Made by a program: the position numbers and the translations under genes. Below, piece after piece: positions 1-64,000 of a DNA stretch of 64,000 nucleotides. The stretch comes from Candidatus Bilamarchaeum sp. (lineage in GTDB: Archaea > Micrarchaeota > Micrarchaeia > Anstonellales > Bilamarchaeaceae): contig DATIFM010000036.1 of the NCBI GenBank assembly GCA_035455205.1, forward strand, positions 12,152 through 76,151. The letters are read 5' to 3'. The notes beneath the pieces are model-generated. The model was not told the DNA's origin. It searched no databases and saw only the letters and a program-made list of their open reading frames with translations. Within the stretch, counting starts at the first letter, position 1. Each line of letters opens with the position of its first letter.

Positions 1-366
1 CTTCCGCTTTTTCGCGCATGCGCTGTGGAAGCTCTCGTTGTCGAGCGGGAGGAGAGACTCGTCGATGCAGCAGTGGGAGCGGCCGAGCACGTCCACGGCG
101 CGGATGTCCAGGTTGTTCTTCTTCGCGATGCCCCGCGCGGCTTCCATCGCGATGCGGTGCTGGGAGATTTTGGGGGTGAGGAAGAAGACCGTGCGGTCGG
201 TCTCGAGCGCGTGCGTTATTGCCGCGGAGAGCGAGGCGTCGGTCTTGCCGAGGCCGGTTGGCGCCTGCGCCATGAAGTTCCTGCCCTCGGAGAGCGCGGC
301 GTAGATGTCCTCCATCAGGTCCTTCTGGAAGGGACGGACCGAGTCGTGCCTGAAATGGAGGGCCAT
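1..366 (-). CDS. XPD/Rad3-family (DinG-like) DNA helicase, N-terminal part; gene runs off the left edge
   Basis: Absent from the ORF track because it is open at the window edge. My minus-strand translation from the ATG at 366 gives MALHFRHDSVRPFQKDLMEDIYAALSEGRNFMAQAPTGLGKTDASL... (helicase motif I, APTGxGKT). A Cys-rich HCCIDE...SAC segment follows, consistent with the XPD Fe-S domain. Confidence 0.75.
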   Translation of the reverse strand, partial: MALHFRHDSVRPFQKDLMEDIYAALSEGRNFMAQAPTGLGKTDASLSAAITHALETDRTVFFLTPKISQHRIAMEAARGIAKKNNLDIRAVDVLGRSHCCIDESLLPLDNESFHSACAKKRK

Positions 367-451
367 GGCTTCCGTTCGCAGTGAAACAATATAACGGGAG
401 CAGGAGGTCGTTTCCGCAAATGTTATTATTGTTCTATGGCATTTCAAAAGC

Positions 452-1741
452 ATGAAGATACTTCTCGTCGGTAGCGGAGCGCGGGAGAACATGCTGGCCG
501 AGCAGCTCGCGCGGAGCTCGGAGCTCTACGTCGCCATGGAAAGGCGGAACCCCGGGATAGAGAAGGCCTCCCAGAAGTGCTTCGTGTGCGACTACTCCAA
601 CATAGAGGCGATAGGCGGGTGGGCGATAAGGGAGAACCTCGACATCGCGCTCGTGACCTCTGAAAACGCGCTCAACAAGGGCCTATCCGACGCGCTCGCG
701 GACGCCGGGCTGAGGGTCGTGTCGCCGCCGAGCGCCGGAAGCGTCATTGGGGAGAGCGCGCTCTACGCGAACAACCTGATGAGGGCCGCGGGGATACGCA
801 CGCCGAGGCTCATTTCGTGCTCGAAGGAAAGCGAAGTCGCCGCGGCGATGAAGGAGATTCCAAGGAGCGTCATCAAGCCCTCGGTCAAGGTGGACTGGAA
901 AGGGACGAAATTCTCCGAAACGGACCTCAAGGCCAATGATGCGGTGAAATACGCGAAAAAGCTCATCAAGGCCCACGGCTCTGCCGTCGTGGAGGAAATC
1001 ATCGACGGGGAGGGGTTCTCGCTCCAGGGGATAACGGACGGCAAGACGCTTTCGGCGATGCCCCCGGTGCACACGGTCAAGAGGGCCAAGGAAGGGAACC
1101 AGGGCGAACTCACAGAGGGCATGGGCGGGTTCTCGGCAGGCAGGCTGCTTCCGTTCATGAAGCAGGAGGACCTCGACTATGCGCGCGCCGCGCTCTGGAA
1201 GGTTGTTTCCGCGCTGAAAGGGAAGGGCGTGGATTACCGCGGGCCGATCCGGGGCGAGTTCATGGTCAGCCGCACCGGCACGATGATGCTGGACGTGTAT
1301 GCGACTTTCGGCGAGATGGACACCCTCAACGGATTCATGCTCCTGCGGACGCAGATGAGCGAGGTTCTGCGCTCTGTCGCAGAAGGCTCGCTCGTGCCGC
1401 TCTCGTTCATGGAGAAGGCGACAGTGGTGAAGTACCTGGTCCCCGAGGGCTACCCCGGGAAGGCGAAGAAAAGCGAAATAGTCATTGACGAGCGCGCGCT
1501 CTGGAACAACGGCGCGAAGGCGGTTTTCGAGTCGGTTGAAAGCAGGGACGGGAAGCTTTTGAGCGGCAATGGAAGGGCGCTTGCGGTCTGCGCGAGCGGG
1601 CTGGATTTGGGCGAGGCCGAGAGGAAGGCCGAGTCGGCAGCGTCCTCGGTCGGGGGCGCGCTCTACCACAGGAGGGACATCGCCGCGCCGGACTACATCA
1701 GCCGGGCCGTGAAGCACGTCGCGCTCCTGCGGAGCAGCTGA
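452..1741 (+). CDS. purD: phosphoribosylamine--glycine ligase
   Basis: 429 aa. N-terminus MKILLVGSGARENMLAEQLARS matches the PurD signature (MKVLVIGSGGREHAL). Length and ATP-grasp layout are typical. Confidence 0.9.
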   Translation: MKILLVGSGARENMLAEQLARSSELYVAMERRNPGIEKASQKCFVCDYSNIEAIGGWAIRENLDIALVTSENALNKGLSDALADAGLRVVSPPSAGSVIGESALYANNLMRAAGIRTPRLISCSKESEVAAAMKEIPRSVIKPSVKVDWKGTKFSETDLKANDAVKYAKKLIKAHGSAVVEEIIDGEGFSLQGITDGKTLSAMPPVHTVKRAKEGNQGELTEGMGGFSAGRLLPFMKQEDLDYARAALWKVVSALKGKGVDYRGPIRGEFMVSRTGTMMLDVYATFGEMDTLNGFMLLRTQMSEVLRSVAEGSLVPLSFMEKATVVKYLVPEGYPGKAKKSEIVIDERALWNNGAKAVFESVESRDGKLLSGNGRALAVCASGLDLGEAERKAESAASSVGGALYHRRDIAAPDYISRAVKHVALLRSS

Positions 1742-1742
1742 C

Positions 1743-2456
1743 ATGAAGTTCCTTTACGACGCCCCGGCACTGATGCACAAGGGGGCGATAATAGTAGGCG
1801 ACACTCACTTCGGGATGGAAGAGAAGCTGAGGCGCAGGGGAATATACGACGAGAACTTCAGCGAGCGGCTTTACGGGAAGCTCAAGTCGCTGGTTCTCGA
1901 GCACAAGGCATCGCAGGTCATCTTCCTCGGCGACGTGAAGGAGGAAGTGACCATGCTCGACCGCAGGACCGCGGACGTGCTCTCGAAATTGTCCATGCTC
2001 TGCAAGGTCACCGTGGTGCGCGGGAACCATGACGGCGGGATTGAAGCGCGGGGCGCCCTCGAAGTCGCGCCTGCAGAGGGGATTGTTTATGAGGGCCTCG
2101 GGCTCGTGCACGGGCACTCGTGGCCGGGCGATGCGCTCGTGCAGTGCGAGTACCTTGTCATGGGGCACCAGCATCCGATGATAGCGATAGAGGACGCGTT
2201 CGGGAGGACGCACCGCGAGCCGGCATGGTTCATCGCTCCGTGCAACCCGGAGGGCATGGCGCAAAGGTACGGAAAGTTCAACATGGACATCAGGCTCGTT
2301 TTAATGCCAGCGTTCAACCCGCTGGTCGGCTCCACGCTGAATTACGACGAAAAAGAGCATTTGGGCCCGATTCTTAACAACAAATTATTTAAACTAGACG
2401 ATGCTATAGTATTCCGTCTGGACGGAACTTGTCTGGGAAAATTCGGAAACATTTGA
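1743..2456 (+). CDS. calcineurin-like metallophosphoesterase (ICC/MJ0037-type, COG1407-like)
   Basis: Phosphoesterase motifs GDTHFG, GDV, GNHDG and GHQHP occur in the correct order. Starts 2 nt after the purD stop. Confidence 0.75.
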   Translation: MKFLYDAPALMHKGAIIVGDTHFGMEEKLRRRGIYDENFSERLYGKLKSLVLEHKASQVIFLGDVKEEVTMLDRRTADVLSKLSMLCKVTVVRGNHDGGIEARGALEVAPAEGIVYEGLGLVHGHSWPGDALVQCEYLVMGHQHPMIAIEDAFGRTHREPAWFIAPCNPEGMAQRYGKFNMDIRLVLMPAFNPLVGSTLNYDEKEHLGPILNNKLFKLDDAIVFRLDGTCLGKFGNI

Positions 2457-2465
2457 GGCGACCAC

Positions 2466-2717
2466 ATGGGCAACAACAGACGCGGAAGGCAAAAACTTGA
2501 AACATGTGCATCATGCGGAAGGGCTGTGCCCCGCGGAAAGGCAGTGGAGTATAGTTCCAGGACTCATTTCACAACGGACCTCAAGGAAGACAATGTCAGC
2601 TACACGGGCTTTGTCGACCAGTACTACTGCATAAGCTGCGCCAAGCACAGGAAGATATTCGAAAAGAAGAAGCAGCAGGCGCAGCGGCTCAAGGAAAAGA
2701 GGTCGCTCTATGGGTGA
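2466..2717 (+). CDS. rps26e: ribosomal protein eS26
   Basis: 83 aa. CASCGRAVPRGKAV and YYCISCAKHRKI align by eye with eukaryotic RPS26 (CTNCARCVPKDKAI, HYCVSCAIHSKV). Basic N- and C-termini. Confidence 0.8.
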   Translation: MGNNRRGRQKLETCASCGRAVPRGKAVEYSSRTHFTTDLKEDNVSYTGFVDQYYCISCAKHRKIFEKKKQQAQRLKEKRSLYG

Positions 2718-3000
2718 GATATCCTTTGAAGGACGGACATACGTGGTTCTCAAAGAGGATATCGGAAACGTGCCCTTGATAATCGTGAAGGCAAGGAAAG
2801 GGTACATCGCCTGCAGCTACATAGACAAGGAGACCGCGGAAAAGGTCGGGGACATAGCGGCGTTCGTTTCGGGTGTCAAGAGCCTTGACGACCTGAAGAA
2901 GGCCAAGATAAGGGAAACCACGACCTGGGCCGAGGATTTGGGCATCCGCGAGGGAATGAGCGTGAAGAAGGCCCTCGAGCTGATGGACATCGGCGAGTAA
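2710..3000 (+). CDS. DUF1805 (YunC-like) family protein
   Basis: 96 aa. Pattern PLIIVKARKGYIACSYID...AEKVGDIAAFVSGV resembles the DUF1805 family. Overlaps the eS26 gene end by 8 nt. Confidence 0.6.
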   Translation: MGEISFEGRTYVVLKEDIGNVPLIIVKARKGYIACSYIDKETAEKVGDIAAFVSGVKSLDDLKKAKIRETTTWAEDLGIREGMSVKKALELMDIGE

Positions 3001-3026
3001 TTTTTTCCGGTAAATAGTCTTTTTTT
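3001..3026 (+). terminator. oligo-T tracts after the eS26/DUF1805 pair (archaeal-type terminator candidate)
   Basis: T6 lies directly after the stop codon (3001-3006) and T7 at 3020-3026. Oligo-T is the known archaeal termination signal. Confidence 0.45.
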
Positions 3027-3041
3027 GTAATATTTTAAGGC

Positions 3042-3584
3042 TCAGCCCGTGCGTCGCTTATTCCCGAACACAACTGCACCGACCACCATCAATGGGAGCA
3101 CGAAGATTATCGCGCAGATGTTGTTCGGGTTGCTCGTGTAGTAGTTCTCAGGAGCGAGCATGGCAAGGCGCCCCACCTCGTCTATGCACGTCTCCTTGGT
3201 GACGCGGTCCCCGAAAAGGGCCGAGCCGTAGTCGTCGTGCTGGGTTATCCATGCGCATATGCCGGGGTCGCGGGTTATCTTGGCCACATCATAGAAGCAG
3301 GAGTTCGAGACCATCTCCGCCTTTTTCCGGATGTCGCTCCCGTCGCGGTCCACCGACCCCCCGAAGCGCGTCCAGATGCGGTCGCAGATGTTCCTCGCCT
3401 CTTCAGGGTTGCCGAGGTAGGCCGCGGTTATCCCCGCCGCGTGGTAGCACTGGACCTTCATCGAGTTATAGCCGACCGGAATCTCCTGCTCGCAGTCCTC
3501 GACCGACTTGAGCCCGAGGTGGCTCTGCTGGGAGCATCCGGCGATGAAAAAAAATGCGGCCAAGAGAAGGATTGCCCATCTCAC
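3042..3584 (-). CDS. Cys-rich secreted protein with lipobox-like signal peptide and C-terminal TM anchor
   Basis: This is the 3' part of the 305-aa track ORF. A GTG start at 3584 forms a GTGA overlap with the TBP stop. Product begins (M)RWAILLLAAFFFIAGCSQQ and ends NICAIIFVLPLMVVGAVVFGNKRRTG. Several Cys in the mature part. Confidence 0.6.
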   Translation of the reverse strand: MRWAILLLAAFFFIAGCSQQSHLGLKSVEDCEQEIPVGYNSMKVQCYHAAGITAAYLGNPEEARNICDRIWTRFGGSVDRDGSDIRKKAEMVSNSCFYDVAKITRDPGICAWITQHDDYGSALFGDRVTKETCIDEVGRLAMLAPENYYTSNPNNICAIIFVLPLMVVGAVVFGNKRRTG

Positions 3585-4150
3585 TCTGATCCCTGCTCCT
3601 TTTCGGCATAGGGCATGAGGAGTTTCTTGGCCTTCGCGAGGACGATTCGGATTTCCTTCTCGTTCTTGGCCCCTGCGCAGATGACCTTCCCGTTCTTGAA
3701 AAGGAGAAGCGAGGCTTTCGGTTCCTTGAACTTGAGGATTGCGCCCGGGAACTGCTCCGGCTCGTACTCGACGTCCTTTATCTTGTAGGCTATCTTGTAG
3801 AGGTCGAGCTCGAGGCCCAATGAGGCCGATGCGACTATGTTCGTTATGTCGATTTTCGGCTTCTTGGTCTTTGTTATCCTCTTCGCGTAAGGCGTGAGCA
3901 TCTTTATGGTCTTCTGGATGGTCTTCTCGATGAGCTCCCTCTTCTTGCAGCCGACGCACACGACCTTCCCGTTCTTGAAAAGGAGAAGCGAGGCCTTGGG
4001 GTCCTTGAACTTGAGTATCGCTCCGGGGAACTGCTCCGGCTCGTACTCGATTTCAGGAATCTTGTTCGCCAGGGCGTAGAGGTCGAGCTCGAGGCCGAGC
4101 GAGGCCGATGCGACCATGTTGGTTATTACGAATTCGGGTTGTTTGGACAA
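3581..4150 (-). CDS. tbp: TATA-box binding protein
   Basis: 189 aa with two direct repeats (NMVASASLGLELDLY...FPGAILKFK.PKASLLLFKNGKV.C.G.K twice). TTG start preceded by the SD-like GAGGTGGTG. Confidence 0.95.
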   Translation of the reverse strand: MSKQPEFVITNMVASASLGLELDLYALANKIPEIEYEPEQFPGAILKFKDPKASLLLFKNGKVVCVGCKKRELIEKTIQKTIKMLTPYAKRITKTKKPKIDITNIVASASLGLELDLYKIAYKIKDVEYEPEQFPGAILKFKEPKASLLLFKNGKVICAGAKNEKEIRIVLAKAKKLLMPYAEKEQGSE

Positions 4151-4185
4151 TACACCACCTCTTAGGAGCGCCTAAGTTGATAAAC

Positions 4186-4214
4186 ATTTATAAATGAAGC
4201 AATTATTTATAAAG
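4186..4214. promoter_or_regulatory. pair of TATA boxes in the divergent tbp / rpl21e intergenic region
   Basis: ATTTATAAAT (4186-4195, palindromic) lies about 36-45 nt upstream of the tbp TTG. ATTTATAAAG (4205-4214) lies about 45 nt upstream of the rpl21e ATG. The spacer is AT-rich in an otherwise GC-rich window. Confidence 0.5.
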
Positions 4215-4257
4215 ACTTTCCATTATTACCTCATAAAACTAATTGCTTGTGATACCA

Positions 4258-4536
4258 ATGGTCAAAATGTCAAGGGGAGCCTTCGCTCGCAGGACGAGGA
4301 AGCTTGCAGGAAAGACGGGGATTACGGTCGCCCAGCTCGTGAAGACGTTCAGCGTCGGCGACAAGGTCATAATCAGCCCGAAGGCGAAATTCGAGGGGCT
4401 TCCGCACCTCCGGTACGCGAGCAGGCACGGGATAATCAGGGAGAAGAGGGGCAAGAGCTACGTGGTCGAGGTCGGGGACTTCAACAAGAGGAAGAATGTC
4501 ATTGTCGGCCCGGTCCACCTCAAGCTCGCCTCATAA
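4258..4536 (+). CDS. rpl21e: ribosomal protein eL21
   Basis: MVKMSRGAFARRTRKLAGK...GDKVIISPK...HLRYASRHGII is typical L21e. The track ORF starts at a TTG at 4243; the ATG at 4258 or 4267 is more likely. Confidence 0.85.
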   Translation: MVKMSRGAFARRTRKLAGKTGITVAQLVKTFSVGDKVIISPKAKFEGLPHLRYASRHGIIREKRGKSYVVEVGDFNKRKNVIVGPVHLKLAS

Positions 4537-4546
4537 GGTGATTCTG

Positions 4547-4864
4547 ATGGACATCAAATCCTCAAAGCCAATATCGGTCAGCGAGGCCAAGGAAATACTC
4601 GCCAAGAGGAAGGAGGACGGGGAGCTCGGATACGAGCAGTCCCAGGCCCTCGAAAGCACCGACAAGTTCGGCAAATACGACAGCGCCAAAGTGAAGAAGC
4701 TGGTCGAGCTTATTCTCGAGACAGGAAAAGTCAGCCACGAGCTTGCAGTCAAGATAGTGGACGTGATGCCGGACAATCCCGCAACCCTTAAAGCTGTTCT
4801 TGTGAAGGATAAGGTAGAGCTGTCCGATGAAGAGATAGCCAGTATAATCAAGGAACTCGGCTGA
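4547..4864 (+). CDS. rpoF: DNA-directed RNA polymerase subunit Rpo4/F
   Basis: About 105 aa, acidic and helical (MDIKSSKPISVSEAKEILAKRKEDGELGYEQ...). Sits in the conserved archaeal L21e-RpoF-DUF655 gene order. Confidence 0.7.
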   Translation: MDIKSSKPISVSEAKEILAKRKEDGELGYEQSQALESTDKFGKYDSAKVKKLVELILETGKVSHELAVKIVDVMPDNPATLKAVLVKDKVELSDEEIASIIKELG

Positions 4865-4879
4865 CGGGAGGGTACGGCT

Positions 4880-5440
4880 ATGGAAGACAATGCATGGGTC
4901 ATCGAGTATCTGCCATCAGGGCGTGCCGATGCCATAAGGAAGGAGCCTATGGTCCAGCTCCTCGGAGTCAAGTTCTTCACTCTTCTGGAGGCAACCATCA
5001 ACCCCACCGCAGCGATAGTCATGGGCCAGAAGGTCTATGTCGGCAAGGAGGGGCGCAAGGAAATCTCCCACATCAAGGGAAGGATAAAATACGAGGACTT
5101 GACGCACGGCGCTAGGGAATTCCTGCCCACGATGCTCAAGAAGGCGATAGAGGAGAGGGAAGCGGACTTCGTCGCATTCATAAACAACTCCAGGCCGATT
5201 TCCATAAGGGTCCACACGCTGGACCTCCTTCCCGGCATAGGGAAGAAGAACATGGAGGCCCTGCTCAAGGAGCGGGAGGCCAGGCCCTTTGAGTCGTTCA
5301 AGGACATACACACGCGCGTCCCCACGCTCGCCGACCCGGTCGGAGTCTTCGTCCACAGGATAATAAGCGAGCTCGAGGGCAAGGAGAAATACTACTTATT
5401 CACAAAGCCGCCGTTCCAGCCCCGGCCCTACGGACGATAG
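4880..5440 (+). CDS. DUF655 / COG1491 nucleic-acid-binding protein
   Basis: MEDNAWVIEYLPSGRAD...VQLLGVKFFTLLEA is the typical DUF655 N-terminus. Conserved position downstream of rpoF. Confidence 0.75.
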   Translation: MEDNAWVIEYLPSGRADAIRKEPMVQLLGVKFFTLLEATINPTAAIVMGQKVYVGKEGRKEISHIKGRIKYEDLTHGAREFLPTMLKKAIEEREADFVAFINNSRPISIRVHTLDLLPGIGKKNMEALLKEREARPFESFKDIHTRVPTLADPVGVFVHRIISELEGKEKYYLFTKPPFQPRPYGR

Positions 5441-5441
5441 G

Positions 5442-6659
5442 ATGCGCAATGCGATACTCGCCCTCCTGATAATAGGCATCTGCAGCGCCGGCTACGAGGC
5501 GGCATACGATTCCAACCTCTCGGCAGTGATGGTCAAGGTCTACGGCCAGATGGACATAAACGGCTCGTACGAAGATTTCCTCTCGAGGCACACCCTCGTC
5601 GTGCTCGGAAGCGACATGGACCTCGGCGAGAGGGCTCTCCTCGAGACCGTGAGGGCCGAGAACGGCTGGTTCTCGAAAGCGAGGCAGAGCAACGACAGCA
5701 ACGGCACGCTCCCGGGCATTGAGGCAGGGGACTATTCGCTCGTGGTGCTCATCGGAGGCCCGGCCCAGAACAACATAACGAAAGTCGCGAACAAAAGCGC
5801 GTGGTTCAACGAGACCTACAAGGTCGAAGGCGGATTCTTCGTCGAGACCGGCAGGCTCGGGAACACGCTAGTGCTTTCAATCTCAAGCAGGAAGGGGTAC
5901 GACGAGAGGCCCAACGCAGGGGTAGCATTGTCGCCCCTCAACGCATTCATGCCCAAGGAGTTCGTTCCCCTCGCGGCAACCGGAATCTCCGTCTTCGCCC
6001 TTGCGATTATCAGCCTCGTGAGGACCGTCTTCGAGTTCAAGGCCCTCGACATAGGGCGCAAGGGGAAGAAAGTCGGTGAGGGGGCGGCGTATTATCGGGG
6101 CATCAACCTGACCGAGGCCGGGGCGGTCGTCGGCGCGTCAGTTATCCTCGGCGTGTCGATAAGCTGGCAGTATTTCGGAACCGACTTTTTGAAGTGGATA
6201 GCGATAAACAGCATCATCTGCCTATTTGCGGCCATAATGCACGAGCTGACCCACCGCGCTTTCGCATACGCGTTCAAGCTGAAGATAGAATACCGGTTCT
6301 GGCCGGCAGGCTCGGTGCTGACCCTCATCAGCTCGTACCTCGGGAACGCATTCTCGATTCAGGGGTTCCTGCTCGAGGACATAGAGCCGGACGTGCCCCG
6401 CTGGAAGGTAGGGCTGATGAAGCTTTCCGCGCCGCTTGTCAGCACGGCCATCATGGTTATTTTCGCATTGCTCAACTACGAGTCGCCCTCTCTGATCTAC
6501 CAGACCATCTACTCGACGAGCGGCCTGTGGGCGATGGCCGAGATACTCCCGTTCGGGGGATTGGATGGCAAGGACATAAAGGACTGGAGCCACACGGTGT
6601 GGTTTTTGGCCTTTACAGTCATAAGCGGCTGCTACGTGGCCGTCACGTTCCTGCTCTGA
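5442..6659 (+). CDS. polytopic membrane metalloprotease, site-2-protease (M50)-like, with an N-terminal extracytoplasmic domain
   Basis: HELTH (HExxH) lies in a hydrophobic segment, followed later by AEILPFGGLDGKD (the LDG motif of S2P-type enzymes). Signal/TM at the N-terminus, then about 170 aa carrying NxS/T sequons, then multiple TMs. Confidence 0.5.
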   Translation: MRNAILALLIIGICSAGYEAAYDSNLSAVMVKVYGQMDINGSYEDFLSRHTLVVLGSDMDLGERALLETVRAENGWFSKARQSNDSNGTLPGIEAGDYSLVVLIGGPAQNNITKVANKSAWFNETYKVEGGFFVETGRLGNTLVLSISSRKGYDERPNAGVALSPLNAFMPKEFVPLAATGISVFALAIISLVRTVFEFKALDIGRKGKKVGEGAAYYRGINLTEAGAVVGASVILGVSISWQYFGTDFLKWIAINSIICLFAAIMHELTHRAFAYAFKLKIEYRFWPAGSVLTLISSYLGNAFSIQGFLLEDIEPDVPRWKVGLMKLSAPLVSTAIMVIFALLNYESPSLIYQTIYSTSGLWAMAEILPFGGLDGKDIKDWSHTVWFLAFTVISGCYVAVTFLL

Positions 6660-6688
6660 TTTTAAATCCGGGCGGCGAATTTTCCCTA

Positions 6689-6985
6689 ATGAAGGCACTT
6701 TTGGTTTTCGCGCTCATCGCCGCGGCCGCTTTCGCCGAGCAGGGCCCCGAGGACCAGATGGACGGGTGCCTGAAAGGATGCTGCATGGATGCCGGCGGCG
6801 CGTGGGATGGGGCGGACAACATTTGCGACATCAATGAGACGGCGCGGGAATCCGGGCCGCTCTCCAAGTGCCAGCTGAACTGCGTCTACTCCACGACGGG
6901 AGTGGAGGCGAAGGGCCCGGGGTGCTGCGCGCCCGCGATGATGCTCATCGCGCTTGCCGGGGCGGCCCTATGGGTGAGAAAGTGA
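6689..6985 (+). CDS. small Cys-rich secreted protein with C-terminal TM anchor
   Basis: Taken from the ATG at 6689 inside the 263-aa track ORF. MKALLVFALIAAAAFAEQG is the signal peptide. The 98-aa product has 10 Cys and ends PAMMLIALAGAALWVRK. Confidence 0.5.
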   Translation: MKALLVFALIAAAAFAEQGPEDQMDGCLKGCCMDAGGAWDGADNICDINETARESGPLSKCQLNCVYSTTGVEAKGPGCCAPAMMLIALAGAALWVRK

Positions 6986-7674
6986 GCCGGATAGCGGCAG
7001 AGCTTGCCAGATACGCCGACCCGGAGAAGGCGAGGGTGCTTTCGGGCTTCTTCAAGACAGGCAAGGGGGAGTACGGGGAGGGGGACGTCTTCATCGGGGT
7101 AAAGGTTCCCGAATCCCGCAGGGTCGCGAGGATGTTCAGGGACGCCGACTTAGCCGCGGTGAAGCAGCTCCTCGGGAGCGAAATCCACGAGCACAGGCTC
7201 ACGGGCTTCCTCATCCTCGTCGACAAGTTCAACGCCGGCGATGAGCGCGCGAAGCGCGCCATCTACGCATTCTACATGGAGAACAGGGGGAGGGCGAACA
7301 ACTGGGACCTCGTGGACTTGAGCGCGGACAAAATCGTCGGCGAATACCTCCTCGAGCGGGACAAGGATGTCCTTTACCGGTTCGCGAAGTCTGAAGACGT
7401 CTGGGAACGGAGGATAGCGATAGTTTCAACATTCGCTTTCATAAAAAAGGGCAGGTTCGGCGACACTCTCAAAATAGCGGAAATGCTCCTTCGGGACAAA
7501 CACGACCTGATACACAAGGCCGCGGGCTGGATGCTGAGGGAGGTCGGCAAGCGGGGCGGGCTTGGCAAGGAGAAGAAATTTTTGGATAAATACTGCCGTA
7601 AAATGCCCCGGACCATGCTGAGGTATGCCATCGAGAGGTTCCCTGAGCGCGAGAGGAAAAAATACCTCGGCTAG
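6970..7674 (+). CDS. DNA alkylation repair enzyme (AlkD-like HEAT-repeat, PF08713-like)
   Basis: From MGEKVSRIAAELARYADPEKARVLSGFFKTGKGEYGEGDVFIGVKVPESRRVA...HEHRL..., which matches my recollection of the DNA_alkylation family. Confidence 0.7.
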   Translation: MGEKVSRIAAELARYADPEKARVLSGFFKTGKGEYGEGDVFIGVKVPESRRVARMFRDADLAAVKQLLGSEIHEHRLTGFLILVDKFNAGDERAKRAIYAFYMENRGRANNWDLVDLSADKIVGEYLLERDKDVLYRFAKSEDVWERRIAIVSTFAFIKKGRFGDTLKIAEMLLRDKHDLIHKAAGWMLREVGKRGGLGKEKKFLDKYCRKMPRTMLRYAIERFPERERKKYLG

Positions 7675-8528
7675 AAGAGGCGCTCCACTCGCTCGATGCA
7701 GTTCGAGAGGGCGTCGGCGAACTCGCCTGCGGACTGGTATCGCCTCGCCGGGTCCCGCGCAAGGGCGCGCATCACGGCATAGGACAGCGCAGGCTCGATT
7801 CCCGGAGCCGCGCGCGAAAGAGGAATGGGGTCCATCGTGCGGTGGGCGTGCATTATCCCCTCGTCGTTCGAGGGCCCGGTCGCATAGGGCGTGCTGCCCG
7901 AAAGATACATGTACGCAATCACTCCCAGCGAGAATATGTCGGCCCTTGCGTCAATCTTCGTGCCCGGGACTGTCTGCTCGGGGGCCATGAAGTCCGGCCG
8001 CCCCACGTGGCGGTCTGCGCCCAGGTCGGGCAGGCCCGGGACGTATGCGACGCCGAAATCGAGCACGCTGAGCATCTTCCTGTCCTGGCGCATCACGAGG
8101 TTAGCCGGGCATATGTCGCGGTGTATTATCCCCTGCCGGTGGGCCTCTGCGAGGGTTTGGCAGGCCGAGATTGTGAGCCTTACGACGCATGCCTCGCGCT
8201 CGTCGAGAATGTTATTGAGGTTGTAGCGAATCCCGCTCACGTATTCCATAGCGAGGTACGGCTCGTCCCCTTCGAGCGCGAAGCTTATCAATGAGGGAAT
8301 GCCGGGATGTTTCAGGCTCGAGAGCGCGGCGGCCTCTACGGCGAGGCTTGCCATTGTGCGCGGATTGGCCGGGTCCTTCGGACGCTTGAGGGCGGCCTTC
8401 TGCCTGAGGCTGATGTCGGCGGCGAGCTGGACCACGAAAGCCCCCTCGTTGCCGAGAATACGGCCAGGCCTGAAGCGGCCACCGACGGTAGCGACTAGGT
8501 CGGGGTGCGCTTTCATGGCCTGGCTCAT
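7671..8528 (-). CDS. Hanks-type Ser/Thr protein kinase, kinase domain only
   Basis: Gly-loop GNEGAF, AALK lysine, HRDICPANL catalytic loop, DFG and APE motifs are all present in order. 285 aa. Confidence 0.85.
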   Translation of the reverse strand: MSQAMKAHPDLVATVGGRFRPGRILGNEGAFVVQLAADISLRQKAALKRPKDPANPRTMASLAVEAAALSSLKHPGIPSLISFALEGDEPYLAMEYVSGIRYNLNNILDEREACVVRLTISACQTLAEAHRQGIIHRDICPANLVMRQDRKMLSVLDFGVAYVPGLPDLGADRHVGRPDFMAPEQTVPGTKIDARADIFSLGVIAYMYLSGSTPYATGPSNDEGIMHAHRTMDPIPLSRAAPGIEPALSYAVMRALARDPARRYQSAGEFADALSNCIERVERLF

Positions 8529-8571
8529 TACGATATTATGGCCGATAGGATTTTTATATCATGATATTTCA

Positions 8572-9726
8572 TTATCTAACACGTAAATTCGCCATTTTCT
8601 TGGCAACCATCACCGCGCCGAGCTCGCCGAAGCCCCGCTCGCGGATGACTTCGGCGTATTTCGACCGGCTTTCTGCGTCGAAGACGAATCCCGCGTTGGT
8701 GAGGTTCTCCACCCTCTTCGAGACGCGCTCGTGGCACTGGAGGAGGAACTCCGGACACTTCTTTCCCTCTTCGGAGAACCGCTTGCCGAGCTCGAGCCAG
8801 TATTTCATGCTCCCGACGTCGGCCCTGCGCTCGCTTTCAGTGTGACCCTTGTACGCGTCATAGAGGTCCATGAGGCTGAGGGAGAAGCGTTCCCTGAACT
8901 CTCCCAGCGCCTTCCGTTCCGTGAGGAGCGGGCCCCTTCCCCCGAGCACGAAATCGGTGACCGCTTTAGCGGTTTCCTCGTCGTGAGGATTCTGCAGGAG
9001 GTAGTATATCCAATAGACCCTCGCCGGGTGCTCGTAGTTGCTCTCGTGCCAGTCCCCGCTTATGAAAGGCATTCCTGGAAACAGCACTCTCCGGATTTGG
9101 GCCAGGTGCGGGTTGAAAGATTCGTGGTGGATCGCCGCATTCGATATGATGATGTCAAAGCTGTCATCGTCGAAATCCGCGAGCTTATCTACGCTTCCAT
9201 GAACCAGCCGGAGATTGAGCGAGCCTTCATAGGACGTCCCGCGAATGAATGATCTTATCCGCCCTTCCGCGGTTTCGAGCCTCTTTGCCGAGGGCTCGAG
9301 AAGAACGAGATTGCGGGTTTGGGCCTCTGAATCCCGATCCGTATCCAAAAATGCAAGTGAGGTGTCGCCAGCCCCTGCGCCTATGTCAAGGACACTCGGC
9401 CCGTCGAATCTTTCAATCAGCACCTCTGAAGCATACTGGCCTATTTTCGCATTCATCAGGGCGTTCGTGTCGGCCAGGCCCGCCTTCTCCGACGCTTCGG
9501 CTATCATGTGGTTCATCGAACCGTCTGTATCGGCCCATTCGACGCTGAATGCCTTTTTCGACTCGGAAACCAGCCAGTCGATGTTTTCGGGCGCGATTGT
9601 TATACCCCAGTTCGGATAGGAATAGGCATGCGTCCTCAAGAGGCTTCCAAGGCGCACCGGCGCCCAGTCCAATAAGCCCTGCGCGTCGGCATTCAGCTGC
9701 TCTATCTCAGAAATCTTCGTAAGCAA
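8572..9726 (-). CDS. class I SAM-dependent methyltransferase with long N- and C-terminal extensions
   Basis: VLDIGAGAGDTS (motif I) and IIISNAAIHH (post-II/III region). At 384 aa it is much longer than a minimal methyltransferase core. Confidence 0.7.
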   Translation of the reverse strand: MLTKISEIEQLNADAQGLLDWAPVRLGSLLRTHAYSYPNWGITIAPENIDWLVSESKKAFSVEWADTDGSMNHMIAEASEKAGLADTNALMNAKIGQYASEVLIERFDGPSVLDIGAGAGDTSLAFLDTDRDSEAQTRNLVLLEPSAKRLETAEGRIRSFIRGTSYEGSLNLRLVHGSVDKLADFDDDSFDIIISNAAIHHESFNPHLAQIRRVLFPGMPFISGDWHESNYEHPARVYWIYYLLQNPHDEETAKAVTDFVLGGRGPLLTERKALGEFRERFSLSLMDLYDAYKGHTESERRADVGSMKYWLELGKRFSEEGKKCPEFLLQCHERVSKRVENLTNAGFVFDAESRSKYAEVIRERGFGELGAVMVAKKMANLRVR

Positions 9727-9793
9727 TATCCCACCCGCAATGAGATTGTATCGAAGCGAATTAAAACCTAGTTTTTCAGGAATTCACACAATT

Positions 9794-9812
9794 GCAAACC
9801 CGGAGGGTTTGC
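9794..9812. terminator. conserved GC hairpin, copy 1 (GCAAACCC-GGA-GGGTTTGC), just downstream of the tRNA 3' end
   Basis: Perfect 8-bp stem with a 3-nt loop. On the minus strand it follows the TTTTT run (9821-9825) that trails the tRNA. Confidence 0.45.
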
Positions 9813-9825
9813 CAAATGACAAAAA

Positions 9826-10060
9826 TGGGCTCACCCAGGATCGAACTGGGGATCTTCGCTGTTCCGAACTTTTGGGAAAAGTTCGATCAAAACCGGTTGC
9901 TGATTTGCGCCGGAGGCGCAAATGTCTCAGACCGAAACCCGGAAGGGTTTCGCAACATCCCGGTTTTTGTCAAACTTTTTTCCAAAAAGTTTGTAAGAGC
10001 GACGTCTTAACCATTGCCGGCAATTGAACAGGGCAGTTCAAGGCACTCGACTATGAGCCC
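9826..10060 (-). tRNA. tRNA-Val (anticodon UAC) interrupted by two introns
   Basis: Minus strand reads GGGCTCA TA GTCG AGT[31 nt]TGGTTA AGAC G TCGCT CTTACA[about 130 nt]C AGCGA AGATC CCCAG TTCGATC CTGGG TGAGCCC A. Perfect 7-bp acceptor stem, 5-bp anticodon stem, canonical T-arm, A73, no encoded CCA. Approximate exons: 10060-10045, 10013-9992 and 9861-9826. Confidence 0.75.
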
Positions 10061-10072
10061 GGAATACATTAA

Positions 10073-10606
10073 CTAGCCCAAGTATGTTTTTATTACCTTT
10101 TTGCAGCTCCCGCAGAAGGCCGTGCCCTTGAAATCCACGTCCGCAACCGAGTTCGAGTACACCATGACGCATTTTTTGTCCTCGCAGTGCGGAAGGCCGA
10201 GCGTATGGCCTATCTCGTGTATGGCCTCCTTGAGGAGGCGCTCCTTGAAGAGCGCGCGGGCCTTCTCAGGGTCCTTGAGGGGCCCGTAGAACCTCGGGTC
10301 GAGCCTTGCCATGGAGACGATGCATGAGCGCCTTCCGGCCAGCCCGAAGACGAAATTGAGGTTCCCTGAAAAGATGTCCTCGCGGGTGATGAACAGGGTT
10401 ATGGCATCTTCGGAGCCGGCGATGCGCGCAAGCTCCCGGAGCAGGATGTCGGCGTGGTACTGCTTCCGGTCGCCCCTATATGAGCGCGTCAATGGGAAAT
10501 CAATCAGCTCGGTCCGGACCTGGTCCTTGAACTCCTTGGATATGCGGTCAGCGAACGCTCCGAATCCCGGGACCGTACGGCCCAGGAGAACGATGGAGAT
10601 TTTCAT
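10073..10606 (-). CDS. amzA: archaemetzincin
   Basis: HEIGHTLGLPHCEDKKCVM...CGSC matches the archaemetzincin signature HExxHxxGxxHCxxxxCxM...CxxC. The start is more likely MKISIVLLG at 10606 than the track start at 10663. Confidence 0.9.
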   Translation of the reverse strand: MKISIVLLGRTVPGFGAFADRISKEFKDQVRTELIDFPLTRSYRGDRKQYHADILLRELARIAGSEDAITLFITREDIFSGNLNFVFGLAGRRSCIVSMARLDPRFYGPLKDPEKARALFKERLLKEAIHEIGHTLGLPHCEDKKCVMVYSNSVADVDFKGTAFCGSCKKVIKTYLG

Positions 10607-10675
10607 AAAAAGGATAGGAAGAGAAAAATAAAGAATACCACATTTTGTTGAAACTCTTGGCATGAGCCAAAAGTT

Positions 10676-12055
10676 TCAGACATTGAAGTACTTGTTCAGC
10701 TCGAATCCGGTGATGCCCTTCATCGACTCGGTGTGCTGCTTCATCTTCATGTCGAGGTAGTCGCCGAGGAGCTCGCTCGGTACGACGCCCTTTATGAACG
10801 CCGTGTCGCTCTCGAGCGAGGCGATTGCCTCGTAGAGCGAAGTGGGCAGGGACTTCTCGACGCGCTTCTTCTTGCTGTCGGTCTCCACCGGGTCGCCGGG
10901 GTCGGCCTTCTTCTTGACGCCATCGAGGCCTGCCGCCGCGACGAGCGCGAATGCGAGGTACGGGTTGGCCGAGGGGTCCGCTCCCTGGTAGACGATGCGC
11001 TTGACCTCCTTGACGTTCTTCTTGCTTGAAGGGACAAAAACGAGGGAGTTCTTGTCGGTCGCGCTCCAGCCGACCTTGTATTCGGCTGCCGCGAGCCTGC
11101 GGTAGGAGTTCGGGACCGGGCATGTGAAGAGCGAAAGCGCGGATGCGTGCTCGAGGAGCCCTCCGACGAAGTAGCGGCCGCTCTGGCTCAGCTGGCCGTA
11201 GGCTTCCTTCCCTTCGTAGAAGATATTCTGCTCGCTGGTCTTCCAGAGGCTGAGCGCTATCGAGAGCGAGTTTCCGGCTTCGCCTTCGACCGGGTACGGC
11301 ATGAATGTTGCCGAGGCGTTCACCGCAGTCGCGAGGTTCTTCGTGATGAATTTCAGCGTGTTCACCGCGTCGCCCGAGGACTTGAGGCCGCGAGGAGCGA
11401 GTTCGAACGTCTGCTGGGCGGTCGGGGAGCGCCCGTGCCTGTGCGAGTCCACGAGGACGCCGAAGCTGTCCTCGAGGCTCTCGGATATCTGAGTCCGGGC
11501 CGAGTACATGGAGTCGTACGGGGTAGCTACGAACGCGCCGCTTGTGGTGTTCGAAAGGGGCGATGGTCCCCACCTGGCTTCCCTTGAGTCCATGAGCAGG
11601 CCGGTCCCCCTGCCGGTGTTCGTCTTGTCCGAGGTGGTGGTGTCGAATATGTAGCAGTCCACTTCGGTCCCGACGAGGGCGTTCTTTATGCCGGCCGCGC
11701 CGAGGTTCGTCTCCATCCTGTCCGCGACATAGCGGGGGTCCTTGAGGAACCGCTCCTTCTTGCCCGCGACGAGGATGTCGCACACCAGCCTGACGGTCGC
11801 CGGCTCCCACGGGAGCCTCGCGAGAGTGTCCGGATCCGGAAGCAGGACGAGGTCGCCCTGCTCGCTCTTGCCGAAGACGTCCGAGAGGTCGGCGACATAC
11901 ATGCCGTTTCCGAAGGATGCCTCCTCGAGCTTCCTGTTCGATACGCTTACGCGGTGGAGCTGGCCCCGGATGTCATAGAACTGGAGGTCAATCCATCTTA
12001 TCTCGTTTGTAGCGATATATTTCATTACGTCATCTATTGCCGACAAAAATATCAC
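10676..12055 (-). CDS. glutamine synthetase (type I) homolog with degenerate active site
   Basis: Collinear with GlnA (IRWIDLQFYD, DPR, ATFMP, NSYRRL, ADPSANPYLAFALVAAAGLDG). Signature positions are replaced: FDGSS becomes YVADL, KP...GSGMH becomes YP...GNSLS, NRS..IRIP becomes DKNSLVFVP, and RVEVR becomes RIVYQ. Confidence 0.8.
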   Translation of the reverse strand: MIFLSAIDDVMKYIATNEIRWIDLQFYDIRGQLHRVSVSNRKLEEASFGNGMYVADLSDVFGKSEQGDLVLLPDPDTLARLPWEPATVRLVCDILVAGKKERFLKDPRYVADRMETNLGAAGIKNALVGTEVDCYIFDTTTSDKTNTGRGTGLLMDSREARWGPSPLSNTTSGAFVATPYDSMYSARTQISESLEDSFGVLVDSHRHGRSPTAQQTFELAPRGLKSSGDAVNTLKFITKNLATAVNASATFMPYPVEGEAGNSLSIALSLWKTSEQNIFYEGKEAYGQLSQSGRYFVGGLLEHASALSLFTCPVPNSYRRLAAAEYKVGWSATDKNSLVFVPSSKKNVKEVKRIVYQGADPSANPYLAFALVAAAGLDGVKKKADPGDPVETDSKKKRVEKSLPTSLYEAIASLESDTAFIKGVVPSELLGDYLDMKMKQHTESMKGITGFELNKYFNV

Positions 12056-12103
12056 CTCAAGATGCTAGTTCTACCCCATAAAAGGAATAAATAGGTTTCG
12101 AAA

Positions 12104-13453
12104 TTGGCCGGCGATTCGTATAAAAGGCCCGGCGGGGAAATTGGGACGGAGATTCCAGTGTTCGGCACCTCAGGCATCAGGGGCATCTACGGAAAGGACG
12201 TCACCGAGGCGCTCGCCCGCAAAATCTCGGCGGTTTTCGCCGGGGACAGGCTCGTCCTCGGGATGGACATACGTGAGAGCGGGCCTCCCCTTTCCCGGGC
12301 GGTGGCCGAGGGTGCCGCCATGATGGGGGCGGATGTAATCAGCTGCGGGATAGTCCCGACGCCGACCCTCGCCCTCGCGACGAAAAGGCACTCATGCCGC
12401 GGCATAATGGTCACGGCGAGCCACAACCCGCCGGAGTATAACGGCCTCAAGCTCATCGAGGGCGGAAAGGAGATAGGGAAGGCTGAGGAGGCTGCGGTCG
12501 TAAAAAAGTACGGGGAGCCGCTCGAGCCCGGTCCCGGCGGGGGCGGGTTTTTCCACGACGAGGCCACGGGGCGCCACAAGGAGCTCGCTTCGGGAATGGT
12601 CGACGCGGCCCGCATCGCGAAAAAGGCGCCAAAGATAATCGTCGACTGCAACGGCGCGGGGGCGGCGATAACGCCGTTCCTCCTGACTGACCTCGGGTGC
12701 CGCGTGGTCTCCGTGAATTCGTCCATGCTGTGCTTCAACCGCGAGTCCGAGCCGGGGCTGGAGAGCCTGGGGTACCTTCCGGGCCTCATAAAAGCCTCGG
12801 GCGCGGATTTCGCGATAGCCCATGACGGCGACGGGGACAGGTGCATAGTCTTCGACGAGGCCGGGGAGATGCTCCCCCTGGATGTCCAGCTCGCCATAAT
12901 GATTGAGCATGAGCTCAAATCCGGCCGGAAGCGCATCGTCTCGACAGTCGAGTCCTCGCTGGTCATACGCGAGGTCGTGGAAAAGGCAGGGGGTAAGATA
13001 GACATCACGCCGGTCGGGAGCACCTACGTCGGCGACAGGCTCGAGGAAAGCGGCGCGGACTTCGGCGGCGAGCCGGCAGGCGAGTATATTTACAAGGCGG
13101 GCGTGCACGTTCCCGACGCGGTCGTGGCCGCGGCGAAGTTCGCCGAGATATTCTCCGAAGAAGGGAAGTTCTCCCTCATCCGCAGGAAATACCGGACCAA
13201 TACGATGGTCAGGGAGAAGTTCCCGGCCCAAGACAAGCTTGGCGCCATCGAAAAAATCCGGGGGGAAGTCCGGGTGAGGGGGCAAGTGCGCAACGACGAC
13301 GGAATCCGCGTGGATGAGGAGGACGGATGGTTCCTGATTCGGGCATCGGGCACGGAGCCGATAATACGCCTGACAATGGAATACAGGGACAAGGGAAAGG
13401 CCGGGGTCAGGAAGGCCGAGCTCTCGGCCCTCATAAAAAAATTCACTTCTTAG
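12104..13453 (+). CDS. phosphoglucosamine mutase / phosphomannomutase family (alpha-D-phosphohexomutase)
   Basis: FGTSGIRG, active-site TASHNPPEYNGLK and metal loop AHDGDGDR. TTG start in the track; sugar specificity cannot be told from motifs. Confidence 0.85.
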   Translation: MAGDSYKRPGGEIGTEIPVFGTSGIRGIYGKDVTEALARKISAVFAGDRLVLGMDIRESGPPLSRAVAEGAAMMGADVISCGIVPTPTLALATKRHSCRGIMVTASHNPPEYNGLKLIEGGKEIGKAEEAAVVKKYGEPLEPGPGGGGFFHDEATGRHKELASGMVDAARIAKKAPKIIVDCNGAGAAITPFLLTDLGCRVVSVNSSMLCFNRESEPGLESLGYLPGLIKASGADFAIAHDGDGDRCIVFDEAGEMLPLDVQLAIMIEHELKSGRKRIVSTVESSLVIREVVEKAGGKIDITPVGSTYVGDRLEESGADFGGEPAGEYIYKAGVHVPDAVVAAAKFAEIFSEEGKFSLIRRKYRTNTMVREKFPAQDKLGAIEKIRGEVRVRGQVRNDDGIRVDEEDGWFLIRASGTEPIIRLTMEYRDKGKAGVRKAELSALIKKFTS

Positions 13454-13769
13454 GCTTTTCGCGGGCGTCCACGAAGAGGCTGAAGTCGCATCTTTTGGCG
13501 TAGGCGTGCATCGCATGCATGGATTTTTCGAGGTAGGATTCGGTCGTGGTCACTGTCATCTCGACAAAAGGCTCGCGCCGGAACTGCTTCGCGCTTACCT
13601 CGGAGTATTTGACCGTGGTCCCGTTGCGAAGCCGGACGTCAAGGGAGCCGTTTTCGCCGGGAGTCACCGAAGCCGCGCGCCTCCGGAAGTATTTGCGCAT
13701 CCGGGCGCGGATGCGCTCGGCAGCGGGGCTATAGCCGGATATCACGACGTTGAAGGTCTTCTCTTCCAT
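13443..13769 (-). CDS. hypothetical protein (108 aa)
   Basis: Longest ORF in this span with a balanced, protein-like composition. No motif recognised. Its 3' end overlaps the mutase 3' end by 11 nt. Confidence 0.4.
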   Translation of the reverse strand: MEEKTFNVVISGYSPAAERIRARMRKYFRRRAASVTPGENGSLDVRLRNGTTVKYSEVSAKQFRREPFVEMTVTTTESYLEKSMHAMHAYAKRCDFSLFVDAREKPKK

Positions 13770-13775
13770 CCTGAT

Positions 13776-14336
13776 TCACCTGATTGAAACACTATAAAAA
13801 GCTGCACATGGAACCGGCAGCGGAAGCGGGGCGTGTATGAAAACCGGCTCCCTGGGCCTGCCAAGCCTCGAGAACGCCACCGCTTCGTCGAGCTCATCTT
13901 GCGCGAGCGGAATCCGGGAAGCGCTCAAATGGTATGCGGCCATTGACCGCTGCGGGCTTTCCGGGCCGAGGGCGACAATGTCGCTCAGCGTCTCGATGGC
14001 GACGAGCACTGAGAGGGGGTTCCGGCAAAGGAGGAGCTCCCCCAGCTGGTCGATGCAGTTCGACCGGAACGAGAATGCGAGCAGGGAAGCCGGCGCGAAC
14101 GCCTCGTCGTAGTCTGAGGCGTTCTTGACCTCACGGAGGAGATAGGCCGTGTACCAGTCGGTGACGAGGTCGGATATTTTCTCGAAAAGCCGGAGCATCA
14201 GCGCGTCGCCGGCGCCGCACTCGCAGGATATGCAGTCCACGAGGGGCTCGTTTGCGGCCCCCACCATCTTGCGGAGGCGCGAAAGGGTCTCGCCCCTGCG
14301 CCCGAGCGGCGTGGCAGCTGTCCTGTAGGCATGCAT
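13776..14336 (-). CDS. hypothetical protein (186 aa)
   Basis: Uninterrupted ORF with helical-looking composition and a CISCEC cluster. No family recognised. Confidence 0.45.
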   Translation of the reverse strand: MHAYRTAATPLGRRGETLSRLRKMVGAANEPLVDCISCECGAGDALMLRLFEKISDLVTDWYTAYLLREVKNASDYDEAFAPASLLAFSFRSNCIDQLGELLLCRNPLSVLVAIETLSDIVALGPESPQRSMAAYHLSASRIPLAQDELDEAVAFSRLGRPREPVFIHAPLPLPVPCAAFYSVSIR

Positions 14337-14391
14337 GTTATAGAATAGGTCTCAAAATGTTTATATTGGTTGTCAAACGGGGGAAAAGGCG

Positions 14392-14811
14392 TCAATGGCC
14401 GGCCTGCAGGCGCCCCAGGGCGGTCATCGCATCGTCCTTCATAGAGTAGGGGACGAGGAGGTGGTCGTGGAAATACGCCGACACGGCATTCACGGGAATG
14501 GAGCGCGCGGCGAGCGCGGAGGAGATTCTGGCCAAAAAGCCCACGGCGAGGAGGTCGGATTTGACGTTCAGGGTGATGAGGGCGAAGGGGCCCTCGGCTT
14601 TCTTTTCCGAAAGCGCCCCCAGCTCCTCGAGAACACCCTCATCGAATACGACGCTCAAACCTTCGCCCTCGCGGAATATGCAGAGTATGCCGGAAAGGTA
14701 GTTCGCGAGCGCCATCATCTGCGACTCGTCGAAAGTGCCCATCCAGTATTTCCCTTCGGAAAGGGCCGGGTCCATGCCGCGAAGGAGCCTTTCCAGGTCT
14801 TTTTCGGCCAT
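14392..14811 (-). CDS. ACT-domain protein (ACT_7-like)
   Basis: C-terminal half FALITLNVKSDLLAVGFLARISSALAARSIPVNAVSAYFHDHLLVP resembles the ACT_7 family pattern. Confidence 0.55.
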   Translation of the reverse strand: MAEKDLERLLRGMDPALSEGKYWMGTFDESQMMALANYLSGILCIFREGEGLSVVFDEGVLEELGALSEKKAEGPFALITLNVKSDLLAVGFLARISSALAARSIPVNAVSAYFHDHLLVPYSMKDDAMTALGRLQAGH

Positions 14812-15360
14812 TTACAGCAGCTCTCCCCGGGCCTGCTCAATCTGGTGGCGCGCCGAGTCCTGCTTGCGCCTGAACTCGGGCAGGATTGAATTGGAGAAGC
14901 GCAAAGGGAGGAGCTCGTCGTATATCCCTTCCATCATAGAGAAGTAGAGCTCGGCATCCTCCTTCTTCCTCTTGCGGAGCGACTCGTACATCTCGCGCTT
15001 GAGCTCGCCTACGGCGTCGAGGAGGCCGGTGAGGTAGGGAATCTCCGGAACGCCCAGCTCGTCATACGAGGGGATGCGCTTTTCCTCTATCGCGCAGAGA
15101 ACTATCCTCGCCTCGGCGTATTCCTGGTAGACGTGGTCGACCTGCGCCGGGAAATCCGAGGCGTATTGCGCGAGCGCCTTCAGGCCGGCTTCGGCCTCGT
15201 CCAGGTGGGTCTTTGCCGACGGGTCGTGGGCGTGCATCGCCTTTATCGCGTTCGAGCACGAGCGCACGACTTTCCGGTTCTCGCTGAGCACGATGTCGAG
15301 CTTCTTTTCCTTTTCAGAGAATATCTCTTCGAGCTTTCTGACTCCCAGGTCGATTTTCAT
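14812..15360 (-). CDS. translin-family protein
   Basis: 182 aa, helical. YLTGLLDAVGELKRE and the C-terminal RRKQD region resemble archaeal translin-like proteins. Abuts the next gene with no spacer. Confidence 0.5.
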   Translation of the reverse strand: MKIDLGVRKLEEIFSEKEKKLDIVLSENRKVVRSCSNAIKAMHAHDPSAKTHLDEAEAGLKALAQYASDFPAQVDHVYQEYAEARIVLCAIEEKRIPSYDELGVPEIPYLTGLLDAVGELKREMYESLRKRKKEDAELYFSMMEGIYDELLPLRFSNSILPEFRRKQDSARHQIEQARGELL

Positions 15361-15402
15361 GGAAGGATGATGGGGGAAACCAAATTAAATATGAAACGAT
15401 GA

Positions 15403-16200
15403 ATGGAATGCATGGCTCTTGCTGATTTTCTCTGCTGCGCGCCCGCAGTGCTATTCGGGCTGCTTTTCTTCATCCCATTGTTCATCAGGGTCGTCTACGA
15501 CTACCAGAAGGGAGTAGTCCTCACGCTCGGGAAGTATTCGGGCATGAGGGGAAGCGGCATCCAGGTCCTGGTTCCGCTCATCCAGCAGATGAGGGTCGTG
15601 GACCTTCGCATACAGACCATCGACATCCCCAGGCAGGAAGTCCTCTCGAAGGACAACGTGAGCGCGCTCATAAACGCCGTCGTGTACTTCAAGATAGTCA
15701 ACCCCGAGGCCGCACTGTTCAACGTGCAGGACTACGGAGTGGCGGTATACCAGCACAGCCAGACCGCGATAAGGGACGTAGTAGGAAGCAGGACGCTCGA
15801 CCAGCTCCTGACCGACAGGAAGGCTATCGCCGAGTCGATTTCGCAGGCGGTCGAGAAGGACGCCCACGAATGGGGCCTGGACATCACGGGCATCAAGATA
15901 CAGGACATAGTCCTCCCCGACACCATGAAGAAGGCGATGGCGAGGCAGGCGCAGGCCGAGAGGGAGAAGCGCGCCTCGATAATAATCTCCGAGGGCGAGA
16001 GCATGGCGGCCGAGAAGCTCGGGCAGGCGGCTAAGATACTCAGCGAGTCGCCCGGGTCGCTCCACCTGCGCACACTGCAGATGATATCGAGCGTGTCGGC
16101 GGACAAGACGAACATCATGAACTTCATACTGCCGGTGGAGGGCATGCAGATTCCGACGAAAACCGGCACAGAGAAGCCGAAGAAGGCGAAGGAGGAGTGA
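15403..16200 (+). CDS. SPFH/band-7 (stomatin-like) membrane protein, paralog 1
   Basis: N-terminal TM followed by an SPFH core (VDLRIQTIDIPRQEVLSKDNV...) and the coiled segment AMARQAQAEREKRASIIISEGE. Confidence 0.85.
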   Translation: MECMALADFLCCAPAVLFGLLFFIPLFIRVVYDYQKGVVLTLGKYSGMRGSGIQVLVPLIQQMRVVDLRIQTIDIPRQEVLSKDNVSALINAVVYFKIVNPEAALFNVQDYGVAVYQHSQTAIRDVVGSRTLDQLLTDRKAIAESISQAVEKDAHEWGLDITGIKIQDIVLPDTMKKAMARQAQAEREKRASIIISEGESMAAEKLGQAAKILSESPGSLHLRTLQMISSVSADKTNIMNFILPVEGMQIPTKTGTEKPKKAKEE

Positions 16201-16904
16201 CCATGGTATTCTCGATAATAAACCAGTACGAGAAGGGCGTGAGGTTCGTCTGGGGCAGGTACGACGCGGTCGTGGGGCCGGGGTTCGTATGGAACATCCC
16301 GTTCTATCATAACCTTCGCACGCTCGACATGCGCACGAAGACGATACCCATCCAGCCGCAGGACGCGATGACCAAGGACAACGTGCCCGTAAAGATATCC
16401 GCCGTCGTTTACTACAAGATTGTGGACCCGAGGAAGGTCGTCATGGCCATATCGGACTACAACTTCGCGATAGCCCAGTACGCGCAGACCGCGGTGCGCG
16501 ACGTAATCGGGAACAACGAGCTGGACTTCGTGCTCGCCGACCGCGACAAGATAGCCCAGGAGATAGAGAAGCTCGTGGACGAGGAGACGAAGGACTGGGG
16601 CGTGGACGTCTCGGCGATAAAGCTCCAGGACATCGAGCTCCCCGAGGACATGAAGCGGGCGATGGCCAAGCAGGCCGAGGCCGAGAGGGAGAAGAGGGCC
16701 ACGATAATCCTGAGCGAGGGCGAATTGATGTCTGCGAACAACTATGCCGACGCCGCCCGGAAGCTTTCATCGATACATGGCGCGCTCCACCTGAGGACGC
16801 TCCAGACGCTCGCGACGAACGTGTCGTCCGAGGACTCGCCGACGCACCTCTGGATGCTACCCACGCAGATAATGAGGTTCTTCGAAAGGCAGGGCGAGAA
16901 GTGA
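16197..16904 (+). CDS. SPFH/band-7 protein, paralog 2
   Basis: Same core (LDMRTKTIPIQPQDAMTKDNV..., AMAKQAEAEREKRATIILSEGE). No obvious N-terminal TM. 4-nt overlap with paralog 1. Confidence 0.85.
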   Translation: MTMVFSIINQYEKGVRFVWGRYDAVVGPGFVWNIPFYHNLRTLDMRTKTIPIQPQDAMTKDNVPVKISAVVYYKIVDPRKVVMAISDYNFAIAQYAQTAVRDVIGNNELDFVLADRDKIAQEIEKLVDEETKDWGVDVSAIKLQDIELPEDMKRAMAKQAEAEREKRATIILSEGELMSANNYADAARKLSSIHGALHLRTLQTLATNVSSEDSPTHLWMLPTQIMRFFERQGEK

Positions 16905-16934
16905 ATTTTTAATCCTAAGCGGGATAAGCAGGCC

Positions 16935-17621
16935 ATGCACGTTGTACTTTCCATCGGCGGAAGCTCGATAATCCCGGACGGGAAGCCGGACCTTGGTTTC
17001 CTGAAGGCGGTGTCATCGCTCATCAAGAGAAGCAAGAACAGCTTCGGCATCCTCTGCGGAGGGGGCACTGTCGCGAGGCTCTACGCCAATGCCGCGAGGG
17101 AGCTTGGAGCCGGCGAGTACGAGGCCGACTCGATTGCAATCCGCTCGACCAAGCAGAACGCGCACCTCCTCATAACGGCGCTCAAGGGCGCCGGTGTCGA
17201 CGTCTTCGACCGCGTCATCGACGATTTCGAATACGCCAAGGAGCCGGCGAGGGAGAGCAAGGCCGTCGTGATGGGCGGCACAATACCCGGAATCACGACG
17301 GACACCGACTCGGTCCTCCTCGCCGAAGCGATAGGCGCAAAAAGGCTGGTCAACGTCAGCAACGTGGATGCCATCTACGACTCGGACCCCCGGAAGAACC
17401 CTGGCGCGAAAAAGTTCGGAAAGATGGGCTACGACGAGCTCGTGGCCCTCGCAAGCGCAAGCGACAAGCGGATGGCCGGCACGAATTTCGTCTTCGACCT
17501 GCTTGCCTGCAAGCTCATCGCGCGCTCGAAGATTGAAACCCATTTCGTGTCGTTCAGGAACATGGGCGACCTCGAGGCCGCGGTGGAAGGGAAGAAGCAC
17601 GGCGGAACCGTAGTCGGCTAA
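16935..17621 (+). CDS. pyrH: uridylate (UMP) kinase, archaeal type
   Basis: MHVVLSIGGSSI...ILCGGGTVARLY...GGTIPGITTDTDSVLLAE matches the amino-acid-kinase fold of archaeal PyrH. 228 aa. Confidence 0.85.
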   Translation: MHVVLSIGGSSIIPDGKPDLGFLKAVSSLIKRSKNSFGILCGGGTVARLYANAARELGAGEYEADSIAIRSTKQNAHLLITALKGAGVDVFDRVIDDFEYAKEPARESKAVVMGGTIPGITTDTDSVLLAEAIGAKRLVNVSNVDAIYDSDPRKNPGAKKFGKMGYDELVALASASDKRMAGTNFVFDLLACKLIARSKIETHFVSFRNMGDLEAAVEGKKHGGTVVG

Positions 17622-17675
17622 CCTTAACGATAGCTCTATAGATTTTCACGCCCTTATCGGAGATGAGGTGAGGGG

Positions 17676-18320
17676 ATGGACAGGAACGCACTAGTTGAGA
17701 AAACGGCGCAGTACGTGAAGGGGAGGCTGGACGGCGAGGCATCGGGCCACGACTGGCACCACGTCCTGCGCGTGATGAGGATGGCGACGCACATCGCCGG
17801 GAAGGAGGGGGCAGACCTCTTCAGCGTCCAGATGGCCGCGCTCCTCCATGATTTGGACGACTGGAAGTTCAGGGAGGACGGGGAAAGCGGGCCGAGGGAA
17901 GCCCGCGAATGGCTCGAGAGCCTCGGCCTGGATTCCGGGGAAACCGGCCGCATATGCTCGATAATAGAGGGCATCTCGTTCAGGGGCGCGGGAGTGGAGA
18001 CGCCCATGGAAACGCTCGAAGGGAAAGTGGTGCAGGACGCTGACAGGCTGGATGCCATCGGCGCGGTCGGGATTGGGAGGGCCTTTGCTTACGGCGGGAG
18101 GAAAGGCCGGCTGATGCACGACCCGGACTCCAAGCCCAGCATGCACAAGTCCTTCGAGGATTACAAGGCCGGCAAGGGCACTACTGTCAACCATTTCTAC
18201 GAGAAGCTGCTGCTGCTCAAGGACAGGATGAACACTGAAACAGGAAAGAAGATGGCCGCCGAGAGGCATGCGTTCCTTGAGATTTTCCTCCAGCGGTTCC
18301 TTGAAGAATGGAAAGGCTAG
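17676..18320 (+). CDS. HD-domain metal-dependent phosphohydrolase
   Basis: HDWHHVLRV...LLHDLDDWK...QDADRLDAIGA are the classic H...HD...D motifs. Confidence 0.8.
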   Translation: MDRNALVEKTAQYVKGRLDGEASGHDWHHVLRVMRMATHIAGKEGADLFSVQMAALLHDLDDWKFREDGESGPREAREWLESLGLDSGETGRICSIIEGISFRGAGVETPMETLEGKVVQDADRLDAIGAVGIGRAFAYGGRKGRLMHDPDSKPSMHKSFEDYKAGKGTTVNHFYEKLLLLKDRMNTETGKKMAAERHAFLEIFLQRFLEEWKG

Positions 18321-19030
18321 GCCTTGAGGTACTTGCCTATTTCCTTGTCGGGCAGCGTGACGCACTTCTTGGTCTTCACCGTGACATAGGAAATCTCGAC
18401 GTTCTCCTGGAGGAGCTTCGCTTCCTGCGTCTTCCTCAATGCGTCGACGCACAGCCTGATTGCATCATCGAGCGTGAGCTTCTCGTCGTATTTGGCCTCG
18501 AGTATCTCGTCGACTTCCTTCTTGTTCGCGCCTATCGAGTCGGCCTTGTAGGCTGTCATGGCGCCCGAGGGCTCGGCTTCGAAGAGCTTCGCGCCCTGGT
18601 CGTCCACGCCGGCTATGAGGAGCGAGACGCCGAACGGGCGGATTCCGCCGTACTGCGTATAGACCTGCATCAGGTCGCAGACGGAGCGGGCGATGGAGTC
18701 CACGCTGGGGCCCTCGTTGTAGGTTATCCGGTGCCTCTGCGCGTCCAGCCTCGCCGTGTCGACCAGCCTCCTCGCGTCGGCGATGAGGCCGCTTGCCGTG
18801 ACCGCTATGTGCGAGTCGACCTCGAAGACCTTCTTGAGGGACTCCGGCACGACCAGCTTGGAGTGTATCGACTTGAAGGCGACGAGCGCGACGCCTTCTT
18901 TGGTCGTTATTCCGATGGCGGTCGCGCCCCTCTTGACGGCTTCCTTGGCGTATTCTACCTGGAAAAGCCTGCCGTCGGGGCTGAACACTGTGATTGCCCT
19001 ATCATAAGCCTGGGGGGATACTCCGTACAT
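18317..19030 (-). CDS. psmA: proteasome subunit alpha
   Basis: YDRAITVFSPDGRLFQVEYAKEAVKRGATAIG is the canonical alpha-subunit N-terminus. 237 aa. Confidence 0.95.
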   Translation of the reverse strand: MYGVSPQAYDRAITVFSPDGRLFQVEYAKEAVKRGATAIGITTKEGVALVAFKSIHSKLVVPESLKKVFEVDSHIAVTASGLIADARRLVDTARLDAQRHRITYNEGPSVDSIARSVCDLMQVYTQYGGIRPFGVSLLIAGVDDQGAKLFEAEPSGAMTAYKADSIGANKKEVDEILEAKYDEKLTLDDAIRLCVDALRKTQEAKLLQENVEISYVTVKTKKCVTLPDKEIGKYLKA

Positions 19031-19149
19031 TTGTAATACACCTCACGTAAATAGGATTTCACTATCTTTAGAAAGGGGTAATTTAAATGCTTACTCCTTA
19101 CCGGAGCGGTAGCCGGCAGGAAGCCGGGCACGGCAATTAAAAAGGCCGG

Positions 19150-19692
19150 ATGGCCAGCAGGTTCATGGAAGGCGGCGTAAGCGGATTTGTTGCAAAACTG
19201 GGGAGCTCCGACCCGCTCGAAAGGTTCGGAGCGCTCGCGTCCATCAGGGAAGCCCTCGAGAGGGGGGAGGACATTGGGCCGGCCGAGGGGGCGGTCACTA
19301 AGGCTCTTTCCGACAGGGACAAGGACGTGCGGGAGAAAGCGGCAAGGGTATTGGTCTATTTTTACGGGCGCAAAAAGGATTGGAAACGGATTGATGCGCT
19401 CCTGTCTCATGCAAACGCGGACGTCCGCGCTTCGGCCATCTTCGCGCTGGAAACTTTCGCCGGTAAGTTCAGCCCCGCGACCGACATTCCAGGCCTCTTG
19501 AAAGCGCTTGACGACCAGAGCTTTGACGTGAGGGCGGAGGCGGTGTCGCTTTTTGCCAAGGCGGCCGAAAGCGGGCAGGACATAGCGTTTGCAGTTCCCG
19601 GAATCAGGCGGGCGGCGATATACGGCGACGAGAAGGTGAAGGAGAATGCCGGGCGCGCGATAAGCGCATCCGGCGTGAAGAAGGGGGATTGA
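19150..19692 (+). CDS. HEAT-repeat protein
   Basis: Repeated D.DVR..A...L units (DKDVREKAARVL, NADVRASAIFAL, SFDVRAEAVSLF). Confidence 0.6.
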   Translation: MASRFMEGGVSGFVAKLGSSDPLERFGALASIREALERGEDIGPAEGAVTKALSDRDKDVREKAARVLVYFYGRKKDWKRIDALLSHANADVRASAIFALETFAGKFSPATDIPGLLKALDDQSFDVRAEAVSLFAKAAESGQDIAFAVPGIRRAAIYGDEKVKENAGRAISASGVKKGD

Positions 19693-19702
19693 TTGCCGGT
19701 CA

Positions 19703-19723
19703 GCAAACCCCGGAGGGGTTTGC
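19703..19723. terminator. conserved GC hairpin, copy 2 (GCAAACCCC-GGA-GGGGTTTGC) between convergent genes
   Basis: Perfect 9-bp stem with a 3-nt loop, followed by AAAC. Lies in the 42-nt gap between the HEAT gene stop (19692) and the htpX stop (19735). Confidence 0.5.
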
Positions 19724-19734
19724 AAACTGGAAAA

Positions 19735-20628
19735 TCACATGCTCCGGAGGCGCTTAATCCGCTCGTCTATCGGCGGATGCGTGCCGAAAACGAGGCCCAG
19801 TTTGTTCGGGAACGGGTTGGAGAAATACAGCGACGCGGTCGTGTCGTTCGCCCCGGAAGTCGGGATTGAGGCATTCTTTATCTTCTCGAGGGCGCTCGCG
19901 AGCCCCTCGGGGTAGCGCGTCATGCGCGCGCCATTGGCGTCCGCGAGGTACTCCCTCTGCCTCGAGAGGGCGAAGCGCACGAATGTCGCGAAGATGGGCG
20001 CAAGCACGACGAAGAAGAGGGCGATGATGATGAGTATCCCGCCCCCGCCGCGGTCCCTGCGGCCGCCCCTCACGCCGCCATAGAACATCATGCGCCAGAC
20101 CATGTCGCCAAGGAGCGCTATCGCTCCGGCGAACACGATTGCTATCATGGAGAAGCGGATGTCGAAGTTGGCGATGTGCGAGATTTCGTGCGCGACGACT
20201 CCCTCGAGCTCCTCGCGCTTCATCATCGAGAGCAGGCCTGTCGTTACCGCAACCGAGGCATGCTTCGGGTCCCGGCCGGTCGCGAATGCGTTCGGGCTCG
20301 GGTCCTCAATCACATAGAGTTTCGGCATCGGGATGGCCGACGCGATGGCAAGGCCCTCGACGACGTTGTAGAGGAAGGGGTACTGCTCCTTCTTGGCCTC
20401 GTGCGCCCCGCTCATCCCGAGGATGATGGCGTCGCCCTGGAAATACACGACGACCGTATACAGGAGCAGGGCGAAGAAGCCCAAGGCAGGGCCGCAGATG
20501 CCTATGTCGAACACGTAGGACACGGCCGCTACCATCGCGAGGAAGATGAAGAACATCGCGGCGATTAGGATGAGCGAGTTGCGCTTGTTCGCCTCTATCG
20601 CGTCGAAGAAATTGATTTTCTCAGGCAT
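19735..20628 (-). CDS. htpX: M48 family membrane protease HtpX
   Basis: HEISHIANFD (HExxH) between TM segments, with typical HtpX length and topology. Sits in the conserved pairing with LemA. Confidence 0.9.
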   Translation of the reverse strand: MPEKINFFDAIEANKRNSLILIAAMFFIFLAMVAAVSYVFDIGICGPALGFFALLLYTVVVYFQGDAIILGMSGAHEAKKEQYPFLYNVVEGLAIASAIPMPKLYVIEDPSPNAFATGRDPKHASVAVTTGLLSMMKREELEGVVAHEISHIANFDIRFSMIAIVFAGAIALLGDMVWRMMFYGGVRGGRRDRGGGGILIIIALFFVVLAPIFATFVRFALSRQREYLADANGARMTRYPEGLASALEKIKNASIPTSGANDTTASLYFSNPFPNKLGLVFGTHPPIDERIKRLRSM

Positions 20629-20673
20629 TTATTTTATACCTCATTAAATCAAATAAAGATAAGAAAGAAAAAA

Positions 20674-21231
20674 TCAGAATTTTACCTGCACGTTCTGCTT
20701 CTCGGCCTCGGGCGCCTCGAAATAGGGCTTTGGCTTGAAGCCGAACATGCCGGCGAAGATGTTGCTCGGGAACATCTGGACCGCGTTCCCGTACTCGAGG
20801 ACCGAGTCGTTGTATGCCGTCCGTATGTAGGCAATCTTGTTCTCCGTGCCGGCGAGTTCCTCCTGCAAAAGCTTGAAGTTCTCGTTCGCCTTCAGCTGTG
20901 GGTAGTTCTCGGCCACAGCAAAAAGCGACTTGAGCGACTGGGTGAGCATGTTGTTCGCCTGCGCCCTCGACTCGACCGTGCCGGTCACGAGCTGCGCGCG
21001 GTACTTGGTGATGTTCTCCAGCGTCTCCTTCTCGTGCTTGGCGTAGCCCTTCACAGTTTCCACGAGGTTCGGGATGAGGTCGTACCTTCTTTTCAGCTGG
21101 ACGTCTATCTGAGCCCATGCGTTGTCCACGCGGTTCCTCAGCGTCACGAGGCGGTTGTAAGTCATTACGACATACAAAACCAGCGCGAGGCCGATGCCCG
21201 CGATGCACACTAGTGCGATTATTTCAATCAT
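20674..21231 (-). CDS. lemA: LemA family protein
   Basis: N-terminal TM plus the YNRLV...[20 protein letters not shown] pattern typical of LemA. Confidence 0.85.
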
Positions 21232-21261
21232 GGATGATTATCGCTGTCAGAATTTTTAATG

Positions 21262-21780
21262 TTATTTGACCGGCGGGCTGTTCCCTTCCGAAATCCGGAT
21301 GTCTATTGAGCCGCTCCCGGGGGGATGCGGCAGGCTCTCGATGAGGGAGCCGACCGCTTCAGTGAGGGCTTGGTGGAGCGCATCCCATCCGCCGCCCGCG
21401 TGCGGGTTGAGCTTCAGGAGCCCGGGGGCTCCCCCGATGGAATAGAGGCTGACCATGCCCACCTGCTCAGGCTCGCGCGAGCCCTTGGGGTGCATGTTCA
21501 CCGAAAAGCAGGAGAGGACGCTATAGCCCTCGAGGGGCTCTGTCTGCAGGTCCGAAGTCGTGTCGTAGCCTGCGCGCCGGAGTTCCCGGGCGATTTTAAC
21601 GTAAAGTTCGGCGATGGCCGCCTTTCCGAGCTGGCGCTCCACTTCGTCCGATGCCCCGGCCCGGACCCACGTTGGACTCATCTCGAGCTTGGGGTCCTGC
21701 CTGAAATCCCGAGCCTTCCCTTCGCGGCGGGGCGATTGGCCTGACCTTTCGGATATTGCCATAGAATTAATCTGTTCCAC
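21262..21780 (-). CDS. hypothetical protein (172 aa)
   Basis: ORF only, no motif recognised. Lies 7 nt downstream of the DUF167 gene on the same strand. Confidence 0.4.
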   Translation of the reverse strand: MEQINSMAISERSGQSPRREGKARDFRQDPKLEMSPTWVRAGASDEVERQLGKAAIAELYVKIARELRRAGYDTTSDLQTEPLEGYSVLSCFSVNMHPKGSREPEQVGMVSLYSIGGAPGLLKLNPHAGGGWDALHQALTEAVGSLIESLPHPPGSGSIDIRISEGNSPPVK

Positions 21781-21787
21781 ACTGTTT

Positions 21788-22030
21788 TTAATCCGTCAGG
21801 AGCCGCTCCCATTCTTCCTTGCTGATTCCTATTTCGAGCGTCTTGCGCTTCGAGCCTGCGCCGGAAAGAATCCTCACCCCGCTCCCGGTGAGCCTCGAGA
21901 GCTCCCGTATCAGCTCTATGTTCGCGCGGTTGTTCTCGGGGGGGCTTTTCAGGGCGATTCGGATGCGGCCGTTTTTGATGGAAAGGGAAAATCCGCGGGA
22001 ATTCGGGGCGACCGTTACCTCGACTATCAT
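21788..22030 (-). CDS. DUF167 (YggU-like) protein
   Basis: The 80-aa MIVEVTVAPNSRGFSL...LKSPPENNRANIELIRELSRL...RILSGAGSKRKTLEI matches the DUF167 pattern. ATGA overlap with the upstream gene. The longer track ORF (to 22255) is an unsupported extension. Confidence 0.7.
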   Translation of the reverse strand: MIVEVTVAPNSRGFSLSIKNGRIRIALKSPPENNRANIELIRELSRLTGSGVRILSGAGSKRKTLEIGISKEEWERLLTD

Positions 22031-22701
22031 CTGGCCGCCTTGATTATGCCCCTGAGCTCGCTTTCGCTCCTGAAGCCGGAATACGTCTTCTCGTTCACGA
22101 CGACGCTCGGATACGAGGTGATGTTGTACTGCCTCTCGAGCGACTCGGCGACCGGGCTCTCGAGCTCGCCGTCGAACGAGAACAGCTTGACCTCCACGCC
22201 TTCGGCCCTGAGCGAGTCGCGGGCCTTCAAAATCTCCGTTCCCTGCTCGCGGCACCGCTCGCAGTTCTTGTTCGAGTAGAAGTGGATGAGGAGGACGCTA
22301 TTGTCGCCGCAGAGCTGCCGGGCCTTCTTCGAAAGGAGGTAGGACTCGGCCTCGAGGACGAAGTATTTCCTCTTCAAGTCGTCATCGTAGATGTTCCTCT
22401 TCTCCTCGAGGAACGTGAGCTTGTAGCCGACGCGCTCGATTTCGGCGTCGATGCTGTCGAGCTGGTCCTCGTAGAGCGGGCAGGACGACTCGTTCCCCTC
22501 CATGAGGAGGATGAGCTGGGCCGATGACAGCCTGTCCGAGAGGTTTGAAACGTCGTCCGACACGCCCTGCAGGTTGGAGGTGTCGATGAGGTACCCGATG
22601 TAGACCCCGATGACGAATATCATGAGGGACATGAAGAACGCGATTATGTAGACCGGTGTGCTGAGCTTCCTATCCAATGCATCACCAGGAATACGGCTCA
22701 C
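22027..22701 (-). CDS. membrane-anchored thioredoxin-fold protein (CxxC)
   Basis: N-terminal TM (VYIIAFFMSLMIFVIGVYIGYL), a coiled middle region, and a C-terminal Trx-like HFYSNKNCERCREQ...ITSYPSVVVNEKTY. Confidence 0.6.
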   Translation of the reverse strand: MSRIPGDALDRKLSTPVYIIAFFMSLMIFVIGVYIGYLIDTSNLQGVSDDVSNLSDRLSSAQLILLMEGNESSCPLYEDQLDSIDAEIERVGYKLTFLEEKRNIYDDDLKRKYFVLEAESYLLSKKARQLCGDNSVLLIHFYSNKNCERCREQGTEILKARDSLRAEGVEVKLFSFDGELESPVAESLERQYNITSYPSVVVNEKTYSGFRSESELRGIIKAAR

Positions 22702-23872
22702 GCTTCAGCTCCTTGAAAAGGAAGAGCAGGTTGTACCCGACCATCAGATACCAGTAGAATACCATGAACGTGAGGATATAGCGCGCCTTGACCTTTTCGC
22801 CGCGGAAGCTCTTTATCGCGAGATACACGAAATAAGTCGATGTCAGGATGACGAACGCACCCACGAACGTCATGAACGATACGTCCATCCCGAAGGCATC
22901 GAACCAGATGTAGTTGACATAGTATGGGGTAGTCGCTATCGAATAGACCATGATGCCAAGGAGAACGAAGAACGCCGTGAGCGCGACGAAGTTGAGCGGA
23001 ACGAAGTACATTCCGAAGTCGCCGTACTCGGGGCGTATCAGCGACCGGTACTGCCAGTAGTTCCGGATTCCGCCCCTCTGCCAGCGCACCCTCTGCTTTA
23101 GGAGGTCCTGCATGTTGTCCGGGGGCTCGGTATACACTTCGGCAGAGAGCGAGCTCCTTATCCTGAAGTTGTGCGACTGGATGCGGAGCGCTATCTCCTG
23201 GTCCTCGACGAGGTTGCGCTCGTCGAACGGGCCTATCTTCTCGAAGACCGACGCCCGGAACATGCTGAAGGGGCCCGGCGTCACGGGCACGCTGTCTATG
23301 AACGAGAGGAGCTTCCTAGAGAAGAGTATCATCATGTACTCGACCCGCTGGAGCTCCTTGAGCCACGAGCCGCTCGCGCGGATTTTCACCGCCGGAGTCG
23401 CGGCCATCACCTCGGGGTCGTCGAAATAGGGTATCAGCTCCTTGAGCGTCCCGGGAGTGAGGTAAGAGTCCGCGTCCATCGTGGCCACGAACTCCCCCTT
23501 TGCCTTCTTTATCCCGAAATTGAGCGCGGCGCCCTTCCCGCCGTTCTTCTTGGTGAATGCTTTCACCGGCGAATCCGGGCCTTCGAAGGATTTCGCGATC
23601 TTGTACGTGTCGTCAGTCGACCCGTCGTCCACGACTATCACTTCGAGCCGGTCCGGGGGGTAATCCACCCCCTTAATAGTCCGGAGGCAGTCCGCGAGGT
23701 ACCTGCCTTCGTTGTATGCGGGAAGGATGATGGAGACCAGGGGCGTCTTGCCGCTCCACTTGGGCCGCTCGAGGTATTCGTCGCGGTGCTTGAGGAAAAT
23801 GAGGATGAAGACGCTTACAGTGAAGAGGGATATGAATGCGATTGCATAGTTGATGAGCAGGACCACGTCCAT
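22682..23872 (-). CDS. processive family-2 glycosyltransferase (membrane-integrated synthase type)
   Basis: VSIILPAYNEG, VVDDGSTD, MDADS (DxD) and QRVRWQRG (QxxRW), flanked by TM segments on both sides. Confidence 0.85.
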   Translation of the reverse strand: MDVVLLINYAIAFISLFTVSVFILIFLKHRDEYLERPKWSGKTPLVSIILPAYNEGRYLADCLRTIKGVDYPPDRLEVIVVDDGSTDDTYKIAKSFEGPDSPVKAFTKKNGGKGAALNFGIKKAKGEFVATMDADSYLTPGTLKELIPYFDDPEVMAATPAVKIRASGSWLKELQRVEYMMILFSRKLLSFIDSVPVTPGPFSMFRASVFEKIGPFDERNLVEDQEIALRIQSHNFRIRSSLSAEVYTEPPDNMQDLLKQRVRWQRGGIRNYWQYRSLIRPEYGDFGMYFVPLNFVALTAFFVLLGIMVYSIATTPYYVNYIWFDAFGMDVSFMTFVGAFVILTSTYFVYLAIKSFRGEKVKARYILTFMVFYWYLMVGYNLLFLFKELKREPYSW

Positions 23873-23894
23873 GGGAACCCTTTACCATTGAAAC

Positions 23895-24743
23895 TTATAT
23901 AAGAAGGAGGTTTTTGGCAAAGAGCAGCGAAAGTATCATCCCGAACAGTATGAACGGGATGAAGGGCGGCAGCTTCGTGTAAACCCACAGGTCCGAAATC
24001 TTCGTCTTCTTCAGGCGCGCGAGCTCCTCGCGGGTCACGAGGCGCTGGAGCTTGTAGCGCTCGATAAGGTCCTTGTTCATGACTTCGAGGGCGAGCACGT
24101 CCTCGGGCTCAATCTGCGATACCGGAAGCTCCTCGGCAAGGAGCATGTTCAGGGAATCCCGGTACATCATGAAGAATATGACCGCGAACAGCAGGAGCGT
24201 TATGAAGATGAAGTACACCGGCGAGAACAGGAACGAGTTGATATAGACGTACGAGAACAGGAGGTACGGTATGATGAGGAGCGCGTAGAACAGCTTCGGC
24301 TTGGCCTCGGTCTTCATCAGCTTCCAGCCGAAGAAGAGCATCACGTAGAGGGCGAACGCCACTCCGGAGAATATGATGAGCGAGAACACGAAGGGCAGGT
24401 TGAAGCTGAGCCCCACGAATGACGGGTGTATCGGCAGGAGGAGCATCACTGACGCGAGTATGAACACGTCTGCGCCCCCGAGCTGGCCCACACGGTAGAA
24501 GAGGTATCCCACTGCCGAGAAGAACGCGGCCACCGCGAGCGAGAACCAGAACACGGTCGGCTCGTAGAAGAAGGCGTCGGCAAGCAGCGCGATTCCGAGG
24601 AACGCGTAGAGGAAGACGTCGGGTATGTTCTTCTTGTTGAAAAGGTCGTAGTACGTCGCGACGCCGACGCCGGCAAAGGCCAGCAGTACGCGGATAATCT
24701 CGCCCGGCATCGTCAGGGTGCCGAAAAGCACATCTTCTAACAT
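23895..24743 (-). CDS. A24-family archaeal prepilin/preflagellin peptidase (PibD/FlaK-like)
   Basis: Polytopic membrane protein. First catalytic Asp context is ATYYDLFNKKNIPD; second is GQLGGADVFILASVMLLLP. Long C-terminal extension. Confidence 0.7.
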   Translation of the reverse strand: MLEDVLFGTLTMPGEIIRVLLAFAGVGVATYYDLFNKKNIPDVFLYAFLGIALLADAFFYEPTVFWFSLAVAAFFSAVGYLFYRVGQLGGADVFILASVMLLLPIHPSFVGLSFNLPFVFSLIIFSGVAFALYVMLFFGWKLMKTEAKPKLFYALLIIPYLLFSYVYINSFLFSPVYFIFITLLLFAVIFFMMYRDSLNMLLAEELPVSQIEPEDVLALEVMNKDLIERYKLQRLVTREELARLKKTKISDLWVYTKLPPFIPFILFGMILSLLFAKNLLLI

Positions 24744-24795
24744 ATCAATACCTCAAATGAAACAATATAATGGTGAAAAACCGTTTTAAAGCAAT

Positions 24796-26418
24796 CTATT
24801 TCCGGTCGTAGACGCCAAATGAGGCGGTTTTCAGCGCGATTCCCTTGAGCGGAGTGGGCAGCGGGAGCCTTGCAAGGACGCCTTCGAAGAGGCTGACGTC
24901 GTGGCGGGAATAGCAGCGGAGGAGAATGGTGAAAAGCAGGAACAGGGCGAGCGAGAGCGCGCAGAGCGCGCCGAGGTAAGCGAACGCCGCCGCCTTCAGG
25001 AGCGGCTCGTCGCTCGCAAAGCCGCCCGGGCCCATCAGGGAAAGCAGGGGAGTCCGGAGGGCGAAGAGGAGCACGGATGCCGCGACGCCGCACAGGATTA
25101 TCCTGAAAAACTCGCCCCTCAGCCTGAACCCGAACGTCTTCATGGAGTAATACGCGAGTGCGCATGCGAGCGCGGCGAAGCTGAGCGCGGTGCCGAGGGC
25201 GGCCCCTTCCATCCCGAGCCGGGGTATGAGGAAAACATTCAGGGCGACGTTAAGCATCGCCGCAAGGAGCGAGAGCTTGAGCTCCAGCCGCACAAGGCGC
25301 AGGGCCGCGAGCGCGAGGAACAGCATCGAGGAGGCGGCCTTCACCGCGATGCCTGCGACGAGAATCATCATGGAAAGCGAGCCGCCGGTGTACGCCGCGC
25401 CGTAGAAGGCCGCGAGGAGCTCGGGCGAGAACACTGCAAGGGCCATCGCCACCGGGAAAGTTATCAGCATGGCCCAGCGCGTCGAGTCCTCGGTCATCTC
25501 GCGGACCTTGTCCATGTCGCCCTTTCCCACGAATTTCGAGAGCAGGGGGAGGAATATCGTCTCTATCGAGTTCGGGAATATGAAAAGGACCCCGGCTAGC
25601 GTGGAGGCGATGGTGTACATTGCTACCTGCTCGGGGGCCGATGCGGGGGGAACGAGGTAGCCCAGAATCGCCTTGTCCGAGGAGCTCACTATCACCCATG
25701 TCGAGTTGACGAGGGTGAGCGTGAACGCGAACGGGAGCACCTCGTGGATGAACCCGGCCGCGCCGTGCGCCGCGGCCTTTGGCAGCGAGTCGGAGACGGA
25801 CTTGATACGGGGGTATGTCAGGAGGATTCCGATGACGTGGGAGAGCGTGAACGCCACGGATATCGACAGCGCGGTCGGCCCGAAAAAATGGAAAAAGAGG
25901 AGCGTGAGGGCGAGCTTCGCGATGTTCTGGACGTTGTTCAGGAGCTGCATCGATTTCATGTCCGAGAGGCCCTGCAGGAAGAAGTAGCTTATCCTGAAGA
26001 CGTTCTGGACGACTATGAAAATCGAGATGACGCGTATCGCGTCCGCGAGCTTCGCATTCTGGTAGATGCCGCCAATCAGGTCGGCAGAGAGGAACGCCGC
26101 GGCAGAAAAAACCATGCTCAGCACGAACACTATCCTGAAGCACAGCGAGAGCATCCGGTTTATCTCGTCCCGCCTCCCGCTCCCCTCGTAGAACGGGACG
26201 TAGCGTTGCATCGCCCCGGGAAGCCCCAGGTCGCTCACGACGCCGACGAGCGTGATTATGCTGAGCGAGAGGTAGAAGATGCCGATGTCGTCGGCCGAGG
26301 CGGCGCGCGCGAGGATGACGACGTAGAAGAAGGAGATGAGCTTGAAGAAGAGGCTCCCGGCAAGGTTCCAGAAGCTCCCGCGGGCGACCTCCTTGGAATA
26401 TTCCGGGACGCCGTCCAT
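24796..26418 (-). CDS. MOP-superfamily polysaccharide/oligosaccharide flippase (Wzx-like)
   Basis: 540 aa with roughly 12-14 predicted TM helices. N-terminal region GSFWNLAGSLFFKLISFFYVVILAR is typical of Wzx/polysaccharide biosynthesis proteins. Confidence 0.75.
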   Translation of the reverse strand: MDGVPEYSKEVARGSFWNLAGSLFFKLISFFYVVILARAASADDIGIFYLSLSIITLVGVVSDLGLPGAMQRYVPFYEGSGRRDEINRMLSLCFRIVFVLSMVFSAAAFLSADLIGGIYQNAKLADAIRVISIFIVVQNVFRISYFFLQGLSDMKSMQLLNNVQNIAKLALTLLFFHFFGPTALSISVAFTLSHVIGILLTYPRIKSVSDSLPKAAAHGAAGFIHEVLPFAFTLTLVNSTWVIVSSSDKAILGYLVPPASAPEQVAMYTIASTLAGVLFIFPNSIETIFLPLLSKFVGKGDMDKVREMTEDSTRWAMLITFPVAMALAVFSPELLAAFYGAAYTGGSLSMMILVAGIAVKAASSMLFLALAALRLVRLELKLSLLAAMLNVALNVFLIPRLGMEGAALGTALSFAALACALAYYSMKTFGFRLRGEFFRIILCGVAASVLLFALRTPLLSLMGPGGFASDEPLLKAAAFAYLGALCALSLALFLLFTILLRCYSRHDVSLFEGVLARLPLPTPLKGIALKTASFGVYDRK

Positions 26419-26426
26419 GGAGAGAC

Positions 26427-27329
26427 CTAGTACGTCTTGATTAGCGCGTCTATCCCGTCCTCGAGGCCGACCTTGGCCCTGAACCCGAGCTCTTTTGCGG
26501 CGCGGGCGGTGTCGGCCTGCGTGTGGGGGACGTAGTTCTTGATCCTGTTCGGCTCGTATTTCGGCTTTATGCTGGTCCCGAGCTTTTTGTTGAGGAGGTC
26601 CACGACGTGGTTCAGGCTCGCGCTCTTTCCCGTGCCGACGTTGAATATCCCGCTCTTCCCGTACTTGAGGGCGAGCAGGTTCGCCTCCACCACGTCGCTC
26701 ACGAATACGAAGTCCCGGGTCTGGGAGCCGTCGCCGAGTATCACGGGCGCCCGCCCGGCCTTGATGTCCCAGAGGAACTGCGTGACGAGGTTCGCGTACT
26801 GCTTCTTGTACGTCTCATGGGGCCCGTAGACGCTGAAGTAGCGGAGGCCGACGCTTTTCAGGCCGTACATGCTCTCATACAGGCGCGCCTCCCTTTCCAT
26901 AGCGTAGCGGCCCTCGGTGTAGAAATCGGTGACTAGTATTTCCATGTCCTCGCGGTGCGGGGGCTTCTGCCCGTTGTAGAGCGAGCTTGAAGAAGCAAAA
27001 ACCAGCCTGCACGAGTCGTTCTTCCTGACGTATTCCAGAATCGAAATCCACTCGTCCTGGACCTTGGCCGTGAGATGCGGGTCCTGCTTGTACATCGGCG
27101 AGGACGAATACACGCCCTCGTGGATTATGGCGTCGAATTTCTCATCCAGGCCCGCGACTTCGCCGGAGCTTTTCTTCACTATGCGTATCTTGTCCTTCAC
27201 GGTGGAGATGTTGGCCTCGTTGCCCGTGTGCATGTTGTCGAGCGCGACGACTTCGTGCCCCTCCCCGACCAGCCGCTCGGTTATGTTCGAGCCGACGAAG
27301 CCCAGGGCGCCTGTCACAAGAATTTTCAT
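26427..27329 (-). CDS. NAD-dependent sugar epimerase/dehydratase (extended SDR)
   Basis: MKILVTGALGFVGSNI (GxxGxxG), a catalytic Y..xK-type region, 300 aa. Confidence 0.8.
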   Translation of the reverse strand: MKILVTGALGFVGSNITERLVGEGHEVVALDNMHTGNEANISTVKDKIRIVKKSSGEVAGLDEKFDAIIHEGVYSSSPMYKQDPHLTAKVQDEWISILEYVRKNDSCRLVFASSSSLYNGQKPPHREDMEILVTDFYTEGRYAMEREARLYESMYGLKSVGLRYFSVYGPHETYKKQYANLVTQFLWDIKAGRAPVILGDGSQTRDFVFVSDVVEANLLALKYGKSGIFNVGTGKSASLNHVVDLLNKKLGTSIKPKYEPNRIKNYVPHTQADTARAAKELGFRAKVGLEDGIDALIKTY

Positions 27330-27352
27330 ATTCTGAATATCATTCGTCCGCT

Positions 27353-28324
27353 TTAAAACTTTTGAGTATGGATGCGGAGGATGTCCTCGGCCAGCCTGAA
27401 CCTGCCCAGCCCGTCAACGAGGTCGGTCATGCGGGCGGACATGCGCTTCCTTTCCTCCGCGTTTTCCATCAGGCCCTCGATGAGGGACAGCGAGGATCCG
27501 GCATCGGGGAGCGGGAGCGAGAGTCCGGAGCGGGACGCATAGTCGGAAAGGAGCGGCGCGCCCTGGGCGCCATAGAGGCACGAGGGAATCCTGAAAAAAA
27601 TCAGCTCGTGGATGGTTTCGGGCGAGGCGATGCCGAGGTCCGCGTCCATCAGCCGCCTCGGGTCACGGTCCGCGACTATGAAGCGCTCGTCGAGTCCGAT
27701 TTCGCGCGCTATATTGTCGCCGTGCGCGAAATTCTCAGGAAGGAGTATTGTCGCGAGGAAGTGCATCTTCGAGGCCTTCAGCGCCCGGAGGGCCTTTGCC
27801 GCGAGCCCCGACTCGTCCCCGCCGGGGTGGATTGCAATCTTCCGGCACCGCTCACCAGTTTCCCTCTGGAAGTCCTGGAACGCGTCGAACGGCCCCGGAA
27901 GCGGGTAGAACTCGGTACCGAGGAGCGTCTCGGTCTCTTTTGGCGCCGGGTAGTCGATGGTGTGGGCGTGGATGTTCGGGTTCACGATGACGTCCGCGTG
28001 GTATCTGGCGCATGAGGGCTCGTCGTCCACGATGACGAGCATCCTTGCCTTCTTCTTCAAGGCCTTCTGGGCTTTCTCGTCCGGGCGGTTGTCGAGTAAA
28101 AGTATGTCCGCGCCGTCTCCGAGAGCCTCCTCGGTGAATTCTAGGTCCCAGGACTGGGTGCTCTGGGAGCCTATGTCCGTCTGGGAAACCCCTTCGATGC
28201 CGAGCTTCGGGGAGCCGGAAGTGATGAGGGCGATTTCGGCCGATGGCTCGCTCTCGCGCAAGCCGTCCATGTACGCAAGAGAGCGCGCAAGGTGCTCCCT
28301 GGAGGCCCTGAAAACTATCTTCAT
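27353..28324 (-). CDS. GT-B fold protein resembling PseG/SpsG (nucleotide-sugar hydrolase/transferase)
   Basis: By-eye collinearity with PseG: MKIVFRAS, LVIVDDEP...HADVIVNPNIHA, LLGTEFYPL, IAIHPGGDE. The N-terminal GxGH motif is not evident. Confidence 0.4.
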   Translation of the reverse strand: MKIVFRASREHLARSLAYMDGLRESEPSAEIALITSGSPKLGIEGVSQTDIGSQSTQSWDLEFTEEALGDGADILLLDNRPDEKAQKALKKKARMLVIVDDEPSCARYHADVIVNPNIHAHTIDYPAPKETETLLGTEFYPLPGPFDAFQDFQRETGERCRKIAIHPGGDESGLAAKALRALKASKMHFLATILLPENFAHGDNIAREIGLDERFIVADRDPRRLMDADLGIASPETIHELIFFRIPSCLYGAQGAPLLSDYASRSGLSLPLPDAGSSLSLIEGLMENAEERKRMSARMTDLVDGLGRFRLAEDILRIHTQKF

Positions 28325-28383
28325 CCGATCGCCGCAATCCTATCGCGGAAGAGTTTAATTAGATTTACGCCAAAATCGGCATT

Positions 28384-29022
28384 ATGGATGCCGAAGGCGC
28401 CGTGGCCGCGGTCTGGGGCAGGCTACTTGAGCTTCTTTCTGCCCCCCTGAGCAGCGCCGAGCTTCTCTGGGCGGCGATTCCGCTTTTCATAGCGACGCTT
28501 TTCATCGCGCTCTATTTCGGCAGGAACAGGAGCGAGGAGCTGGGATGGAACACGGCTTTCGGCAACACGATGGTATTCCTCTTTGTCGCCATCGGGCTGA
28601 TACAGAAGATGTATAACTCCGGAGGCCTGGGCAGCCTTGCGAACATCACTTCGAGCGGCCTCTATTTTACAATCACGGTTGCGCTCGCGCTCGTGAGCAT
28701 CCTTATGATGGCGATAACGTATTTCCACCTCATGCCTAAAAGGGCGGCCTTCTTCCTGTTCTCGGCCCCTCCGCTCAATTCGGCTGCCTACGTTGTCATG
28801 ACCATAGTTTACGGGAACGTCCCGCCGGACTGGGTGACGGCGGCCGCGGGAATAATTTTCCTTTTCCTCATCCTGGTTGTCGTGAAGGCGCTGCAGGTTC
28901 CGCTCTGGCTGATAAGCGTCCGCGAGCATGAAAGCTCGGGCGACATGGCAGTCAAGGCCGAAGACGAGCCAGGCACAAGAAGGCGCAGGGTGCGCAGCCG
29001 AAATCTGGAAAGCGGAGAATAA
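28384..29022 (+). CDS. hypothetical polytopic membrane protein
   Basis: About 5 hydrophobic helices with a charged Arg-rich tail. It is the only plus-strand gene inside this part of the glycan island. Confidence 0.5.
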   Translation: MDAEGAVAAVWGRLLELLSAPLSSAELLWAAIPLFIATLFIALYFGRNRSEELGWNTAFGNTMVFLFVAIGLIQKMYNSGGLGSLANITSSGLYFTITVALALVSILMMAITYFHLMPKRAAFFLFSAPPLNSAAYVVMTIVYGNVPPDWVTAAAGIIFLFLILVVVKALQVPLWLISVREHESSGDMAVKAEDEPGTRRRRVRSRNLESGE

Positions 29023-29024
29023 AA

Positions 29025-30152
29025 TCAGCGCGAGGCTTCCCTGAATTTCTTTTCAAGCGCGTCCATGAATATCTTCCACGTGTAGTTCTCCAGGACGCGC
29101 TCGCGGCCGGCCTTCCCCATCTTCTCGACGAGGTTCCGGTCAGAGGCAAGGAGCGAGAGCTTCAGGGCCATCTCCTCCGGGCTTGCCACGAGGAAGCCGG
29201 TCTTCCCGTCCACTATGCTGTACCGGACGCCCCCCTCGTTCACCGAAACGCAGGGCTTCGAGGATGCCATCGACTCGATTGGTATCAGCCCCCAGTCCTC
29301 GTTTATCGCGCTGAACACGGTCGCGTAGCAGTCGGCGTAAAGCCCCTGCAGCTCCCCGTCCGACGGATTCGGGCGGAAATCCACCGCGAGGCCCGCCGAG
29401 TCCTTCTTCAGCTTAGCGAGGTAGGCCGGGTCGCTCGACGAGCCCGCGATGACGAGCCTGAAGCCGGGGTTTTTCCTGGAAAATAGCCTGAAGGCCTCGA
29501 GGGCGAACTCGAAGCGCTTCTCCGGGACTATGCGCGAAGGGTACAGGATGAATTTTTCGTAGGAGCGGCACGCGAACTTCTCCGTGTCCACCGCGGGATG
29601 GATGACCTCCGCGTCTTCCCGCTTCAGGTATTTTTTTATCCGCCCGTTCGTGACCTCGGAATTCGTGCAGATGTGCCTTATCTTCGGGAGGACATTGAAC
29701 TCGACGCCCTTGAAGATGTCGCAGAGGCCGGAGCTGACGATTTTTTTCGGAAGGCTCATCCGCGCCTGCCGCCACTCGCGGAGGTCGAAGCACTCCCGGT
29801 TGGGGCTGTGGCAGTACCAGACCATGCGCGGGTTGCGGTTCGCGAGCCACTCGGCCGGGCACCCGTGGGCGTTCAGGACGTCGTAATCCTCCCTGAGCTT
29901 TGTGAAGTAGTAGCGGAATCCGCCTATCACGGCGTTGTACCTTCGCCTGTCGCCCCTCAGCCAGAAGAAGGGCAGTTCCGCGGCGTGGCGCGGGAGCACG
30001 CGGACGTCGAACTCGCGGAATCCGGAAAAGGTCTTTTCGCGCTCGTAGGTGATGCAGTAGATGACCGGGTTGAAGCGCTTTGCAATCTCGAGGACCACCC
30101 GCTCCCCGCCGCCCATCTGGTGGAGGAAGGGGTGCGCAAGCACGACGTCCAT
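29025..30152 (-). CDS. family-4 glycosyltransferase (GT-B, Glycos_transf_1)
   Basis: C-terminal EDWGLIPIESMASSKPCVSVNEGGVRYSIVDGKTGFLV (EX7E region). The start at MDVVLAHPF (30152) is preferred because GAGGGTGG lies upstream of it; the track start is 30212. Confidence 0.85.
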   Translation of the reverse strand: MDVVLAHPFLHQMGGGERVVLEIAKRFNPVIYCITYEREKTFSGFREFDVRVLPRHAAELPFFWLRGDRRRYNAVIGGFRYYFTKLREDYDVLNAHGCPAEWLANRNPRMVWYCHSPNRECFDLREWRQARMSLPKKIVSSGLCDIFKGVEFNVLPKIRHICTNSEVTNGRIKKYLKREDAEVIHPAVDTEKFACRSYEKFILYPSRIVPEKRFEFALEAFRLFSRKNPGFRLVIAGSSSDPAYLAKLKKDSAGLAVDFRPNPSDGELQGLYADCYATVFSAINEDWGLIPIESMASSKPCVSVNEGGVRYSIVDGKTGFLVASPEEMALKLSLLASDRNLVEKMGKAGRERVLENYTWKIFMDALEKKFREASR

Positions 30153-30239
30153 CACTGGCCACCCTCTGAGATTTTGCAGGACAGAAATAGCATGGCTGAA
30201 AATACCAGCCACGCTTAATATTCCTTGCGAACGCCGGGG

Positions 30240-31262
30240 CTACTCGAGGAGTTCCCTGTACGCCTTGACGGTCTGCTCGGCGCAATTTGCCCACGTGAAC
30301 TGGGAAAGGTGCGCCTCGTGCTCAGCGCTGAAGCGGAATTTCCTCGCTTCATCCATCAGCTGCGCCGCATGCGCTTCGTCCTTCGCCTTCAGGCAGAACT
30401 CGGTCACTTCGGCCGGGATTTTCGAGTCCCCCCTCACGATGACGGGGGTGCGGCACTTCTGCGCCTCGATTATCGGAAGGCCGAAACCCTCGGCTTTGGA
30501 GGGGAACATGAACGCGTCGAAGGAGTTGTAAATCGCAGGAAGGTCGGAATCTTTGGCCAGGCCCATGAACTGTGCGTTCTTCAGGCCGAGCTCCTTGGCG
30601 AGTTTCTGGCAGTCGCCGTACGTCCTGCCGGTGCCGTAGAGGACGAGGCGCGAACCCGGGTTCTCCTTCTCGAAAATGGAATACGCCCGCAGAAGGAACG
30701 GGACGTCCTTGCTCTCGTCGAACCGCCCGATGTAGCCAATCGTGTACGTGCCGTGCGGCGCGCGCTCGGGCCTGAAGCGCTCGTCAGCCCCGAGCACGGT
30801 CACCCTGATTTTTTCCTTCTCTAGGCCGAACGTTTCAACGACGTCCTGCTTCGTCAGCGATGAGATTGCGATGAGCATGTCGGAGTTCATGCAGGACGCT
30901 TTTATCGCCCTCGCAATGATGCGGGCGTTTATCGTCCTTGCGTTCCGGAAATACGTGAGGTCGTATATGGTGGTGGCCACCTTCTTTCCGGATTTCCTCC
31001 TGAGCGGGGAAATTGCGTAGCCGAGTGCAGGCTCGAGGAAATGGTAGAGGTCCGGCTTCCCCCCGAAGAGGAGGGCGCGGGCAGGTATCGCGAAGACGAG
31101 GTCGAGGAACGGCTTTCCCCGGAAGGAAAAGGGCGAGCGGGAGCAGATTGTGCCCCCAAGGATGCCGCGGCGCTCCATCTCCGAATAGACATTGTAGGAA
31201 TACCTTCCTATGCCGTGTCCGACCGACTGGTCCAGGTAATGGGCAACCAGCGTCACTTTCAT
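30240..31262 (-). CDS. family-4 glycosyltransferase
   Basis: From MKVTLVAHYLDQSVGHGIGRYS... to ...PSKAEGFGLPIIEAQKCRTPVIV. The Arg/Ser-rich 105-aa N-terminal extension in the track ORF is rejected. Confidence 0.85.
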   Translation of the reverse strand: MKVTLVAHYLDQSVGHGIGRYSYNVYSEMERRGILGGTICSRSPFSFRGKPFLDLVFAIPARALLFGGKPDLYHFLEPALGYAISPLRRKSGKKVATTIYDLTYFRNARTINARIIARAIKASCMNSDMLIAISSLTKQDVVETFGLEKEKIRVTVLGADERFRPERAPHGTYTIGYIGRFDESKDVPFLLRAYSIFEKENPGSRLVLYGTGRTYGDCQKLAKELGLKNAQFMGLAKDSDLPAIYNSFDAFMFPSKAEGFGLPIIEAQKCRTPVIVRGDSKIPAEVTEFCLKAKDEAHAAQLMDEARKFRFSAEHEAHLSQFTWANCAEQTVKAYRELLE

Positions 31263-31263
31263 G

Positions 31264-32061
31264 TCACAACCCCAGCGGCCTGAACGAGTAGCCGAGCGAG
31301 CGGAGCTTCGAGTTGTCCCCGAGGAGCGTGTCCTTCCGGTCCGAGGCGACCTTGAGATTGCCGCACTTTTTTCCGAGGTGGCCTGCGACCATCTCATAGA
31401 CTTCCCGTATCGTGGCTCCCCTGCCGGAGCAGAGGTTGTAGGTGCCCTGCGGAATCGACCCTGCGCCGCAAAGGACAGCGATAACGTCGTCTGCGTGCAC
31501 CATGTCCAGCACGCTCTCCGGGTTGTATATTTCGGTGGGGGAGCCAGAGGAGAATTTTTCCATGAGGTCCCCGACAAGGAGGCCCCCGGGCTGGTCGGCC
31601 GAATAGGAGTTGAACAGCCTGAAGATGACGTACGAGTAGCCGTTTTTGAGCGAGTGGTAGCGGACTATGTCTTCGCCGACAAGCTTTGTCAGGGCGTAAA
31701 AGTTGGACGGGGCGGCCTGCTCGCCCTCGGTATGGGCCGCTCCGGAAGGCCCATAGACCTGCGCGGTGCTCATGAACACGAGTTTTTGGCCCCTGCCGAG
31801 CCTGCGGCAGAGGTTGAGCGTCCCGTTGACGTTCACGTCCCATGCCGCATCGAGGTCCTTGTCGGCCATGCGGGACGATGACACTGCGGCAAGGTGATAC
31901 ACGATATCGAAACCCGAGGCCCGGACTTCCCCGCGTATGTCACCCCTGACGAATTCGGCCCCCGGCACGGCTTTCCTGTCGATGACCGTGGCAGTTCCCT
32001 TGAGGCCCGCGATGAGCTTCCTTCCGAGGAAACCAGAGCCCCCGGTGACTAAAGCCTTCAG
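31264..32061 (-). CDS. NAD-dependent epimerase/dehydratase (SDR) with probable non-canonical CTG start
   Basis: The track ORF starts at the GTG at 31968, but the in-frame upstream codons encode (L)KALVTGGSGFLGRKLIAGL, which is the Rossmann GxxGxxG. No ATG, GTG or TTG lies between the upstream in-frame TAA and this motif. The CTG at 32061-32059 overlaps the upstream TGA stop (CTGA) and follows GGTGAG. Confidence 0.6.
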   Translation of the reverse strand: MKALVTGGSGFLGRKLIAGLKGTATVIDRKAVPGAEFVRGDIRGEVRASGFDIVYHLAAVSSSRMADKDLDAAWDVNVNGTLNLCRRLGRGQKLVFMSTAQVYGPSGAAHTEGEQAAPSNFYALTKLVGEDIVRYHSLKNGYSYVIFRLFNSYSADQPGGLLVGDLMEKFSSGSPTEIYNPESVLDMVHADDVIAVLCGAGSIPQGTYNLCSGRGATIREVYEMVAGHLGKKCGNLKVASDRKDTLLGDNSKLRSLGYSFRPLGL

Positions 32062-33188
32062 GAGCTCACCTTTCCGACCTGGTCCCGGATTATGTCGCTC
32101 ACGGACTTAGTGGGCCTCCAGCCCGTCTTTTGCCTGAGCTTGTCAGAGTTCCCGATGAAGCCGTCGAAGAGGGCATCGCCCTTCTCATACGGGCGGAGCA
32201 GGCTCTTGTCGACCAGAATCGGCTTGTCGAGGCCAAAGAGGCGCATCGCGAGCCTGGCGTGGTCGCCGGTCGTTATGCCCTTGCCGGAGCAGATGTTGTA
32301 TGTCGTGCCCCGGTCGCATTTTTCAATCGCGAGGAGCTGGGCGCGGGTCGAGTCATGGACATGGGTGAAGTCCCGCACGGAGTTCGGGTTGCCCATCACG
32401 AGCTTGTCCGCTTTTCCGTCCAGGATTTTCCGGACCTGCGCGGCCACCCTCGCGGTGAAGAACTGCGGGCCCCTGCGCGGGCCCTCCTGGTTGAACGTCC
32501 GCGTCATCACTGTCGGGGAAGAATAAGTGTAGTAATAGGACTTTCCGACGTACTCGGTGAAAACTTTCGTCGCGGCGTAAGTGGAAGTGGGGCGAAGCTC
32601 GCTCTCCTCGCGCACAGGGAGCTCATCGAGGCTTTTGACAAAACCGTACTGCTCGCTCGAGCACGCAAGCTGTATTCCCTCCACGCTCTTTCCCTCCTTT
32701 GCCGCCGCCTCGAGGACGTTCACCGTGCTCACGCAGTTGTTCTCGACGACGTGGGCCGGCTGCTCGATGCTCGATGGCACGAACGACTCCGCGGCCTGGT
32801 GCGAAATCACGTGCGGGTCGATTTTCTTCATGAGCGCCGCGACCCGGCCGTAGTCCCGGAGGTCGGCCTCGAACGTCTTGAGCTTCCCGCTCTCCAGGTT
32901 GTGCTCGAGGTGCGGGTGGTATGCCACGGCGTGCCTCTTTATCGTGCCGTAGACCTCGGCCCCGAGAGAGAGGAGGATGTCTATCATGGTGCTCCCGACC
33001 ATGCCGGATGCGCCAGTTATGAGGACGCGCTTTCCCTGCCAGTAGCTCTCGGAGGGGGCCGCGCTCTTTGCGCCGCGCACCGACTTCTCGTATTCATCGA
33101 ACGAATCGAGGTCGATAAGGTACCCTTCCCTCTTGAGCCGGGCGAACTTTTCGCTTTGGAAAATGTCGTCTAAAGGAATAAGAGCCAT
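32058..33188 (-). CDS. GDP-mannose 4,6-dehydratase-like SDR with a roughly 55-aa N-terminal extension
   Basis: GKRVLITGASGMVGS, YAATKVFTEY, and FNQEGPRRGPQFFTARV (compare Gmd FNHESPRRGxxFVTRKI). Confidence 0.7.
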   Translation of the reverse strand: MALIPLDDIFQSEKFARLKREGYLIDLDSFDEYEKSVRGAKSAAPSESYWQGKRVLITGASGMVGSTMIDILLSLGAEVYGTIKRHAVAYHPHLEHNLESGKLKTFEADLRDYGRVAALMKKIDPHVISHQAAESFVPSSIEQPAHVVENNCVSTVNVLEAAAKEGKSVEGIQLACSSEQYGFVKSLDELPVREESELRPTSTYAATKVFTEYVGKSYYYTYSSPTVMTRTFNQEGPRRGPQFFTARVAAQVRKILDGKADKLVMGNPNSVRDFTHVHDSTRAQLLAIEKCDRGTTYNICSGKGITTGDHARLAMRLFGLDKPILVDKSLLRPYEKGDALFDGFIGNSDKLRQKTGWRPTKSVSDIIRDQVGKVSS

Positions 33189-33212
33189 CAGAGGCGATTT
33201 GCCCGCTTCGTA

Positions 33213-34166
33213 TTAAAATTCCTTTGCCGGCGGGGCTTCGAGCGGCCTGAAGACGGGCGGGCGGCCCCCGAGCGCGGAGAGGATTCCGCTGAAGACGACC
33301 CCCAGGCGCGCGAGGGGCGATGGCATGATGCCGAGGCGGCCCTGCTCGTCCCTGCCTATGACAGCGACCGCGAAGATGCGCGGGATCAGGATGGGAAGCC
33401 ACCAGGGGGGCAGGTTGAGCAGGACGAACCGTATCCTGTTCTTCGTCCAGCCGCTGTAATACCCCATCTGCCGCCAGAGCACGGCCTGCGGCGTCCGGCC
33501 CCGGTCGTGGTAGTGCATGAGCGAAGCTTTGCCGTCATAGATGATGCGGAAGCCCGCCCTCCGCGCGCGGCAGCAGTATTCGGCGTCCTCGAAATAGATG
33601 GGGTTGTAGCGCTCGTCGAGAAGGCCGGCCTTCAGGAGGGCCGCGCGGCTTATCATCAAGCATGCGCCTGTGATGTAGTCCGCGTCATGCACGAGGTCGT
33701 GCGAGCCGTCATCCGGCTCGCCTTCAGCGGGGTGGAAGGATTCCCGGCTTAGGCTGAACTTTCCCCCGGCATGCTGTATCCGGTTGCCATCCGAGAGCAG
33801 CTTGCAGCCAATCACGCCGGCGCCCGGCGTCGCCTCGGCGGCCCGGATCATCTCGCCCATCCAGTTGCGGTCGCACACCTCCATGTCGTTGTTGAGGAGG
33901 ATGACGTATGCCGGGGCGTATTTGCCAAACGCATAGCGGATGCCGTCGTTGTTCCCTCCGGAGAAGCCGCGGTTCTCCTCGAGGCGCAGAAGGTCCGCCC
34001 AGGGATAGGATTCCCTGACCATTTTTTCCGAGCCGTCCGTGGAGCCGTTGTCCACCACTACGACCTTGTAGTCGGGGTAGTCGGTCTTGGGGAAGCTTTT
34101 CAGGAACGCGTCCAGCTTCTCCTTTCCGTTGTAGTTGAGGATGACTGCGCACACTCTGGGGCTCAT
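33213..34166 (-). CDS. family-2 glycosyltransferase
   Basis: AVILNYNGKEKL...VVVVDNGSTDGS, followed by a DxD-like LLNNDMEV. Confidence 0.85.
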   Translation of the reverse strand: MSPRVCAVILNYNGKEKLDAFLKSFPKTDYPDYKVVVVDNGSTDGSEKMVRESYPWADLLRLEENRGFSGGNNDGIRYAFGKYAPAYVILLNNDMEVCDRNWMGEMIRAAEATPGAGVIGCKLLSDGNRIQHAGGKFSLSRESFHPAEGEPDDGSHDLVHDADYITGACLMISRAALLKAGLLDERYNPIYFEDAEYCCRARRAGFRIIYDGKASLMHYHDRGRTPQAVLWRQMGYYSGWTKNRIRFVLLNLPPWWLPILIPRIFAVAVIGRDEQGRLGIMPSPLARLGVVFSGILSALGGRPPVFRPLEAPPAKEF

Positions 34167-34218
34167 CGGGCTGAATCCTCAGCCATTGTTTTTAAACGGT
34201 GGATGGTAAAGACGCTTG

Positions 34219-35073
34219 ATGAGAATACTACTTCTCGGCGCAAGCGGCCTCCTCGGCCGGTATGTAACCTTGCTCGGCGGGCACGAGTGGATTACCGTCT
34301 CGAGGACGCCCGGGAACGCCGCCTTCAGTGTCGACGCGTCGGATGCGGCGGCGCTGGAGAAACTTGTCGCGGCGAAAAAGCCGGACGCGGTGATCAACTG
34401 CGTGAAGAACAGCTTCTCGAGCGACATGGCCGAAACGAGGCGCGAGGAGACATGGCGCTCCAACGTGGTCGTCGCGGACAACATCGCGAAGCTCCAGAAG
34501 AGATTCGGGTACCCGATAGTCCACATCAGCAGCGACTGGGTGTACGAGGGCAGGGAAGGCGAGGTATACACGGAGGAAACCATCCCCTACCCGCAGAACT
34601 TCTATTCATACTCCAAAGCGGTCGCCGAGGAGCGCATCGCGGCGCAGTCGGATGATTTCCTCATCCTCAGGCCCACGGGCCTTTTCGGGCTCGATTCGCG
34701 CGGCGGGAATTTCTTCATGAGGGCAAGGGACGCACTCGGGAGCGGAAAGGAGTTCGGCGCGGCCATTGACCAGTTCTCCCAGCCGATTTACGCCGGCGAG
34801 CTTGCCAGGATTATAGGGGAGGCGCTCGGAAAGAAGGCCCGCGGGATATACAACGCCACTGGAAAGGACTACTGCTCGAGGTACGAGCTTGCTCTGATGT
34901 TCTGCGACGCCTTCGGGTGGGACAAGGCGCTCGTCAGGAAAACCTCCGGCGCGGGCCGGGCGATGCGCGTCCCGAATTTCCTGAAGGTAGACATCACGAA
35001 ACTGGAGCGCGGCATAGCCAAAGTGCGCCCGCTCCGTGAGCAGGTGGCGGCGCTCAAGGGTGAGAGCGGATGA
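34219..35073 (+). CDS. dTDP-4-dehydrorhamnose reductase-like (RfbD/RmlD family)
   Basis: MRILLLGASGLLGRYV, YSYSKAVAEE (YxxxK), about 285 aa, directly upstream of rfbC. The ATG at 34219 is preferred over the track TTG at 34216. Confidence 0.7.
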   Translation: MRILLLGASGLLGRYVTLLGGHEWITVSRTPGNAAFSVDASDAAALEKLVAAKKPDAVINCVKNSFSSDMAETRREETWRSNVVVADNIAKLQKRFGYPIVHISSDWVYEGREGEVYTEETIPYPQNFYSYSKAVAEERIAAQSDDFLILRPTGLFGLDSRGGNFFMRARDALGSGKEFGAAIDQFSQPIYAGELARIIGEALGKKARGIYNATGKDYCSRYELALMFCDAFGWDKALVRKTSGAGRAMRVPNFLKVDITKLERGIAKVRPLREQVAALKGESG

Positions 35074-35624
35074 TAAGGAGGGAGCTTGAAGCCGAAAGCC
35101 TGCCGATACAGGGCGCCTTCATCATCAGGCCCAAGGAATTCGAGGACGAGAGGGGGACTTTCTACAAGCTCTACAACGAGGAGCTGCTCGCGCCGCGCGG
35201 AGCGAAGTGCAATTTCGTCGAGGAATACCTTTCCGTGTCGAAAAAAGGGTCGCTCCGCGGATTCCACTACCAGACAGGGAAATTCGCGCAGGCAAAACTG
35301 GTGCGGTGCGTACGCGGCGAGGTCTTCGACGTAATCGTGGACATGGACAGCCGCTCGCCAACCTTCGGAAAATGGCACTCGGCCACCCTCAGCGAAAAGA
35401 ACATGCTCGGCATCTACGTCCCGCGCACCTGCGCCCATGCGTTCCTCGCCATGAAGGAAGGAAGCAGGCTGCTCTACAAGGCGGACAACGGATACCACCC
35501 GGAGCACGAGGCCGGGATAATATGGAACGACCCGGAACTCAACGTGCCGTGGCCGAAGATGAAGTATATATTGTCGGGCAAGGACAGGGCATGGCCGCTT
35601 TTCCGCGACGCTCCAAAGTTCTAG
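35070..35624 (+). CDS. rfbC: dTDP-4-dehydrorhamnose 3,5-epimerase family (cupin)
   Basis: FEDERGTFYKLYN, RGFHYQ and KLVRCVRGEVFDVIVD are typical RmlC motifs. 4-nt overlap with the preceding gene. Confidence 0.85.
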   Translation: MIRRELEAESLPIQGAFIIRPKEFEDERGTFYKLYNEELLAPRGAKCNFVEEYLSVSKKGSLRGFHYQTGKFAQAKLVRCVRGEVFDVIVDMDSRSPTFGKWHSATLSEKNMLGIYVPRTCAHAFLAMKEGSRLLYKADNGYHPEHEAGIIWNDPELNVPWPKMKYILSGKDRAWPLFRDAPKF

Positions 35625-36973
35625 CGCACCCCGGTCCCGATATAAGCGATTCCCTCGGAGTACTTTTTCCTGTCGTAGATGCGCCTTCCGTCGAAGAGGA
35701 CCGGCTTTGCCATGAGGGAGCGGAACTCCTCCGGGCCTATTCCCGAAAAGTCATTCCATTTCGTCAGCACGAGGGCCATGTGCGCCCCTTTCAGCGCATC
35801 CCTCGGCTCGTCCGCATAGCTTATCATGTCGCCGAACACCCTGCGGGTATTCTCGAGCGCGGCCGGGTCCGTGGCCGTGACTCTCGCGCCCTCGGCAAGA
35901 AGAAGCCTGATGAGGGGGACTGCCGGGGATTCCCGGACATCGTCAGTATCCTGCTTGAACGCCGTGCCTAGAACCGCGGCCTTTTTGCCCTTGAGGGGGC
36001 CCGCGGCCGCCTTCAGCCGCTCAATGATTTTGCCCGGGCGGAGGGAGTTTATGCGGCGCACTTCCGAGAGAAGGGCGGCTTCATCGCCCGTTTTTTTGGA
36101 GAAGCTTATCAGGGCAGAGACGTCCTTGGGGAAGCAGCTCCCGCCGTATCCGCACCCTGCCCGCAGGTAGCCTATAATCTGCGGGTCGAGCGGGGAGCCA
36201 TCGGGCCTGCGGGGGTTGATTCTCGAATCGAGCGTGACTGCGCGCAGGACTTCCTCGGCATCCACGCCTTCGATGGACTCGCAGATGTCGCCTATCTCGT
36301 TGGAGAACGAGATGAGCGTCGCGAGCAGGGAGTTGTTCGCGTATTTTATCATCTCGGCGGTGCGCGTGTTCACGCTGATTATCTTCCCGCCGAACATGCC
36401 TTCATAAACTGCGGCGACGGCCTTGCGCGTCTCCTCGTCCTCGGCCCCTATCACAATCCGGTCCGGCTCCATCGAGTCGCGCACCGCGCTTCCTTCCCGC
36501 AGGAATTCGGGGTTCGACGCTATGCCGAAGCCGGAGGGGTGCGACTTCCCGGATGATTCTGAAAGCGCTTTCAGCACTATACCGGCCGCAGTCCCGGGCA
36601 CTACCGTGCTTTTCACCACGACGACGTGCCGCCCCGGCTTGGACTTCAGTGCCGCCCCGATGTCCCGGCTCGCCTTCTCCACCTGCGAGGTGTCGATGCT
36701 TCCGTCCGGATGGGACGGGGTACCGACGCATATGAATGAGATGTCCGTTCCGGAGACCGCTTCAACTACGGACGTTGTCGCGCGAAGCCGCTTTCCGGAG
36801 TTGCGCGCGAGGAGCTCAGCCAGGCCCGGCTCGTGGATTGTCGGGATGCCGGAGTTGATTTTCCTGACCACGTCCTCCCGCAGGTCCACGCATGCGACCT
36901 CGTGGCCCTTCTCGGCGAAGCACGCGGCAGTTACGAGGCCGACGTATCCGGTGCCGATTATGCTTATTTTCAT
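35621..36973 (-). CDS. UDP-glucose/GDP-mannose 6-dehydrogenase family
   Basis: MKISIIGTGYVGLVTAACFAEKGHEV, GGSCFPKD (catalytic Cys), about 450 aa. ATGA overlap with the upstream gene. Confidence 0.9.
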   Translation of the reverse strand: MKISIIGTGYVGLVTAACFAEKGHEVACVDLREDVVRKINSGIPTIHEPGLAELLARNSGKRLRATTSVVEAVSGTDISFICVGTPSHPDGSIDTSQVEKASRDIGAALKSKPGRHVVVVKSTVVPGTAAGIVLKALSESSGKSHPSGFGIASNPEFLREGSAVRDSMEPDRIVIGAEDEETRKAVAAVYEGMFGGKIISVNTRTAEMIKYANNSLLATLISFSNEIGDICESIEGVDAEEVLRAVTLDSRINPRRPDGSPLDPQIIGYLRAGCGYGGSCFPKDVSALISFSKKTGDEAALLSEVRRINSLRPGKIIERLKAAAGPLKGKKAAVLGTAFKQDTDDVRESPAVPLIRLLLAEGARVTATDPAALENTRRVFGDMISYADEPRDALKGAHMALVLTKWNDFSGIGPEEFRSLMAKPVLFDGRRIYDRKKYSEGIAYIGTGVR

Positions 36974-38031
36974 TCCATCCCCTCGTACCATGCCTTGAGC
37001 CGGGGGAGGCCCTCGTCGAGGGAAATCGAAGGTGCGTACCCGAGCGCACGAATCTTGGAAAGGTCAGGGCACCTGCGCTGGGGGTTGTCGGTCAGGTAGT
37101 CCTTGTCCTCGCTCATGCGGAACTTCACTTCCCTGCCTCCATAGAGCGACGAGACTTTCCGCGCAAGCGCGAGCATGCTTATCTCCCCGTCCCCTCCGCC
37201 GACGTTGTACGCCTCCCCGTCCGCGCCTTTCAGGAGGATTTTCAGGAAGCCGTCGATGGCGTCCGAGACATAGCAGAAGCTCCGCGTGGCCGAGCCGTCC
37301 GAGAGGAGCGTGATGTCCTTGCCTGAAATCGCGCTCGAAAAGAGGTCGGGGAGCACGCGCCGGTCGTCGAGGCGCAGGCCCGGGCCGTAGACGTTGAACG
37401 GCCTCGTGACCTTCACCGGGACTCTGCGCGCGCGGTGGAAGTTCGCGCAGAGGGTCTCGCCGAATCTTTTGGATTCGTCATAGCAGGCCCGCGGGCCGGT
37501 GCATGACACGTTCCCGCGGTAAGTCTCCGGCGTGGGTATCTCAGAGGGCGGCGGGTCCCCGTAGATTTCCGATGTGGAAAAGAAGAGCATGCTTTCGATT
37601 TTTGATTTCACCGCATGGTCGAGCAGGTTGCGCGTTCCGTACACGTTTGCGTCCATGGTCTCTATCGGGTGAAGCCGGTAGAAGGTGGGCGATGCGATGG
37701 ACGCGCAGTGCAGTATGTAGTCCGGGCGGATGCCCGCCGGGAGCGGCTCGGTGATGCTTCCTTTGATGAGGCGCACGTTTTTTGCCCCTTCGAGGTGAGA
37801 GATGCGCTTTGGCGTCCCGCTGATGAAAGTGTCCAGGCATATCAGCTCCGAGGGGCGGCGGAATTCGGACTGGTTGAGCGCGTGGATTACGTCGAGGAAA
37901 TACGCGCCGAGGAAGCCCGCCCCGCCCGTTACGAGGACGCTTTTTCCTTCGAGCGCCTGGAGCGGGCTGCGGTTGGCCTTGATGATGCGCTCCACGTCCT
38001 CCGCGATGATGCTGCCCGGGCCCCGGCTCAT
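36970..38031 (-). CDS. UDP-glucuronate decarboxylase-like SDR (UXS/ArnA-C family)
   Basis: From MSRGPGS...GKSVLVTGGAGFLGAYF, with CYDESKRFGETLC (compare UXS CYDEGKRVAETLC). The 74-aa Arg-rich extension in the track ORF is rejected. Confidence 0.75.
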   Translation of the reverse strand: MSRGPGSIIAEDVERIIKANRSPLQALEGKSVLVTGGAGFLGAYFLDVIHALNQSEFRRPSELICLDTFISGTPKRISHLEGAKNVRLIKGSITEPLPAGIRPDYILHCASIASPTFYRLHPIETMDANVYGTRNLLDHAVKSKIESMLFFSTSEIYGDPPPSEIPTPETYRGNVSCTGPRACYDESKRFGETLCANFHRARRVPVKVTRPFNVYGPGLRLDDRRVLPDLFSSAISGKDITLLSDGSATRSFCYVSDAIDGFLKILLKGADGEAYNVGGGDGEISMLALARKVSSLYGGREVKFRMSEDKDYLTDNPQRRCPDLSKIRALGYAPSISLDEGLPRLKAWYEGME

Positions 38032-38804
38032 TTCCACACCTTCCACGGCGCGGCCCCCTTCTCCCAGAGCTCGTCGAGCTCCTTCTTGTCGCGCATGGTG
38101 TCCATGGGCTTCCAGAACCCGGGGTGCTTGTACGCGCCGAGCTTTCCCTCCTGCGCGACTTTCCCGAGGACTTCGCGCTCCCAGACGCTCCCGTCGCCCT
38201 TGATGTAATCGAAGATGCCGGTTTCGAGCACGAAGAATCCGCCGTTCACCCACCCTCCGTCGCCCCTGGGCTTCTCGACGAATGAGGAGACCGAGTCGCC
38301 ATCCAGCTTCAGCGCCCCGAACCGCCCGGGGGGCTGGACCGCCGTGAGCGTAGCGAGCTTGCCGGACTTCTTGTGGAAAGAGAGTAGCCTGGAAACGTCC
38401 ACGTCGGACACACCGTCTCCGTAGGTCATCATGAAGGGGCCGTCCACGTATTTTTCCACGCGCTTCACCCTACCGCCGGTAAGAGTGTCCTGCCCGGTGT
38501 CAAGGAGGGTTATCGTCCAGTCGTCCACGCTCGTGTTATGGACAGTAGTCGTATTCGTCCTGAGCTTTATCGTGAGGTCGGAGTTGTGGAGGAAATAGTT
38601 CGCGAACCACTCTTTTATCATGTAGCCCTTGTATCCGAGGCAGACTATGAAGTCGTTTATCCCGTATTTTGAGTATATCTTCATTATGTGCCAGAGAATC
38701 GGCTTGCCGCCTATCTCGACCATCGGCTTGGGCTTCACCACGGTCTCTTCGCTGAGGCGTGTTCCGAGGCCGCCTGCAAGTATCACAGCTTTCATGGAAT
38801 CCAT
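38028..38804 (-). CDS. rfbF: glucose-1-phosphate cytidylyltransferase
   Basis: MKAVILAGGLGTRLSEETVVKPKPMVEIGGKPILWHIMKIYSKYGINDFIVCLGYKGYMIKEWFANYFLHNSD is nearly the textbook RfbF sequence. Confidence 0.9.
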   Translation of the reverse strand: MDSMKAVILAGGLGTRLSEETVVKPKPMVEIGGKPILWHIMKIYSKYGINDFIVCLGYKGYMIKEWFANYFLHNSDLTIKLRTNTTTVHNTSVDDWTITLLDTGQDTLTGGRVKRVEKYVDGPFMMTYGDGVSDVDVSRLLSFHKKSGKLATLTAVQPPGRFGALKLDGDSVSSFVEKPRGDGGWVNGGFFVLETGIFDYIKGDGSVWEREVLGKVAQEGKLGAYKHPGFWKPMDTMRDKKELDELWEKGAAPWKVWK

Positions 38805-38819
38805 AATGCAATGAGCACG

Positions 38820-39731
38820 TTAAAATCCGTTGCGCAGCCATGAAAGGCACGAGCGCGCGCCGTCCCTGAAGCCCACTTTCGGCGCCCACCCGAGGGACTG
38901 CATCTTCGAGATGTCGAGGAGCATCACTTTCATGTCCCCGGCCCACCCGCGCGGGGTGCCGGTGTATCGCAGTACGGGCTTGAGCTTCATCTCCCGGCAT
39001 ACCAGCGCGGCGATTTCGCTCACTTTGGTTTTCTCGCGGCTGCCGATATTGAAGACATCGTATGCGGCTTTCTGCTTCTTCCATGCGGTGAGCGTCGCGG
39101 ATATGCAGTCCGAGACGTGCAGATAGGACTTGTCCTGGTTCCCGTCGCCGAGGATTTCGAGCGCCTTCGGGTTCTTCTTCAGCTTCATGAAGAAGTCGCA
39201 TATCACACCGTGGGTGCTCCGCTCCCCGATTATGTTGGCGTAGCGCAGCGAGGTGCATTTCATGCCGTAGGAAGCAGAATACGCGCTGAGGTATGCCTCG
39301 CACGAGAGCTTGCTCGCGCCGTAGTTGCTGATGGGCGCGCAGGGGTAGTCCTCGGGAGTGGGGATTTTCCCAGCCTCGCCATACACGGTGGAGGTCGAGG
39401 GGAACACGATGCGCCCGACGCCGGCCTTCCGGCAGGACTCGAGCACAGAGAACGTGCCGCCGACATTGATATCGAAAGTTTTCCTGGGGGTGTTTGCGCT
39501 CGCACGGACATCCGCATCTGCCGCAAAATGGAATACCGCATCCAGGCCCGCGAATTCATCCGAAAGGTCCTTCCGGACATCCCTTTTCACGAACCTCGCC
39601 TTCGGGTTCAGGTTTGCCTTCCTCCCGCCCGAAAGGTCGTCTATCACCGTCACCCCGTGCCCTTCAGCGACGAGGGCGTCGGCAAGGTGGGAGCCGATGA
39701 ATCCGGCGCCGCCTGTGACCGCCACTTTCAT
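38820..39731 (-). CDS. NAD-dependent sugar epimerase (GalE-like SDR)
   Basis: MKVAVTGGAGFIGSHLADAL, YGASKLSCEAY (YxxxK), 303 aa. Confidence 0.85.
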   Translation of the reverse strand: MKVAVTGGAGFIGSHLADALVAEGHGVTVIDDLSGGRKANLNPKARFVKRDVRKDLSDEFAGLDAVFHFAADADVRASANTPRKTFDINVGGTFSVLESCRKAGVGRIVFPSTSTVYGEAGKIPTPEDYPCAPISNYGASKLSCEAYLSAYSASYGMKCTSLRYANIIGERSTHGVICDFFMKLKKNPKALEILGDGNQDKSYLHVSDCISATLTAWKKQKAAYDVFNIGSREKTKVSEIAALVCREMKLKPVLRYTGTPRGWAGDMKVMLLDISKMQSLGWAPKVGFRDGARSCLSWLRNGF

Positions 39732-39784
39732 GAGTAGCTATCCAGCGCCAGCCTTTTTATTCAGGCGGGACGCCGGCCGGCGAT

Positions 39785-41179
39785 GTGGCTGCCCACATCC
39801 CGGGATGCAGAAACAATATATTCGCCACATCTGCTTCCTGCACGGGGGATTGCGTGCTTGGCTGGAGGGTGGTCGGGGGCGGCGAGTACACGCTCGACAT
39901 GCCGCGCCTGAGCGCGGAGGAGGAGGGCCTGATATGCGTGGCCGAGGAGCGTTTCAGGGAGGCCGCAAGGGGCGGGGCCATCGAGAGCGAGAAGCTGATA
40001 ACGCAGCTCGTTTCCGGCGCTGCAGCAGAGGGGGGAATTTACCTGAGCCGGGCCCAGGAATCCTATCTTGCCCGGATGGCGCACATGCACATCTATGGCT
40101 TCTGGTTCATGGACGAGCTTTTATCTGACCCGGGGATAGAGGAGATAAGCGTCATCGGCCCGGGCAAGCCGGTCTACGTCTATGCGAGGAAAGGGGGCTG
40201 GCTCAGGGTGAACGCGGTTTTCGAAGACGAGCGCGCGATAGGCGAGCTCATCAACAGGATGGCCGCGAAGCTCGGGCGCAGGATAACGATGCAGAACCCG
40301 CGCCTCGATGCGATGCTGCCGGACGGCTCCCGCCTGCATGCCTCGCTCCCTCCGGTCTCGGCCGGGGAGATAACAATCCGGCGCTTCAGGCAGAGCCCCC
40401 TGTCGCCTGCCGAGCTCGTCGCGAACAAAACCGCCGGGGCCGAAGCGCTCGCCTTCCTTTCCGTTTTGATGCAGTGCGACAGCTCGGTGCTCATCGCGGG
40501 AAACACGGCAAGCGGGAAGACGAGCACCCTCAATGCGCTATTCTCATTCGTGCCCTCGAACGAGCGGGTGATAATCACCGAGGAGACGCCGGAGATAACG
40601 ATACCGCACCAGCACCAGATGCGGCTCGTTGCCAACCGCGACATGGGAATCTCGCTCAAGGACCTCGTGTACGATACATTGAGGATGAGGCCGGACAGGA
40701 TGATCGTGGGGGAGGTCAGGAACCGCGAGGAGAGCGAGGCTCTCTTCGACGTGCTCCTTGCCGGGCAGGCGAGGGGATGCTATGCAACGTTCCACGCGCA
40801 GAGCGCACAGGAAGCGCTGGGCAGGCTCCGCTCCTTCGGAATCAGGGGCGAGGACCTTTCCAGCATTGACTGCATAGTGGTGCAGAGGAGGATGCTTTCG
40901 TACGACCCGAAAAAACGGGCGGGCACGGAAGTGAGGAAAATAGTGGAGATAGCCGGGGTGGCGGGGGGGGATACGCATGCGATATTCCCGGGGCAGGGGG
41001 CAATGAAAAGCGAGTTGTTCAGGCGATCTGCCGAAAGTTTCGGCCTGAGCGCGAAGGAGATGGGGGAGGAGCTCGGCGCGAGGGCGGGGATGATCGCCCG
41101 GGCGGGCCCTGGATTCCCGGAATTCTTCAAAGAGGTGCAGAAAAAGCTCTACGGGCTGGGTGGCGCGGATGCTTTATGA
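39785..41179 (+). CDS. type II/IV secretion-family ATPase (archaeal type-IV-pilus/archaellum assembly ATPase, FlaI/VirB11-like)
   Basis: Walker A GNTASGKTSTLNAL, ITEETPEI, RMRPDRMIVGEVRNREESEALF and His-box ATFHA. The true start may lie up to about 30 codons downstream of the track start. Confidence 0.85.
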   Translation: MAAHIPGCRNNIFATSASCTGDCVLGWRVVGGGEYTLDMPRLSAEEEGLICVAEERFREAARGGAIESEKLITQLVSGAAAEGGIYLSRAQESYLARMAHMHIYGFWFMDELLSDPGIEEISVIGPGKPVYVYARKGGWLRVNAVFEDERAIGELINRMAAKLGRRITMQNPRLDAMLPDGSRLHASLPPVSAGEITIRRFRQSPLSPAELVANKTAGAEALAFLSVLMQCDSSVLIAGNTASGKTSTLNALFSFVPSNERVIITEETPEITIPHQHQMRLVANRDMGISLKDLVYDTLRMRPDRMIVGEVRNREESEALFDVLLAGQARGCYATFHAQSAQEALGRLRSFGIRGEDLSSIDCIVVQRRMLSYDPKKRAGTEVRKIVEIAGVAGGDTHAIFPGQGAMKSELFRRSAESFGLSAKEMGEELGARAGMIARAGPGFPEFFKEVQKKLYGLGGADAL

Positions 41180-42704
41180 GATGTGCAGGCTTTTCCCGCC
41201 GCTTCCCGTGCGCTTTCCCGAAAGCAAAAGGCTGGCCCTCCTTGGAATCGAGCCGCAGAGGTATGCAGCGATGGCCCTCGCCCTTTCGCTCGCGGCGTTC
41301 ATCGCCGCGCTCGCGTTCTCGAAATCCGCGCTCTTTGCGGCCGCGGCGGCGGCGGGCGCCGCCGCAATCGTCATCGTGCTCCCGAAACTGGAAATGGCGA
41401 GGCGCGCCGCGGACATCGAGTCGGAGCTCCCCCTCTTTTTGCGCAGCCTCGGGATGCTCATGGAGTTCGGGATGCCGTTCCAGCGCGCGCTCGAGTGCGC
41501 GGCGCGGGGATGCGGCGCGCTCGAGGAGGAAATCGGGAGGTGCTGCCTCGAGATGAGGCGCGGAATGGCGGCGCAAAAGGCGCTTTCCATGCTCGCCCTG
41601 GGCTACGACTCGATGGCGCTCAAGAGGGCCGTTTCAGCGCTCGCCATCTCTTTCGAGAGCGGAGCGGGGGGAGCGGAAATCCGGAAAATCGGAGACGACA
41701 TGCTCTCCCTCGAGCGCTTCAGGCTGAGGGAGTACGCCTCGAAAAGCGCTATTTTCGGCCTCGTCCTCATCGTAACGGGCGCTATCCTCCCGACATTCTT
41801 CCTGGTCTATTTTGTTGCGGGGCCTTCCTCCGGACTGGGAGATGCGGAGATGCGCATCGCGATGCTCGTCGTCTTCCCGATGTGCAGCCTCCTCGCGATT
41901 CTCCTTTCGCGCTCGATGATGCCGAGGATGGTTTTCGGGAACTCCGGTCTGAGCCTTCTTTCGATGGCGCCGGGGGCGATAGTAGTCGCAGGCGATTTGC
42001 TCATGCCGAAGTTCCAGCTTGCTTTCCTCGCCGCGGGCGTGGGCGCCGGGGCATACGCATTATACAGGACGTTCGCCGCCGAGAGCAGGCTCGAGGACAT
42101 CGAGCGCAGGCTGCCCGACGCGCTGTTTTCGGCCGGGGGCATGCCGAAATCGTCATCGGCCGAGCGCCTTTTCAGGATGATTGCCGAGGGCGGATTCGGG
42201 GCTCTTTCTGCCGAGGCGGCAAAGTCGCTCAGGCAGATAAGTGCGAACGTCCCGCCCCCCGCCGCCCTCGAGGACCTCTGGCAGAGGAACCGCTCCCCGA
42301 TGCTCCGGAGGGCGTGCATGATGCTCCGGAGCATGATGGACACGAACTCGCTCGACCGCATCGGGATGCTCGCGGACGACATGATAAAGAGCGCCCAGCT
42401 GAAGAGGGAGCGGGCCTCTGTTTTCTCGATGCAGAAATACACGCTGCTCGCGGGCGCACTCTTCATCCCGCTCATCCTGAAGATGGCGCTCTCCCTGCTT
42501 TCAGGGATGGGAGACCTGCTCGGCGGGGGAGCGGCGGCGAAAATCGCTTCTGCCGGCGCGATTGCGCCGGCTTACCTGGTCGCCTATTCGGTCATCTCCT
42601 CGGCCGCCATAGGCGATTACGAGGGGAAGAAGTCGGCGGCGGTGATATACCTTGCGGCAATGGGGATAATCAGCCTGCTTGCGTTCCGCTTTATAAGTTT
42701 TTGA
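41160..42704 (+). CDS. type-IV-pilus/archaellum platform membrane protein (FlaJ/TadC, T2SS-F-like)
   Basis: 514 aa polytopic protein with two cytoplasmic helical domains separated by TM clusters. Overlaps the ATPase gene end. Family assignment rests on architecture and synteny rather than on a sharp motif. Confidence 0.6.
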   Translation: MARMLYEMCRLFPPLPVRFPESKRLALLGIEPQRYAAMALALSLAAFIAALAFSKSALFAAAAAAGAAAIVIVLPKLEMARRAADIESELPLFLRSLGMLMEFGMPFQRALECAARGCGALEEEIGRCCLEMRRGMAAQKALSMLALGYDSMALKRAVSALAISFESGAGGAEIRKIGDDMLSLERFRLREYASKSAIFGLVLIVTGAILPTFFLVYFVAGPSSGLGDAEMRIAMLVVFPMCSLLAILLSRSMMPRMVFGNSGLSLLSMAPGAIVVAGDLLMPKFQLAFLAAGVGAGAYALYRTFAAESRLEDIERRLPDALFSAGGMPKSSSAERLFRMIAEGGFGALSAEAAKSLRQISANVPPPAALEDLWQRNRSPMLRRACMMLRSMMDTNSLDRIGMLADDMIKSAQLKRERASVFSMQKYTLLAGALFIPLILKMALSLLSGMGDLLGGGAAAKIASAGAIAPAYLVAYSVISSAAIGDYEGKKSAAVIYLAAMGIISLLAFRFISF

Positions 42705-42719
42705 AGAGAGTAACCTGCG

Positions 42720-43190
42720 ATGGACAGCATCACATCGGCAGCGCTCTCGGTTGACAACCCGCTCCTGCGGGCCGCCGGGGAGTTCCTGGACAACCCCCTG
42801 GTTTTCAGCGCGCTCATCCTTGCCGCGCTCCTCATCGGCGAAAGCAGGATGGAGAAGAGGAAGAAGGCGCTCCTATCCATCCTGCTTGCAGTCCTGTGCG
42901 GCTACGCGCTCAAGTTCGCGCTGGCCGTAGAGAGGCCCTGCGCCGGGGAGAGCTGGTGCCCGTCCGATTTCTCGTTCCCGAGCCTCCATGCGACCGCGGC
43001 CTTCAGCCTGATGATAGGGTTCCTGAACAAGAAGTCCTTTCCCTTCTACCTCCTGTTCGCGCTTTTCATAGGCTTCACGAGGATGAACATCGGAGTGCAC
43101 GTATTTGCCGACATAGCGGCCGCGCTCCCGATAGCGATAGTGGCATATTACGCCATAGACCTGGGTGAAAAAAATGGAAAAGGAGACTGA
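42720..43190 (+). CDS. PAP2-family lipid phosphatase (polyprenyl-diphosphate phosphatase candidate)
   Basis: KFALAVERP, FPSLHA and TRMNIGVHVFAD correspond to the three PAP2 motifs (KxxxxxxRP, PSGH, SRxxxxxHxxxD). Confidence 0.75.
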   Translation: MDSITSAALSVDNPLLRAAGEFLDNPLVFSALILAALLIGESRMEKRKKALLSILLAVLCGYALKFALAVERPCAGESWCPSDFSFPSLHATAAFSLMIGFLNKKSFPFYLLFALFIGFTRMNIGVHVFADIAAALPIAIVAYYAIDLGEKNGKGD

Positions 43191-43722
43191 GCGCCAGCTC
43201 TTCCACATGCTGATAGGGTGCTGCACGATTGCGGCGCTTTTCGTGCTCGGCAGGGGATTTGCCATCGCCGCGGTCTTCTTCACGATAATAATCGGCCTCG
43301 TCCTGATGAACAGGCGGCTACTCGGGCAGAGGATTCCGCTCGTAACCTGGTTCGAGGAGAAGTTCGAGCGCGAAAACGCCCGCCTCCCGGGATGGGGCTC
43401 TGCCTGCTACGCGGCAGGGGTGCTCGTCGCCCTCACGTTCCTCGCAGAGCCTTCGCGCATAGCGGCGGTCATATTCATACTCGGAATCGGCGACGGCGTT
43501 TCAACCATCGCAGGGAGGCTCGGTAAAGTGAAACTCCCTCACAACCCGTCAAAGACGCTCGAGGGCTCGATAGCCTTCGTCGCGGCGTCGCTCCCTGCGT
43601 ATTTCCTCATCGGCCCCCTCGTACTCCCGGCGGCTCTCGTGGGCGCGATTGCCGAGAGCCTGCCCCTCGAGGACAACCTGACGATACCAATCGCGTGCAC
43701 CGCGCTCCTGCTCATCCTGTGA
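43165..43722 (+). CDS. CTP-dependent polyprenol (dolichol) kinase / CdsA-family membrane protein
   Basis: Polytopic, with GIGDGVSTIAGRLGK...KTLEGSIAF typical of the CTP_transf_1/dolichol kinase family. Confidence 0.6.
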   Translation: MKKMEKETERQLFHMLIGCCTIAALFVLGRGFAIAAVFFTIIIGLVLMNRRLLGQRIPLVTWFEEKFERENARLPGWGSACYAAGVLVALTFLAEPSRIAAVIFILGIGDGVSTIAGRLGKVKLPHNPSKTLEGSIAFVAASLPAYFLIGPLVLPAALVGAIAESLPLEDNLTIPIACTALLLIL

Positions 43723-43732
43723 GGGTGGAAAA

Positions 43733-44506
43733 ATGATATTGCTTTTCACGTCAAACAACCCGGCAAGCAGGAACATAGCGGACAGGCTGGTTTCGGAGCA
43801 GGGCTTCGCCCCGGCCGGGCCCGGGAGGTGGGAAAAGGGCTCCCACGCGCTCATCGAAACGGGTGCGCCATCCGTGCTCGAAGTCCCCATGGACTACGAA
43901 ACCGACTGCCTGATAGTGCTGAGCACGCACAGGAGCAAGATAAAGGAGAAGATTTTCACGGCGCATTACCCGGGCAACTGGGACGGAAACGATTTGGGCG
44001 GAGAGAGGCGGACGCTCAATACGGCCTTCCCGAGCAGGCTGAAGATACTTCTCCAGGAGATGAAGAGGGAAGCGGACAGGATAGGCTGGAAGTGCGGGCT
44101 CGAGGCCGACCACCACGGCCCCACGGGAAAAGCGCCCATCATATTCGTGGAGATAGGGAGCGGCGAGGAGGAGTGGAATGACATTGCCGCGGCATCCGCG
44201 ATGGCTGCGGCCGTATCGCGGGCGCTCGGGAGGAATGAAAGGTACGACTCGTTTTTTGCAATCGGGGGCGGGCACTATCCGAAGGCGTTCGAGAAAATGG
44301 CATTCGGCGGCCCCCTTGCCATCGGCCATATCCTGCCCAAATACTCCATCGACTCGCTCGATGCGGACACTTTCAGGCAGGCGGTGGAAAAAAGCGTCGA
44401 CAAGGTCGTCAAAGTCGTGGTCCTCAAGGACGAGACGAACCTCGCGCAGAAGGAGAAGATACGGAAGCTTGCCGCGGAGCATTCGCTCGAAGTCGAGATG
44501 GTTTAG
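43733..44506 (+). CDS. dtdA: D-aminoacyl-tRNA deacylase, archaeal type
   Basis: MILLFTSNNPASRNIADRL..., HHGPT and FVEIGSGEEEWND match my recollection of the archaeal tRNA_deacylase family. Confidence 0.7.
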   Translation: MILLFTSNNPASRNIADRLVSEQGFAPAGPGRWEKGSHALIETGAPSVLEVPMDYETDCLIVLSTHRSKIKEKIFTAHYPGNWDGNDLGGERRTLNTAFPSRLKILLQEMKREADRIGWKCGLEADHHGPTGKAPIIFVEIGSGEEEWNDIAAASAMAAAVSRALGRNERYDSFFAIGGGHYPKAFEKMAFGGPLAIGHILPKYSIDSLDADTFRQAVEKSVDKVVKVVVLKDETNLAQKEKIRKLAAEHSLEVEMV

Positions 44507-45237
44507 CGTGGGATTGTTTCAAGGATTTTCGTCCGCGCCGGCCCGAGGCCTGGGTTCTTCAGGAAGGCGATTTCCGAGTTTTCATTGAGCTGCGCGGTCT
44601 CCTTCGATAGCGGAATCGAGGCAAGGAGCGGCACCCCGAGCTTTTTTGCAATCTCGTCCCCATGCGAGCCGAATATCTCGCCGGACATGTTCTCGACGAG
44701 GCCGAGTATCTTCACGCCGAGCTTCTTTGCCATGTTGGCCGCGCGAGCTGTGTCGAGGATGGATTCCTTCGTGGGCGCGCTCACGAGTATCAGGCCGTCA
44801 AGGGCGGATAGCTGCATCGCCGAGAGCGGGACGTCGGCCGTGCCGGGGGGCAAGTCGATGATCAGGTATTCGAGCTCGCCCCACTCGGCTGCCGAGAGGA
44901 AGCTGAGGAGCATATTGTGCTTGATGGGGCCGCGGATGATTATCGGGGACTCCGAAGGCGGGGAAAGGAGCGCGCTCGAGAGGATTTTCACCCCTTTGTG
45001 CTCGACCGGATATAACCGGTTGCCGCTCTTTGTCGCTATGCCGGCCACGGACAAAAACTTCGCAACGTTCGGGCAGTCGATGTCCGCATCGAGGAGGCCG
45101 ACCCGGCGCCCCTCTGCCGCGAGGCAGTATGCGATGTTGACCGAGAGGAACGTCTTGCCAACGCCGCCTTTCCCGCTGTGCACGCCCAGCTTGTATCCTT
45201 TCAGTTTCGGCTTCTGCTCCTCGAACGGGTTGTCCAC
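44503..45237 (-). CDS. Mrp/NBP35/ParA-family P-loop ATPase lacking the CxxC segment
   Basis: Deviant Walker A SGKGGVGKT, LLDADI, and DLPPGT. The region after ENMS reads GEIFGSHG instead of the usual ..CPHCG...IFG. Confidence 0.8.
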   Translation of the reverse strand: MDNPFEEQKPKLKGYKLGVHSGKGGVGKTFLSVNIAYCLAAEGRRVGLLDADIDCPNVAKFLSVAGIATKSGNRLYPVEHKGVKILSSALLSPPSESPIIIRGPIKHNMLLSFLSAAEWGELEYLIIDLPPGTADVPLSAMQLSALDGLILVSAPTKESILDTARAANMAKKLGVKILGLVENMSGEIFGSHGDEIAKKLGVPLLASIPLSKETAQLNENSEIAFLKNPGLGPARTKILETIPR

Positions 45238-45366
45238 GCTAATATGAAAATCAGCATGTTTTTTAAGATGGGACGGGAAAACCAGTCATGGACCAGGTAT
45301 TCAGGCCGGCGCGTACCCAGGAGATTCCGGGCGTCGTTGTTTCGAGGGGTCCCCTCGTGAAGGAGT

Positions 45367-45630
45367 ATGGAGAAAAAGTTCAGTCATCCTAAGCCGATTT
45401 CCGTAGGCGACACGGTGGATGTCACCATCGAGAGCGTGGGCGGGCACGGCGACGGGATAGCCAAGGTGGAGAGTTTCGTCGTTTTCGTCAAGGGCGCAGG
45501 CAAGGGCGAGCGCTGCAGGATAAAAATCACCGAGGTCAAGAGGACTTTCGCGCTCGCAGAGAAGATTGGAAAGGCCGAGGCCGAGATGGACGAGGCGATA
45601 GAGGGGGAGCCGGGCGGGCCATCGGGATAG
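45367..45630 (+). CDS. TRAM-domain protein
   Basis: PISVGDTVDVTIESVGGHGDGIAKVESFVVFVKGAGKGERCRIKITEV is a typical stand-alone archaeal TRAM domain. Confidence 0.8.
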   Translation: MEKKFSHPKPISVGDTVDVTIESVGGHGDGIAKVESFVVFVKGAGKGERCRIKITEVKRTFALAEKIGKAEAEMDEAIEGEPGGPSG

Positions 45631-45652
45631 AAGCAACCGGACGCATTTTACC

Positions 45653-45671
45653 GCCAACCCGAAGGGTTGGC
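45653..45671. terminator. conserved GC hairpin, copy 3 (GCCAACCC-GAA-GGGTTGGC) between convergent genes
   Basis: Perfect 8-bp stem with a 3-nt loop, followed by AAAC. Lies in the 44-nt gap between the stops at 45630 (+) and 45675 (-). Confidence 0.5.
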
Positions 45672-45674
45672 AAA

Positions 45675-46943
45675 CTAGCTGAGCCAGAAGTTGAAGAACG
45701 CGAGGAACAGGACGAGGGCGATGAGGCCGAAGCCTATCGTCACCTGCGTGAGCGTCTCCTTCTCGAACGCGCTGCTCGGCCTCGTGAAATTGCCGGCCGG
45801 CAGGCCGTCCTCGGTAAACTGCCCGTCATGGGAAAGCGCCCTGCTCGTGACGCTCTCGTTGAACCCGGATTCGTTCATGAAGCTGTCGGTTACGCGCAGC
45901 GAAAAATTATTCAGGCCGAGCCCGGAATAGCTGTAGTTGATTCCGTAGGCGTAAAGGAACGAGTCGTTGCCGTGCTCGAGGGGAATCGGGGTCGTGACAT
46001 TGGAGTCGGATTCGGAATATCCGGTTTCGTTCGTCAGGTTGGAGCGGATTTCCTGCACGCCGAAGGCGTTCTGGACCACCGAGAAGTTCCTCAGCGTGAT
46101 GTTCAGGGCGCGCTTGCCGTTCATGTCAAGCTCCGCGCGGTAGAGGGGGGCCTGCGAGAGCACCAGCATGTTGAAATCGTTGTTCCGGAACCACTGCTCT
46201 CGCAAAGCTGGCGACAGCAGGAAGAAGAGCTTGCCCTCCCCGGCGACGCGGTAGGAGCGGTTTATGGAAACCGGGATGGATGCATTAACTGTCGTGACGT
46301 TGTCCGGGCAGGTCGACTCTCCGGTCTGGTTGTTGATGGCGTACATGAACGTCACGTTGCCGGTCAGGTTGATGGTGAGGTTCTCGAGGCCGGAGGACGA
46401 TTTCATCTCTTGCAGGATTTCCTCCGGGACCGGGACGAGGGTGGCGTTTGCGCGGGCGGTTGAATTCAGGCCCCTGAAGGTGAACGTGGCGTTCAAATCA
46501 TAGACGACATACGTGCTGTTCTCGTATTCCGAGCAGAAGTCCCCGTCGAAGTCGCAGCGCCACGCGGTCTCGTCGCTTATGTGCTGGTGCCAGGCATCGT
46601 CGCAGACGAAATTCGGATATCCCTGCGCCGGCTTCGAAGTGAGGTGGCCCATCGAGTAGCCGCGGGCTATCAGGAGGGCGAGGCCTTCGACCGGGGCCGT
46701 GACATTGTCGATGAGGAGCGTCATCCCGGCGATATCGAGGCTCGCATTGACGTACTGGGTCTGGTTGTAGCCCCCGAAAAAGAAGGTGATGTTGCCGCTC
46801 GAGGCGTTGGTGGCGTTGTAGGTTCCGTTAAGGGACGACGAATAATTTTCGTTGTAGGCCATGACTCCGCTTATGGGAGGCTCGGAATACTGGGCGAAAC
46901 ATGCGGAACCGAGAACCATCAGGGCCAAAACCCAGAACTTCAT
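45675..46943 (-). CDS. secreted, heavily sequon-decorated surface protein with C-terminal TM anchor (S-layer/envelope glycoprotein candidate)
   Basis: Signal peptide MKFWVLALMVLGSACFAQ, about 30 NxS/T sequons by my manual count in 422 aa, and C-terminal TIGFGLIALVLFLAFFNFWLS. No family recognised. Confidence 0.6.
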   Translation of the reverse strand: MKFWVLALMVLGSACFAQYSEPPISGVMAYNENYSSSLNGTYNATNASSGNITFFFGGYNQTQYVNASLDIAGMTLLIDNVTAPVEGLALLIARGYSMGHLTSKPAQGYPNFVCDDAWHQHISDETAWRCDFDGDFCSEYENSTYVVYDLNATFTFRGLNSTARANATLVPVPEEILQEMKSSSGLENLTINLTGNVTFMYAINNQTGESTCPDNVTTVNASIPVSINRSYRVAGEGKLFFLLSPALREQWFRNNDFNMLVLSQAPLYRAELDMNGKRALNITLRNFSVVQNAFGVQEIRSNLTNETGYSESDSNVTTPIPLEHGNDSFLYAYGINYSYSGLGLNNFSLRVTDSFMNESGFNESVTSRALSHDGQFTEDGLPAGNFTRPSSAFEKETLTQVTIGFGLIALVLFLAFFNFWLS

Positions 46944-48850
46944 AGCATATCGCCCAGCCTGTCTATCGTCACAAACTGGACAGTGTCGTTGGCCTGCATC
47001 AGTTTCAGCCTCGCAGAGTCGGCCTGGCCGAGGTTGTCGAAGATGTGGTTGAGCTCGGACTTGTCGTCCACGACTATGATGGCCTTCCGCGTGAACTTGT
47101 CGCCGAAGAACCCGACCTCGAAGTCCTTGGACACGAACTTGGAGCCGGACTCGCTGAACATCGTCCCGCTCTCGATGAGTTTCTCCTTTATCATCCTGCG
47201 GAGGGTGTTGCGCTTTATGTCGCCTTCGCCCTTGAGCTGGTAGTAGTCGCGGTGCGACTCGAGGTGGCCGGACTTGACGAGCTTCTTGAGGATCTCCTCA
47301 ACGTTGCCCTCGGTGACGTCTGCCCCGTTCGTGAGGTAGCGCTTGAGCGAGACCGCGAACTCCTGGGCCGTTATCGGGTTGCTCCCGAGGTTCATCTCCT
47401 TGCGTATCATGGAGAAGCTCTCGAGCGCGCGTGCGAGGGGAAGCGTTATCTCCTGCCGCACCGAGTCCGCGCTGTCTCCGAAGCGGATGCGGTAGGTCGG
47501 CCTGCGGCTCGCCCTCGCGCCGAAATAAACGGCGGCCACGATAATCAGGCCGGGCACACCGTACTTGATGTAGAAGTCGAGGAACGGGTCCTCCTGGTTG
47601 ACGACCGTGACGGGAATCTTCGTTCCGGCAAGCTCGAAATTGAATATGTTCTCTCCTTTGTCCAATTTGGCGTTAACAGTGACCGTGCCGTCGCTGATGA
47701 AGTATTTCCTCTTGGTCTCCGAGTCTCCGAGGGACACGAGCGCCTCCGTGTTTCCCATGGGCGCCCCGTCGGCGAGGGCGGAGAACGTGTATGTCACGCC
47801 CCTCTTCTGGAGGAGCGTTATCTCGATGTCGCGTATGTGGAGCATGCCGCTTGCTATCGGGCCGGAGTTGTCGTCCACTGTGATTACGTACCAGCCCGGG
47901 TCGGGGTATTCGAATTTCTTCAGGAAAACGTTCTCGTCCGTGACGCGCCGGAGCTGCTCGTGCTCTATCGTCTTGCCGTCCTTCTTCACCGAGAGGAACG
48001 CCGTCCCGTTCGTCTTGTTCAGGAGGAACTGGAGGCTGGAGCGCTCGTTGGGGAGTATCGTCTGTGGAGAGGTCGCAAGCGTCTGGTTTGTCTGCTCGAG
48101 GCGCGGCGAGTCGAATATGCCTGCCGTATCGTCGAACTCGTACACGAGGCGCACGTAGCCGGTGCGGTTTATCCTGGCCGCTGCGGTGCCGATTCCGGCC
48201 CCGGATACGAAAATCTGCGAGCGCTCTCCTGCGGCCCAGCTGTTGAGGAGTATGTCGCGCGCGAGGCTTTTGTTGCCGCTGTCGATGAAGTCGTCGAGCG
48301 ATGTGTTTATGAGGACGACGCGCGAGCGCTGGGCCGGAGTGAGCGAGCTGTACCAGTTGAGCTGCTTTATGCCGTTGCTTATCAGGAGGTCCTTCGCGCC
48401 GAAATACACAATCGCCGAGTCCGAGGAGTTCTGCTGCAGGTTGAAGAGCGCGTACGATGGTATCGCGCCCGTGGGCACGATGTTTATCCCGTCGTTAATC
48501 TTCGGCTCGTCGCTGATTGTGACCGTGAAGCCGTATTTCTCGAGCACGCGCATCTGCTCGATGAGGTCCTGGAGCTTCGTTGCCTCTATCGCCTGGCTGT
48601 CGTTGATTATCGTCACTTTCCTCTTGGGCGGCTTTTCATAGCCCAGAATCGTGAGGTTGCCGGTCCCGCGGTAATTGTAGACGCTGTAAGCGTATTCGCC
48701 CGCCGCCCCGCTCTCGAGTACCGAGAATGTCGAGGGCGCATGGTCCTTGGCCATCCCCTCCTCCTCGCCGAAAAGCAGCACGACCACTATCCCGGCAAGT
48801 ATCAGGAGGAGAACGACCACAAGCCCCACGATGATGCTGCGCAACCTCAT
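46940..48850 (-). CDS. two-TM envelope protein: large extracytoplasmic domain plus a roughly 190-aa cytoplasmic C-terminal domain
   Basis: TM1 is IIVGLVVVLLLILAGIVVVLLF. About 420 aa with sequons follow, then TM2 YGVPGLIIVAAVYFGA, then a charged helical tail. ATGA overlaps at both ends. No family recognised. Confidence 0.6.
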   Translation of the reverse strand: MRLRSIIVGLVVVLLLILAGIVVVLLFGEEEGMAKDHAPSTFSVLESGAAGEYAYSVYNYRGTGNLTILGYEKPPKRKVTIINDSQAIEATKLQDLIEQMRVLEKYGFTVTISDEPKINDGINIVPTGAIPSYALFNLQQNSSDSAIVYFGAKDLLISNGIKQLNWYSSLTPAQRSRVVLINTSLDDFIDSGNKSLARDILLNSWAAGERSQIFVSGAGIGTAAARINRTGYVRLVYEFDDTAGIFDSPRLEQTNQTLATSPQTILPNERSSLQFLLNKTNGTAFLSVKKDGKTIEHEQLRRVTDENVFLKKFEYPDPGWYVITVDDNSGPIASGMLHIRDIEITLLQKRGVTYTFSALADGAPMGNTEALVSLGDSETKRKYFISDGTVTVNAKLDKGENIFNFELAGTKIPVTVVNQEDPFLDFYIKYGVPGLIIVAAVYFGARASRRPTYRIRFGDSADSVRQEITLPLARALESFSMIRKEMNLGSNPITAQEFAVSLKRYLTNGADVTEGNVEEILKKLVKSGHLESHRDYYQLKGEGDIKRNTLRRMIKEKLIESGTMFSESGSKFVSKDFEVGFFGDKFTRKAIIVVDDKSELNHIFDNLGQADSARLKLMQANDTVQFVTIDRLGDML

Positions 48851-50202
48851 ATGTCCAGCCTTTTTGAAGTAAGAAAGTCTACATCATTTTTATAGAAATC
48901 CCTTATGTCCTCGAGCTCCATGAGGAGCATAAGGGGGCGCTCCAGCGAAAGCCCCCAGGCGAGGACCGGGTAAACTCCGGCCAGGGGGAGGCTCACTTCG
49001 GGCCTGAATACCCCGGCACCGCCGAGTTCGAGCCATTGCTTCCTTTTTTCGAAGAACACCTCAATTTCGAGCGAAGGCTCGGTGTATGGGAAGAAGGACG
49101 GCCGGAACCGTATCTTCTCGAAGCCTAGCTTCTTGTAGAATTCCTTGAGGACGCCAAGGAGGTCTGTGAATTTCGCGTTTTCCCATGCAATGATGCCCTC
49201 CACCTGGTGGAACTCGGCAAGGTGCTTGTAGTCGGTGGCCTCGTTCCTGAAGACGCGGCCTATTGCGAAGTATTTCCGGGGCTTCCCGTCCTTGATCGAC
49301 GCGACGTAGCGGGCCGAGAGGGCGGTAGTGTGGGTGCGGAGTACCTGCCGCGAGGCTTCCTTGGGGTCCCACTTGTACTTCCAGCCGTCCTCGTGCGATT
49401 TTTTCACCTTCTCGACGAGAGACCGGTCGTTCGGGAGCGGCGACGTGCCGTCGATGTAGAACGTGTCCGCGAGCTCGCGGGCAGGGTGGTCCTGCGGCTG
49501 GAAGAGCGCGTCGAAGTTCCAGAACGAGCTCTCGATGATGTCGCCCTCCATCTCCTGGAAGCCCAGCTCGGACATTATCGACTTCATCTTCAAGGTCATC
49601 CTGGTTATCGGATGGCTTTTTCCCGAGGGGGCGTTCTTTGCCGGGACGTTCAGGTCGAATTGCGCAAGCTCGGCGCCGGCCGCCTTGGCAGTCCTGACTA
49701 CGGTCGTTTCCCTGACCGTCTTTTTGCCAAGGAGGCGCCTTTCGTAGAATTCTTCGAGAAGCACCTTGTCGGAGCATTCCCCGGAAGAGGCGATTTCATT
49801 GGCCGCGGCCTTTAGCGATTCGGCGAGCGCACCGACTTCGGATTCCTCCTTTTCCGGGACCAGCCTGCCCCCTTCGATATTGACGAGGCCCTTGACTTTT
49901 GCCCACCGGATGCCGATGGATTTTTCATCGGGCGTGAGGTCAGCTATGGAAGCGCCCGCGAGCGCTTTCTTATATACCAGGATTTCCGGGAAGCCGCTGC
50001 CGACGTATTTCGAGAGCTCCGGGGTCTGGATGCCCTTCACGGACTCCTTAAGCTCCAGCGTGACGTAGCCCGCGGTCTTGAGCGACTCGAGGATGCGCCG
50101 GATGCTGTCCTCGTTCATGCCGGCCTGCCTGCACAGCGCGTCGAATGCCATGCGCCTGTTTTTTGAAACGATTTCAAGAACCTTGTCTTCTCCCTTGTAC
50201 AT
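48847..50202 (-). CDS. pheS: phenylalanine--tRNA ligase alpha subunit, archaeal type
   Basis: Class II motifs: PARELADTFY, LRTHTTALSARY, FRPSFFPYTEPSLEIEV and ELGGAGVFRPEV. Start at MYKGEDKV (50202); the 38-aa track extension is rejected. Confidence 0.9.
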   Translation of the reverse strand: MYKGEDKVLEIVSKNRRMAFDALCRQAGMNEDSIRRILESLKTAGYVTLELKESVKGIQTPELSKYVGSGFPEILVYKKALAGASIADLTPDEKSIGIRWAKVKGLVNIEGGRLVPEKEESEVGALAESLKAAANEIASSGECSDKVLLEEFYERRLLGKKTVRETTVVRTAKAAGAELAQFDLNVPAKNAPSGKSHPITRMTLKMKSIMSELGFQEMEGDIIESSFWNFDALFQPQDHPARELADTFYIDGTSPLPNDRSLVEKVKKSHEDGWKYKWDPKEASRQVLRTHTTALSARYVASIKDGKPRKYFAIGRVFRNEATDYKHLAEFHQVEGIIAWENAKFTDLLGVLKEFYKKLGFEKIRFRPSFFPYTEPSLEIEVFFEKRKQWLELGGAGVFRPEVSLPLAGVYPVLAWGLSLERPLMLLMELEDIRDFYKNDVDFLTSKRLDI

Positions 50203-51029
50203 TACTCTTCGCCCCTCCGTTTTGCAGTTATGACATACAGGCAAGAGCCTATAAGCGCAGCGAGGAGGAGGACAAGAGGCAGTCCGCCCGGGCCGCGAAG
50301 GGTCTCGATGACCCATATCAGTATGCCGCTGAAGAAATCGGAAACCTCCTTGTCGATGCTGTCCTCGACCTCGAAAACGAGGGAGAACTTCACAAGGACG
50401 ATGTCAGACCATGAAAGCGAATCCGCGTGAACCGGCAGCTTGAGGGTTAAATCGGACGGCGCCGGGTTAACGTCCTGCACCACAGCCTCCGGGGGAAGCT
50501 CGACCGTCAGGAAGACGTTCTCGTCCAGGATGATGTTGCCCTCGGGGGTCGTCGTGAAGTACAGCGCCGAGGGGTTTATGGAATAGCGGATGGTGCGGGG
50601 CTTGTATTTTTCCAGCCTGAAGAGGCCGGTGCCCTGCGTCGCGACGCTGGAGTTGTTGAACGAGGGATATGCGAGGTAGTCGAGTATCAGTTCGCCGTGG
50701 CAGATGCCTTGTATCGGATTGCATTTTGTCCGCGGCTGGGGCCGCACGCGCAAATCGCGTATGTCGACGGTGGACGGGTTCACGTGGAACTTGACGTCCT
50801 TGAGGCCGACGTTGGACGACCACCAGGACAGCTCGTCGTTCCCGATGCCGCTGTCGTAGATGGAGTTCGAGTAGTTTCCGAACATCACGAACTTGATGCT
50901 TTCGTGCACCTTGGCGCTGCCATCGGACTTCACGTCGCTTATGTCCACGTCTACCCGCTCGATGAGGAATTCCGCGTTTGCCACTGCGGCGAGCACGAGT
51001 AAAAGTAGCAGTCGCTTCATGATTTCCAA
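50202..51029 (-). CDS. secreted protein with C-terminal TM anchor and basic tail, unknown function
   Basis: Signal peptide MKRLLLLLVLAAVANA. C-terminus is GGLPLVLLLAALIGSCLYVITAKRRGEE. Its stop overlaps the pheS start by 1 nt (TAATG). Confidence 0.55.
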   Translation of the reverse strand: MEIMKRLLLLLVLAAVANAEFLIERVDVDISDVKSDGSAKVHESIKFVMFGNYSNSIYDSGIGNDELSWWSSNVGLKDVKFHVNPSTVDIRDLRVRPQPRTKCNPIQGICHGELILDYLAYPSFNNSSVATQGTGLFRLEKYKPRTIRYSINPSALYFTTTPEGNIILDENVFLTVELPPEAVVQDVNPAPSDLTLKLPVHADSLSWSDIVLVKFSLVFEVEDSIDKEVSDFFSGILIWVIETLRGPGGLPLVLLLAALIGSCLYVITAKRRGEE

Positions 51030-51071
51030 TCTCAGTCAAGGTATAAAAATGGATTTTCAGTCATTCACTGC

Positions 51072-51656
51072 ATGGAACTGGAGTCCCTGATTGTTTCGTT
51101 CATAACCATATTCGCGATTATGGACCCTTTTGCGAGCCTGCCTCCGTTCCTCACGCTGACCGCCAAGTGCTCCAAGGAAGAGAGCAGGTCGGTGGCGGAC
51201 AGGGCAGTGCTGATAGCGGGGGCGGTCGCGTTCGTCTTCGCGGTCGCCGGGCCCTCGCTGCTTTCAGCCCTCGCCATCACGCTCTCGGACTTCAGGATAG
51301 CCGGCGGCATAGTGCTCGCGCTCCTCGGGCTCGAAACGACGCTCGGATTCTCCCTCTCAGGCCACGGCCAGAAGTCCGGGGGCCTCGACTCGGCGGCCGT
51401 GCTGATAGCGACGCCCATCCTGACCGGGCCCGGCCTCATGACTTCGCTCGTAATCCTCGGCAACGAGCGCGGCCTCCTGCCCGTCGGCATCGCGCTCGCG
51501 TGCGCGCTCCTCATCTCATGGCTTGTGCTCAGGAACGCCGGGAAAGTCCGCTCGCTCGTCGGCGAGAGGGTCATCATGGTGTTCTCGAAGGTCATGGGGC
51601 TGTTCCTGATGGCGATTGGCATCTCGTTCATCAGGGCCGGCCTTATGGGTATATAA
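51072..51656 (+). CDS. MarC-family (UPF0056) integral membrane protein
   Basis: 194 aa with 6 TM-like segments and an N-terminal FAIMDPFASLP motif typical of MarC. Confidence 0.7.
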   Translation: MELESLIVSFITIFAIMDPFASLPPFLTLTAKCSKEESRSVADRAVLIAGAVAFVFAVAGPSLLSALAITLSDFRIAGGIVLALLGLETTLGFSLSGHGQKSGGLDSAAVLIATPILTGPGLMTSLVILGNERGLLPVGIALACALLISWLVLRNAGKVRSLVGERVIMVFSKVMGLFLMAIGISFIRAGLMGI

Positions 51657-51678
51657 AAACTGGGAGGAAAATCCTTTC

Positions 51679-52779
51679 ATGAAGCACACTATTTCTACAC
51701 TTGGGAGCCACTCTGCCCTCGACGTCTGCGAGGGTGCGAAAATGGAGGGCTACGGCACCCTCGTCGTCGCGCAGAAGGGGCGCGAAAAGACCTACCTCGG
51801 CCCGTACAAATCCAGGGTGCGGGAAACCGGCGGCCGGAAGCGGGAGGTGGGCGTCGTGGACGAGCTTCTCCTCCTCGGCAGTTTCAAGGATATGACGAAG
51901 AAGGAGAACCTGGACTTCCTGAAGAAGCGCAACTCGATTTTCGTCCCGAACCGCTCCTTTGCGGTTTACGTCGGCTATGACTCCATAGAAAAGAGCTTCC
52001 CGGTGCCGGTTTTCGGAAACAAGTTCCTCCTGCGGGCCGAGGAGCGCGACGCGCCGAAAAATCAGTACCATTTGATGGACAAGGCGGGAATACGCTCGCC
52101 GAGGAAATTTCCGTCCCCGGAAAAAATCGACAGGCTCGCGATAGTGAAGGTGAGCGAGGCCAAAAGGACTTACGAGAGGGCGTTCTTCCTCGCAAGGAGC
52201 TACGAGGAATACCGCGAGCGGAGCGAGGAGATGGTAAAGAGCGGGAAGATAACCCGCGAGAGCCTCGCGAAGGCCACGATAGAGGAGTACATCGTGGGGG
52301 CGCACTTCAACCTCAACTTCTTCTATTCGCCGGTGCACGGGGAACTCGAGCTCCTCGGCCTGGACACGAGGCGCCAGACGAACATTGACGGCTACCTCAG
52401 GATGCCGGCTGACGCCCAGCTGGAGCTATTGAAGCTGCAGCAGCCATCGACGATAGAGGTCGGGCACATCGCATGCACACTCCGCGAATCCCTCCTCGAG
52501 CAGGTCTTCGAGCTCGGCGAGAGGTTCGTCCATGCCGTGGAGAGCGAGTACAAGGATGGCCTGATAGGCCCGTTCGCGCTGCAGGGCGCGATAGTCGAGG
52601 AGGGGAAGGAGGAGTTCGTCTGCTTCGACGTCTCGATGAGGATGCCGGGCTCGCCTGGGACCAGGTTCACGCCCTACAGCGGGTACCTCCACCGCGAAAG
52701 CGTCTCCTTCGGAAGGAGAATCGCGATGGAGATAAAGGACGCGGAAAGGGAGAAGATGCTCGATAAGATAACGACGTGA
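51679..52779 (+). CDS. purP: 5-formaminoimidazole-4-carboxamide ribonucleotide (FAICAR) synthetase
   Basis: ISTLGSHSALDVCEGAKMEGY at the N-terminus, ATP-grasp length, archaeal-specific enzyme. The ATG at 51679 is preferred over the track start at 51616. Confidence 0.85.
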   Translation: MKHTISTLGSHSALDVCEGAKMEGYGTLVVAQKGREKTYLGPYKSRVRETGGRKREVGVVDELLLLGSFKDMTKKENLDFLKKRNSIFVPNRSFAVYVGYDSIEKSFPVPVFGNKFLLRAEERDAPKNQYHLMDKAGIRSPRKFPSPEKIDRLAIVKVSEAKRTYERAFFLARSYEEYRERSEEMVKSGKITRESLAKATIEEYIVGAHFNLNFFYSPVHGELELLGLDTRRQTNIDGYLRMPADAQLELLKLQQPSTIEVGHIACTLRESLLEQVFELGERFVHAVESEYKDGLIGPFALQGAIVEEGKEEFVCFDVSMRMPGSPGTRFTPYSGYLHRESVSFGRRIAMEIKDAEREKMLDKITT

Positions 52780-52840
52780 GTTTCTTAAATTGTGTCAGTT
52801 CATGTCTAATTATAAATTCTTCCGTCCCTAATATTTCTGG

Positions 52841-53194
52841 ATGGGAGGCGCGCATAGTACCGCCAGGGAGCTATTTTTCGACTCGGTCAGGATGCGGCGG
52901 GAAAAAACCATCCGGGAAATGGAAGACCTTTACTCGAGGGACCCGACGCCAGGCCTCGCCCGGAAAATCAATGGCGCGAAAGAGAGACTGGCAAAATTCA
53001 GGGAAATGCACGAACGGTTCGGGCGCCTCATGGAAATCGGCGACGGCGAGCTCATGGCCAGGAATTCCAGCGAACGGGGAGCCCCGCTGATGGGCGAGCC
53101 TGAACTGGTCTCAAAAATAGCGAGGCGCCAGATGGGCGAAAAGGAGTATGTCGACCTCACCGAAGGCCCGACCCTGATAAGGAAAAAAAACTAA
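52841..53194 (+). CDS. hypothetical protein (117 aa)
   Basis: ORF only. Charged and helical; no motif recognised. Confidence 0.35.
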   Translation: MGGAHSTARELFFDSVRMRREKTIREMEDLYSRDPTPGLARKINGAKERLAKFREMHERFGRLMEIGDGELMARNSSERGAPLMGEPELVSKIARRQMGEKEYVDLTEGPTLIRKKN

Positions 53195-53604
53195 TAGAAG
53201 CTGCCCGGCTCGGGGTTCTTCCCTATTATGAACGAGCTGAGCATCTTCGTGGCCTTCCGGGGCTTGTCGACGTTGAGCGCGAATATCCCGTCGCTCTCGT
53301 CCGACGAGAGCATGCTCATCTCGGTCACGCTGATTTTCTCCCCTTCGAGCATCTCGGTTATCTTGTCCATCGAGTCGTTTGCGACCTTTATCACTATCGA
53401 CTCGGGCTTCGTGGTCGTGAAGCCGTTGCTGACAAGGATGGACCCGGCTTTCTTCGGGTCCTTGACCTCGAGCGCAATCACGGCCTTGCCGCCGACGACG
53501 TCCACGTGGAGGCCGTCGATATTGACGCTCGACTTTCCGAGTATGTATGAGATGTCGGCCAAAAGGCCTACTCTGTCCTCTGACACTATCGTTACTGATT
53601 TCAT
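53191..53604 (-). CDS. stand-alone tandem ACT-domain protein
   Basis: MKSVTIVSEDRVGLLADISYILGKSSVNIDGLHV is a classic ACT beta-alpha-beta start. A second, weaker ACT-like half follows. Confidence 0.65.
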   Translation of the reverse strand: MKSVTIVSEDRVGLLADISYILGKSSVNIDGLHVDVVGGKAVIALEVKDPKKAGSILVSNGFTTTKPESIVIKVANDSMDKITEMLEGEKISVTEMSMLSSDESDGIFALNVDKPRKATKMLSSFIIGKNPEPGSFY

Positions 53605-53617
53605 TTGATTCACCTGG

Positions 53618-53887
53618 TCACAATAGCTGCACAAGATCGTTGCTGATCGTGTCCAGCGTCTTGAATGTTTTGTAGTCGTCCTCGGGCCCCCTCATGAAGG
53701 CCCTCACCTTTGCCTTCGTGACTGACTTGAGGACTTTGAGCTTTTCCGCCATGCTCAGCGATACTTCCTGAGTCTTCAGGAGGGCGTAGAGGTGCGAAGC
53801 CGCATCGACGACATCGGCGTGGCCGGTATTGAGGGCCAGCTCCGAACTCAACCCCATCAGCTCCCGTTTAGATACAGTCATAACCAT
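53618..53887 (-). CDS. hypothetical small protein (about 89 aa)
   Basis: From MVMTVSKRELMGL..., preceded by GGTGGGGGG (SD-like) and an ATATAAATATAT box. No family recognised. Confidence 0.4.
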   Translation of the reverse strand: MVMTVSKRELMGLSSELALNTGHADVVDAASHLYALLKTQEVSLSMAEKLKVLKSVTKAKVRAFMRGPEDDYKTFKTLDTISNDLVQLL

Positions 53888-54118
53888 CCCCCCACCAGTT
53901 AAGATACGGGCAGATGATATATTTATATGTTTCCGAGTTTTTGCTGTGAAAAGAATCCAATTCTTTTTAAACATTGTGCAAAAAAACGCAGAATTTCTGA
54001 TACAATGGTGTGAAGTAACAAAACTGGCGGGTTCTGCTATTTGGACATTACTTCAAAGAAGTAAAGTCGACATCATACGGGGAATAAAGGTTTAATAGCT
54101 GAGTAACAACAAAGCATC

Positions 54119-55003
54119 ATGCTAATCGTAATAGCGGACCAGATGGAAGACGAGGTAGTGGCGGCGATACGGGGCCTCGGGCGCGTGGAATACAAGCCCG
54201 CGGACCTGAAGGCCGCGCTCCATGAAGCCGACGTGCTCATCGTCAGGAGCGCCACGAAAGTGACGCGGGAGCTGATTTCAGGCTGCCCGAATCTCAAGGT
54301 GGTCGCGAGGGCAGGGGTAGGCCTTGACAACGTCGACCAGGAGGCATGCGTCGAGAAGGGCGTCAAGGTCGTGAACACGCCGGGGGCCTCCACCAATGCG
54401 GTTGCCGAACTCGCAATAGGGCTGATGCTCTGCGGACTGCGCAACGTCCAGAAGGCCCACCACCAGATGAAGAACCGGGTGTGGGACAAGAAAAACCTCG
54501 TCGGGAGCGAGATAGCGGGAAAAACGCTCGGCATCATAGGCTATGGCAGGATAGGCGCCGCAGTCGCCAGGAAGGCCCATGCCCTCGGGATGAAGATAAT
54601 CGCCTACAACCCGCCCCCGAGGCACGAGGACGATATTGTCCAGTTTATCGACAACATGGAAGCGTTCCTCGGGCACGCGGACGTCATAAGCCTCCATGCA
54701 GCGCTCACCGAGTCCACGAGGGGGATAATCGGCAGGGAAAACATCGCCAAGATGAAGGACGGCGTCTTCATAGTGAATACCGCGAGGGGCGAGATGGTGG
54801 ACGAGGAAGCGCTCTACGACGGGATCAGGGGGGGCAAAATATCCGGGGCAGCCCTCGACGTCTACGCCGAGGAGCCGTACAAGGGGAAACTTCTCGAGCT
54901 TGACAACGTCTATTGCACGCCCCACCTCGGGGCGAGCTCGAAGGAGGCCCAGGAAAGGATAGGAAATGAGCTCCTGAGAATTCTCAAGGACGAATTGAAG
55001 TAG
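54119..55003 (+). CDS. D-isomer-specific 2-hydroxyacid dehydrogenase (SerA-like catalytic core, no ACT domain)
   Basis: GKTLGIIGYGRIGAAVA (NAD site), the RGEMVDEEAL region, and TPHLGASSKEAQ. Confidence 0.8.
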   Translation: MLIVIADQMEDEVVAAIRGLGRVEYKPADLKAALHEADVLIVRSATKVTRELISGCPNLKVVARAGVGLDNVDQEACVEKGVKVVNTPGASTNAVAELAIGLMLCGLRNVQKAHHQMKNRVWDKKNLVGSEIAGKTLGIIGYGRIGAAVARKAHALGMKIIAYNPPPRHEDDIVQFIDNMEAFLGHADVISLHAALTESTRGIIGRENIAKMKDGVFIVNTARGEMVDEEALYDGIRGGKISGAALDVYAEEPYKGKLLELDNVYCTPHLGASSKEAQERIGNELLRILKDELK

Positions 55004-55006
55004 TTG

Positions 55007-55465
55007 TCAGCGCCTTTCCCGCAAATCAGCGCGCACAACGCTTTCGCACGCATCTTCAGGTAGGCTCGCCGGCAATGACGCATCCTCGGGAAACAGGCGT
55101 AGGGCTGGAGTGAAGTCGCGCGGTTTTCCATCCGGGCCTGAGGCGAGCGCCTTCATGGAAGTGAACCTCTCCCGGGCCCTCACATACACCGAGACGCGCA
55201 GGGCGCCATCACCGGCATCGAGGTAAGAGCGTATTTCCTGCTCACGGTCGGGCGGGAGGTAGTAAAGCCACATCGGAAATGGAGAGCTTCCGCAGTCGCC
55301 GCGCATCCCCAATTCGGTCCCCCGGCCGTCGTTGTGGACGATTTCATACGACGGCTCCCCCCAGGAGGCCCGCCTCATCTCCTCGGCCGGCCTGGCAGGT
55401 TTGCAGCTGCAGATAAAAGCCAGAGCCAGCGCGAATTCCCGCATCGCCATATCATTTCCCGGCAA
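55007..55465 (-). CDS. hypothetical protein with lipobox-like signal (LALAFICSC)
   Basis: ORF with the N-terminal hydrophobic segment MREFALALAFICSC. No family recognised. 14-nt overlap with the upstream hydrolase gene. Confidence 0.4.
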   Translation of the reverse strand: MPGNDMAMREFALALAFICSCKPARPAEEMRRASWGEPSYEIVHNDGRGTELGMRGDCGSSPFPMWLYYLPPDREQEIRSYLDAGDGALRVSVYVRARERFTSMKALASGPDGKPRDFTPALRLFPEDASLPASLPEDACESVVRADLRERR

Positions 55466-56096
55466 GATATTTCTTGAACCATTTCGAGGCCAGTTTCGCG
55501 ACGTCCTCGAGGGAGCCAGGCTCCTCGAAAAGGTGGGTGGCGTTCGGAACGAGCGCCATTTCCTTCTTGCACTTGAGGTGCAGGTACGCCTGCTGGTTCA
55601 GCTCGATTACCACGTCGTCGTTCCCGCCGACGATGAGGAGCGTGGGGCATTTCACCATCCCAAGCGACATCATCGCGAGGTCGGGGCGGCCGCCCCGTGA
55701 GACGACGGCGCTTATCTTCTTGCCGAGCTTCGCGGCCGCGACGAGGGCCGAAGCGCTTCCCGTGCTCGAGCCGAAATACCCGATCTTCTTGCCCGCGCAC
55801 TCGGGGAGCGAGTGCAGGTAGTCGGTGGCCTTGAGGAGGCGCTCGGTGAGAAGCCCGACGTTGAACCGGTTCTCGTAGACGTAATCCTCCTCCTCGGAAA
55901 GCAGGTCGAAAAGCAATGTCCCGATGTTGTTCCGCCGGAGTTCGCGGGCGACGTAGTTGTTCCGCGGGCTTTTGCGGGAGCTGCCGCTCCCGTGCGAGAA
56001 TATGACTATACCCTTGGCGCGCCGGGGGACCGAAAGCATGCCCTCCAGCATCATGGAGCCTGCCGGGATGCGGACAAGCCGCTCTGGGGCTTCCAT
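55452..56096 (-). CDS. alpha/beta hydrolase, dienelactone-hydrolase-like
   Basis: VIFSHGSGSS, the nucleophile elbow GYFGSSTGSASAL, and a C-terminal NATHLFEEPG (His). Confidence 0.65.
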   Translation of the reverse strand: MEAPERLVRIPAGSMMLEGMLSVPRRAKGIVIFSHGSGSSRKSPRNNYVARELRRNNIGTLLFDLLSEEEDYVYENRFNVGLLTERLLKATDYLHSLPECAGKKIGYFGSSTGSASALVAAAKLGKKISAVVSRGGRPDLAMMSLGMVKCPTLLIVGGNDDVVIELNQQAYLHLKCKKEMALVPNATHLFEEPGSLEDVAKLASKWFKKYLAGK

Positions 56097-56399
56097 CTAC
56101 TCGACTTCCGCCTCGACCGTCGCAGCCTCGACCTTGACCGTCGGCTTCCTGCCGATGAAATGGCCGGCCATTTTTCCCTTCGGGAACACGATTGTCTTGT
56201 TGTGGCGCACCGGCATCTGGAGCTGCTCGGCAAGGCGCAGGAGCTCGGTTGCCGGTATGTAGTGCTTTGAAACGAGGACCGGGAACTCGCCGGCCGGCGT
56301 CTTTTCCATCTTCACTTCGAGCCGGTGCTGCTGCCTCAGCCCTGAAACGAGGACCTTGACATCGACAAAACCCTGCTCCACGATTTTCTTATCGCTCAT
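56097..56399 (-). CDS. hypothetical protein (100 aa)
   Basis: ORF abutting the hydrolase gene with no spacer. No motif recognised. Confidence 0.4.
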   Translation of the reverse strand: MSDKKIVEQGFVDVKVLVSGLRQQHRLEVKMEKTPAGEFPVLVSKHYIPATELLRLAEQLQMPVRHNKTIVFPKGKMAGHFIGRKPTVKVEAATVEAEVE

Positions 56400-57096
56400 A
56401 TCCTACCCCTCCGAAGAACGTGACGTCCGGCCCTTTCCTGACGGACACCCGCTCGCCTTTTTTCAGGTTCCGCACGAAAATCCCGTCGGTGATGAACGCG
56501 CAGTCGCTCCCCACGGTTATCTCTATCTTCGAGCCTTCGCCGAGGAGCCCGGGCCGGAACGCGCGCTTATAGGGACATATAGGGACCAGACTGATTTTTC
56601 TTTCTATCGGCTTCAGCTTTTCCCCGCCCGCCGAATAGGCGTAGGCGGCAGAGCCCAGGGGCGTCGAGACAATCATCCCGTCGCCTTCGAACGAGGTCAT
56701 GGAGCCGTCCACGGATACGTCCATCTCCGCGACGCGGTAATGGGTGGCATGGACGACGACGTCGTTCAGGGCCACGTAGCGCATCTCCCCGATGGCGCAG
56801 TCGAGCGTCATTATCCTCTCATGCCCCCTAGCGAGTGCGGGGAGGAGCATATCCCGCCAGTCGCGGTTGTGGAGCTGGCAGATGTAGCTCTTGTCTCCTC
56901 CAATGCCGAGAATCGCGCCCTCTATCCGCCCGCGGTGGCTCGCATAGAGTATCGTGCCGTCCCCGCCGATGCAGATTGTCGCCTCCGCGCCCTTTTTGAC
57001 TACCCTGTGGCCTGCACCTGAGAGTTCGGGAGCGAGCCGCGAGGCGAGCTCAACTGCCCAGGTTTTCTTGGGATTGGCGATTATTTTGATTTTCAT
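56389..57096 (-). CDS. nadK: NAD kinase
   Basis: GGDGTILYA, the NDVVV region and ISTPLGSAAYAYSAGG are typical NAD kinase motifs. Confidence 0.85.
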   Translation of the reverse strand: MKIKIIANPKKTWAVELASRLAPELSGAGHRVVKKGAEATICIGGDGTILYASHRGRIEGAILGIGGDKSYICQLHNRDWRDMLLPALARGHERIMTLDCAIGEMRYVALNDVVVHATHYRVAEMDVSVDGSMTSFEGDGMIVSTPLGSAAYAYSAGGEKLKPIERKISLVPICPYKRAFRPGLLGEGSKIEITVGSDCAFITDGIFVRNLKKGERVSVRKGPDVTFFGGVGYER

Positions 57097-57157
57097 TCAA
57101 GGAAAAAGGGGATAAAAGAAATAAAAAGGGAAGTTAGAAAGAAACCGCAGGTTTCTT

Positions 57158-58237
57158 TCAGCCGAGCATCTCAAGGTCGTGCGAGAACGCCGGGACCGCA
57201 GCCTCCTCCTCGGAGACCGAAGTGCCTGCGACGGACGCGCCCTTCACGCCGGTTACGATGGCGACTATTTCGAGCTTGCCCTCGTAGTTCTGCATGATTC
57301 TCGCGCCCCACTTGACGTTCGCCTCGGCGTCCATCTTCTCGGTCACCCACTCGCCTGCCTTGATGGCATCGCCGAGGGTGAGGTCGGAGCCGCCCGTGAT
57401 GTGGATGAGCGCGCCCTTTGCGCCTTCGAAGTCGACGTCGAGGAGCCTGTTCTTTATGACGCCCTCGGAAGCCGCCTTGACCTTGTCGTTGCCCTTGCCT
57501 TCGCCGACCGCGATGAACCCGACTCCTCCGCCTTCCATGATTGCGCGGACATCCGCGAAGTCGATGTTGATGAGCGAGGGCTGGGTGATTGTCCAGACGA
57601 GGCCGCTTATCGCCCTCGAGAGGATTTCATCAGCAACCGCGAACGCCTCGGCCATCGGGAGGTTCGGGACGAGCTGGACGAGCCTGTTGTTGTCCAGGAT
57701 GATGACAGAGTCGCAGAATTTCTTGAGCGCCTTGATGCCTTCATCGGCCCTCTTCTTCCTCGCGCGCTCGAGAGCGAACGGGTAGGTGACCATCGCAACC
57801 ACGATAGCTCCCTGCTCCTTGGCAATCTGTGCCACGATTGGAGCGGCGCCGCCGCCGGTTCCGCCGCCCATGCCCGCGCAGACGAACACGAGGTGAGCGC
57901 CTTCGAGCTCCCTCTCGACAAGGGGCCTGTCCACTTCGCACGACTTGGCACCGACGTCCGGGTAGCCGCCCGCGCCGAGTCCCTTCGTGACGGACTTGCC
58001 GATGAGCACTTTCTTCGCCCTTTCGTGGACGATGTTCAGGTGCTGCTTGTCGGTGTTGATGGCAACGAGCTCCGTGCCCTTCACGCCGGACTTTATCAGC
58101 CTGTTGATGGTGTTGTTTCCAGCGCCGCCGACGCCGACGGTAACTATCTTGATGCTCTCAGAGCTGAGCGCATCCGAGCTGGACTGCTTTTCCTGGGGGG
58201 TGTTTTCTCCTACAACCGATCTTACTAAGTCATCCAT
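57158..58237 (-). CDS. ftsZ: cell division protein FtsZ
   Basis: GVGGAGNNTINRL and the tubulin signature GMGGGTGGGAAP. Start at MDDLVRS (58237) is preceded by GGTGA; the track start at 58333 would swallow a TTTAAAT box. Confidence 0.95.
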   Translation of the reverse strand: MDDLVRSVVGENTPQEKQSSSDALSSESIKIVTVGVGGAGNNTINRLIKSGVKGTELVAINTDKQHLNIVHERAKKVLIGKSVTKGLGAGGYPDVGAKSCEVDRPLVERELEGAHLVFVCAGMGGGTGGGAAPIVAQIAKEQGAIVVAMVTYPFALERARKKRADEGIKALKKFCDSVIILDNNRLVQLVPNLPMAEAFAVADEILSRAISGLVWTITQPSLINIDFADVRAIMEGGGVGFIAVGEGKGNDKVKAASEGVIKNRLLDVDFEGAKGALIHITGGSDLTLGDAIKAGEWVTEKMDAEANVKWGARIMQNYEGKLEIVAIVTGVKGASVAGTSVSEEEAAVPAFSHDLEMLG

Positions 58238-58530
58238 ACTTTCACCTGTTTTGGTCGCCTTTTTTGCTATTTCTCTCGGATTATGAGAGTGGTAGAAAAG
58301 CGCCTCAGGCGATTTAAATAGCTTGACTTTCACCTCGATATTTCAAAACCAAAAAAATTAACAAAACAAAACAAAATCGAAAAATTCGAGGGAAAACAAT
58401 AAATACATTTAGTGAATACATTGATGGTCTTTCGTACGATTGTGGAATGGCACACCTATGATGGACGTATTTGGGGGTTTCGGGCGGCTTGCGCTGCCTG
58501 ATTCGAGAGGGACGGGGAGATTTGGGGAAG

Positions 58531-58749
58531 ATGGTAAAAGTAATTACTATAATGGACGACGTGTACGCCGACCTCTACCGGCTCAAGACATCAAAAGGGA
58601 TGAGCTTCAGCCAGGTTTTGCGCCACCTCCTCACCGAGAGGCGCGACGAAGGGAGGAGCATAATCAGCCTCGCCGGAAGCATCGACGAGTCGGACATAAA
58701 CCACAGGGCGCTCGAGAGGGCGAGGAAGGAGGCAGTCTGGAGCAGATGA
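58531..58749 (+). CDS. vapB: VapB-type antitoxin (archaeal DUF217-like)
   Basis: MVKVITIMDDVYADLYRLKTSKGMSFSQVLRHLL matches the archaeal putative-antitoxin pattern. Ends 1 nt before the PIN gene. Confidence 0.7.
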   Translation: MVKVITIMDDVYADLYRLKTSKGMSFSQVLRHLLTERRDEGRSIISLAGSIDESDINHRALERARKEAVWSR

Positions 58750-58750
58750 G

Positions 58751-59125
58751 ATGCTGAAGATTTGCCTCGATTTCGAGATAGCGATAGACTTCCTGCGGGG
58801 CGAGCCCGGAACCATCGAGAAGCTCCGGTATTACGCGGACCGCGAGGAGATATGCATCACCAGCCTGACCATGATGCACCTCATGGAGGCAGTAAGCAAG
58901 CCGGACGTGATAGCCGCTTTCGCCGGGACGGTGACGGTCCTCCCGTTCGACAAGAAGGCCGCGCAGACGGCGGCCAAGATAATGAACGACTTGCGGGACA
59001 AGGGCGAGAGCAGGCGCCTCGACGACGGCATCCTTACGGCGGCAATATGCATGGCCAACGACGCCCTCCTCTATTCCCGGGCGCCGGCGAAATTCGACGG
59101 GATAAAGGGCCTCAAGAAGGTCTGA
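58751..59125 (+). CDS. vapC: PIN-domain ribonuclease toxin VapC
   Basis: 124 aa with an N-terminal acidic residue (CLDFEIAIDFL), a mid Glu, and a C-terminal DDGILTAAICMANDALLYSR. Confidence 0.7.
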   Translation: MLKICLDFEIAIDFLRGEPGTIEKLRYYADREEICITSLTMMHLMEAVSKPDVIAAFAGTVTVLPFDKKAAQTAAKIMNDLRDKGESRRLDDGILTAAICMANDALLYSRAPAKFDGIKGLKKV

Positions 59126-59163
59126 CGCATTTTATTAAATATTACGACATATAATTTTTCTAT

Positions 59164-59913
59164 ATGCATGACGACGGAACGCCCAGGGAGCGGGCCATCG
59201 CAACTCTCGACTTCCTGGCCTATGACGGCGAGCAGGAGGCCGGGAGGCTTGTTGGCATCCTGAGGGAAGGGAAAACTCCGGAAGCAGTCTCGGACGGGCT
59301 ATTTGCCGAGCTCATGGAGATGGCAGGCCCTAAGGAACTTGCTGCGTACCACAGGTTCGAGGCGACGGTGAGCGAGCTGAGGAGGGAGGGCAGGCACGAC
59401 CTTGCCGAAAGAGGGGAGGGGAGGCGCGGGCGAATCATGGCAGACGCGCGGACGCTGGAAAGCCTCGCGAAGCTCGGCTTCATCCCGTCCCCGGAGCAGA
59501 GGGCCGCGCTTTTCCTGAGGTTCAGGGCGATGCTCGAGATCGCCTCGAAAGAGGGGGACGATTTGAACTTACGGCGCGCCCTGGAAAGCTCGCGCGAAGT
59601 GCTCCGCGAAACGCTCTTTGCCCTGTCGCACGCTTTCGGAAAGGAGGAATGCGCGTTCATGCTGGAAATCTCGGACCAGGCGCGGAAGCTGGCGTTCATC
59701 GGGGGCTGGATGGAGAGGGCGGCATACCAGTCTGACATCGCGAAGCTTTTCGAGGGCGAGCTTTCCGGGATACTGGGCGGGAAGGGGCGCGATTCCGGCG
59801 CGAGGGTGCAGGCGTACGCCATGAGGGAGCGGCTCCGGGCCCTGCCAGAAAAGCTTTCCGCGCCTCCGGAGCGGCCGGATGCCGGGAGCGGCATCAAGGC
59901 CAGGCCCCGCTGA
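59164..59913 (+). CDS. hypothetical helical protein (249 aa)
   Basis: ORF only. Glu/Arg/Leu-rich; no motif recognised. Confidence 0.4.
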   Translation: MHDDGTPRERAIATLDFLAYDGEQEAGRLVGILREGKTPEAVSDGLFAELMEMAGPKELAAYHRFEATVSELRREGRHDLAERGEGRRGRIMADARTLESLAKLGFIPSPEQRAALFLRFRAMLEIASKEGDDLNLRRALESSREVLRETLFALSHAFGKEECAFMLEISDQARKLAFIGGWMERAAYQSDIAKLFEGELSGILGGKGRDSGARVQAYAMRERLRALPEKLSAPPERPDAGSGIKARPR

Positions 59914-59943
59914 TATTTTATTCCTTGATATCCAATCCTAGTC

Positions 59944-60708
59944 ATGGCACTAAAAGCCCTCGTCCTTTACGGCTACGGCATAAACTGCGAGAACGAAAGC
60001 AAATACGCGATCGAGAAGAGCGGGGGCCATGCCGACATAGTCCACCTGAACAGGCTGCTCGAGAGCCCGGCGATGCTCAAAGATTACAACATGCTCATGA
60101 TACCGGGCGGGTTCTCGTTCGGCGACGACCTCGGCTCCGGGAAAGTCTTCGGGAACAAGATGAAGTTCCGGCTCCGCGAGCCCCTTGAGGAGTTCGTGAA
60201 GGAAGGCAAGCTCGTCCTCGGGATATGCAACGGGTTCCAGATAATGGTCAAGATGGGCCTCCTCCCGGTTCCGGATTTCAGGCAGAGGGTGAGCCTCACG
60301 ACGAACGACTCGGGCCACTACGAGGACCGCTGGGTCATCCTCAGGGCGAACCAGAAATCGCCCTGCGTGTTCACAAAGGGGATGGAATACCTGCTCGTAC
60401 CTGTCAGGCACGGGGAGGGCAAGTTCATCCCCAAAGACGATGCGACGCTCGCCGAGCTGAAGGAGAAGAACCAGATAGCGGTGCAGTATGTCGACGAGAA
60501 GGGGAACCTCGCTGGCTTCCCGTACAACCCCAACGGCTCGGTCGAAAACGTCGCGGGGATATGCGACCCGACAGGCCGGATTTACGGCATGATGCCGCAC
60601 CCCGAGGCGTTCAACATCCCGGAGAACTGCCCGTACTGGGTGAGCGGAAAAATCAGGGAGCCCATGGGGCTCCGGATTTTCAAAAACGCGGTCGAATACC
60701 TGAAATAG
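59944..60708 (+). CDS. purQ: phosphoribosylformylglycinamidine synthase, glutaminase subunit
   Basis: MIPGGFSFGDD, GICNGFQIMVKMGLLP (nucleophile Cys) and HGEGKF (His/Glu). Confidence 0.85.
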   Translation: MALKALVLYGYGINCENESKYAIEKSGGHADIVHLNRLLESPAMLKDYNMLMIPGGFSFGDDLGSGKVFGNKMKFRLREPLEEFVKEGKLVLGICNGFQIMVKMGLLPVPDFRQRVSLTTNDSGHYEDRWVILRANQKSPCVFTKGMEYLLVPVRHGEGKFIPKDDATLAELKEKNQIAVQYVDEKGNLAGFPYNPNGSVENVAGICDPTGRIYGMMPHPEAFNIPENCPYWVSGKIREPMGLRIFKNAVEYLK

Positions 60709-60709
60709 C

Positions 60710-60928
60710 TCAGAGCTTCTTTTCAAGCCTGGACGCGACCAGCATCACGATTCCGAGGAGCGAAACCAGTATGGGGTAGGCTTTCGCGACCTCGAGGCCT
60801 GGCACCAGGTCGAAATTTATCGGCAGCGCAAGGAGCCCGAGCCCGAGGAGCAATGCCCCGGGAAGGTGGGAGTCGTCGTGCGCTGCTGCTGTCTTGGCGG
60901 TCTTTTTCTTTGAAGGCATGTGGGTCAC
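60710..60928 (-). CDS. small membrane protein (72 aa, two hydrophobic helices)
   Basis: ORF with a basic N-terminus and two TM-like stretches. No family recognised. Confidence 0.4.
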   Translation of the reverse strand: MTHMPSKKKTAKTAAAHDDSHLPGALLLGLGLLALPINFDLVPGLEVAKAYPILVSLLGIVMLVASRLEKKL

Positions 60929-60958
60929 CGGGCTGATTACGGGGGCAATTTTTTTAAA

Positions 60959-61432
60959 TCATCCGAGGATGAGGAAGCCCGCGGCCGGTATGAAGAGTAT
61001 CGCGAGCGAGAGCTGGAAAACCGTGTGCATCAGGTCGAGGAAGGCGTGCGTCAGGAACACGGTCACCGAATCGTGCGCCTGCATCTTCCCGAAAAGCCTC
61101 TTGAAGTAGCCGAGGATTATGATGAGCGGTATAGCCAGCATCAGTATCAGGAAGAACGATGTGATGCCCGGAGTGCGCAGGAACGTCACTATCTTCTGGG
61201 CGTTCCCGTCGAGCATGAAGAACAGGATGCACAGCAGCCCCACGAAAAAGAGGATGAAGTCCACGACGCGGCTGTTCTCCGGGTACAGCCCCTTCGTGTA
61301 TTCCTCCGATATCACCTTGACCGAGCGGGGGATTTCCCACACGATGAACCCCACGATGAGGAGGACCGTAAAGCTGTCGAACAGGGAGACATTGATGAGG
61401 TTGAAGAAATCTGCGATTATGTTGAGTGCCAC
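60959..61432 (-). CDS. hypothetical polytopic membrane protein (157 aa)
   Basis: ORF with 4-5 hydrophobic segments. No family recognised. Confidence 0.45.
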   Translation of the reverse strand: MALNIIADFFNLINVSLFDSFTVLLIVGFIVWEIPRSVKVISEEYTKGLYPENSRVVDFILFFVGLLCILFFMLDGNAQKIVTFLRTPGITSFFLILMLAIPLIIILGYFKRLFGKMQAHDSVTVFLTHAFLDLMHTVFQLSLAILFIPAAGFLILG

Positions 61433-61562
61433 GAAGGTTCTGGGCAGGAAAAGAATTTAAACGAATAACTGCCGAAGTGCCAATTGACGGTTGTCGAAAT
61501 CAATAAAAAGATTCGGACAGATTGTCTTTTCGCTTTTGGGTGAAATATTGGAAAAGATAAAG

Positions 61563-62237
61563 ATGGAAATCGCGGGAGAGATATCCCTCTCCGAGGACCC
61601 CGGCGCCACTATGCGCAAGTGGAGGGAGATATTCAGCATTTCCCAGGTCGAGCTCGCGAGGCACCTCGGCATCACGGTTTCCACGATCAGCGATTACGAA
61701 GGCAACCGGAGGAAGTCCCCGGGCACCGGAGTCATCAGGAGGTTCGTGACCGCGCTTTTCGACATCGACCAGGTCAAGGGCGGCCTGATAGCGCAGAAGT
61801 TCAGGGAAAAGGAGAAGCCCGTGAGCGAGTACTTCGAGGTTCACGAGTTTGCGCGCTCGATAGCCCTCAAGGACTTCATCTCGCTGATAGAAGGCAAGAT
61901 ACTCACGAACGCCGACCTCGTCGAATCGAAGAAGATATACGGCTACACCCTCATAGACAGCATCAAGGTCATACTTGACATGCCGTTCTCGTATTTCCAG
62001 AACCTCTACGGCAACGTCAACGAGCGCGTGTTCATCTTCACAGGCGTCAGCACCGGGAGGAGCCCGCTCGTCGTCGTGAGGGTAAGCTCATCCAAGCCGT
62101 CTGCCATAGTGCTCCACAACATCGAGTCCGGCAAGGTGGACAAGCTCGCGCTCAAGATCTCGGAACGCGAGCGCATACCGATGATAGCGACTAACATGTC
62201 AATCGAGAAGATAAAGGACGCGCTCAACCGGATATGA
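61563..62237 (+). CDS. XRE-type HTH transcriptional regulator with an archaeal C-terminal domain (COG1395-like)
   Basis: MRKWREIFSISQVELARHLGITVSTISDYEGNRR is a clear HTH_3 motif. The ATG at 61563 is preferred over the track start at 61491. Confidence 0.7.
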   Translation: MEIAGEISLSEDPGATMRKWREIFSISQVELARHLGITVSTISDYEGNRRKSPGTGVIRRFVTALFDIDQVKGGLIAQKFREKEKPVSEYFEVHEFARSIALKDFISLIEGKILTNADLVESKKIYGYTLIDSIKVILDMPFSYFQNLYGNVNERVFIFTGVSTGRSPLVVVRVSSSKPSAIVLHNIESGKVDKLALKISERERIPMIATNMSIEKIKDALNRI

Positions 62238-62290
62238 TTCCGGGCACCAATTTTGTAAAATTTATAAACTGATTACAGCATATAGTTCCT

Positions 62291-63928
62291 ATGCCAGAAA
62301 AAACCAAGTTCATTGTGATTGCTGGCTCGATAATGTCGGGCCTCGGGAAAGGAATAGTGACTTCTTCTATCGCGAAGCTCCTGCAGGCGAGGGGCTACAA
62401 GGTCGTGCCGATAAAATTCGACGGCTACCTTAATGTCGACTGCGGGACGATGAACCCGTTCAGGCACGGCGAGGTCTTCGTGCTCGACGACGGGACGGAA
62501 GTGGACATGGACTTCGGGACCTACGAGCGTTTCCTCAACAAGTCATTGCCGGGCGCGAGCTCGATAACGGGCGGGAAGCTTTTCCAGCGGATAATCGAGA
62601 AGGAGAGGAAGGGCGAGTACCTCGGGCGGGACGTCCAGTTCGTTCCCCACCTCACCGACGAAATCAAGAACTGGGTGAAAAGCATCGGCAAGGACAACAA
62701 GGCGGACTTCGTCCTGATCGAAGTGGGCGGTACGGTCGGGGACCTCGAGAACAGCTATTTCATTGAAGCGATGAGGCAGCTGCATTTCGAGGAGGACAAC
62801 ATGCTCTTCGTCCAGCTCACTTACGTCCCGAGCCTTTCGCCGGGCGAGCAGAAGACCAAGCCGACCCAGCAGTCCACGAGGATACTCCAGAGCCTCGGCA
62901 TACAGCCCCACATAATCCTCGTGCGCGAGAACGAGAAGCTATCCGAGGACGCGAAGAAGAAGATAAGCCTTTACTGCAACGTTCCCGAGGAGGCGGTGTT
63001 CGACGACCCGCTCCTTTCCACGGTTTACGAGCTTCCCCTCGTGCTGGAGAAGCAGGGGATATACGCGCAGATAGCCAAGAGGATGGAGCTCCCCGCCAGG
63101 GAAGGCGACCTGAAGGAGTGGCACAAGCGGGTCGGCCACATAATCAGCCCCAAGGGCAGGCCGCTCAAGATAGCGATTGTCGGCAAATACACTGCGGTGA
63201 AGGACGCGTACATCAGCGTGAAGGAGGCGCTCGTCCACAGCGCGGCCGCGATAAACCACGGCCTCGAAGTGTCGTGGATAGAGGCGAGCGACCTCGAGAA
63301 GGTCTTCGACGTCGCCGAAACACTCTCGGGCTATGACGGGATACTCGTGCCGGGGGGGTTCGGGGAGCGCGGAATCGAGGGGAAGATAAAGGCGATAAGG
63401 TACGCGAGGGAGAACAAGGTCCCGTACCTCGGGCTCTGCCTCGGGCTTCAGCTCATGGTGGTCGAGTGGGCAAGGGCCGTGATGGGCCTCAAGGACGCGA
63501 ACTCGACCGAGTTCAACAGGCAGACGCCGCACCCCGTGATAGACATGCTCCCGGAGCAGCACAAGATAAAGAAGATGGGCGCGACGATGCGGCTCGGCGC
63601 GTACGAATGCCAGGTGAAGAAGGGGACTATCGCGCACAGGGCATATGGAAGCGACACCGCGAGCGAGCGGCACAGGCACAGGTACGAAGTGAACCCCAAT
63701 TACGTCGATTTGCTCGAAAAAAGCGGGCTCGTTGTGTCTGGAAAGCACCACACGAACATAGTCGAGATGGTCGAGTGGAAGGAGAGTTTCGGCATCGCCA
63801 CGCAGCCGCACATAGAACTGAAGAGCAGGCTGGAGGCGCCCGCGCCGATTTTCGTGGAGTTCATGAAGGCGGCAAAGGATTACCAGGACAACCCGTCAAA
63901 GTCCGCCGGCGAAGAGATAGCCGATTGA
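62291..63928 (+). CDS. pyrG: CTP synthase
   Basis: KFIVIAGSIMSGLGKGIVTSSIAKLL, GLCLGLQLMVVEWAR (GATase Cys) and HRHRYEVN. Confidence 0.95.
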   Translation: MPEKTKFIVIAGSIMSGLGKGIVTSSIAKLLQARGYKVVPIKFDGYLNVDCGTMNPFRHGEVFVLDDGTEVDMDFGTYERFLNKSLPGASSITGGKLFQRIIEKERKGEYLGRDVQFVPHLTDEIKNWVKSIGKDNKADFVLIEVGGTVGDLENSYFIEAMRQLHFEEDNMLFVQLTYVPSLSPGEQKTKPTQQSTRILQSLGIQPHIILVRENEKLSEDAKKKISLYCNVPEEAVFDDPLLSTVYELPLVLEKQGIYAQIAKRMELPAREGDLKEWHKRVGHIISPKGRPLKIAIVGKYTAVKDAYISVKEALVHSAAAINHGLEVSWIEASDLEKVFDVAETLSGYDGILVPGGFGERGIEGKIKAIRYARENKVPYLGLCLGLQLMVVEWARAVMGLKDANSTEFNRQTPHPVIDMLPEQHKIKKMGATMRLGAYECQVKKGTIAHRAYGSDTASERHRHRYEVNPNYVDLLEKSGLVVSGKHHTNIVEMVEWKESFGIATQPHIELKSRLEAPAPIFVEFMKAAKDYQDNPSKSAGEEIAD

Positions 63929-63935
63929 CCTCGCC

Positions 63936-63955
63936 GCAAGCCCGCCAGGGCTTGC
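63936..63955. terminator. conserved GC hairpin, copy 4 (GCAAGCCC-GCCA-GGGCTTGC) after pyrG
   Basis: Perfect 8-bp stem with a 4-nt loop, beginning 8 nt after the pyrG stop. Confidence 0.45.
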
Positions 63956-64000
63956 TAATCCATCCTCGGCCGGAATGCCGACTCGAATATCAGCCGGGCC

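Follow-up and report, generated by a model that had tools for sequence, protein, structure and literature searches.

Organisation of the locus

On the minus strand, positions 10060-9826 of the window (the whole 64-kb stretch of DNA analysed here) hold a tRNA-Val(UAC) gene in three exons, 10060-10046, 10013-9992 and 9861-9826. Sequence comparison with related loci confirms that it is a real gene. The host is a Micrarchaeota (DPANN) archaeon, represented by a 'Candidatus Bilamarchaeum' MAG; a gene next to the tRNA matches one from such a MAG with 100% identity. The features of the locus are as follows.

10087-10095, minus strand: A/T-rich TATA-like box TAATAAAAA, 27-35 nt upstream of tRNA position 1
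10046-10060, minus strand: exon 1, 15 nt; 5' acceptor strand GGGCTCA, U8 A9, 5' D-stem GTCG, A14 G15
10014-10045, minus strand: intron 1, 32 nt, non-canonical, between D-loop positions 15 and 16
9992-10013, minus strand: exon 2, 22 nt; rest of the D-loop (UGGUUA), 3' D-stem AGAC, G26, 5' anticodon stem UCGCU, loop C32 U33, anticodon U34 A35 C36, then A37
9862-9991, minus strand: intron 2, 130 nt, at canonical position 37/38
9993-9971: 5' hairpin of intron 2
9952-9933 and 9923-9903: inner hairpins of intron 2
9885-9865: 3' hairpin of intron 2
9826-9861, minus strand: exon 3, 36 nt; C38, 3' anticodon stem AGCGA, variable loop AGAUC, T-arm CCCAG UUCGAUC CUGGG, 3' acceptor strand UGAGCCC, discriminator A73
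9821-9825, minus strand: T5 run directly 3' of the discriminator base
9794-9812, minus strand: perfect hairpin GCAAACCC-UCC-GGGUUUGC downstream of the tRNA, one of the genome's gene-end hairpins

The building blocks of the cloverleaf named in the initial annotation were all found: the acceptor stem GGGCTCA/TGAGCCC at 10060-10054/9833-9827, the T-arm CCCAG TTCGATC CTGGG at 9850-9834, and the anticodon stem TCGCT/AGCGA at 10002-9998/9860-9856, enclosing the loop CTTACA..C (all on the minus strand). Removal of 10045-10014 and 9991-9862 yields a sequence that ARAGORN calls tRNA-Val(TAC), with a 7-bp acceptor stem, D, anticodon and T arms and the anticodon at 34-36. The conserved tRNA nucleotides U8, A14, G18 G19, U33, G53-C61, the T-loop UUCGAUC and A73 are present; the D-loop reads AGTGGTTA and the anticodon loop CTTACAC. 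CCA is not encoded. The mature product had been put at 74 nt, a version that ARAGORN likewise accepts as tRNA-Val(TAC). The cloverleaf itself holds, but intronless orthologues and the bulge-helix-bulge (BHB) geometry set its length at 73 nt. By the same orthologues, two of the four splice borders move by a single base, namely the 5' one for the D-loop intron and the 3' one for the long intron.

The unspliced gene escapes standard detection. No tRNA was reported by ARAGORN, with or without its intron option, or by Rfam, at gathering thresholds or at E up to 10. The ARAGORN run proposed in the initial annotation thus gave a split outcome, in that the intron option misses the unspliced gene and the program accepts the spliced sequence as tRNA-Val(TAC). 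Under relaxed settings ARAGORN placed a tRNA-Leu(cag) with a 160-nt 'intron' at the locus, a call we regard as spurious. The tRNA-Val(UAC) gene is the sole tRNA gene in the window; a candidate second tRNA, picked up by a T-arm and acceptor scan at 2218-2331 on the plus strand, falls within an ORF of 237 aa, shows no further hallmark of a tRNA and was dismissed as a chance match.

The TATA-like box overlaps the last codons of archaemetzincin and is likely to be the promoter of the tRNA gene, judging by position and composition. A counterpart A/T-rich box (GGTAATAAAAA, GGAAATAAAAA or GCGTTAAAAATAG) stands at equal distance in every orthologue that follows archaemetzincin. Likewise, the T5 run is probably an archaeal oligo-T terminator, and orthologues have T3-T7 runs in the same place. 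Hairpins similar to that at 9794-9812 lie just past gene ends at 19703-19723, 45653-45671, 57137-57159 and 63936-63955. A hairpin scan of the window returned 29 rows, about 19 of them distinct by hand count, against about 6 rows in base shuffles; four of the hairpins lie within the long intron. One intron hairpin had been described as a copy of an intergenic family. The hairpin at 9933-9952 (CGAAACCC-GGAA-GGGTTTCG) does resemble the gene-end hairpins at 9794 and 19703 (GCAAACCC-GGA-GGGTTTGC) but is not an identical copy.

The region had also been taken for a gap that no ORF explains, but two plus-strand ORFs, 95 and 72 aa long, do overlap it. No Pfam match was found for the ORFs at 9740-10027 (+), 9792-10010 (+) and 9784-9921 (-), and a coding explanation was rejected. 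The overlapping plus-strand ORFs cannot be conserved, because intron content differs among relatives.

Orthologous tRNA-Val(UAC) genes

Eighteen related loci (given L-numbers), covering only a small part of each genome, were compared. The orthologous genes lie directly after archaemetzincin, with glnA before, in all but two (L006 and L007). Their exons are nearly identical, and they hold zero, one or two introns at the same sites. A D-loop intron alone is found in L007, L008, L009, L012 and L013, an anticodon-loop intron alone in L001, L006, L011, L015, L016, L017 and L019, and a D-loop intron together with a variable-region intron in L045. The intronless orthologues score 66.8-68.5 bits against the Rfam tRNA model RF00005 (gathering score 29); L010 and L044 reach 68.5 bits and are tRNA-Val(tac) by ARAGORN.

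The spliced window tRNA equals intronless L010/L044 at every position except pair 5:68 of the acceptor stem. Exon 2 is identical, exon 1 differs by C5 to U5, and exon 3 by G68 to A68, which compensates U5. Both sides of a C-G pair have therefore changed to give U-A, although the partners are 234 nt of gene apart, and L017 shows the U.G intermediate.

Splice junctions of the two introns

The borders of intron 1 were set by comparison with intronless orthologues. The initial annotation had described an insertion of about 31 nt in the D-loop at 10044-10014; the insertion is present and non-canonical but measures 32 nt, at 10045-10014. It contains an internal hairpin, UUGAAC-UGCCCU-GUUCAA (10041-10024). 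Its 3' end CGGC (10019-10016) can pair with the D-stem strand GUCG (10051-10048), giving a 4-bp central helix with four of four pairs, one of them G.U; the minimum-energy fold contains this helix even when no constraint is set. Bulges AG|U (10047-10045) and AA|U (10015-10013) flank it, and the intron-side helix consists of GC/GC plus the 6-bp hairpin. There is no contiguous exon-side helix, owing to an A9.G18 mismatch, so a strict BHB scan left the D-loop site out. The seven D-loop introns all conserve the 3' end that would pair with GUCG. By its predicted pairing, the site fits a relaxed motif of the hBH/HBh' class.

For the long intron, the proposed insertion of about 130 nt at or next to 37/38 (about 9991-9862) stands with those coordinates, at canonical 37/38 according to orthologues. 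The outer helix of its BHB is UCGCU/AGCGA (5 bp), and the central helix pairs CUUA (9997-9994) with UCGG (9867-9864) at three of four positions, with one G.U pair and one U.C mismatch. The bulges are CA|A (9993-9991) and AA|C (9863-9861), and the inner helix is ACUUUU (9990-9985)/AAAAGU (9873-9868), 6 bp. The borders 9992|9991 and 9862|9861 agree with orthologues, and the motif is relaxed rather than strict. Folding of both junctions, as had been suggested, indicated that relaxed motifs can form at both and the strict hBHBh' at neither. Cutting behind the second base of each bulge, as the cleavage rule demands, gives back the borders that orthologues indicate for both introns. The initial reading of the locus, a tRNA-Val(UAC) gene with a non-canonical D-loop intron and a structured anticodon-loop intron of about 130 nt, is supported by the orthologues and fits relaxed BHB motifs.

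Structure of the long intron

The four hairpins that had been described in the long intron are perfect at exactly the coordinates given for them, with stems of 8-10 bp. A long-range helix said to be of 9 bp has only 8 contiguous pairs (AAAACCGG at 9967-9960 with CCGGTTTT at 9896-9889), because the 5' strand reads C-AAAAA-CCGG. The intron folds with a minimum free energy of -58.3 kcal/mol (z = -6.2 against 200 shuffles). Its two ends, AAACTTTTT...AAAAAGTTT, form an inverted repeat, and a rod fold, which is competent for splicing and extends the anticodon stem, is about as stable as the four-hairpin fold (-73.5 and -73.2 kcal/mol, respectively). The hairpins of the initial annotation thus exist, but a rod with two apical hairpins describes the intron better, and the two folds compete.

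Part of transcription could end early within the intron, which has one T5 run (9988-9984) and two T4 runs that equal the T5 terminator of the gene in strength. Neither a proper C (RUGAUGA)/D (CUGA) box pair nor an H/ACA layout was found in the intron; it has one CUGA (9929-9926) and the degenerate motifs GAUGUUG and UGAUCGA, none of them conserved as a box pair in L016 or L019. Rfam searches over 9700-10150 (E up to 10) matched no snoRNA, sRNA or other family. A self-splicing group I or group II intron was rejected, as these searches matched none and 130 nt is too short. We also considered an intron within the intron, on the basis of a strict-looking internal motif at 9977-9874 (104 nt) and a looser one at 9964-9887 (78 nt). 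Motifs whose central helix is fully paired (four of four) and whose flanking helices reach 4 bp or more number 221 in 128 kb (both strands), excision of the nested segments does not give the 52-nt L017 intron exactly, and the region is low-complexity A/U. A nested intron in the window is speculative.

Intron families at the tRNA-Val(UAC) locus

Homologues of the long intron occur in three other lineages: L016 (110 nt), L019 (111 nt) and L017 (52 nt). The window copy is 87% identical to L016/L019, although synonymous sites of the neighbouring genes are saturated, and identity between such saturated lineages is 87-94%. The conserved loops and linkers include UUGAUC(G/A)AAC and ACAAAAACCGG. The consensus structure is a rod with three compensated pairs. 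Compensatory changes comprise G-C to A-U in an inner hairpin and in the 3' hairpin, and A/U tracts are lengthened in pairs. By this comparison, the long intron belongs to a conserved family specific to tRNA-Val(UAC), and an unusually well conserved one. Members of the family seem to have lengthened as hairpin modules were added: the 52-nt form consists of the two terminal palindromes, the forms of about 110 nt add a helix-enclosed hairpin, and the 130-nt form adds a second inner hairpin.

At the D-loop site, introns of 54-101 nt are found in L007, L008, L009, L012, L013 and L045; all end ...(C/G)GAC AA|, and this family is as conserved as the long-intron family. The intron of L007 is otherwise 100% identical but is interrupted by a 42-nt cassette of two hairpins that has a 4-nt AAAG repeat at its flanks, and the L008/L009 intron contains a strong internal BHB. 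These two features, together with the weaker internal motif at 9977-9874 in the window, are hints of growth by insertion. The introns of tRNA-Val appear to form discrete families, one rod-shaped of 52-130 nt at 37/38 and two or more at 15/16. A common origin of the families at the two sites, suggested by a shared motif TTTTGGAAAAA (z about 5 against base shuffles), was not relied on because homopolymer runs inflate the score.

Intron families are 85-95% identical across synonymous-saturated Micrarchaeota lineages, yet present or absent among near relatives. The long intron is absent from L003, L020, L010 and L044. L019, with its 111-nt intron, and L020, with none, share 90% identity in archaemetzincin (78% at 4-fold sites). 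Between L017 and L019, 4-fold identity is 0.75 in the archaemetzincin-tRNA segment and 0.40 in adjacent glnA; the much closer tRNA segment suggests local recombination.

Discussion

We consider it highly probable, on comparative grounds, that the locus is a functional Micrarchaeota tRNA-Val(UAC) gene with two BHB introns and a 73-nt product, its long intron coming from a conserved family. It is very improbable that the gene is a decaying pseudogene, a silent tRNA-Val hit by two insertions whose role is filled by another tRNA-Val(UAC) gene. Such decay would agree with the failure of standard tools to find the gene and with the T runs in the long insert. All 73 exon positions are nevertheless intact, and the gene departs from intronless orthologues at two positions only, which compensate each other in one acceptor pair. 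Both insertions sit exactly at intron sites of relatives and can be removed by the BHB rule, the promoter-like box and T-run terminator are kept, and the long insert, too, is conserved and carries compensatory changes.

For the functional gene, knowledge of the family suggests the following pathway. A single precursor of about 235 nt would be transcribed from the A/T-rich box at the end of archaemetzincin to the T5 run and cut by the archaeal splicing endonuclease at the two BHB sites. An RtcB-type ligase would then join the three exons into the 73-nt tRNA, and the introns would probably be circularised. At the 15/16 site the central helix would be formed by the 5' D-stem GUCG and the intron 3' end CGGC; since there is little exon-side helix, this site would need a broad-specificity enzyme. 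At 37/38 the central helix, which in the BHB includes the first two anticodon bases (PMC4090602), would form only when the terminal palindromes pair mutually, as in the rod, and not when each is self-folded, as in the four-hairpin fold. An endonuclease that accepts relaxed or non-canonical motifs, of the epsilon2, (alpha-beta)2 or loop-bearing alpha4 type, would be expected from the phylum (PMC3239211, PMC5829648), together with RtcB. No splicing endonuclease gene was found in the window by phmmer or tblastn with an approximate M. jannaschii EndA query.

The origin and role of the long intron are less clear-cut. As a tentative proposal, possible but doubtful, the introns are not passive spacers but either selected rod-like, probably circular RNAs or self-propagating protein-free BHB elements, growing by cassette or intron insertion. 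Taken alone, the second of these is rather unlikely: the long intron, and perhaps the D-loop intron, would be a functionless, protein-free selfish BHB intron or palindromic mini-element, moving from genome to genome or from site to site. Such an element would persist only where the host endonuclease can excise it and is compatible with a functional gene. Its patchy distribution among close relatives (111 nt in L019, none in L020, 52 nt in L017) speaks for such an element, as do the 87-94% identity despite saturated synonymous sites, matched by the D-loop family, the inverted-repeat ends, the AAAG-flanked cassette of L007 and the closer tRNA segment of L017/L019. Intron transposition is documented in Thermoproteales, in work cited in PMC4033280. 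MITE-like behaviour was not seen, however. The exon borders show no target-site duplication, and neither BLAST (window and 18 related loci) nor a covariance model of the family (159 kb, including the rest of the window and any other gene) found a further copy. Several compensatory substitutions and paired indels divide the window copy from L016/L019, a pattern that speaks for long separate evolution with a constrained structure and against recent transfer. A scan of viral contigs gave only chance 17-mers: GTTTTGATCRAACTTTT, a pattern too narrow to match L016/L019, had 22 matches, none extending beyond 17-18 nt, and a virus link was rejected.

The initial annotation raised the possibility of a stable RNA made from the excised intron. 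In our assessment it is unlikely that the 130-nt intron works as a functional RNA of this kind, which would probably be a rod-shaped circle and have tRNA-Val as its expression vehicle. The very stable fold, the 87% identity to L016/L019 at neutral saturation, which extends to loops and linkers, and the stems kept by compensatory changes all favour it, and circular tRNA introns are known to be stable in metazoans (PMC4536317). Against it, the intron matches no Rfam family and lacks proper C/D box pairs and an H/ACA layout. It is also dispensable in relatives, since L017 has no central domain and L003, L020, L010 and L044 have no intron at all. The D-loop family is just as conserved, so the constraint may be merely that of folding and splicing an essential single-copy tRNA. 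Conservation of the intron is consistent with a stable excised RNA but does not show stability.

Intron-disrupted tRNAs and a broad-specificity endonuclease are already known in Micrarchaeota; a conserved long-intron family is less expected. As ARAGORN and the Rfam tRNA model miss the gene, tRNA counts and completeness estimates for DPANN MAGs would wrongly list tRNA-Val(UAC) as missing. With zero, one or two introns at three sites, 30 to 130 nt long and with visible modular insertions, the orthologues form a compact natural series for the gain, loss and enlargement of archaeal tRNA introns, and show how far the specificity of the Micrarchaeota splicing endonuclease stretches. If conservation reflects function or self-propagation, these introns would give DPANN archaea a new, small class of intron-derived RNAs.

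Comparison with known systems

The initial annotation expected multi-intron tRNAs in small-genome lineages, and the host fits: Micrarchaeota are small-genome DPANN archaea, in which the epsilon2 endonuclease and disrupted tRNAs were first described (PMC3239211). The nearest system is ARMAN-2 (Candidatus Micrarchaeum acidiphilum; Fujishima et al. 2011, PMC3239211; PMC5829648; PMC12397907), of the same phylum as the host. In ARMAN-2, 56% of tRNA genes are disrupted and epsilon2 cuts strict and relaxed motifs (PMC3239211, PMC5829648). Like the window gene, its genes have canonical and non-canonical introns, two per gene, with relaxed BHB motifs, and are missed by standard finders. The ARMAN-2 examples are short introns (13 and 25 nt in assays) at 37/38, 53/54 and 59/60, whereas the non-canonical site of the window gene is 15/16 in the D-loop and its canonical intron is 130 nt.

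Thermoproteales (Sugahara et al. 2008; Fujishima et al. 2010), as cited in PMC4033280 and PMC4090602, likewise have several BHB introns per tRNA gene, non-canonical sites with hBH/HBh' motifs, related introns across genomes and rapid gain and loss. They belong to another phylum; the present lineage is a DPANN one and probably mesophilic, to judge by its A-U-rich tRNA stems. The window intron family, unlike theirs, occurs in only one tRNA and at one position in the 159 kb searched, with no movement between tRNA species seen.

The Euryarchaeota tRNA-Trp intron with a C/D box guide RNA, as cited in PMC4090602, is also a BHB intron of at least about 100 nt at 37/38, is conserved beyond a spacer and can be released as a stable or circular RNA. 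The window intron differs in having no C/D or C'/D' boxes and no Rfam match, and close relatives have no intron. Finally, tricRNAs (PMC4536317) and circularised archaeal introns illustrate the fate that the pathway would predict for both window introns after cleavage and RtcB ligation, and the modelled rod-like fold would favour stability of the circularised intron.

The tRNA-Val(UAC) gene and its detection

The initial annotation proposed a tRNA-Val(UAC) gene with two introns at 10060-9826 (minus strand). All of the tRNA parts it described were found on reading the strand, together with the upstream gene:

10073-10663, minus: archaemetzincin (Pfam M54), upstream of the tRNA gene
within 10060-9826, minus: acceptor stem, GGGCTCA ... 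TGAGCCC
within 10060-9826, minus: D-stem, GTCG ... AGAC
within 10060-9826, minus: anticodon arm, TCGCT CTTACA ... C AGCGA
within 10060-9826, minus: T-arm, CCCAG TTCGATC CTGGG
3' end of 10060-9826, minus: discriminator A, then TTTTT

Glutamine synthetase precedes archaemetzincin in the gene order, and a methyltransferase and a protein kinase come after. A protein that NCBI lists under a 'Candidatus Bilamarchaeum sp.' MAG matches the window archaemetzincin at 100% identity, and the remaining named relatives of this archaemetzincin are from Micrarchaeota. The G+C content of the window is ~0.59.

ARAGORN found no tRNA in the whole 64-kb window. Its intron search (introns <=200 nt), proposed as a way to detect the gene, still returned none. 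Rfam gave no match across the window at gathering thresholds and no tRNA match in 9700-10150 at E up to 10. With both insertions spliced out by hand, ARAGORN reported a clean tRNA-Val(TAC). A T-arm/acceptor scan of both strands of the window yielded no further credible hidden tRNA.

Orthologous loci define the splice borders

Orthologous loci (L numbers) were gathered from the contigs of archaemetzincin homologues and by scanning genomes and metagenomes for the 3' exon, giving 27 loci from ~19 distinct lineages. The tRNA directly follows archaemetzincin in all except L006 and L007. Intronless genes (L003/4/5, L010, L020/21, L044) were recognised by ARAGORN and scored 66.8-68.5 bits against the Rfam tRNA model. 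The joined window exons (10060-10046 + 10013-9992 + 9861-9826) match the L010/L044 sequence, GGGCCCATAGTCGAGTGGTTAAGACGTCGCTCTTACACAGCGAAGATCCCCAGTTCGATCCTGGGTGGGCCCA, except for C5->U and G68->A, two changes that compensate each other in the acceptor stem; L017 carries the intermediate U5.G68. The mature tRNA is therefore 73 nt. This comparison sets the D-loop intron at 10045-10014 (32 nt) and the long intron at 9991-9862, with C at position 38 placing the latter at the canonical 37/38 site. Of the four borders first proposed, two stood; the other two, at the 5' end of the D-loop intron and the 3' end of the long intron, moved by a single base.

An A/T-rich box is retained 27-35 nt upstream of the tRNA and a T5 run downstream. 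Together with intact, compensated exons over 235 nt, these argue strongly against a pseudogene. The evidence best supports a functional tRNA-Val(UAC) gene that is transcribed as one unit and carries two bulge-helix-bulge introns. Splicing, ligation and intron circularisation would follow the known archaeal pathway.

Splicing motifs at the two sites

A scan found a bulge-helix-bulge motif at the long intron, with outer helix UCGCU/AGCGA, central helix CUUA/UCGG (3/4 pairs, including one G.U), bulges CA|A and AA|C and inner helix ACUUUU/AAAAGU. Cutting after the second bulge base reproduces the orthologue-derived borders exactly. U34 and A35 lie within the central helix, as in canonical archaeal introns (PMC4090602). 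In L006, L016, L017 and L019 the homologous introns are laid out in the same way, their central helix having GAGG for its 3' strand.

At the D-loop site, the central helix joins GUCG (10051-10048), the 5' strand of the D-stem, to CGGC (10019-10016), and it appears in the unconstrained fold. It is accompanied by bulges AG|U and AA|U, a short GC/GC helix and then a UUGAAC/GUUCAA hairpin. There is almost no exon-side helix, so the site would fit a relaxed motif. Each of the seven D-loop introns identified (window, L007, L008, L009, L012, L013, L045) ends in (C/G)G(A/G)C-AA| and has its predicted 5' cut after GUCGA(G/C). Relaxed motifs at non-canonical sites require a broad-specificity endonuclease. 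A rough probe found no splicing endonuclease gene within the 64-kb window; such a broad-specificity enzyme is known in Micrarchaeota (PMC3239211; also PMC5829648, PMC12397907).

A third, unrelated family of anticodon-loop introns (32-36 nt, ending AGAG(A/C)AAA(A)) occurs in L001 (2857-2892), L011 and L015. Position 37 of these tRNA genes is G, not A; the 3' bulge is apparently 5 nt, not 3 nt, and the 3' cut is approximate.

The window's top-scoring bulge-helix-bulge-like motif lies elsewhere, at 22852-22879 (minus; outer helix 8 bp, central 4, inner 9, 26-28-nt 'intron'). It sits inside an uninterrupted family-2 glycosyltransferase ORF (22682-23872) whose frame would be broken by excision, and is thus probably a chance match.

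Structure of the long intron

The 130-nt intron alone folds at -58.3 kcal/mol, against -33.2 +/- 4.0 in shuffles (z = -6.2). Structure prediction and an RNAalifold consensus that includes L016 and L019 both yield a rod prolonging the anticodon stem, with these predicted elements:

step 1: 5' arm of the first palindrome paired to 3' arm of the last
step 2: GGAAA/UUUCC
step 3: AGUUUGA/UCGAACU
step 4: 8-bp helix, AAAACCGG/CCGGUUUU
tip: two apical hairpins

A hairpin scan recovered, at identical coordinates, the four perfect hairpins from which the initial annotation built its fold. Since the terminal palindromes are near-copies of each other, that fold is an equal-energy alternative: in the full precursor it reaches -73.2 kcal/mol, but the rod is equally stable at -73.5 kcal/mol. 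In these models, the splice sites would be presented in the rod form only. Rfam searches of the locus detected neither a C/D box RNA nor a group I/II core, and no other family.

Oligo-T runs occur in the long intron at 9984-9988 (T5), 9888-9892 and 9876-9880, and are conserved in L016 and L019 (T6, T5, T5). These T5-T6 runs match the length of the genes' own terminators (9821-9825, T5, in the window) and might cause premature termination or attenuation by archaeal RNA polymerase.

The inner hairpins resemble perfect 8-10-bp hairpins with 3-4-nt loops found just past gene 3' ends in the window (9794-9812, 19703-19723, 45653-45671, 57137-57159, 63936-63955), several of the form GCAAACCC-GGA-GGGTTTGC. 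The window gave 29 hairpin rows (~19 distinct by hand count) versus ~6 rows in base shuffles.

A conserved and modular intron family

The introns of L016 (110 nt) and L019 (111 nt) are the same intron as that of the window with one inner hairpin; the window has an additional one (9923-9903), and L017 (52 nt) has the two terminal palindromes only. Over ~103 aligned positions the window intron shares 87% identity with L016/L019 (score 110 versus -8 +/- 8 shuffled), and the L016 and L019 introns share 94% with each other. At 4-fold degenerate sites of archaemetzincin and glnA, these genome pairs show 35-46% identity, close to the 39% expected by chance; the sites are thus saturated. The intron differences are compensatory for the most part (G-C to A-U in the inner and 3' hairpins), A and U tracts are lengthened in paired fashion among homologues, and the RNAalifold table shows double changes at three pairs.

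This conservation could reflect structural constraint on the precursor of an essential, probably single-copy tRNA, or a function of the excised rod. D-loop introns of L012 and L045 are 85% identical at a 4-fold identity of 0.36; these families are equally conserved, indicating that the constraint concerns introns of this tRNA generally, beyond the 130-nt one. Selfish spread, with recombination through near-identical exons, is a further candidate. L017 and L019 share 88% archaemetzincin identity (4-fold sites 75%) but only 40% at 4-fold sites of the adjacent glnA, a sequence contrast which hints at a recombination or transfer tract over the archaemetzincin-tRNA segment. Despite its conservation, the long intron has a patchy distribution: it is present in L019 and absent from L020, although the archaemetzincins of these two are 90% identical (4-fold sites 78%). 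The closest glnA relatives of the window are L003 (90%, intronless) and L001 (87%, unrelated 36-nt intron). A covariance model of the family found no further copies in the window or 18 related loci.

Possible insertions within introns

The 101-nt D-loop intron of L007 (6294-6394) equals the 55-nt intron of L012 (4343-4397) plus a 42-nt insert, with flanks 100% identical. The insert holds two perfect hairpins (GTTGCCGC..GCGGCAAC and TTTGACGCT..AGCGTCAAA), is bordered by a 4-nt AAAG direct repeat and, from its sequence, looks like a recent hairpin-cassette insertion. L009 (4182-4102, minus) and L008 (2884-2962) carry a 79-81-nt D-loop intron with a strong internal bulge-helix-bulge (in L009, outer helix 7 bp, central 4 bp, inner 10 bp), which would excise 43 nt and could be a nested intron or an additional site for the endonuclease. 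L045 (1761-1932; GCA_976602305.1) is a second two-intron tRNA-Val(UAC), with a 54-nt D-loop intron and a 45-nt variable-region insert whose borders fall within an 8-nt direct repeat, GCGAAAGA.

In both the long anticodon-loop family and type-A D-loop introns (window 9985-9975, L012 4351-4361, L008 ~2932-2942), a hairpin tip is formed by the motif UUUUGGAAAAA(G), and GGAAAAAG recurs in the L008/L009 intron. The match is of low complexity and statistically weak; it might reflect shared ancestry or a binding motif that the introns have in common.

Comparison with known archaeal introns

What deserves follow-up at this locus is the conserved, modular intron family; the 130-nt intron does not represent a new kind of element. 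Relaxed motifs, D-arm introns and tRNAs with two introns are already well documented in Thermoproteales and ARMAN-2 (PMC4090602, PMC3239211, PMC12397907). In ARMAN-2, disruption affects 56% of tRNA genes, and strict and relaxed motifs alike are cut by the epsilon2 enzyme (PMC3239211). Archaeal tRNA introns are usually <100 nt (PMC4033280), placing the window's 130 nt at the long end.

Follow-up and report, generated by a model that had tools for sequence, protein, structure and literature searches.

A conserved operon combining pheS with three undescribed families of predicted envelope proteins in Candidatus Bilamarchaeum (Micrarchaeota)

In Sulfolobales, SlaB is the S-layer stalk that anchors SlaA, and to our knowledge S-layer stalks have no cytoplasmic domain. 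The known Micrarchaeota S-layer protein, SLP_Mh, is a 101 kDa protein of the PF05123 type whose anchor was left open and may require a second transmembrane protein (bioRxiv 10.1101/2021.04.28.441871). The giant SPEARE-type proteins of nanohaloarchaea possess an N-terminal extracellular Ig-like array, one transmembrane segment and a cytoplasmic module, and are encoded next to a VirB4/TraG ATPase (PMC10266531). The DUF2207 proteins are multi-pass envelope proteins, of which SMU.243 of S. mutans affects stress tolerance and biofilm formation (PMC10457818). The operon described here shares traits with each of these, and its distant paralogues share others with Ced/T4SS-like machines (CedB, VirB4, TraC).

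The window (the whole 64,000-nucleotide stretch of DNA analysed) comes from Candidatus Bilamarchaeum (Micrarchaeota, DPANN). The operon comprises the following features, in the direction of transcription:

51042–51049, minus strand: archaeal TATA box TTTTTATA, 22–29 nt upstream of the P1 ATG
50202–51020, minus strand: P1, 272 aa, predicted to be secreted and C-terminally anchored
50200–50204, minus strand: P1/PheS junction TAATG (P1 stop TAA and PheS ATG, 1-nt overlap)
48847–50202, minus strand: pheS, phenylalanine--tRNA ligase alpha subunit, 451 aa, archaeal type with an N-terminal winged-helix region
48887–48895, minus strand: TATAAAAAT, within the 3' end of pheS, 37–45 nt before the P3 ATG
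48847–48850, minus strand: PheS/P3 junction ATGA (PheS TGA and P3 ATG)
46940–48850, minus strand: P3, 636 aa, two transmembrane segments
46940–46943, minus strand: P3/P4 junction ATGA (P3 TGA and P4 ATG)
45675–46943, minus strand: P4, 422 aa, signal peptide, Cys-containing ectodomain, C-terminal transmembrane segment
45651–45673, no strand assigned: 10-bp GC-rich hairpin directly after the P4 stop

A preliminary description had claimed a chain of four overlapping genes, and all four reading frames and all three junctions were found as described, with overlaps of 1, 4 and 4 nt along the order P1, PheS-alpha, P3, P4. The reading frame of P1 stood, with a length of 272 rather than 275 aa being the more likely: ATG 51020, in agreement with the public gene call and all homologues, is preferred as the start over TTG 51029. 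A 489-aa frame in the mechanical list proved to be an upstream extension of PheS. Among 109 same-strand neighbour pairs from related Micrarchaeota loci, a count that takes in the clusters of this type themselves, 31 (28%) overlapped and 17 were of the -1/-4 type, so that single overlaps are common and a run of three is uncommon. The P1 to PheS spacing was -1 in 29 of 37 relatives, and the PheS to P3 spacing was -4 in 18 of the 20 that could be measured.

The TATA box before P1 is the predicted promoter, from which a leaderless or short-leader mRNA would be made. The only conserved TATA box lay ahead of P1: of 24 related loci, 23 carry TTTATATA at -29 to -22, among them loci from genomes with 55–61% GC. 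The hairpin, located in the 44-nt gap between P4 and the convergent TRAM gene, probably marks the end of the transcription unit; its stem is visible, and since the z-score of the whole fragment was no more than -1.3, the call leans chiefly on inspecting the sequence directly. Inside pheS, TATAAAAAT reads as three rare A/T-ending codons, TAT-AAA-AAT (p about 0.009 from codon usage, GC3 about 0.8), and is possibly an internal promoter specific to the window. The feature is not conserved: of the 20 loci whose GC content is 50% or higher, only three retain an A/T octamer at this site, namely L001 (the contig of the window itself), L008 and L033.

PheS is a genuine phenylalanyl-tRNA synthetase subunit (NCBIfam PRK04172, 436 bits for a cut-off of 350; TIGR00468, 347 bits; Pfam tRNA-synt_2d, 9.8e-86). 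The three other proteins gave no above-threshold match in Pfam, NCBIfam, PHROGs or PDB sequence searches, in line with the earlier remark that none of them fits a family recognised there. No mutual homology was found by hhalign, and P1, P3 and P4 represent three distinct undescribed families.

P1 consists of a signal peptide (..ANA|EF), a beta-sandwich ectodomain, an amphipathic helix, a C-terminal transmembrane segment (243–268) and a KRRGEE tail, so that both the signal and the anchor attributed to it are present. An invariant hairpin, RPQPRT.CNPIQ..CHGE, brings two Cys to the ectodomain. Identity among relatives was 54–73% (median 64%, versus 67% for PheS), which means that P1 evolves as slowly as PheS, at a housekeeping rate. 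Its first beta-strands and a later segment weakly resembled DUF2207_N (19 of 31 members) and DUF4897 (9 of 31; one distant P1 also bears a weak precomputed DUF4897 match). The scores, however, were 12–13 bits against gathering cut-offs of 24–29, and DUF2207 proteins, although located in the envelope like P1, are multi-pass. The AF2 model of P1 (pLDDT 70) gave meaningless Foldseek matches (TM 0.2–0.27).

In P3, two hydrophobic segments (1–34 and 423–441) bore out the two transmembrane segments previously claimed, which the AF2 model (pLDDT 84) placed at 2–27, N-terminus inside, and 423–448. The modelled outside part contains a beta-sandwich (41–82), an alpha/beta domain (93–205) and Ig-like sandwiches (210–418). 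The inside part is formed by a winged helix (472–540), a basic helix and an alpha/beta domain (562–636). Basic residues flank both transmembrane segments on the predicted cytoplasmic side, and the pI was 8.8 for the cytoplasmic part versus 5.0 for the ectodomain. Foldseek returned only generic tandem Ig/FN3/MG matches (TM about 0.1–0.17), and no structural hit pointed to a function. Homologues amounted to 276 cluster representatives at E<=1e-3. Mean column identity was 70% in the tail versus 61% over the whole protein, and the tail evolves at a housekeeping rate.

P4 (C-terminal transmembrane segment at 396–422; conserved core LREQWFRNN.F..VLSQ.PLY) remained without a match in Pfam, NCBIfam or PHROGs. 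It had been proposed as a glycoprotein candidate extremely rich in sequons, and it indeed carries 30 NxS/T sequons versus 6.6 +/- 2.3 in composition shuffles, together with the signal peptide and anchor. P3 has 10 versus 4.4 expected, nine of them in the predicted ectodomain. Sequons were restricted to the predicted outside parts, a compartment and glycosylation signature common to the three proteins. The large outside domains claimed for all three hold in signal and transmembrane predictions, and P1, P3 and P4 are predicted to be membrane or envelope proteins.

The order P1-PheS-P3-P4 was kept in 38 of 38 species-level relatives, contig-end truncations aside. This synteny says little alone because the flanking PurP, TRAM and DtdA genes are conserved in the same 38 genomes, and the conservation argument therefore rests on divergent loci. 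All four genes were also found with different flanks in four far more divergent lineages (L042, L044, L047, L048), where PheS is only 48–50% identical. In one of these, L042, a pair of ankyrin genes lies between PheS and P3. The PheS slot is otherwise filled in L043 (a 137-aa two-transmembrane Zn-ribbon protein) and L046 (a 176-aa two-transmembrane protein), both with P1 before and P3 and a P4-like gene after it. The arrangement P1-x-P3-P4 recurs with entirely different flanks in L043, L044, L046, L047 and L048, and nine loci of an Anstonellaceae-like clade carry CysS-P3-P4. One locus, L051, has the P3 start overlapping cysS by ATGA, and its overlap chain runs on from the P4-like gene into unrelated RTC and DUF92 genes. 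The P3-P4 pair was kept in four different types of context.

PheS had been described as translationally coupled into the middle of the envelope set. It is not an integral or required member, since the cluster takes the form P1-small membrane protein-P3-P4 or CysS-P3-P4 elsewhere in Micrarchaeota. Nor is the missing adjacent pheT the oddity it was taken for, as this trait is lineage-dependent; pheT and pheS are side by side in Ca. Micrarchaeum harzensis (PMC8975820, supplementary file 8). Most likely, pheS is a passenger trapped in the operon.

Distant paralogues of P3 and P4, only 17–25% identical, lie within clusters encoding CedB/VirB4-like ATPases (L040, L045, L049). P4 relatives follow P3 in L043, L046, L047 and the ATPase cluster L049, and in one ATPase cluster a 961-aa gene downstream of the P3-like gene matched the P4 HMM (E=2e-14). 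The ATPases matched CedB, CedD and VirB4-like models best (60–76 bits), far under the curated cut-offs of 325–700 bits. Upstream, a coiled-coil protein with two transmembrane segments shows a weak match to the N-terminus of CedB. The clusters also include small membrane and Zn-ribbon proteins; neither a CedA/VirB6 nor a pilin homologue was recognised in them. None of these parts occurs in the window operon, which can be likened to the ATPase clusters only indirectly because the window has no VirB4-like ATPase. The SPEARE-type proteins, from DPANN symbionts as is P3, resemble it in architecture, without demonstrated sequence homology. P3 differs from them in being 10-fold smaller, with about three Ig-like domains, and in having a winged helix and an alpha/beta domain instead of an ATPase as its cytoplasmic part. 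The VirB4-family ATPase genes found near SPEARE-type proteins (PMC10266531) occur for P3 solely at the distant paralogues, the window cluster being ATPase-free.

We propose, with a probability of about 0.5, that P1, P3 and P4 form a glycosylated complex of the envelope that is specific to Micrarchaeota and serves as a surface stalk or contact module, with a handle in the cytoplasm; pheS would be a passenger of the operon. A lineage-specific surface module, as suggested earlier, is a reasonable reading because the proteins are uncharacterised, are membrane proteins with large outside domains and keep their gene order; a role as S-layer anchor or as contact apparatus is inferred. The three proteins share their inheritance and one operon, and in this model they most likely form a single complex. 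P3 would be the spine, with its N-terminus inside and its alpha/beta domain and Ig-like stalk outside. Its second transmembrane segment would return the chain to the cytoplasm, where the winged-helix and alpha/beta tail may be a handle for a partner. On the outside of the membrane, the partners of P3 would be P4, with its very dense N-glycosylation, and P1, with its slow-evolving beta-sandwich, each anchored by its C-terminus. The whole would probably act as a membrane-anchored stalk or contact module, which could connect the S-layer or a host surface with the cell interior. The distant P3/P4 paralogues are the sole large extracellular parts of the ATPase clusters, so the family would supply the outer or transmembrane part of cell-contact or transfer machines, of which the window copy would be an ATPase-less, constitutively expressed version. 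Host-contact adhesins do not usually evolve as slowly as P1 and the P3 tail, a rate that better fits a housekeeping envelope role. The essential pheS gene would be no component, being locked in by the single conserved P1 promoter and the overlapping stop and start codons.

It is unlikely, though conceivable, that P3 is instead a membrane-tethered one-component regulator, with an extracellular sensor, a PadR-like winged helix binding DNA, and P1 and P4 as co-receptors. ToxR, CadC and archaeal ArnR, which we take to be the comparable regulators, illustrate the principle, with the domain order of ToxR/CadC reversed in P3. The winged helix is predicted with confidence, is followed by a strongly basic helix (pI 11), and is joined by a short linker to the membrane opposite an extracellular domain. 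Many members gave weak matches at residues about 497–548 (DUF5457 in 27 of 39, ANAPC2 in 10, PadR in 9, also HTH_34 and TrmB), PDB PadR 7wjp matched with E=0.52, and some homologues are named "PadR family" by JGI. However, every family match was sub-threshold, and a pI of 5.9 makes the helix at the recognition position, TEGNVEEILKKLVKS, neutral to acidic rather than basic, which leaves DNA binding putative. A protein-protein use of the winged helix is suggested because the paralogues in the ATPase machines adjoin a separate cytoplasmic winged-helix/coiled-coil protein.

A purely structural role as the SlaB/SlaA-like membrane anchor of a Micrarchaeota S-layer, with no function in contact or transfer, appears improbable. 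P1 and P4 have a SlaB-like topology (predicted Sec export, heavily N-glycosylated ectodomain, C-terminal anchor), belong to a phylum in which an S-layer has been demonstrated, and combine housekeeping-rate evolution with a constitutive promoter context; the open anchor of SLP_Mh would leave room for them. They show no detectable homology to SlaB or SLP_Mh, and no S-layer domain was matched in the Pfam search or among P1 and P3 family members. P3, in contrast to a stalk, is two-pass with a conserved cytoplasmic tail that an anchor would not obviously need, and its paralogues sit in ATPase clusters. In the S-layer-bearing Ca. M. harzensis, no P3/P4-type genes lie beside PheS.

A pure passenger model would not lead one to expect that P3 is directly preceded by two different aaRS genes in two clades; taking about 20 aaRS genes among some 1000, we estimate the chance at roughly 2% per relocation. 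The P3 tail could dock or regulate an aaRS at the membrane (PheRS here, CysRS in the Anstonellaceae-like genomes), perhaps so that amino acids or tRNA acquired from the host are coupled to charging, with stoichiometry set by translational coupling, a link that we consider rather doubtful. The ATGA overlaps on pheS and cysS, the nine CysS-P3-P4 loci, the persistence of PheS-P3 at 48–50% PheS identity and the tail being the best-conserved part of P3 are consistent with it, as is a faint profile likeness between the tail and the PheRS beta B5 region from P. horikoshii (2cxi). This likeness is not significant (E=0.063), however, and Pfam B5 was absent among the matches of 39 P3 members. The module moreover exists without an aaRS in L043 and L046, and with ATPases instead in L040, L045 and L049. 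The ankyrin genes of L042 part PheS from P3, and PheRS-alpha (class II) and CysRS (class I) have no common surface.

That the four genes are unrelated neighbours, held by block synteny and DPANN genome compaction, would agree with the conserved flanks in close relatives, the 28% of overlapping pairs and the extended chain of L051, but is very improbable given P1-x-P3-P4 amid entirely different flanks, the P3-P4 pair in its four contexts and the shared compartment and glycosylation signature.

The location by pilus and glycan genes, stressed in the preliminary description, was not conserved in distant relatives. In the window itself, a pilus-type ATPase is encoded at 39785–41179 and sugar-nucleotide genes at 35.6–39.7 kb.

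Four consecutive genes on the minus strand of the window, which belongs to a Candidatus Bilamarchaeum genome (Micrarchaeota, DPANN), encode P1, P3 and P4, predicted envelope proteins without a curated family, and PheS, the alpha subunit of phenylalanine-tRNA ligase. The chain proposed in the preliminary description was recovered, with every reading frame and overlap:

50202-51020, minus strand, P1, 272 aa counted from the ATG
48847-50202, minus strand, pheS, 451 aa
46940-48850, minus strand, P3, 636 aa
45675-46943, minus strand, P4, 422 aa
51042-51049, minus strand, TATA box TTTTTATA, 22-29 nt 5' of the P1 ATG
48887-48895, minus strand, TATAAAAAT, inside the pheS 3' end, 37-45 nt before the P3 start

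The junctions were, in order, TAATG, ATGA and ATGA, and the TTG located three codons 5' of the P1 ATG is unlikely to be the start codon. The NCBI proteins VLD37_07495 (636 aa) and VLD37_07490 (422 aa) were identical in sequence to P3 and P4, respectively. A single overlap means little in these compact genomes because overlaps are common: 31 of 109 pairs of same-strand neighbours overlapped in related Micrarchaeota loci, by 1 or 4 nt in 17 of them. The P1 to PheS junction was -1 in 29 of 37 relatives, and the PheS to P3 junction was -4 in 18 of the 20 relatives in which it was measurable.

In 23 of 24 related loci, some of them in genomes with 55-61% GC, the sequence TTTATATA occupied positions -29 to -22 of the P1 start. 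Judged from this conservation, it is an archaeal TATA box, predicted to give a leaderless or short-leader mRNA; in the window it lies in the 51 nt between P1 and the divergent MarC gene. No conserved TATA box preceded pheS, P3 or P4. A conserved internal promoter for P3-P4 in the pheS 3' end was rejected as TATAAAAAT, which corresponds to three rare A/T-ending codons (p about 0.009 at a GC3 of about 0.8), was absent from most high-GC relatives; it is possible that it acts as a promoter in the window only. Past the P4 stop codon, 44 nt separate P4 from the convergent TRAM gene, and a 10-bp hairpin was found in this gap. With a single TATA box before P1, no other conserved one and this hairpin after P4, P1-pheS-P3-P4 looks like one operon. 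The last pheS codons (..ARLDI; window 48850-48865, minus strand) contained AAGGTTGGA, 5-13 nt before the P3 ATG. This nucleotide string was kept across many relatives, a pattern that does not separate protein from RNA constraint, and it could at the same time be the ribosome-binding site used in coupled re-initiation.

As first described, the three proteins other than PheS belonged to no recognised family: no match reached a curated threshold in Pfam, NCBIfam or PHROGs, their profiles gave no significant match to PDB sequences, and our literature search found nothing on them. They are not paralogues of each other (hhalign probabilities of 0.3-9%), and no paralogue of the operon proteins was present elsewhere in the window. 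A viral or mobile origin was rejected, with no P3 relatives in IMG/VR and no PHROGs matches. P1 consists of a predicted signal peptide, a beta-sandwich ectodomain (AF2 pLDDT 70), an amphipathic helix and a C-terminal TM segment, with a hairpin, RPQPRT.CNPIQ..CHGE, including two cysteines, invariant among relatives. Matches to DUF2207_N in 19 of 31 P1 members and to DUF4897 in nine were repeated and all sub-threshold, at 11.7-12.3 bits against a Pfam gathering threshold of 24.4 (best member E 0.016) and at 12.9 bits against 28.6 (best member E 0.008), respectively, and P1 was assigned to neither family. The top Foldseek matches of P1 were pentameric ligand-gated channels (TM 0.21-0.27, rmsd 12-17 A), which we rejected because they reflect only a beta-sandwich plus helices. 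P4 showed a predicted signal peptide, conserved cysteines, a conserved LREQWFRNN core, a C-terminal TM segment and 30 sequons, where 6.6 +/- 2.3 were expected. No S-layer family appeared among the Pfam matches (E<=1) of P1, P4, 31 P1 relatives and 39 P3 relatives, which rejects S-layer proteins of the PF05123 type. The Micrarchaeota S-layer protein, the anchor of which is not known, differs from P1, P3 and P4 (bioRxiv 10.1101/2021.04.28.441871).

The AF2 model of P3 was confident (pLDDT 84) and predicted the following organisation:

residues 2-27, TM1
outside, in order, a small beta-sandwich, an alpha/beta domain and Ig-like sandwiches (210-418)
residues 423-448, TM2
inside, in order, a winged helix (472-540), a basic helix and an alpha/beta domain

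Basic residues flanked TM1 and TM2 on the cytoplasmic side, and nine of the ten sequons (4.4 expected for the whole protein) fell in the predicted ectodomain. The outside alpha/beta domain carried an invariant PTGA.P motif, and the cytoplasmic tail was the best-conserved part of the protein. Foldseek with full-length P3 returned only generic tandem Ig/FN3/macroglobulin matches (TMq 0.10-0.17). P3 might be a membrane-tethered regulator whose winged helix binds DNA, a reading that we consider improbable. The fold itself was found in the model (helices 472-485, 495-505 and 514-526, strands 530-533 and 536-539, pLDDT about 70-89), and weak DUF5457, PadR and ANAPC2 winged-helix matches recurred in many P3 members. 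The helix at the recognition position, however, was not basic (pI 5.9). PadR was matched by nine of 39 members with a best E of 0.02 (0.52 for the PDB PadR) and DUF5457 with a best E of 5.7e-4, still under the gathering score, so that placement of the tail in the PadR family or among wHTH regulators was rejected for want of a significant match. Neither did the tail significantly match the B5 domain of PheRS-beta (2cxi; E=0.48 with the whole profile, 0.063 with the tail profile), a similarity to be taken only as a lead. The ribophorin I-like accessory subunit of OST has a similar topology, but this reading of P3 was rejected: there was no Ribophorin_I match in the 39 members, and the best 50 PDB matches from Foldseek included no OST chain.

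Among GTDB species, each covered by one genome, the scan yielded 38 loci. The gene order P1-PheS-P3-P4 was kept in every sufficiently long locus, the six incomplete ones ending at contig ends. Identities to the window proteins were distributed as follows:

P1, 54-73%, median 64%
PheS, 41-76%, median 67%
P3, 33-64%, median 54%
P4, 30-49%, median 42%

The identities of P1 were near those of PheS, so that its rate of evolution is that of a synthetase. All homologues found were from Micrarchaeota, with the exception of one P1 homologue (P0222, 62% identity, on a 2.9-kb contig) labelled Candidatus Aenigmatarchaeota; since all other named homologues are from Micrarchaeota, this is probably a binning or labelling error and not a second phylum. 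The flanking genes PurP, TRAM and DtdA were also syntenic in these 38 genomes; taken by itself, the set does not tell selection on the cluster apart from block synteny, and the decision rests on more distant relatives.

A P3 profile search over 1.84 billion representatives (E<=1e-3) gave relatives in 276 clusters at 50% identity, all sharing a core made of the last Ig domains, TM2 and the winged helix. The broad alignments (A6, A7) had diverged too far to be scanned for patterns. Four types of context were observed. In the first, P1-PheS-P3(-P4) was found between unrelated flanks in four related loci (L042, L044, L047 and L048) whose PheS was only 48-50% identical to that of the window. In the second, PheS was missing and the order was P1, a small 2-TM protein (137 aa with a Zn ribbon in L043, 176 aa in L046), P3 and a P4-like gene. 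In the third, kept in nine loci of an Anstonellaceae-like clade, CysS preceded the P3-like and P4-like genes within the block YdjM-x137-x136-CysS-P3-P4-RTC-DUF92:

L050:2214-6986, cysS-P3-like-P4-like
L051:6613-11131, cysS-P3-like-P4-like, with ATGA overlaps
L055-L062, cysS-P3-like-P4-like

In the fourth, P3-like proteins of 706-1002 aa were located inside ATPase clusters. A rough NJ tree placed the PheS-linked P3 proteins on several deep branches, the CysS-linked ones in one clade and the ATPase-linked ones in two. Judged from these contexts, the conserved unit is the pair of P3 and P4, to which P1 usually belongs. What lies between P1 and P3 is exchangeable, and this argues most strongly that P1, P3 and P4 act together and against PheS as a component of their unit. 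Ankyrin repeats, which are unusual in archaea, were encoded by two genes between pheS and P3 (L042:6441-7896) and again just after the P4-like gene (L047:9117-9794); these proteins could be host-interaction factors.

The window PheS scored 436.2 bits against PRK04172 (cut-off 350), and 347.4 against TIGR00468 (237), matched the class II core domain PF01409 at 9.8e-86, and by these matches is a bona fide archaeal alpha subunit. No functional reason for the envelope genes to be wrapped around it could be demonstrated. We propose that pheS is held by lock-in within an unrelated operon: as it lacks its own promoter and overlaps both neighbours, a rearrangement would break an essential gene or orphan P3-P4, and pheS would stay for this reason. 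The locus would then show cleanly how an essential gene can be locked into an operon that is unrelated to it. A functional link between the synthetases and P3 seems to us even less probable than DNA binding by P3. Two clades do have an aaRS gene directly upstream of P3, a different one in each (PheS, CysS), and by our own estimate random relocation behind another aaRS has a chance of about 2%; this recurrence is a testable oddity. There was no pheT among the further window ORFs checked (CTP synthase, FtsZ, flippase and similar), and tRNA and Rfam scans of the window found nothing. In Ca. Micrarchaeum harzensis A_DKE, Micr_00413-00416 follow the order PheT-PheS-256-aa hypothetical-TRAM (PMC8975820, supplementary file 8), so whether pheT adjoins pheS depends on the lineage. 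Being of about P1 size and having the same neighbour as P1, the 256-aa protein may be a P1 relative.

The ATPase clusters were located at three loci:

L040:4202-10556, ATPase cluster
L045:343-14263, ATPase cluster
L049:1425-11510, ATPase cluster

Besides the ATPase and the large P3-like/P4-like surface proteins, they comprised a multi-TM protein, a 2-TM coiled-coil protein (the split N-terminal protein), a cytoplasmic wH/coiled-coil protein and small Zn-ribbon/TM proteins. The ATPase was most similar to the conjugation ATPases CedB, CedD and VirB4-like, with scores of 60-76 bits that stay far under the cut-offs. In L049 a 961-aa P4 relative was directly downstream of the P3-like gene (E=2e-14), and L045 also carried a 983-aa CedD/TraD-like protein. 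From their gene content these clusters look like an undescribed T4SS/Ced-like apparatus of Micrarchaeota; our literature search found nothing on CedB/VirB4 clusters in this phylum. Such ATPases adjoined distant P3/P4 paralogues only: none was present in the window operon, its flanks or the whole 64 kb (tblastn of three Micrarchaeota ATPases gave noise). No VirB6/CedA-like channel or VirB2/CedA1-like pilin was matched among the window proteins or the multi-TM proteins of the paralogue clusters, and the window operon was therefore rejected as a type IV secretion or Ced system. Nanohaloarchaeal proteins combine an Ig-like ectodomain, a TM segment and a cytoplasmic VirB4 domain (PMC10266531). P3 is not of the SPEARE type of giant DPANN surface protein: it has the Ig-like ectodomain and TM segment, but where those proteins carry a VirB4/TraG ATPase in the same polypeptide, its cytoplasmic part is formed by a winged helix plus an alpha/beta domain and matched no P-loop family. 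The ATPase-cluster paralogues and the nanohaloarchaeal precedent suggest that, in machines for cell contact or transfer, the P3/P4 family forms the part that spans the membrane and lies outside the cell.

The window copy has no such ATPase, lies behind a conserved, predicted strong promoter and evolves slowly, which fits a constitutive envelope role, for example that of a surface stalk or an S-layer/host-contact anchor that has a handle in the cytoplasm. Micrarchaeota live as obligate symbionts and have stripped-down genomes, and we know of no described mechanism for their host attachment, S-layer anchoring or uptake of host material. Three undescribed families are delimited here that are phylum-wide, co-inherited, under a conserved, predicted strong promoter and partly as slow-evolving as an aaRS; with these traits, the trio is a concrete candidate for a complex at the core of the envelope or of cell contact. 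One of its members, P3, is predicted to reach the cytoplasm, and paralogues are wired into the seemingly undescribed CedB/VirB4-like clusters. As a long shot, P3-P4 (with P1) would form the core, independent of any ATPase, of a Micrarchaeota-specific, envelope-spanning conduit at the contact with the Thermoplasmatales host, related to the conduits of those clusters. The repeated translational coupling of P3 to aaRS genes would then be functional, the tail recruiting charging enzymes or tRNA where host amino acids or nucleic acids enter.

The undescribed envelope module initially suspected thus proved real and conserved, and its proposed function would be the envelope role favoured here; the functional wrapping of PheS was not retained, and neither was a tie to neighbouring pilus or glycan genes. 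These genes were indeed found nearby, with sugar-nucleotide genes at 35.6-39.7 kb of the window and a T2SSE-type ATPase at 39785-41179. Downstream of the operon came the genes for DtdA, an Mrp/NBP35 ATPase and the TRAM protein, and upstream of it those for MarC and PurP. Two further proteins had no Pfam or NCBIfam match:

43165-43722, plus strand, 185-aa protein, 3' of a PAP2 phosphatase
41183-42754, plus strand, 523-aa protein, directly 3' of the T2SSE-type ATPase

The second of them, of 523 aa, may be a pilus platform protein that has diverged.
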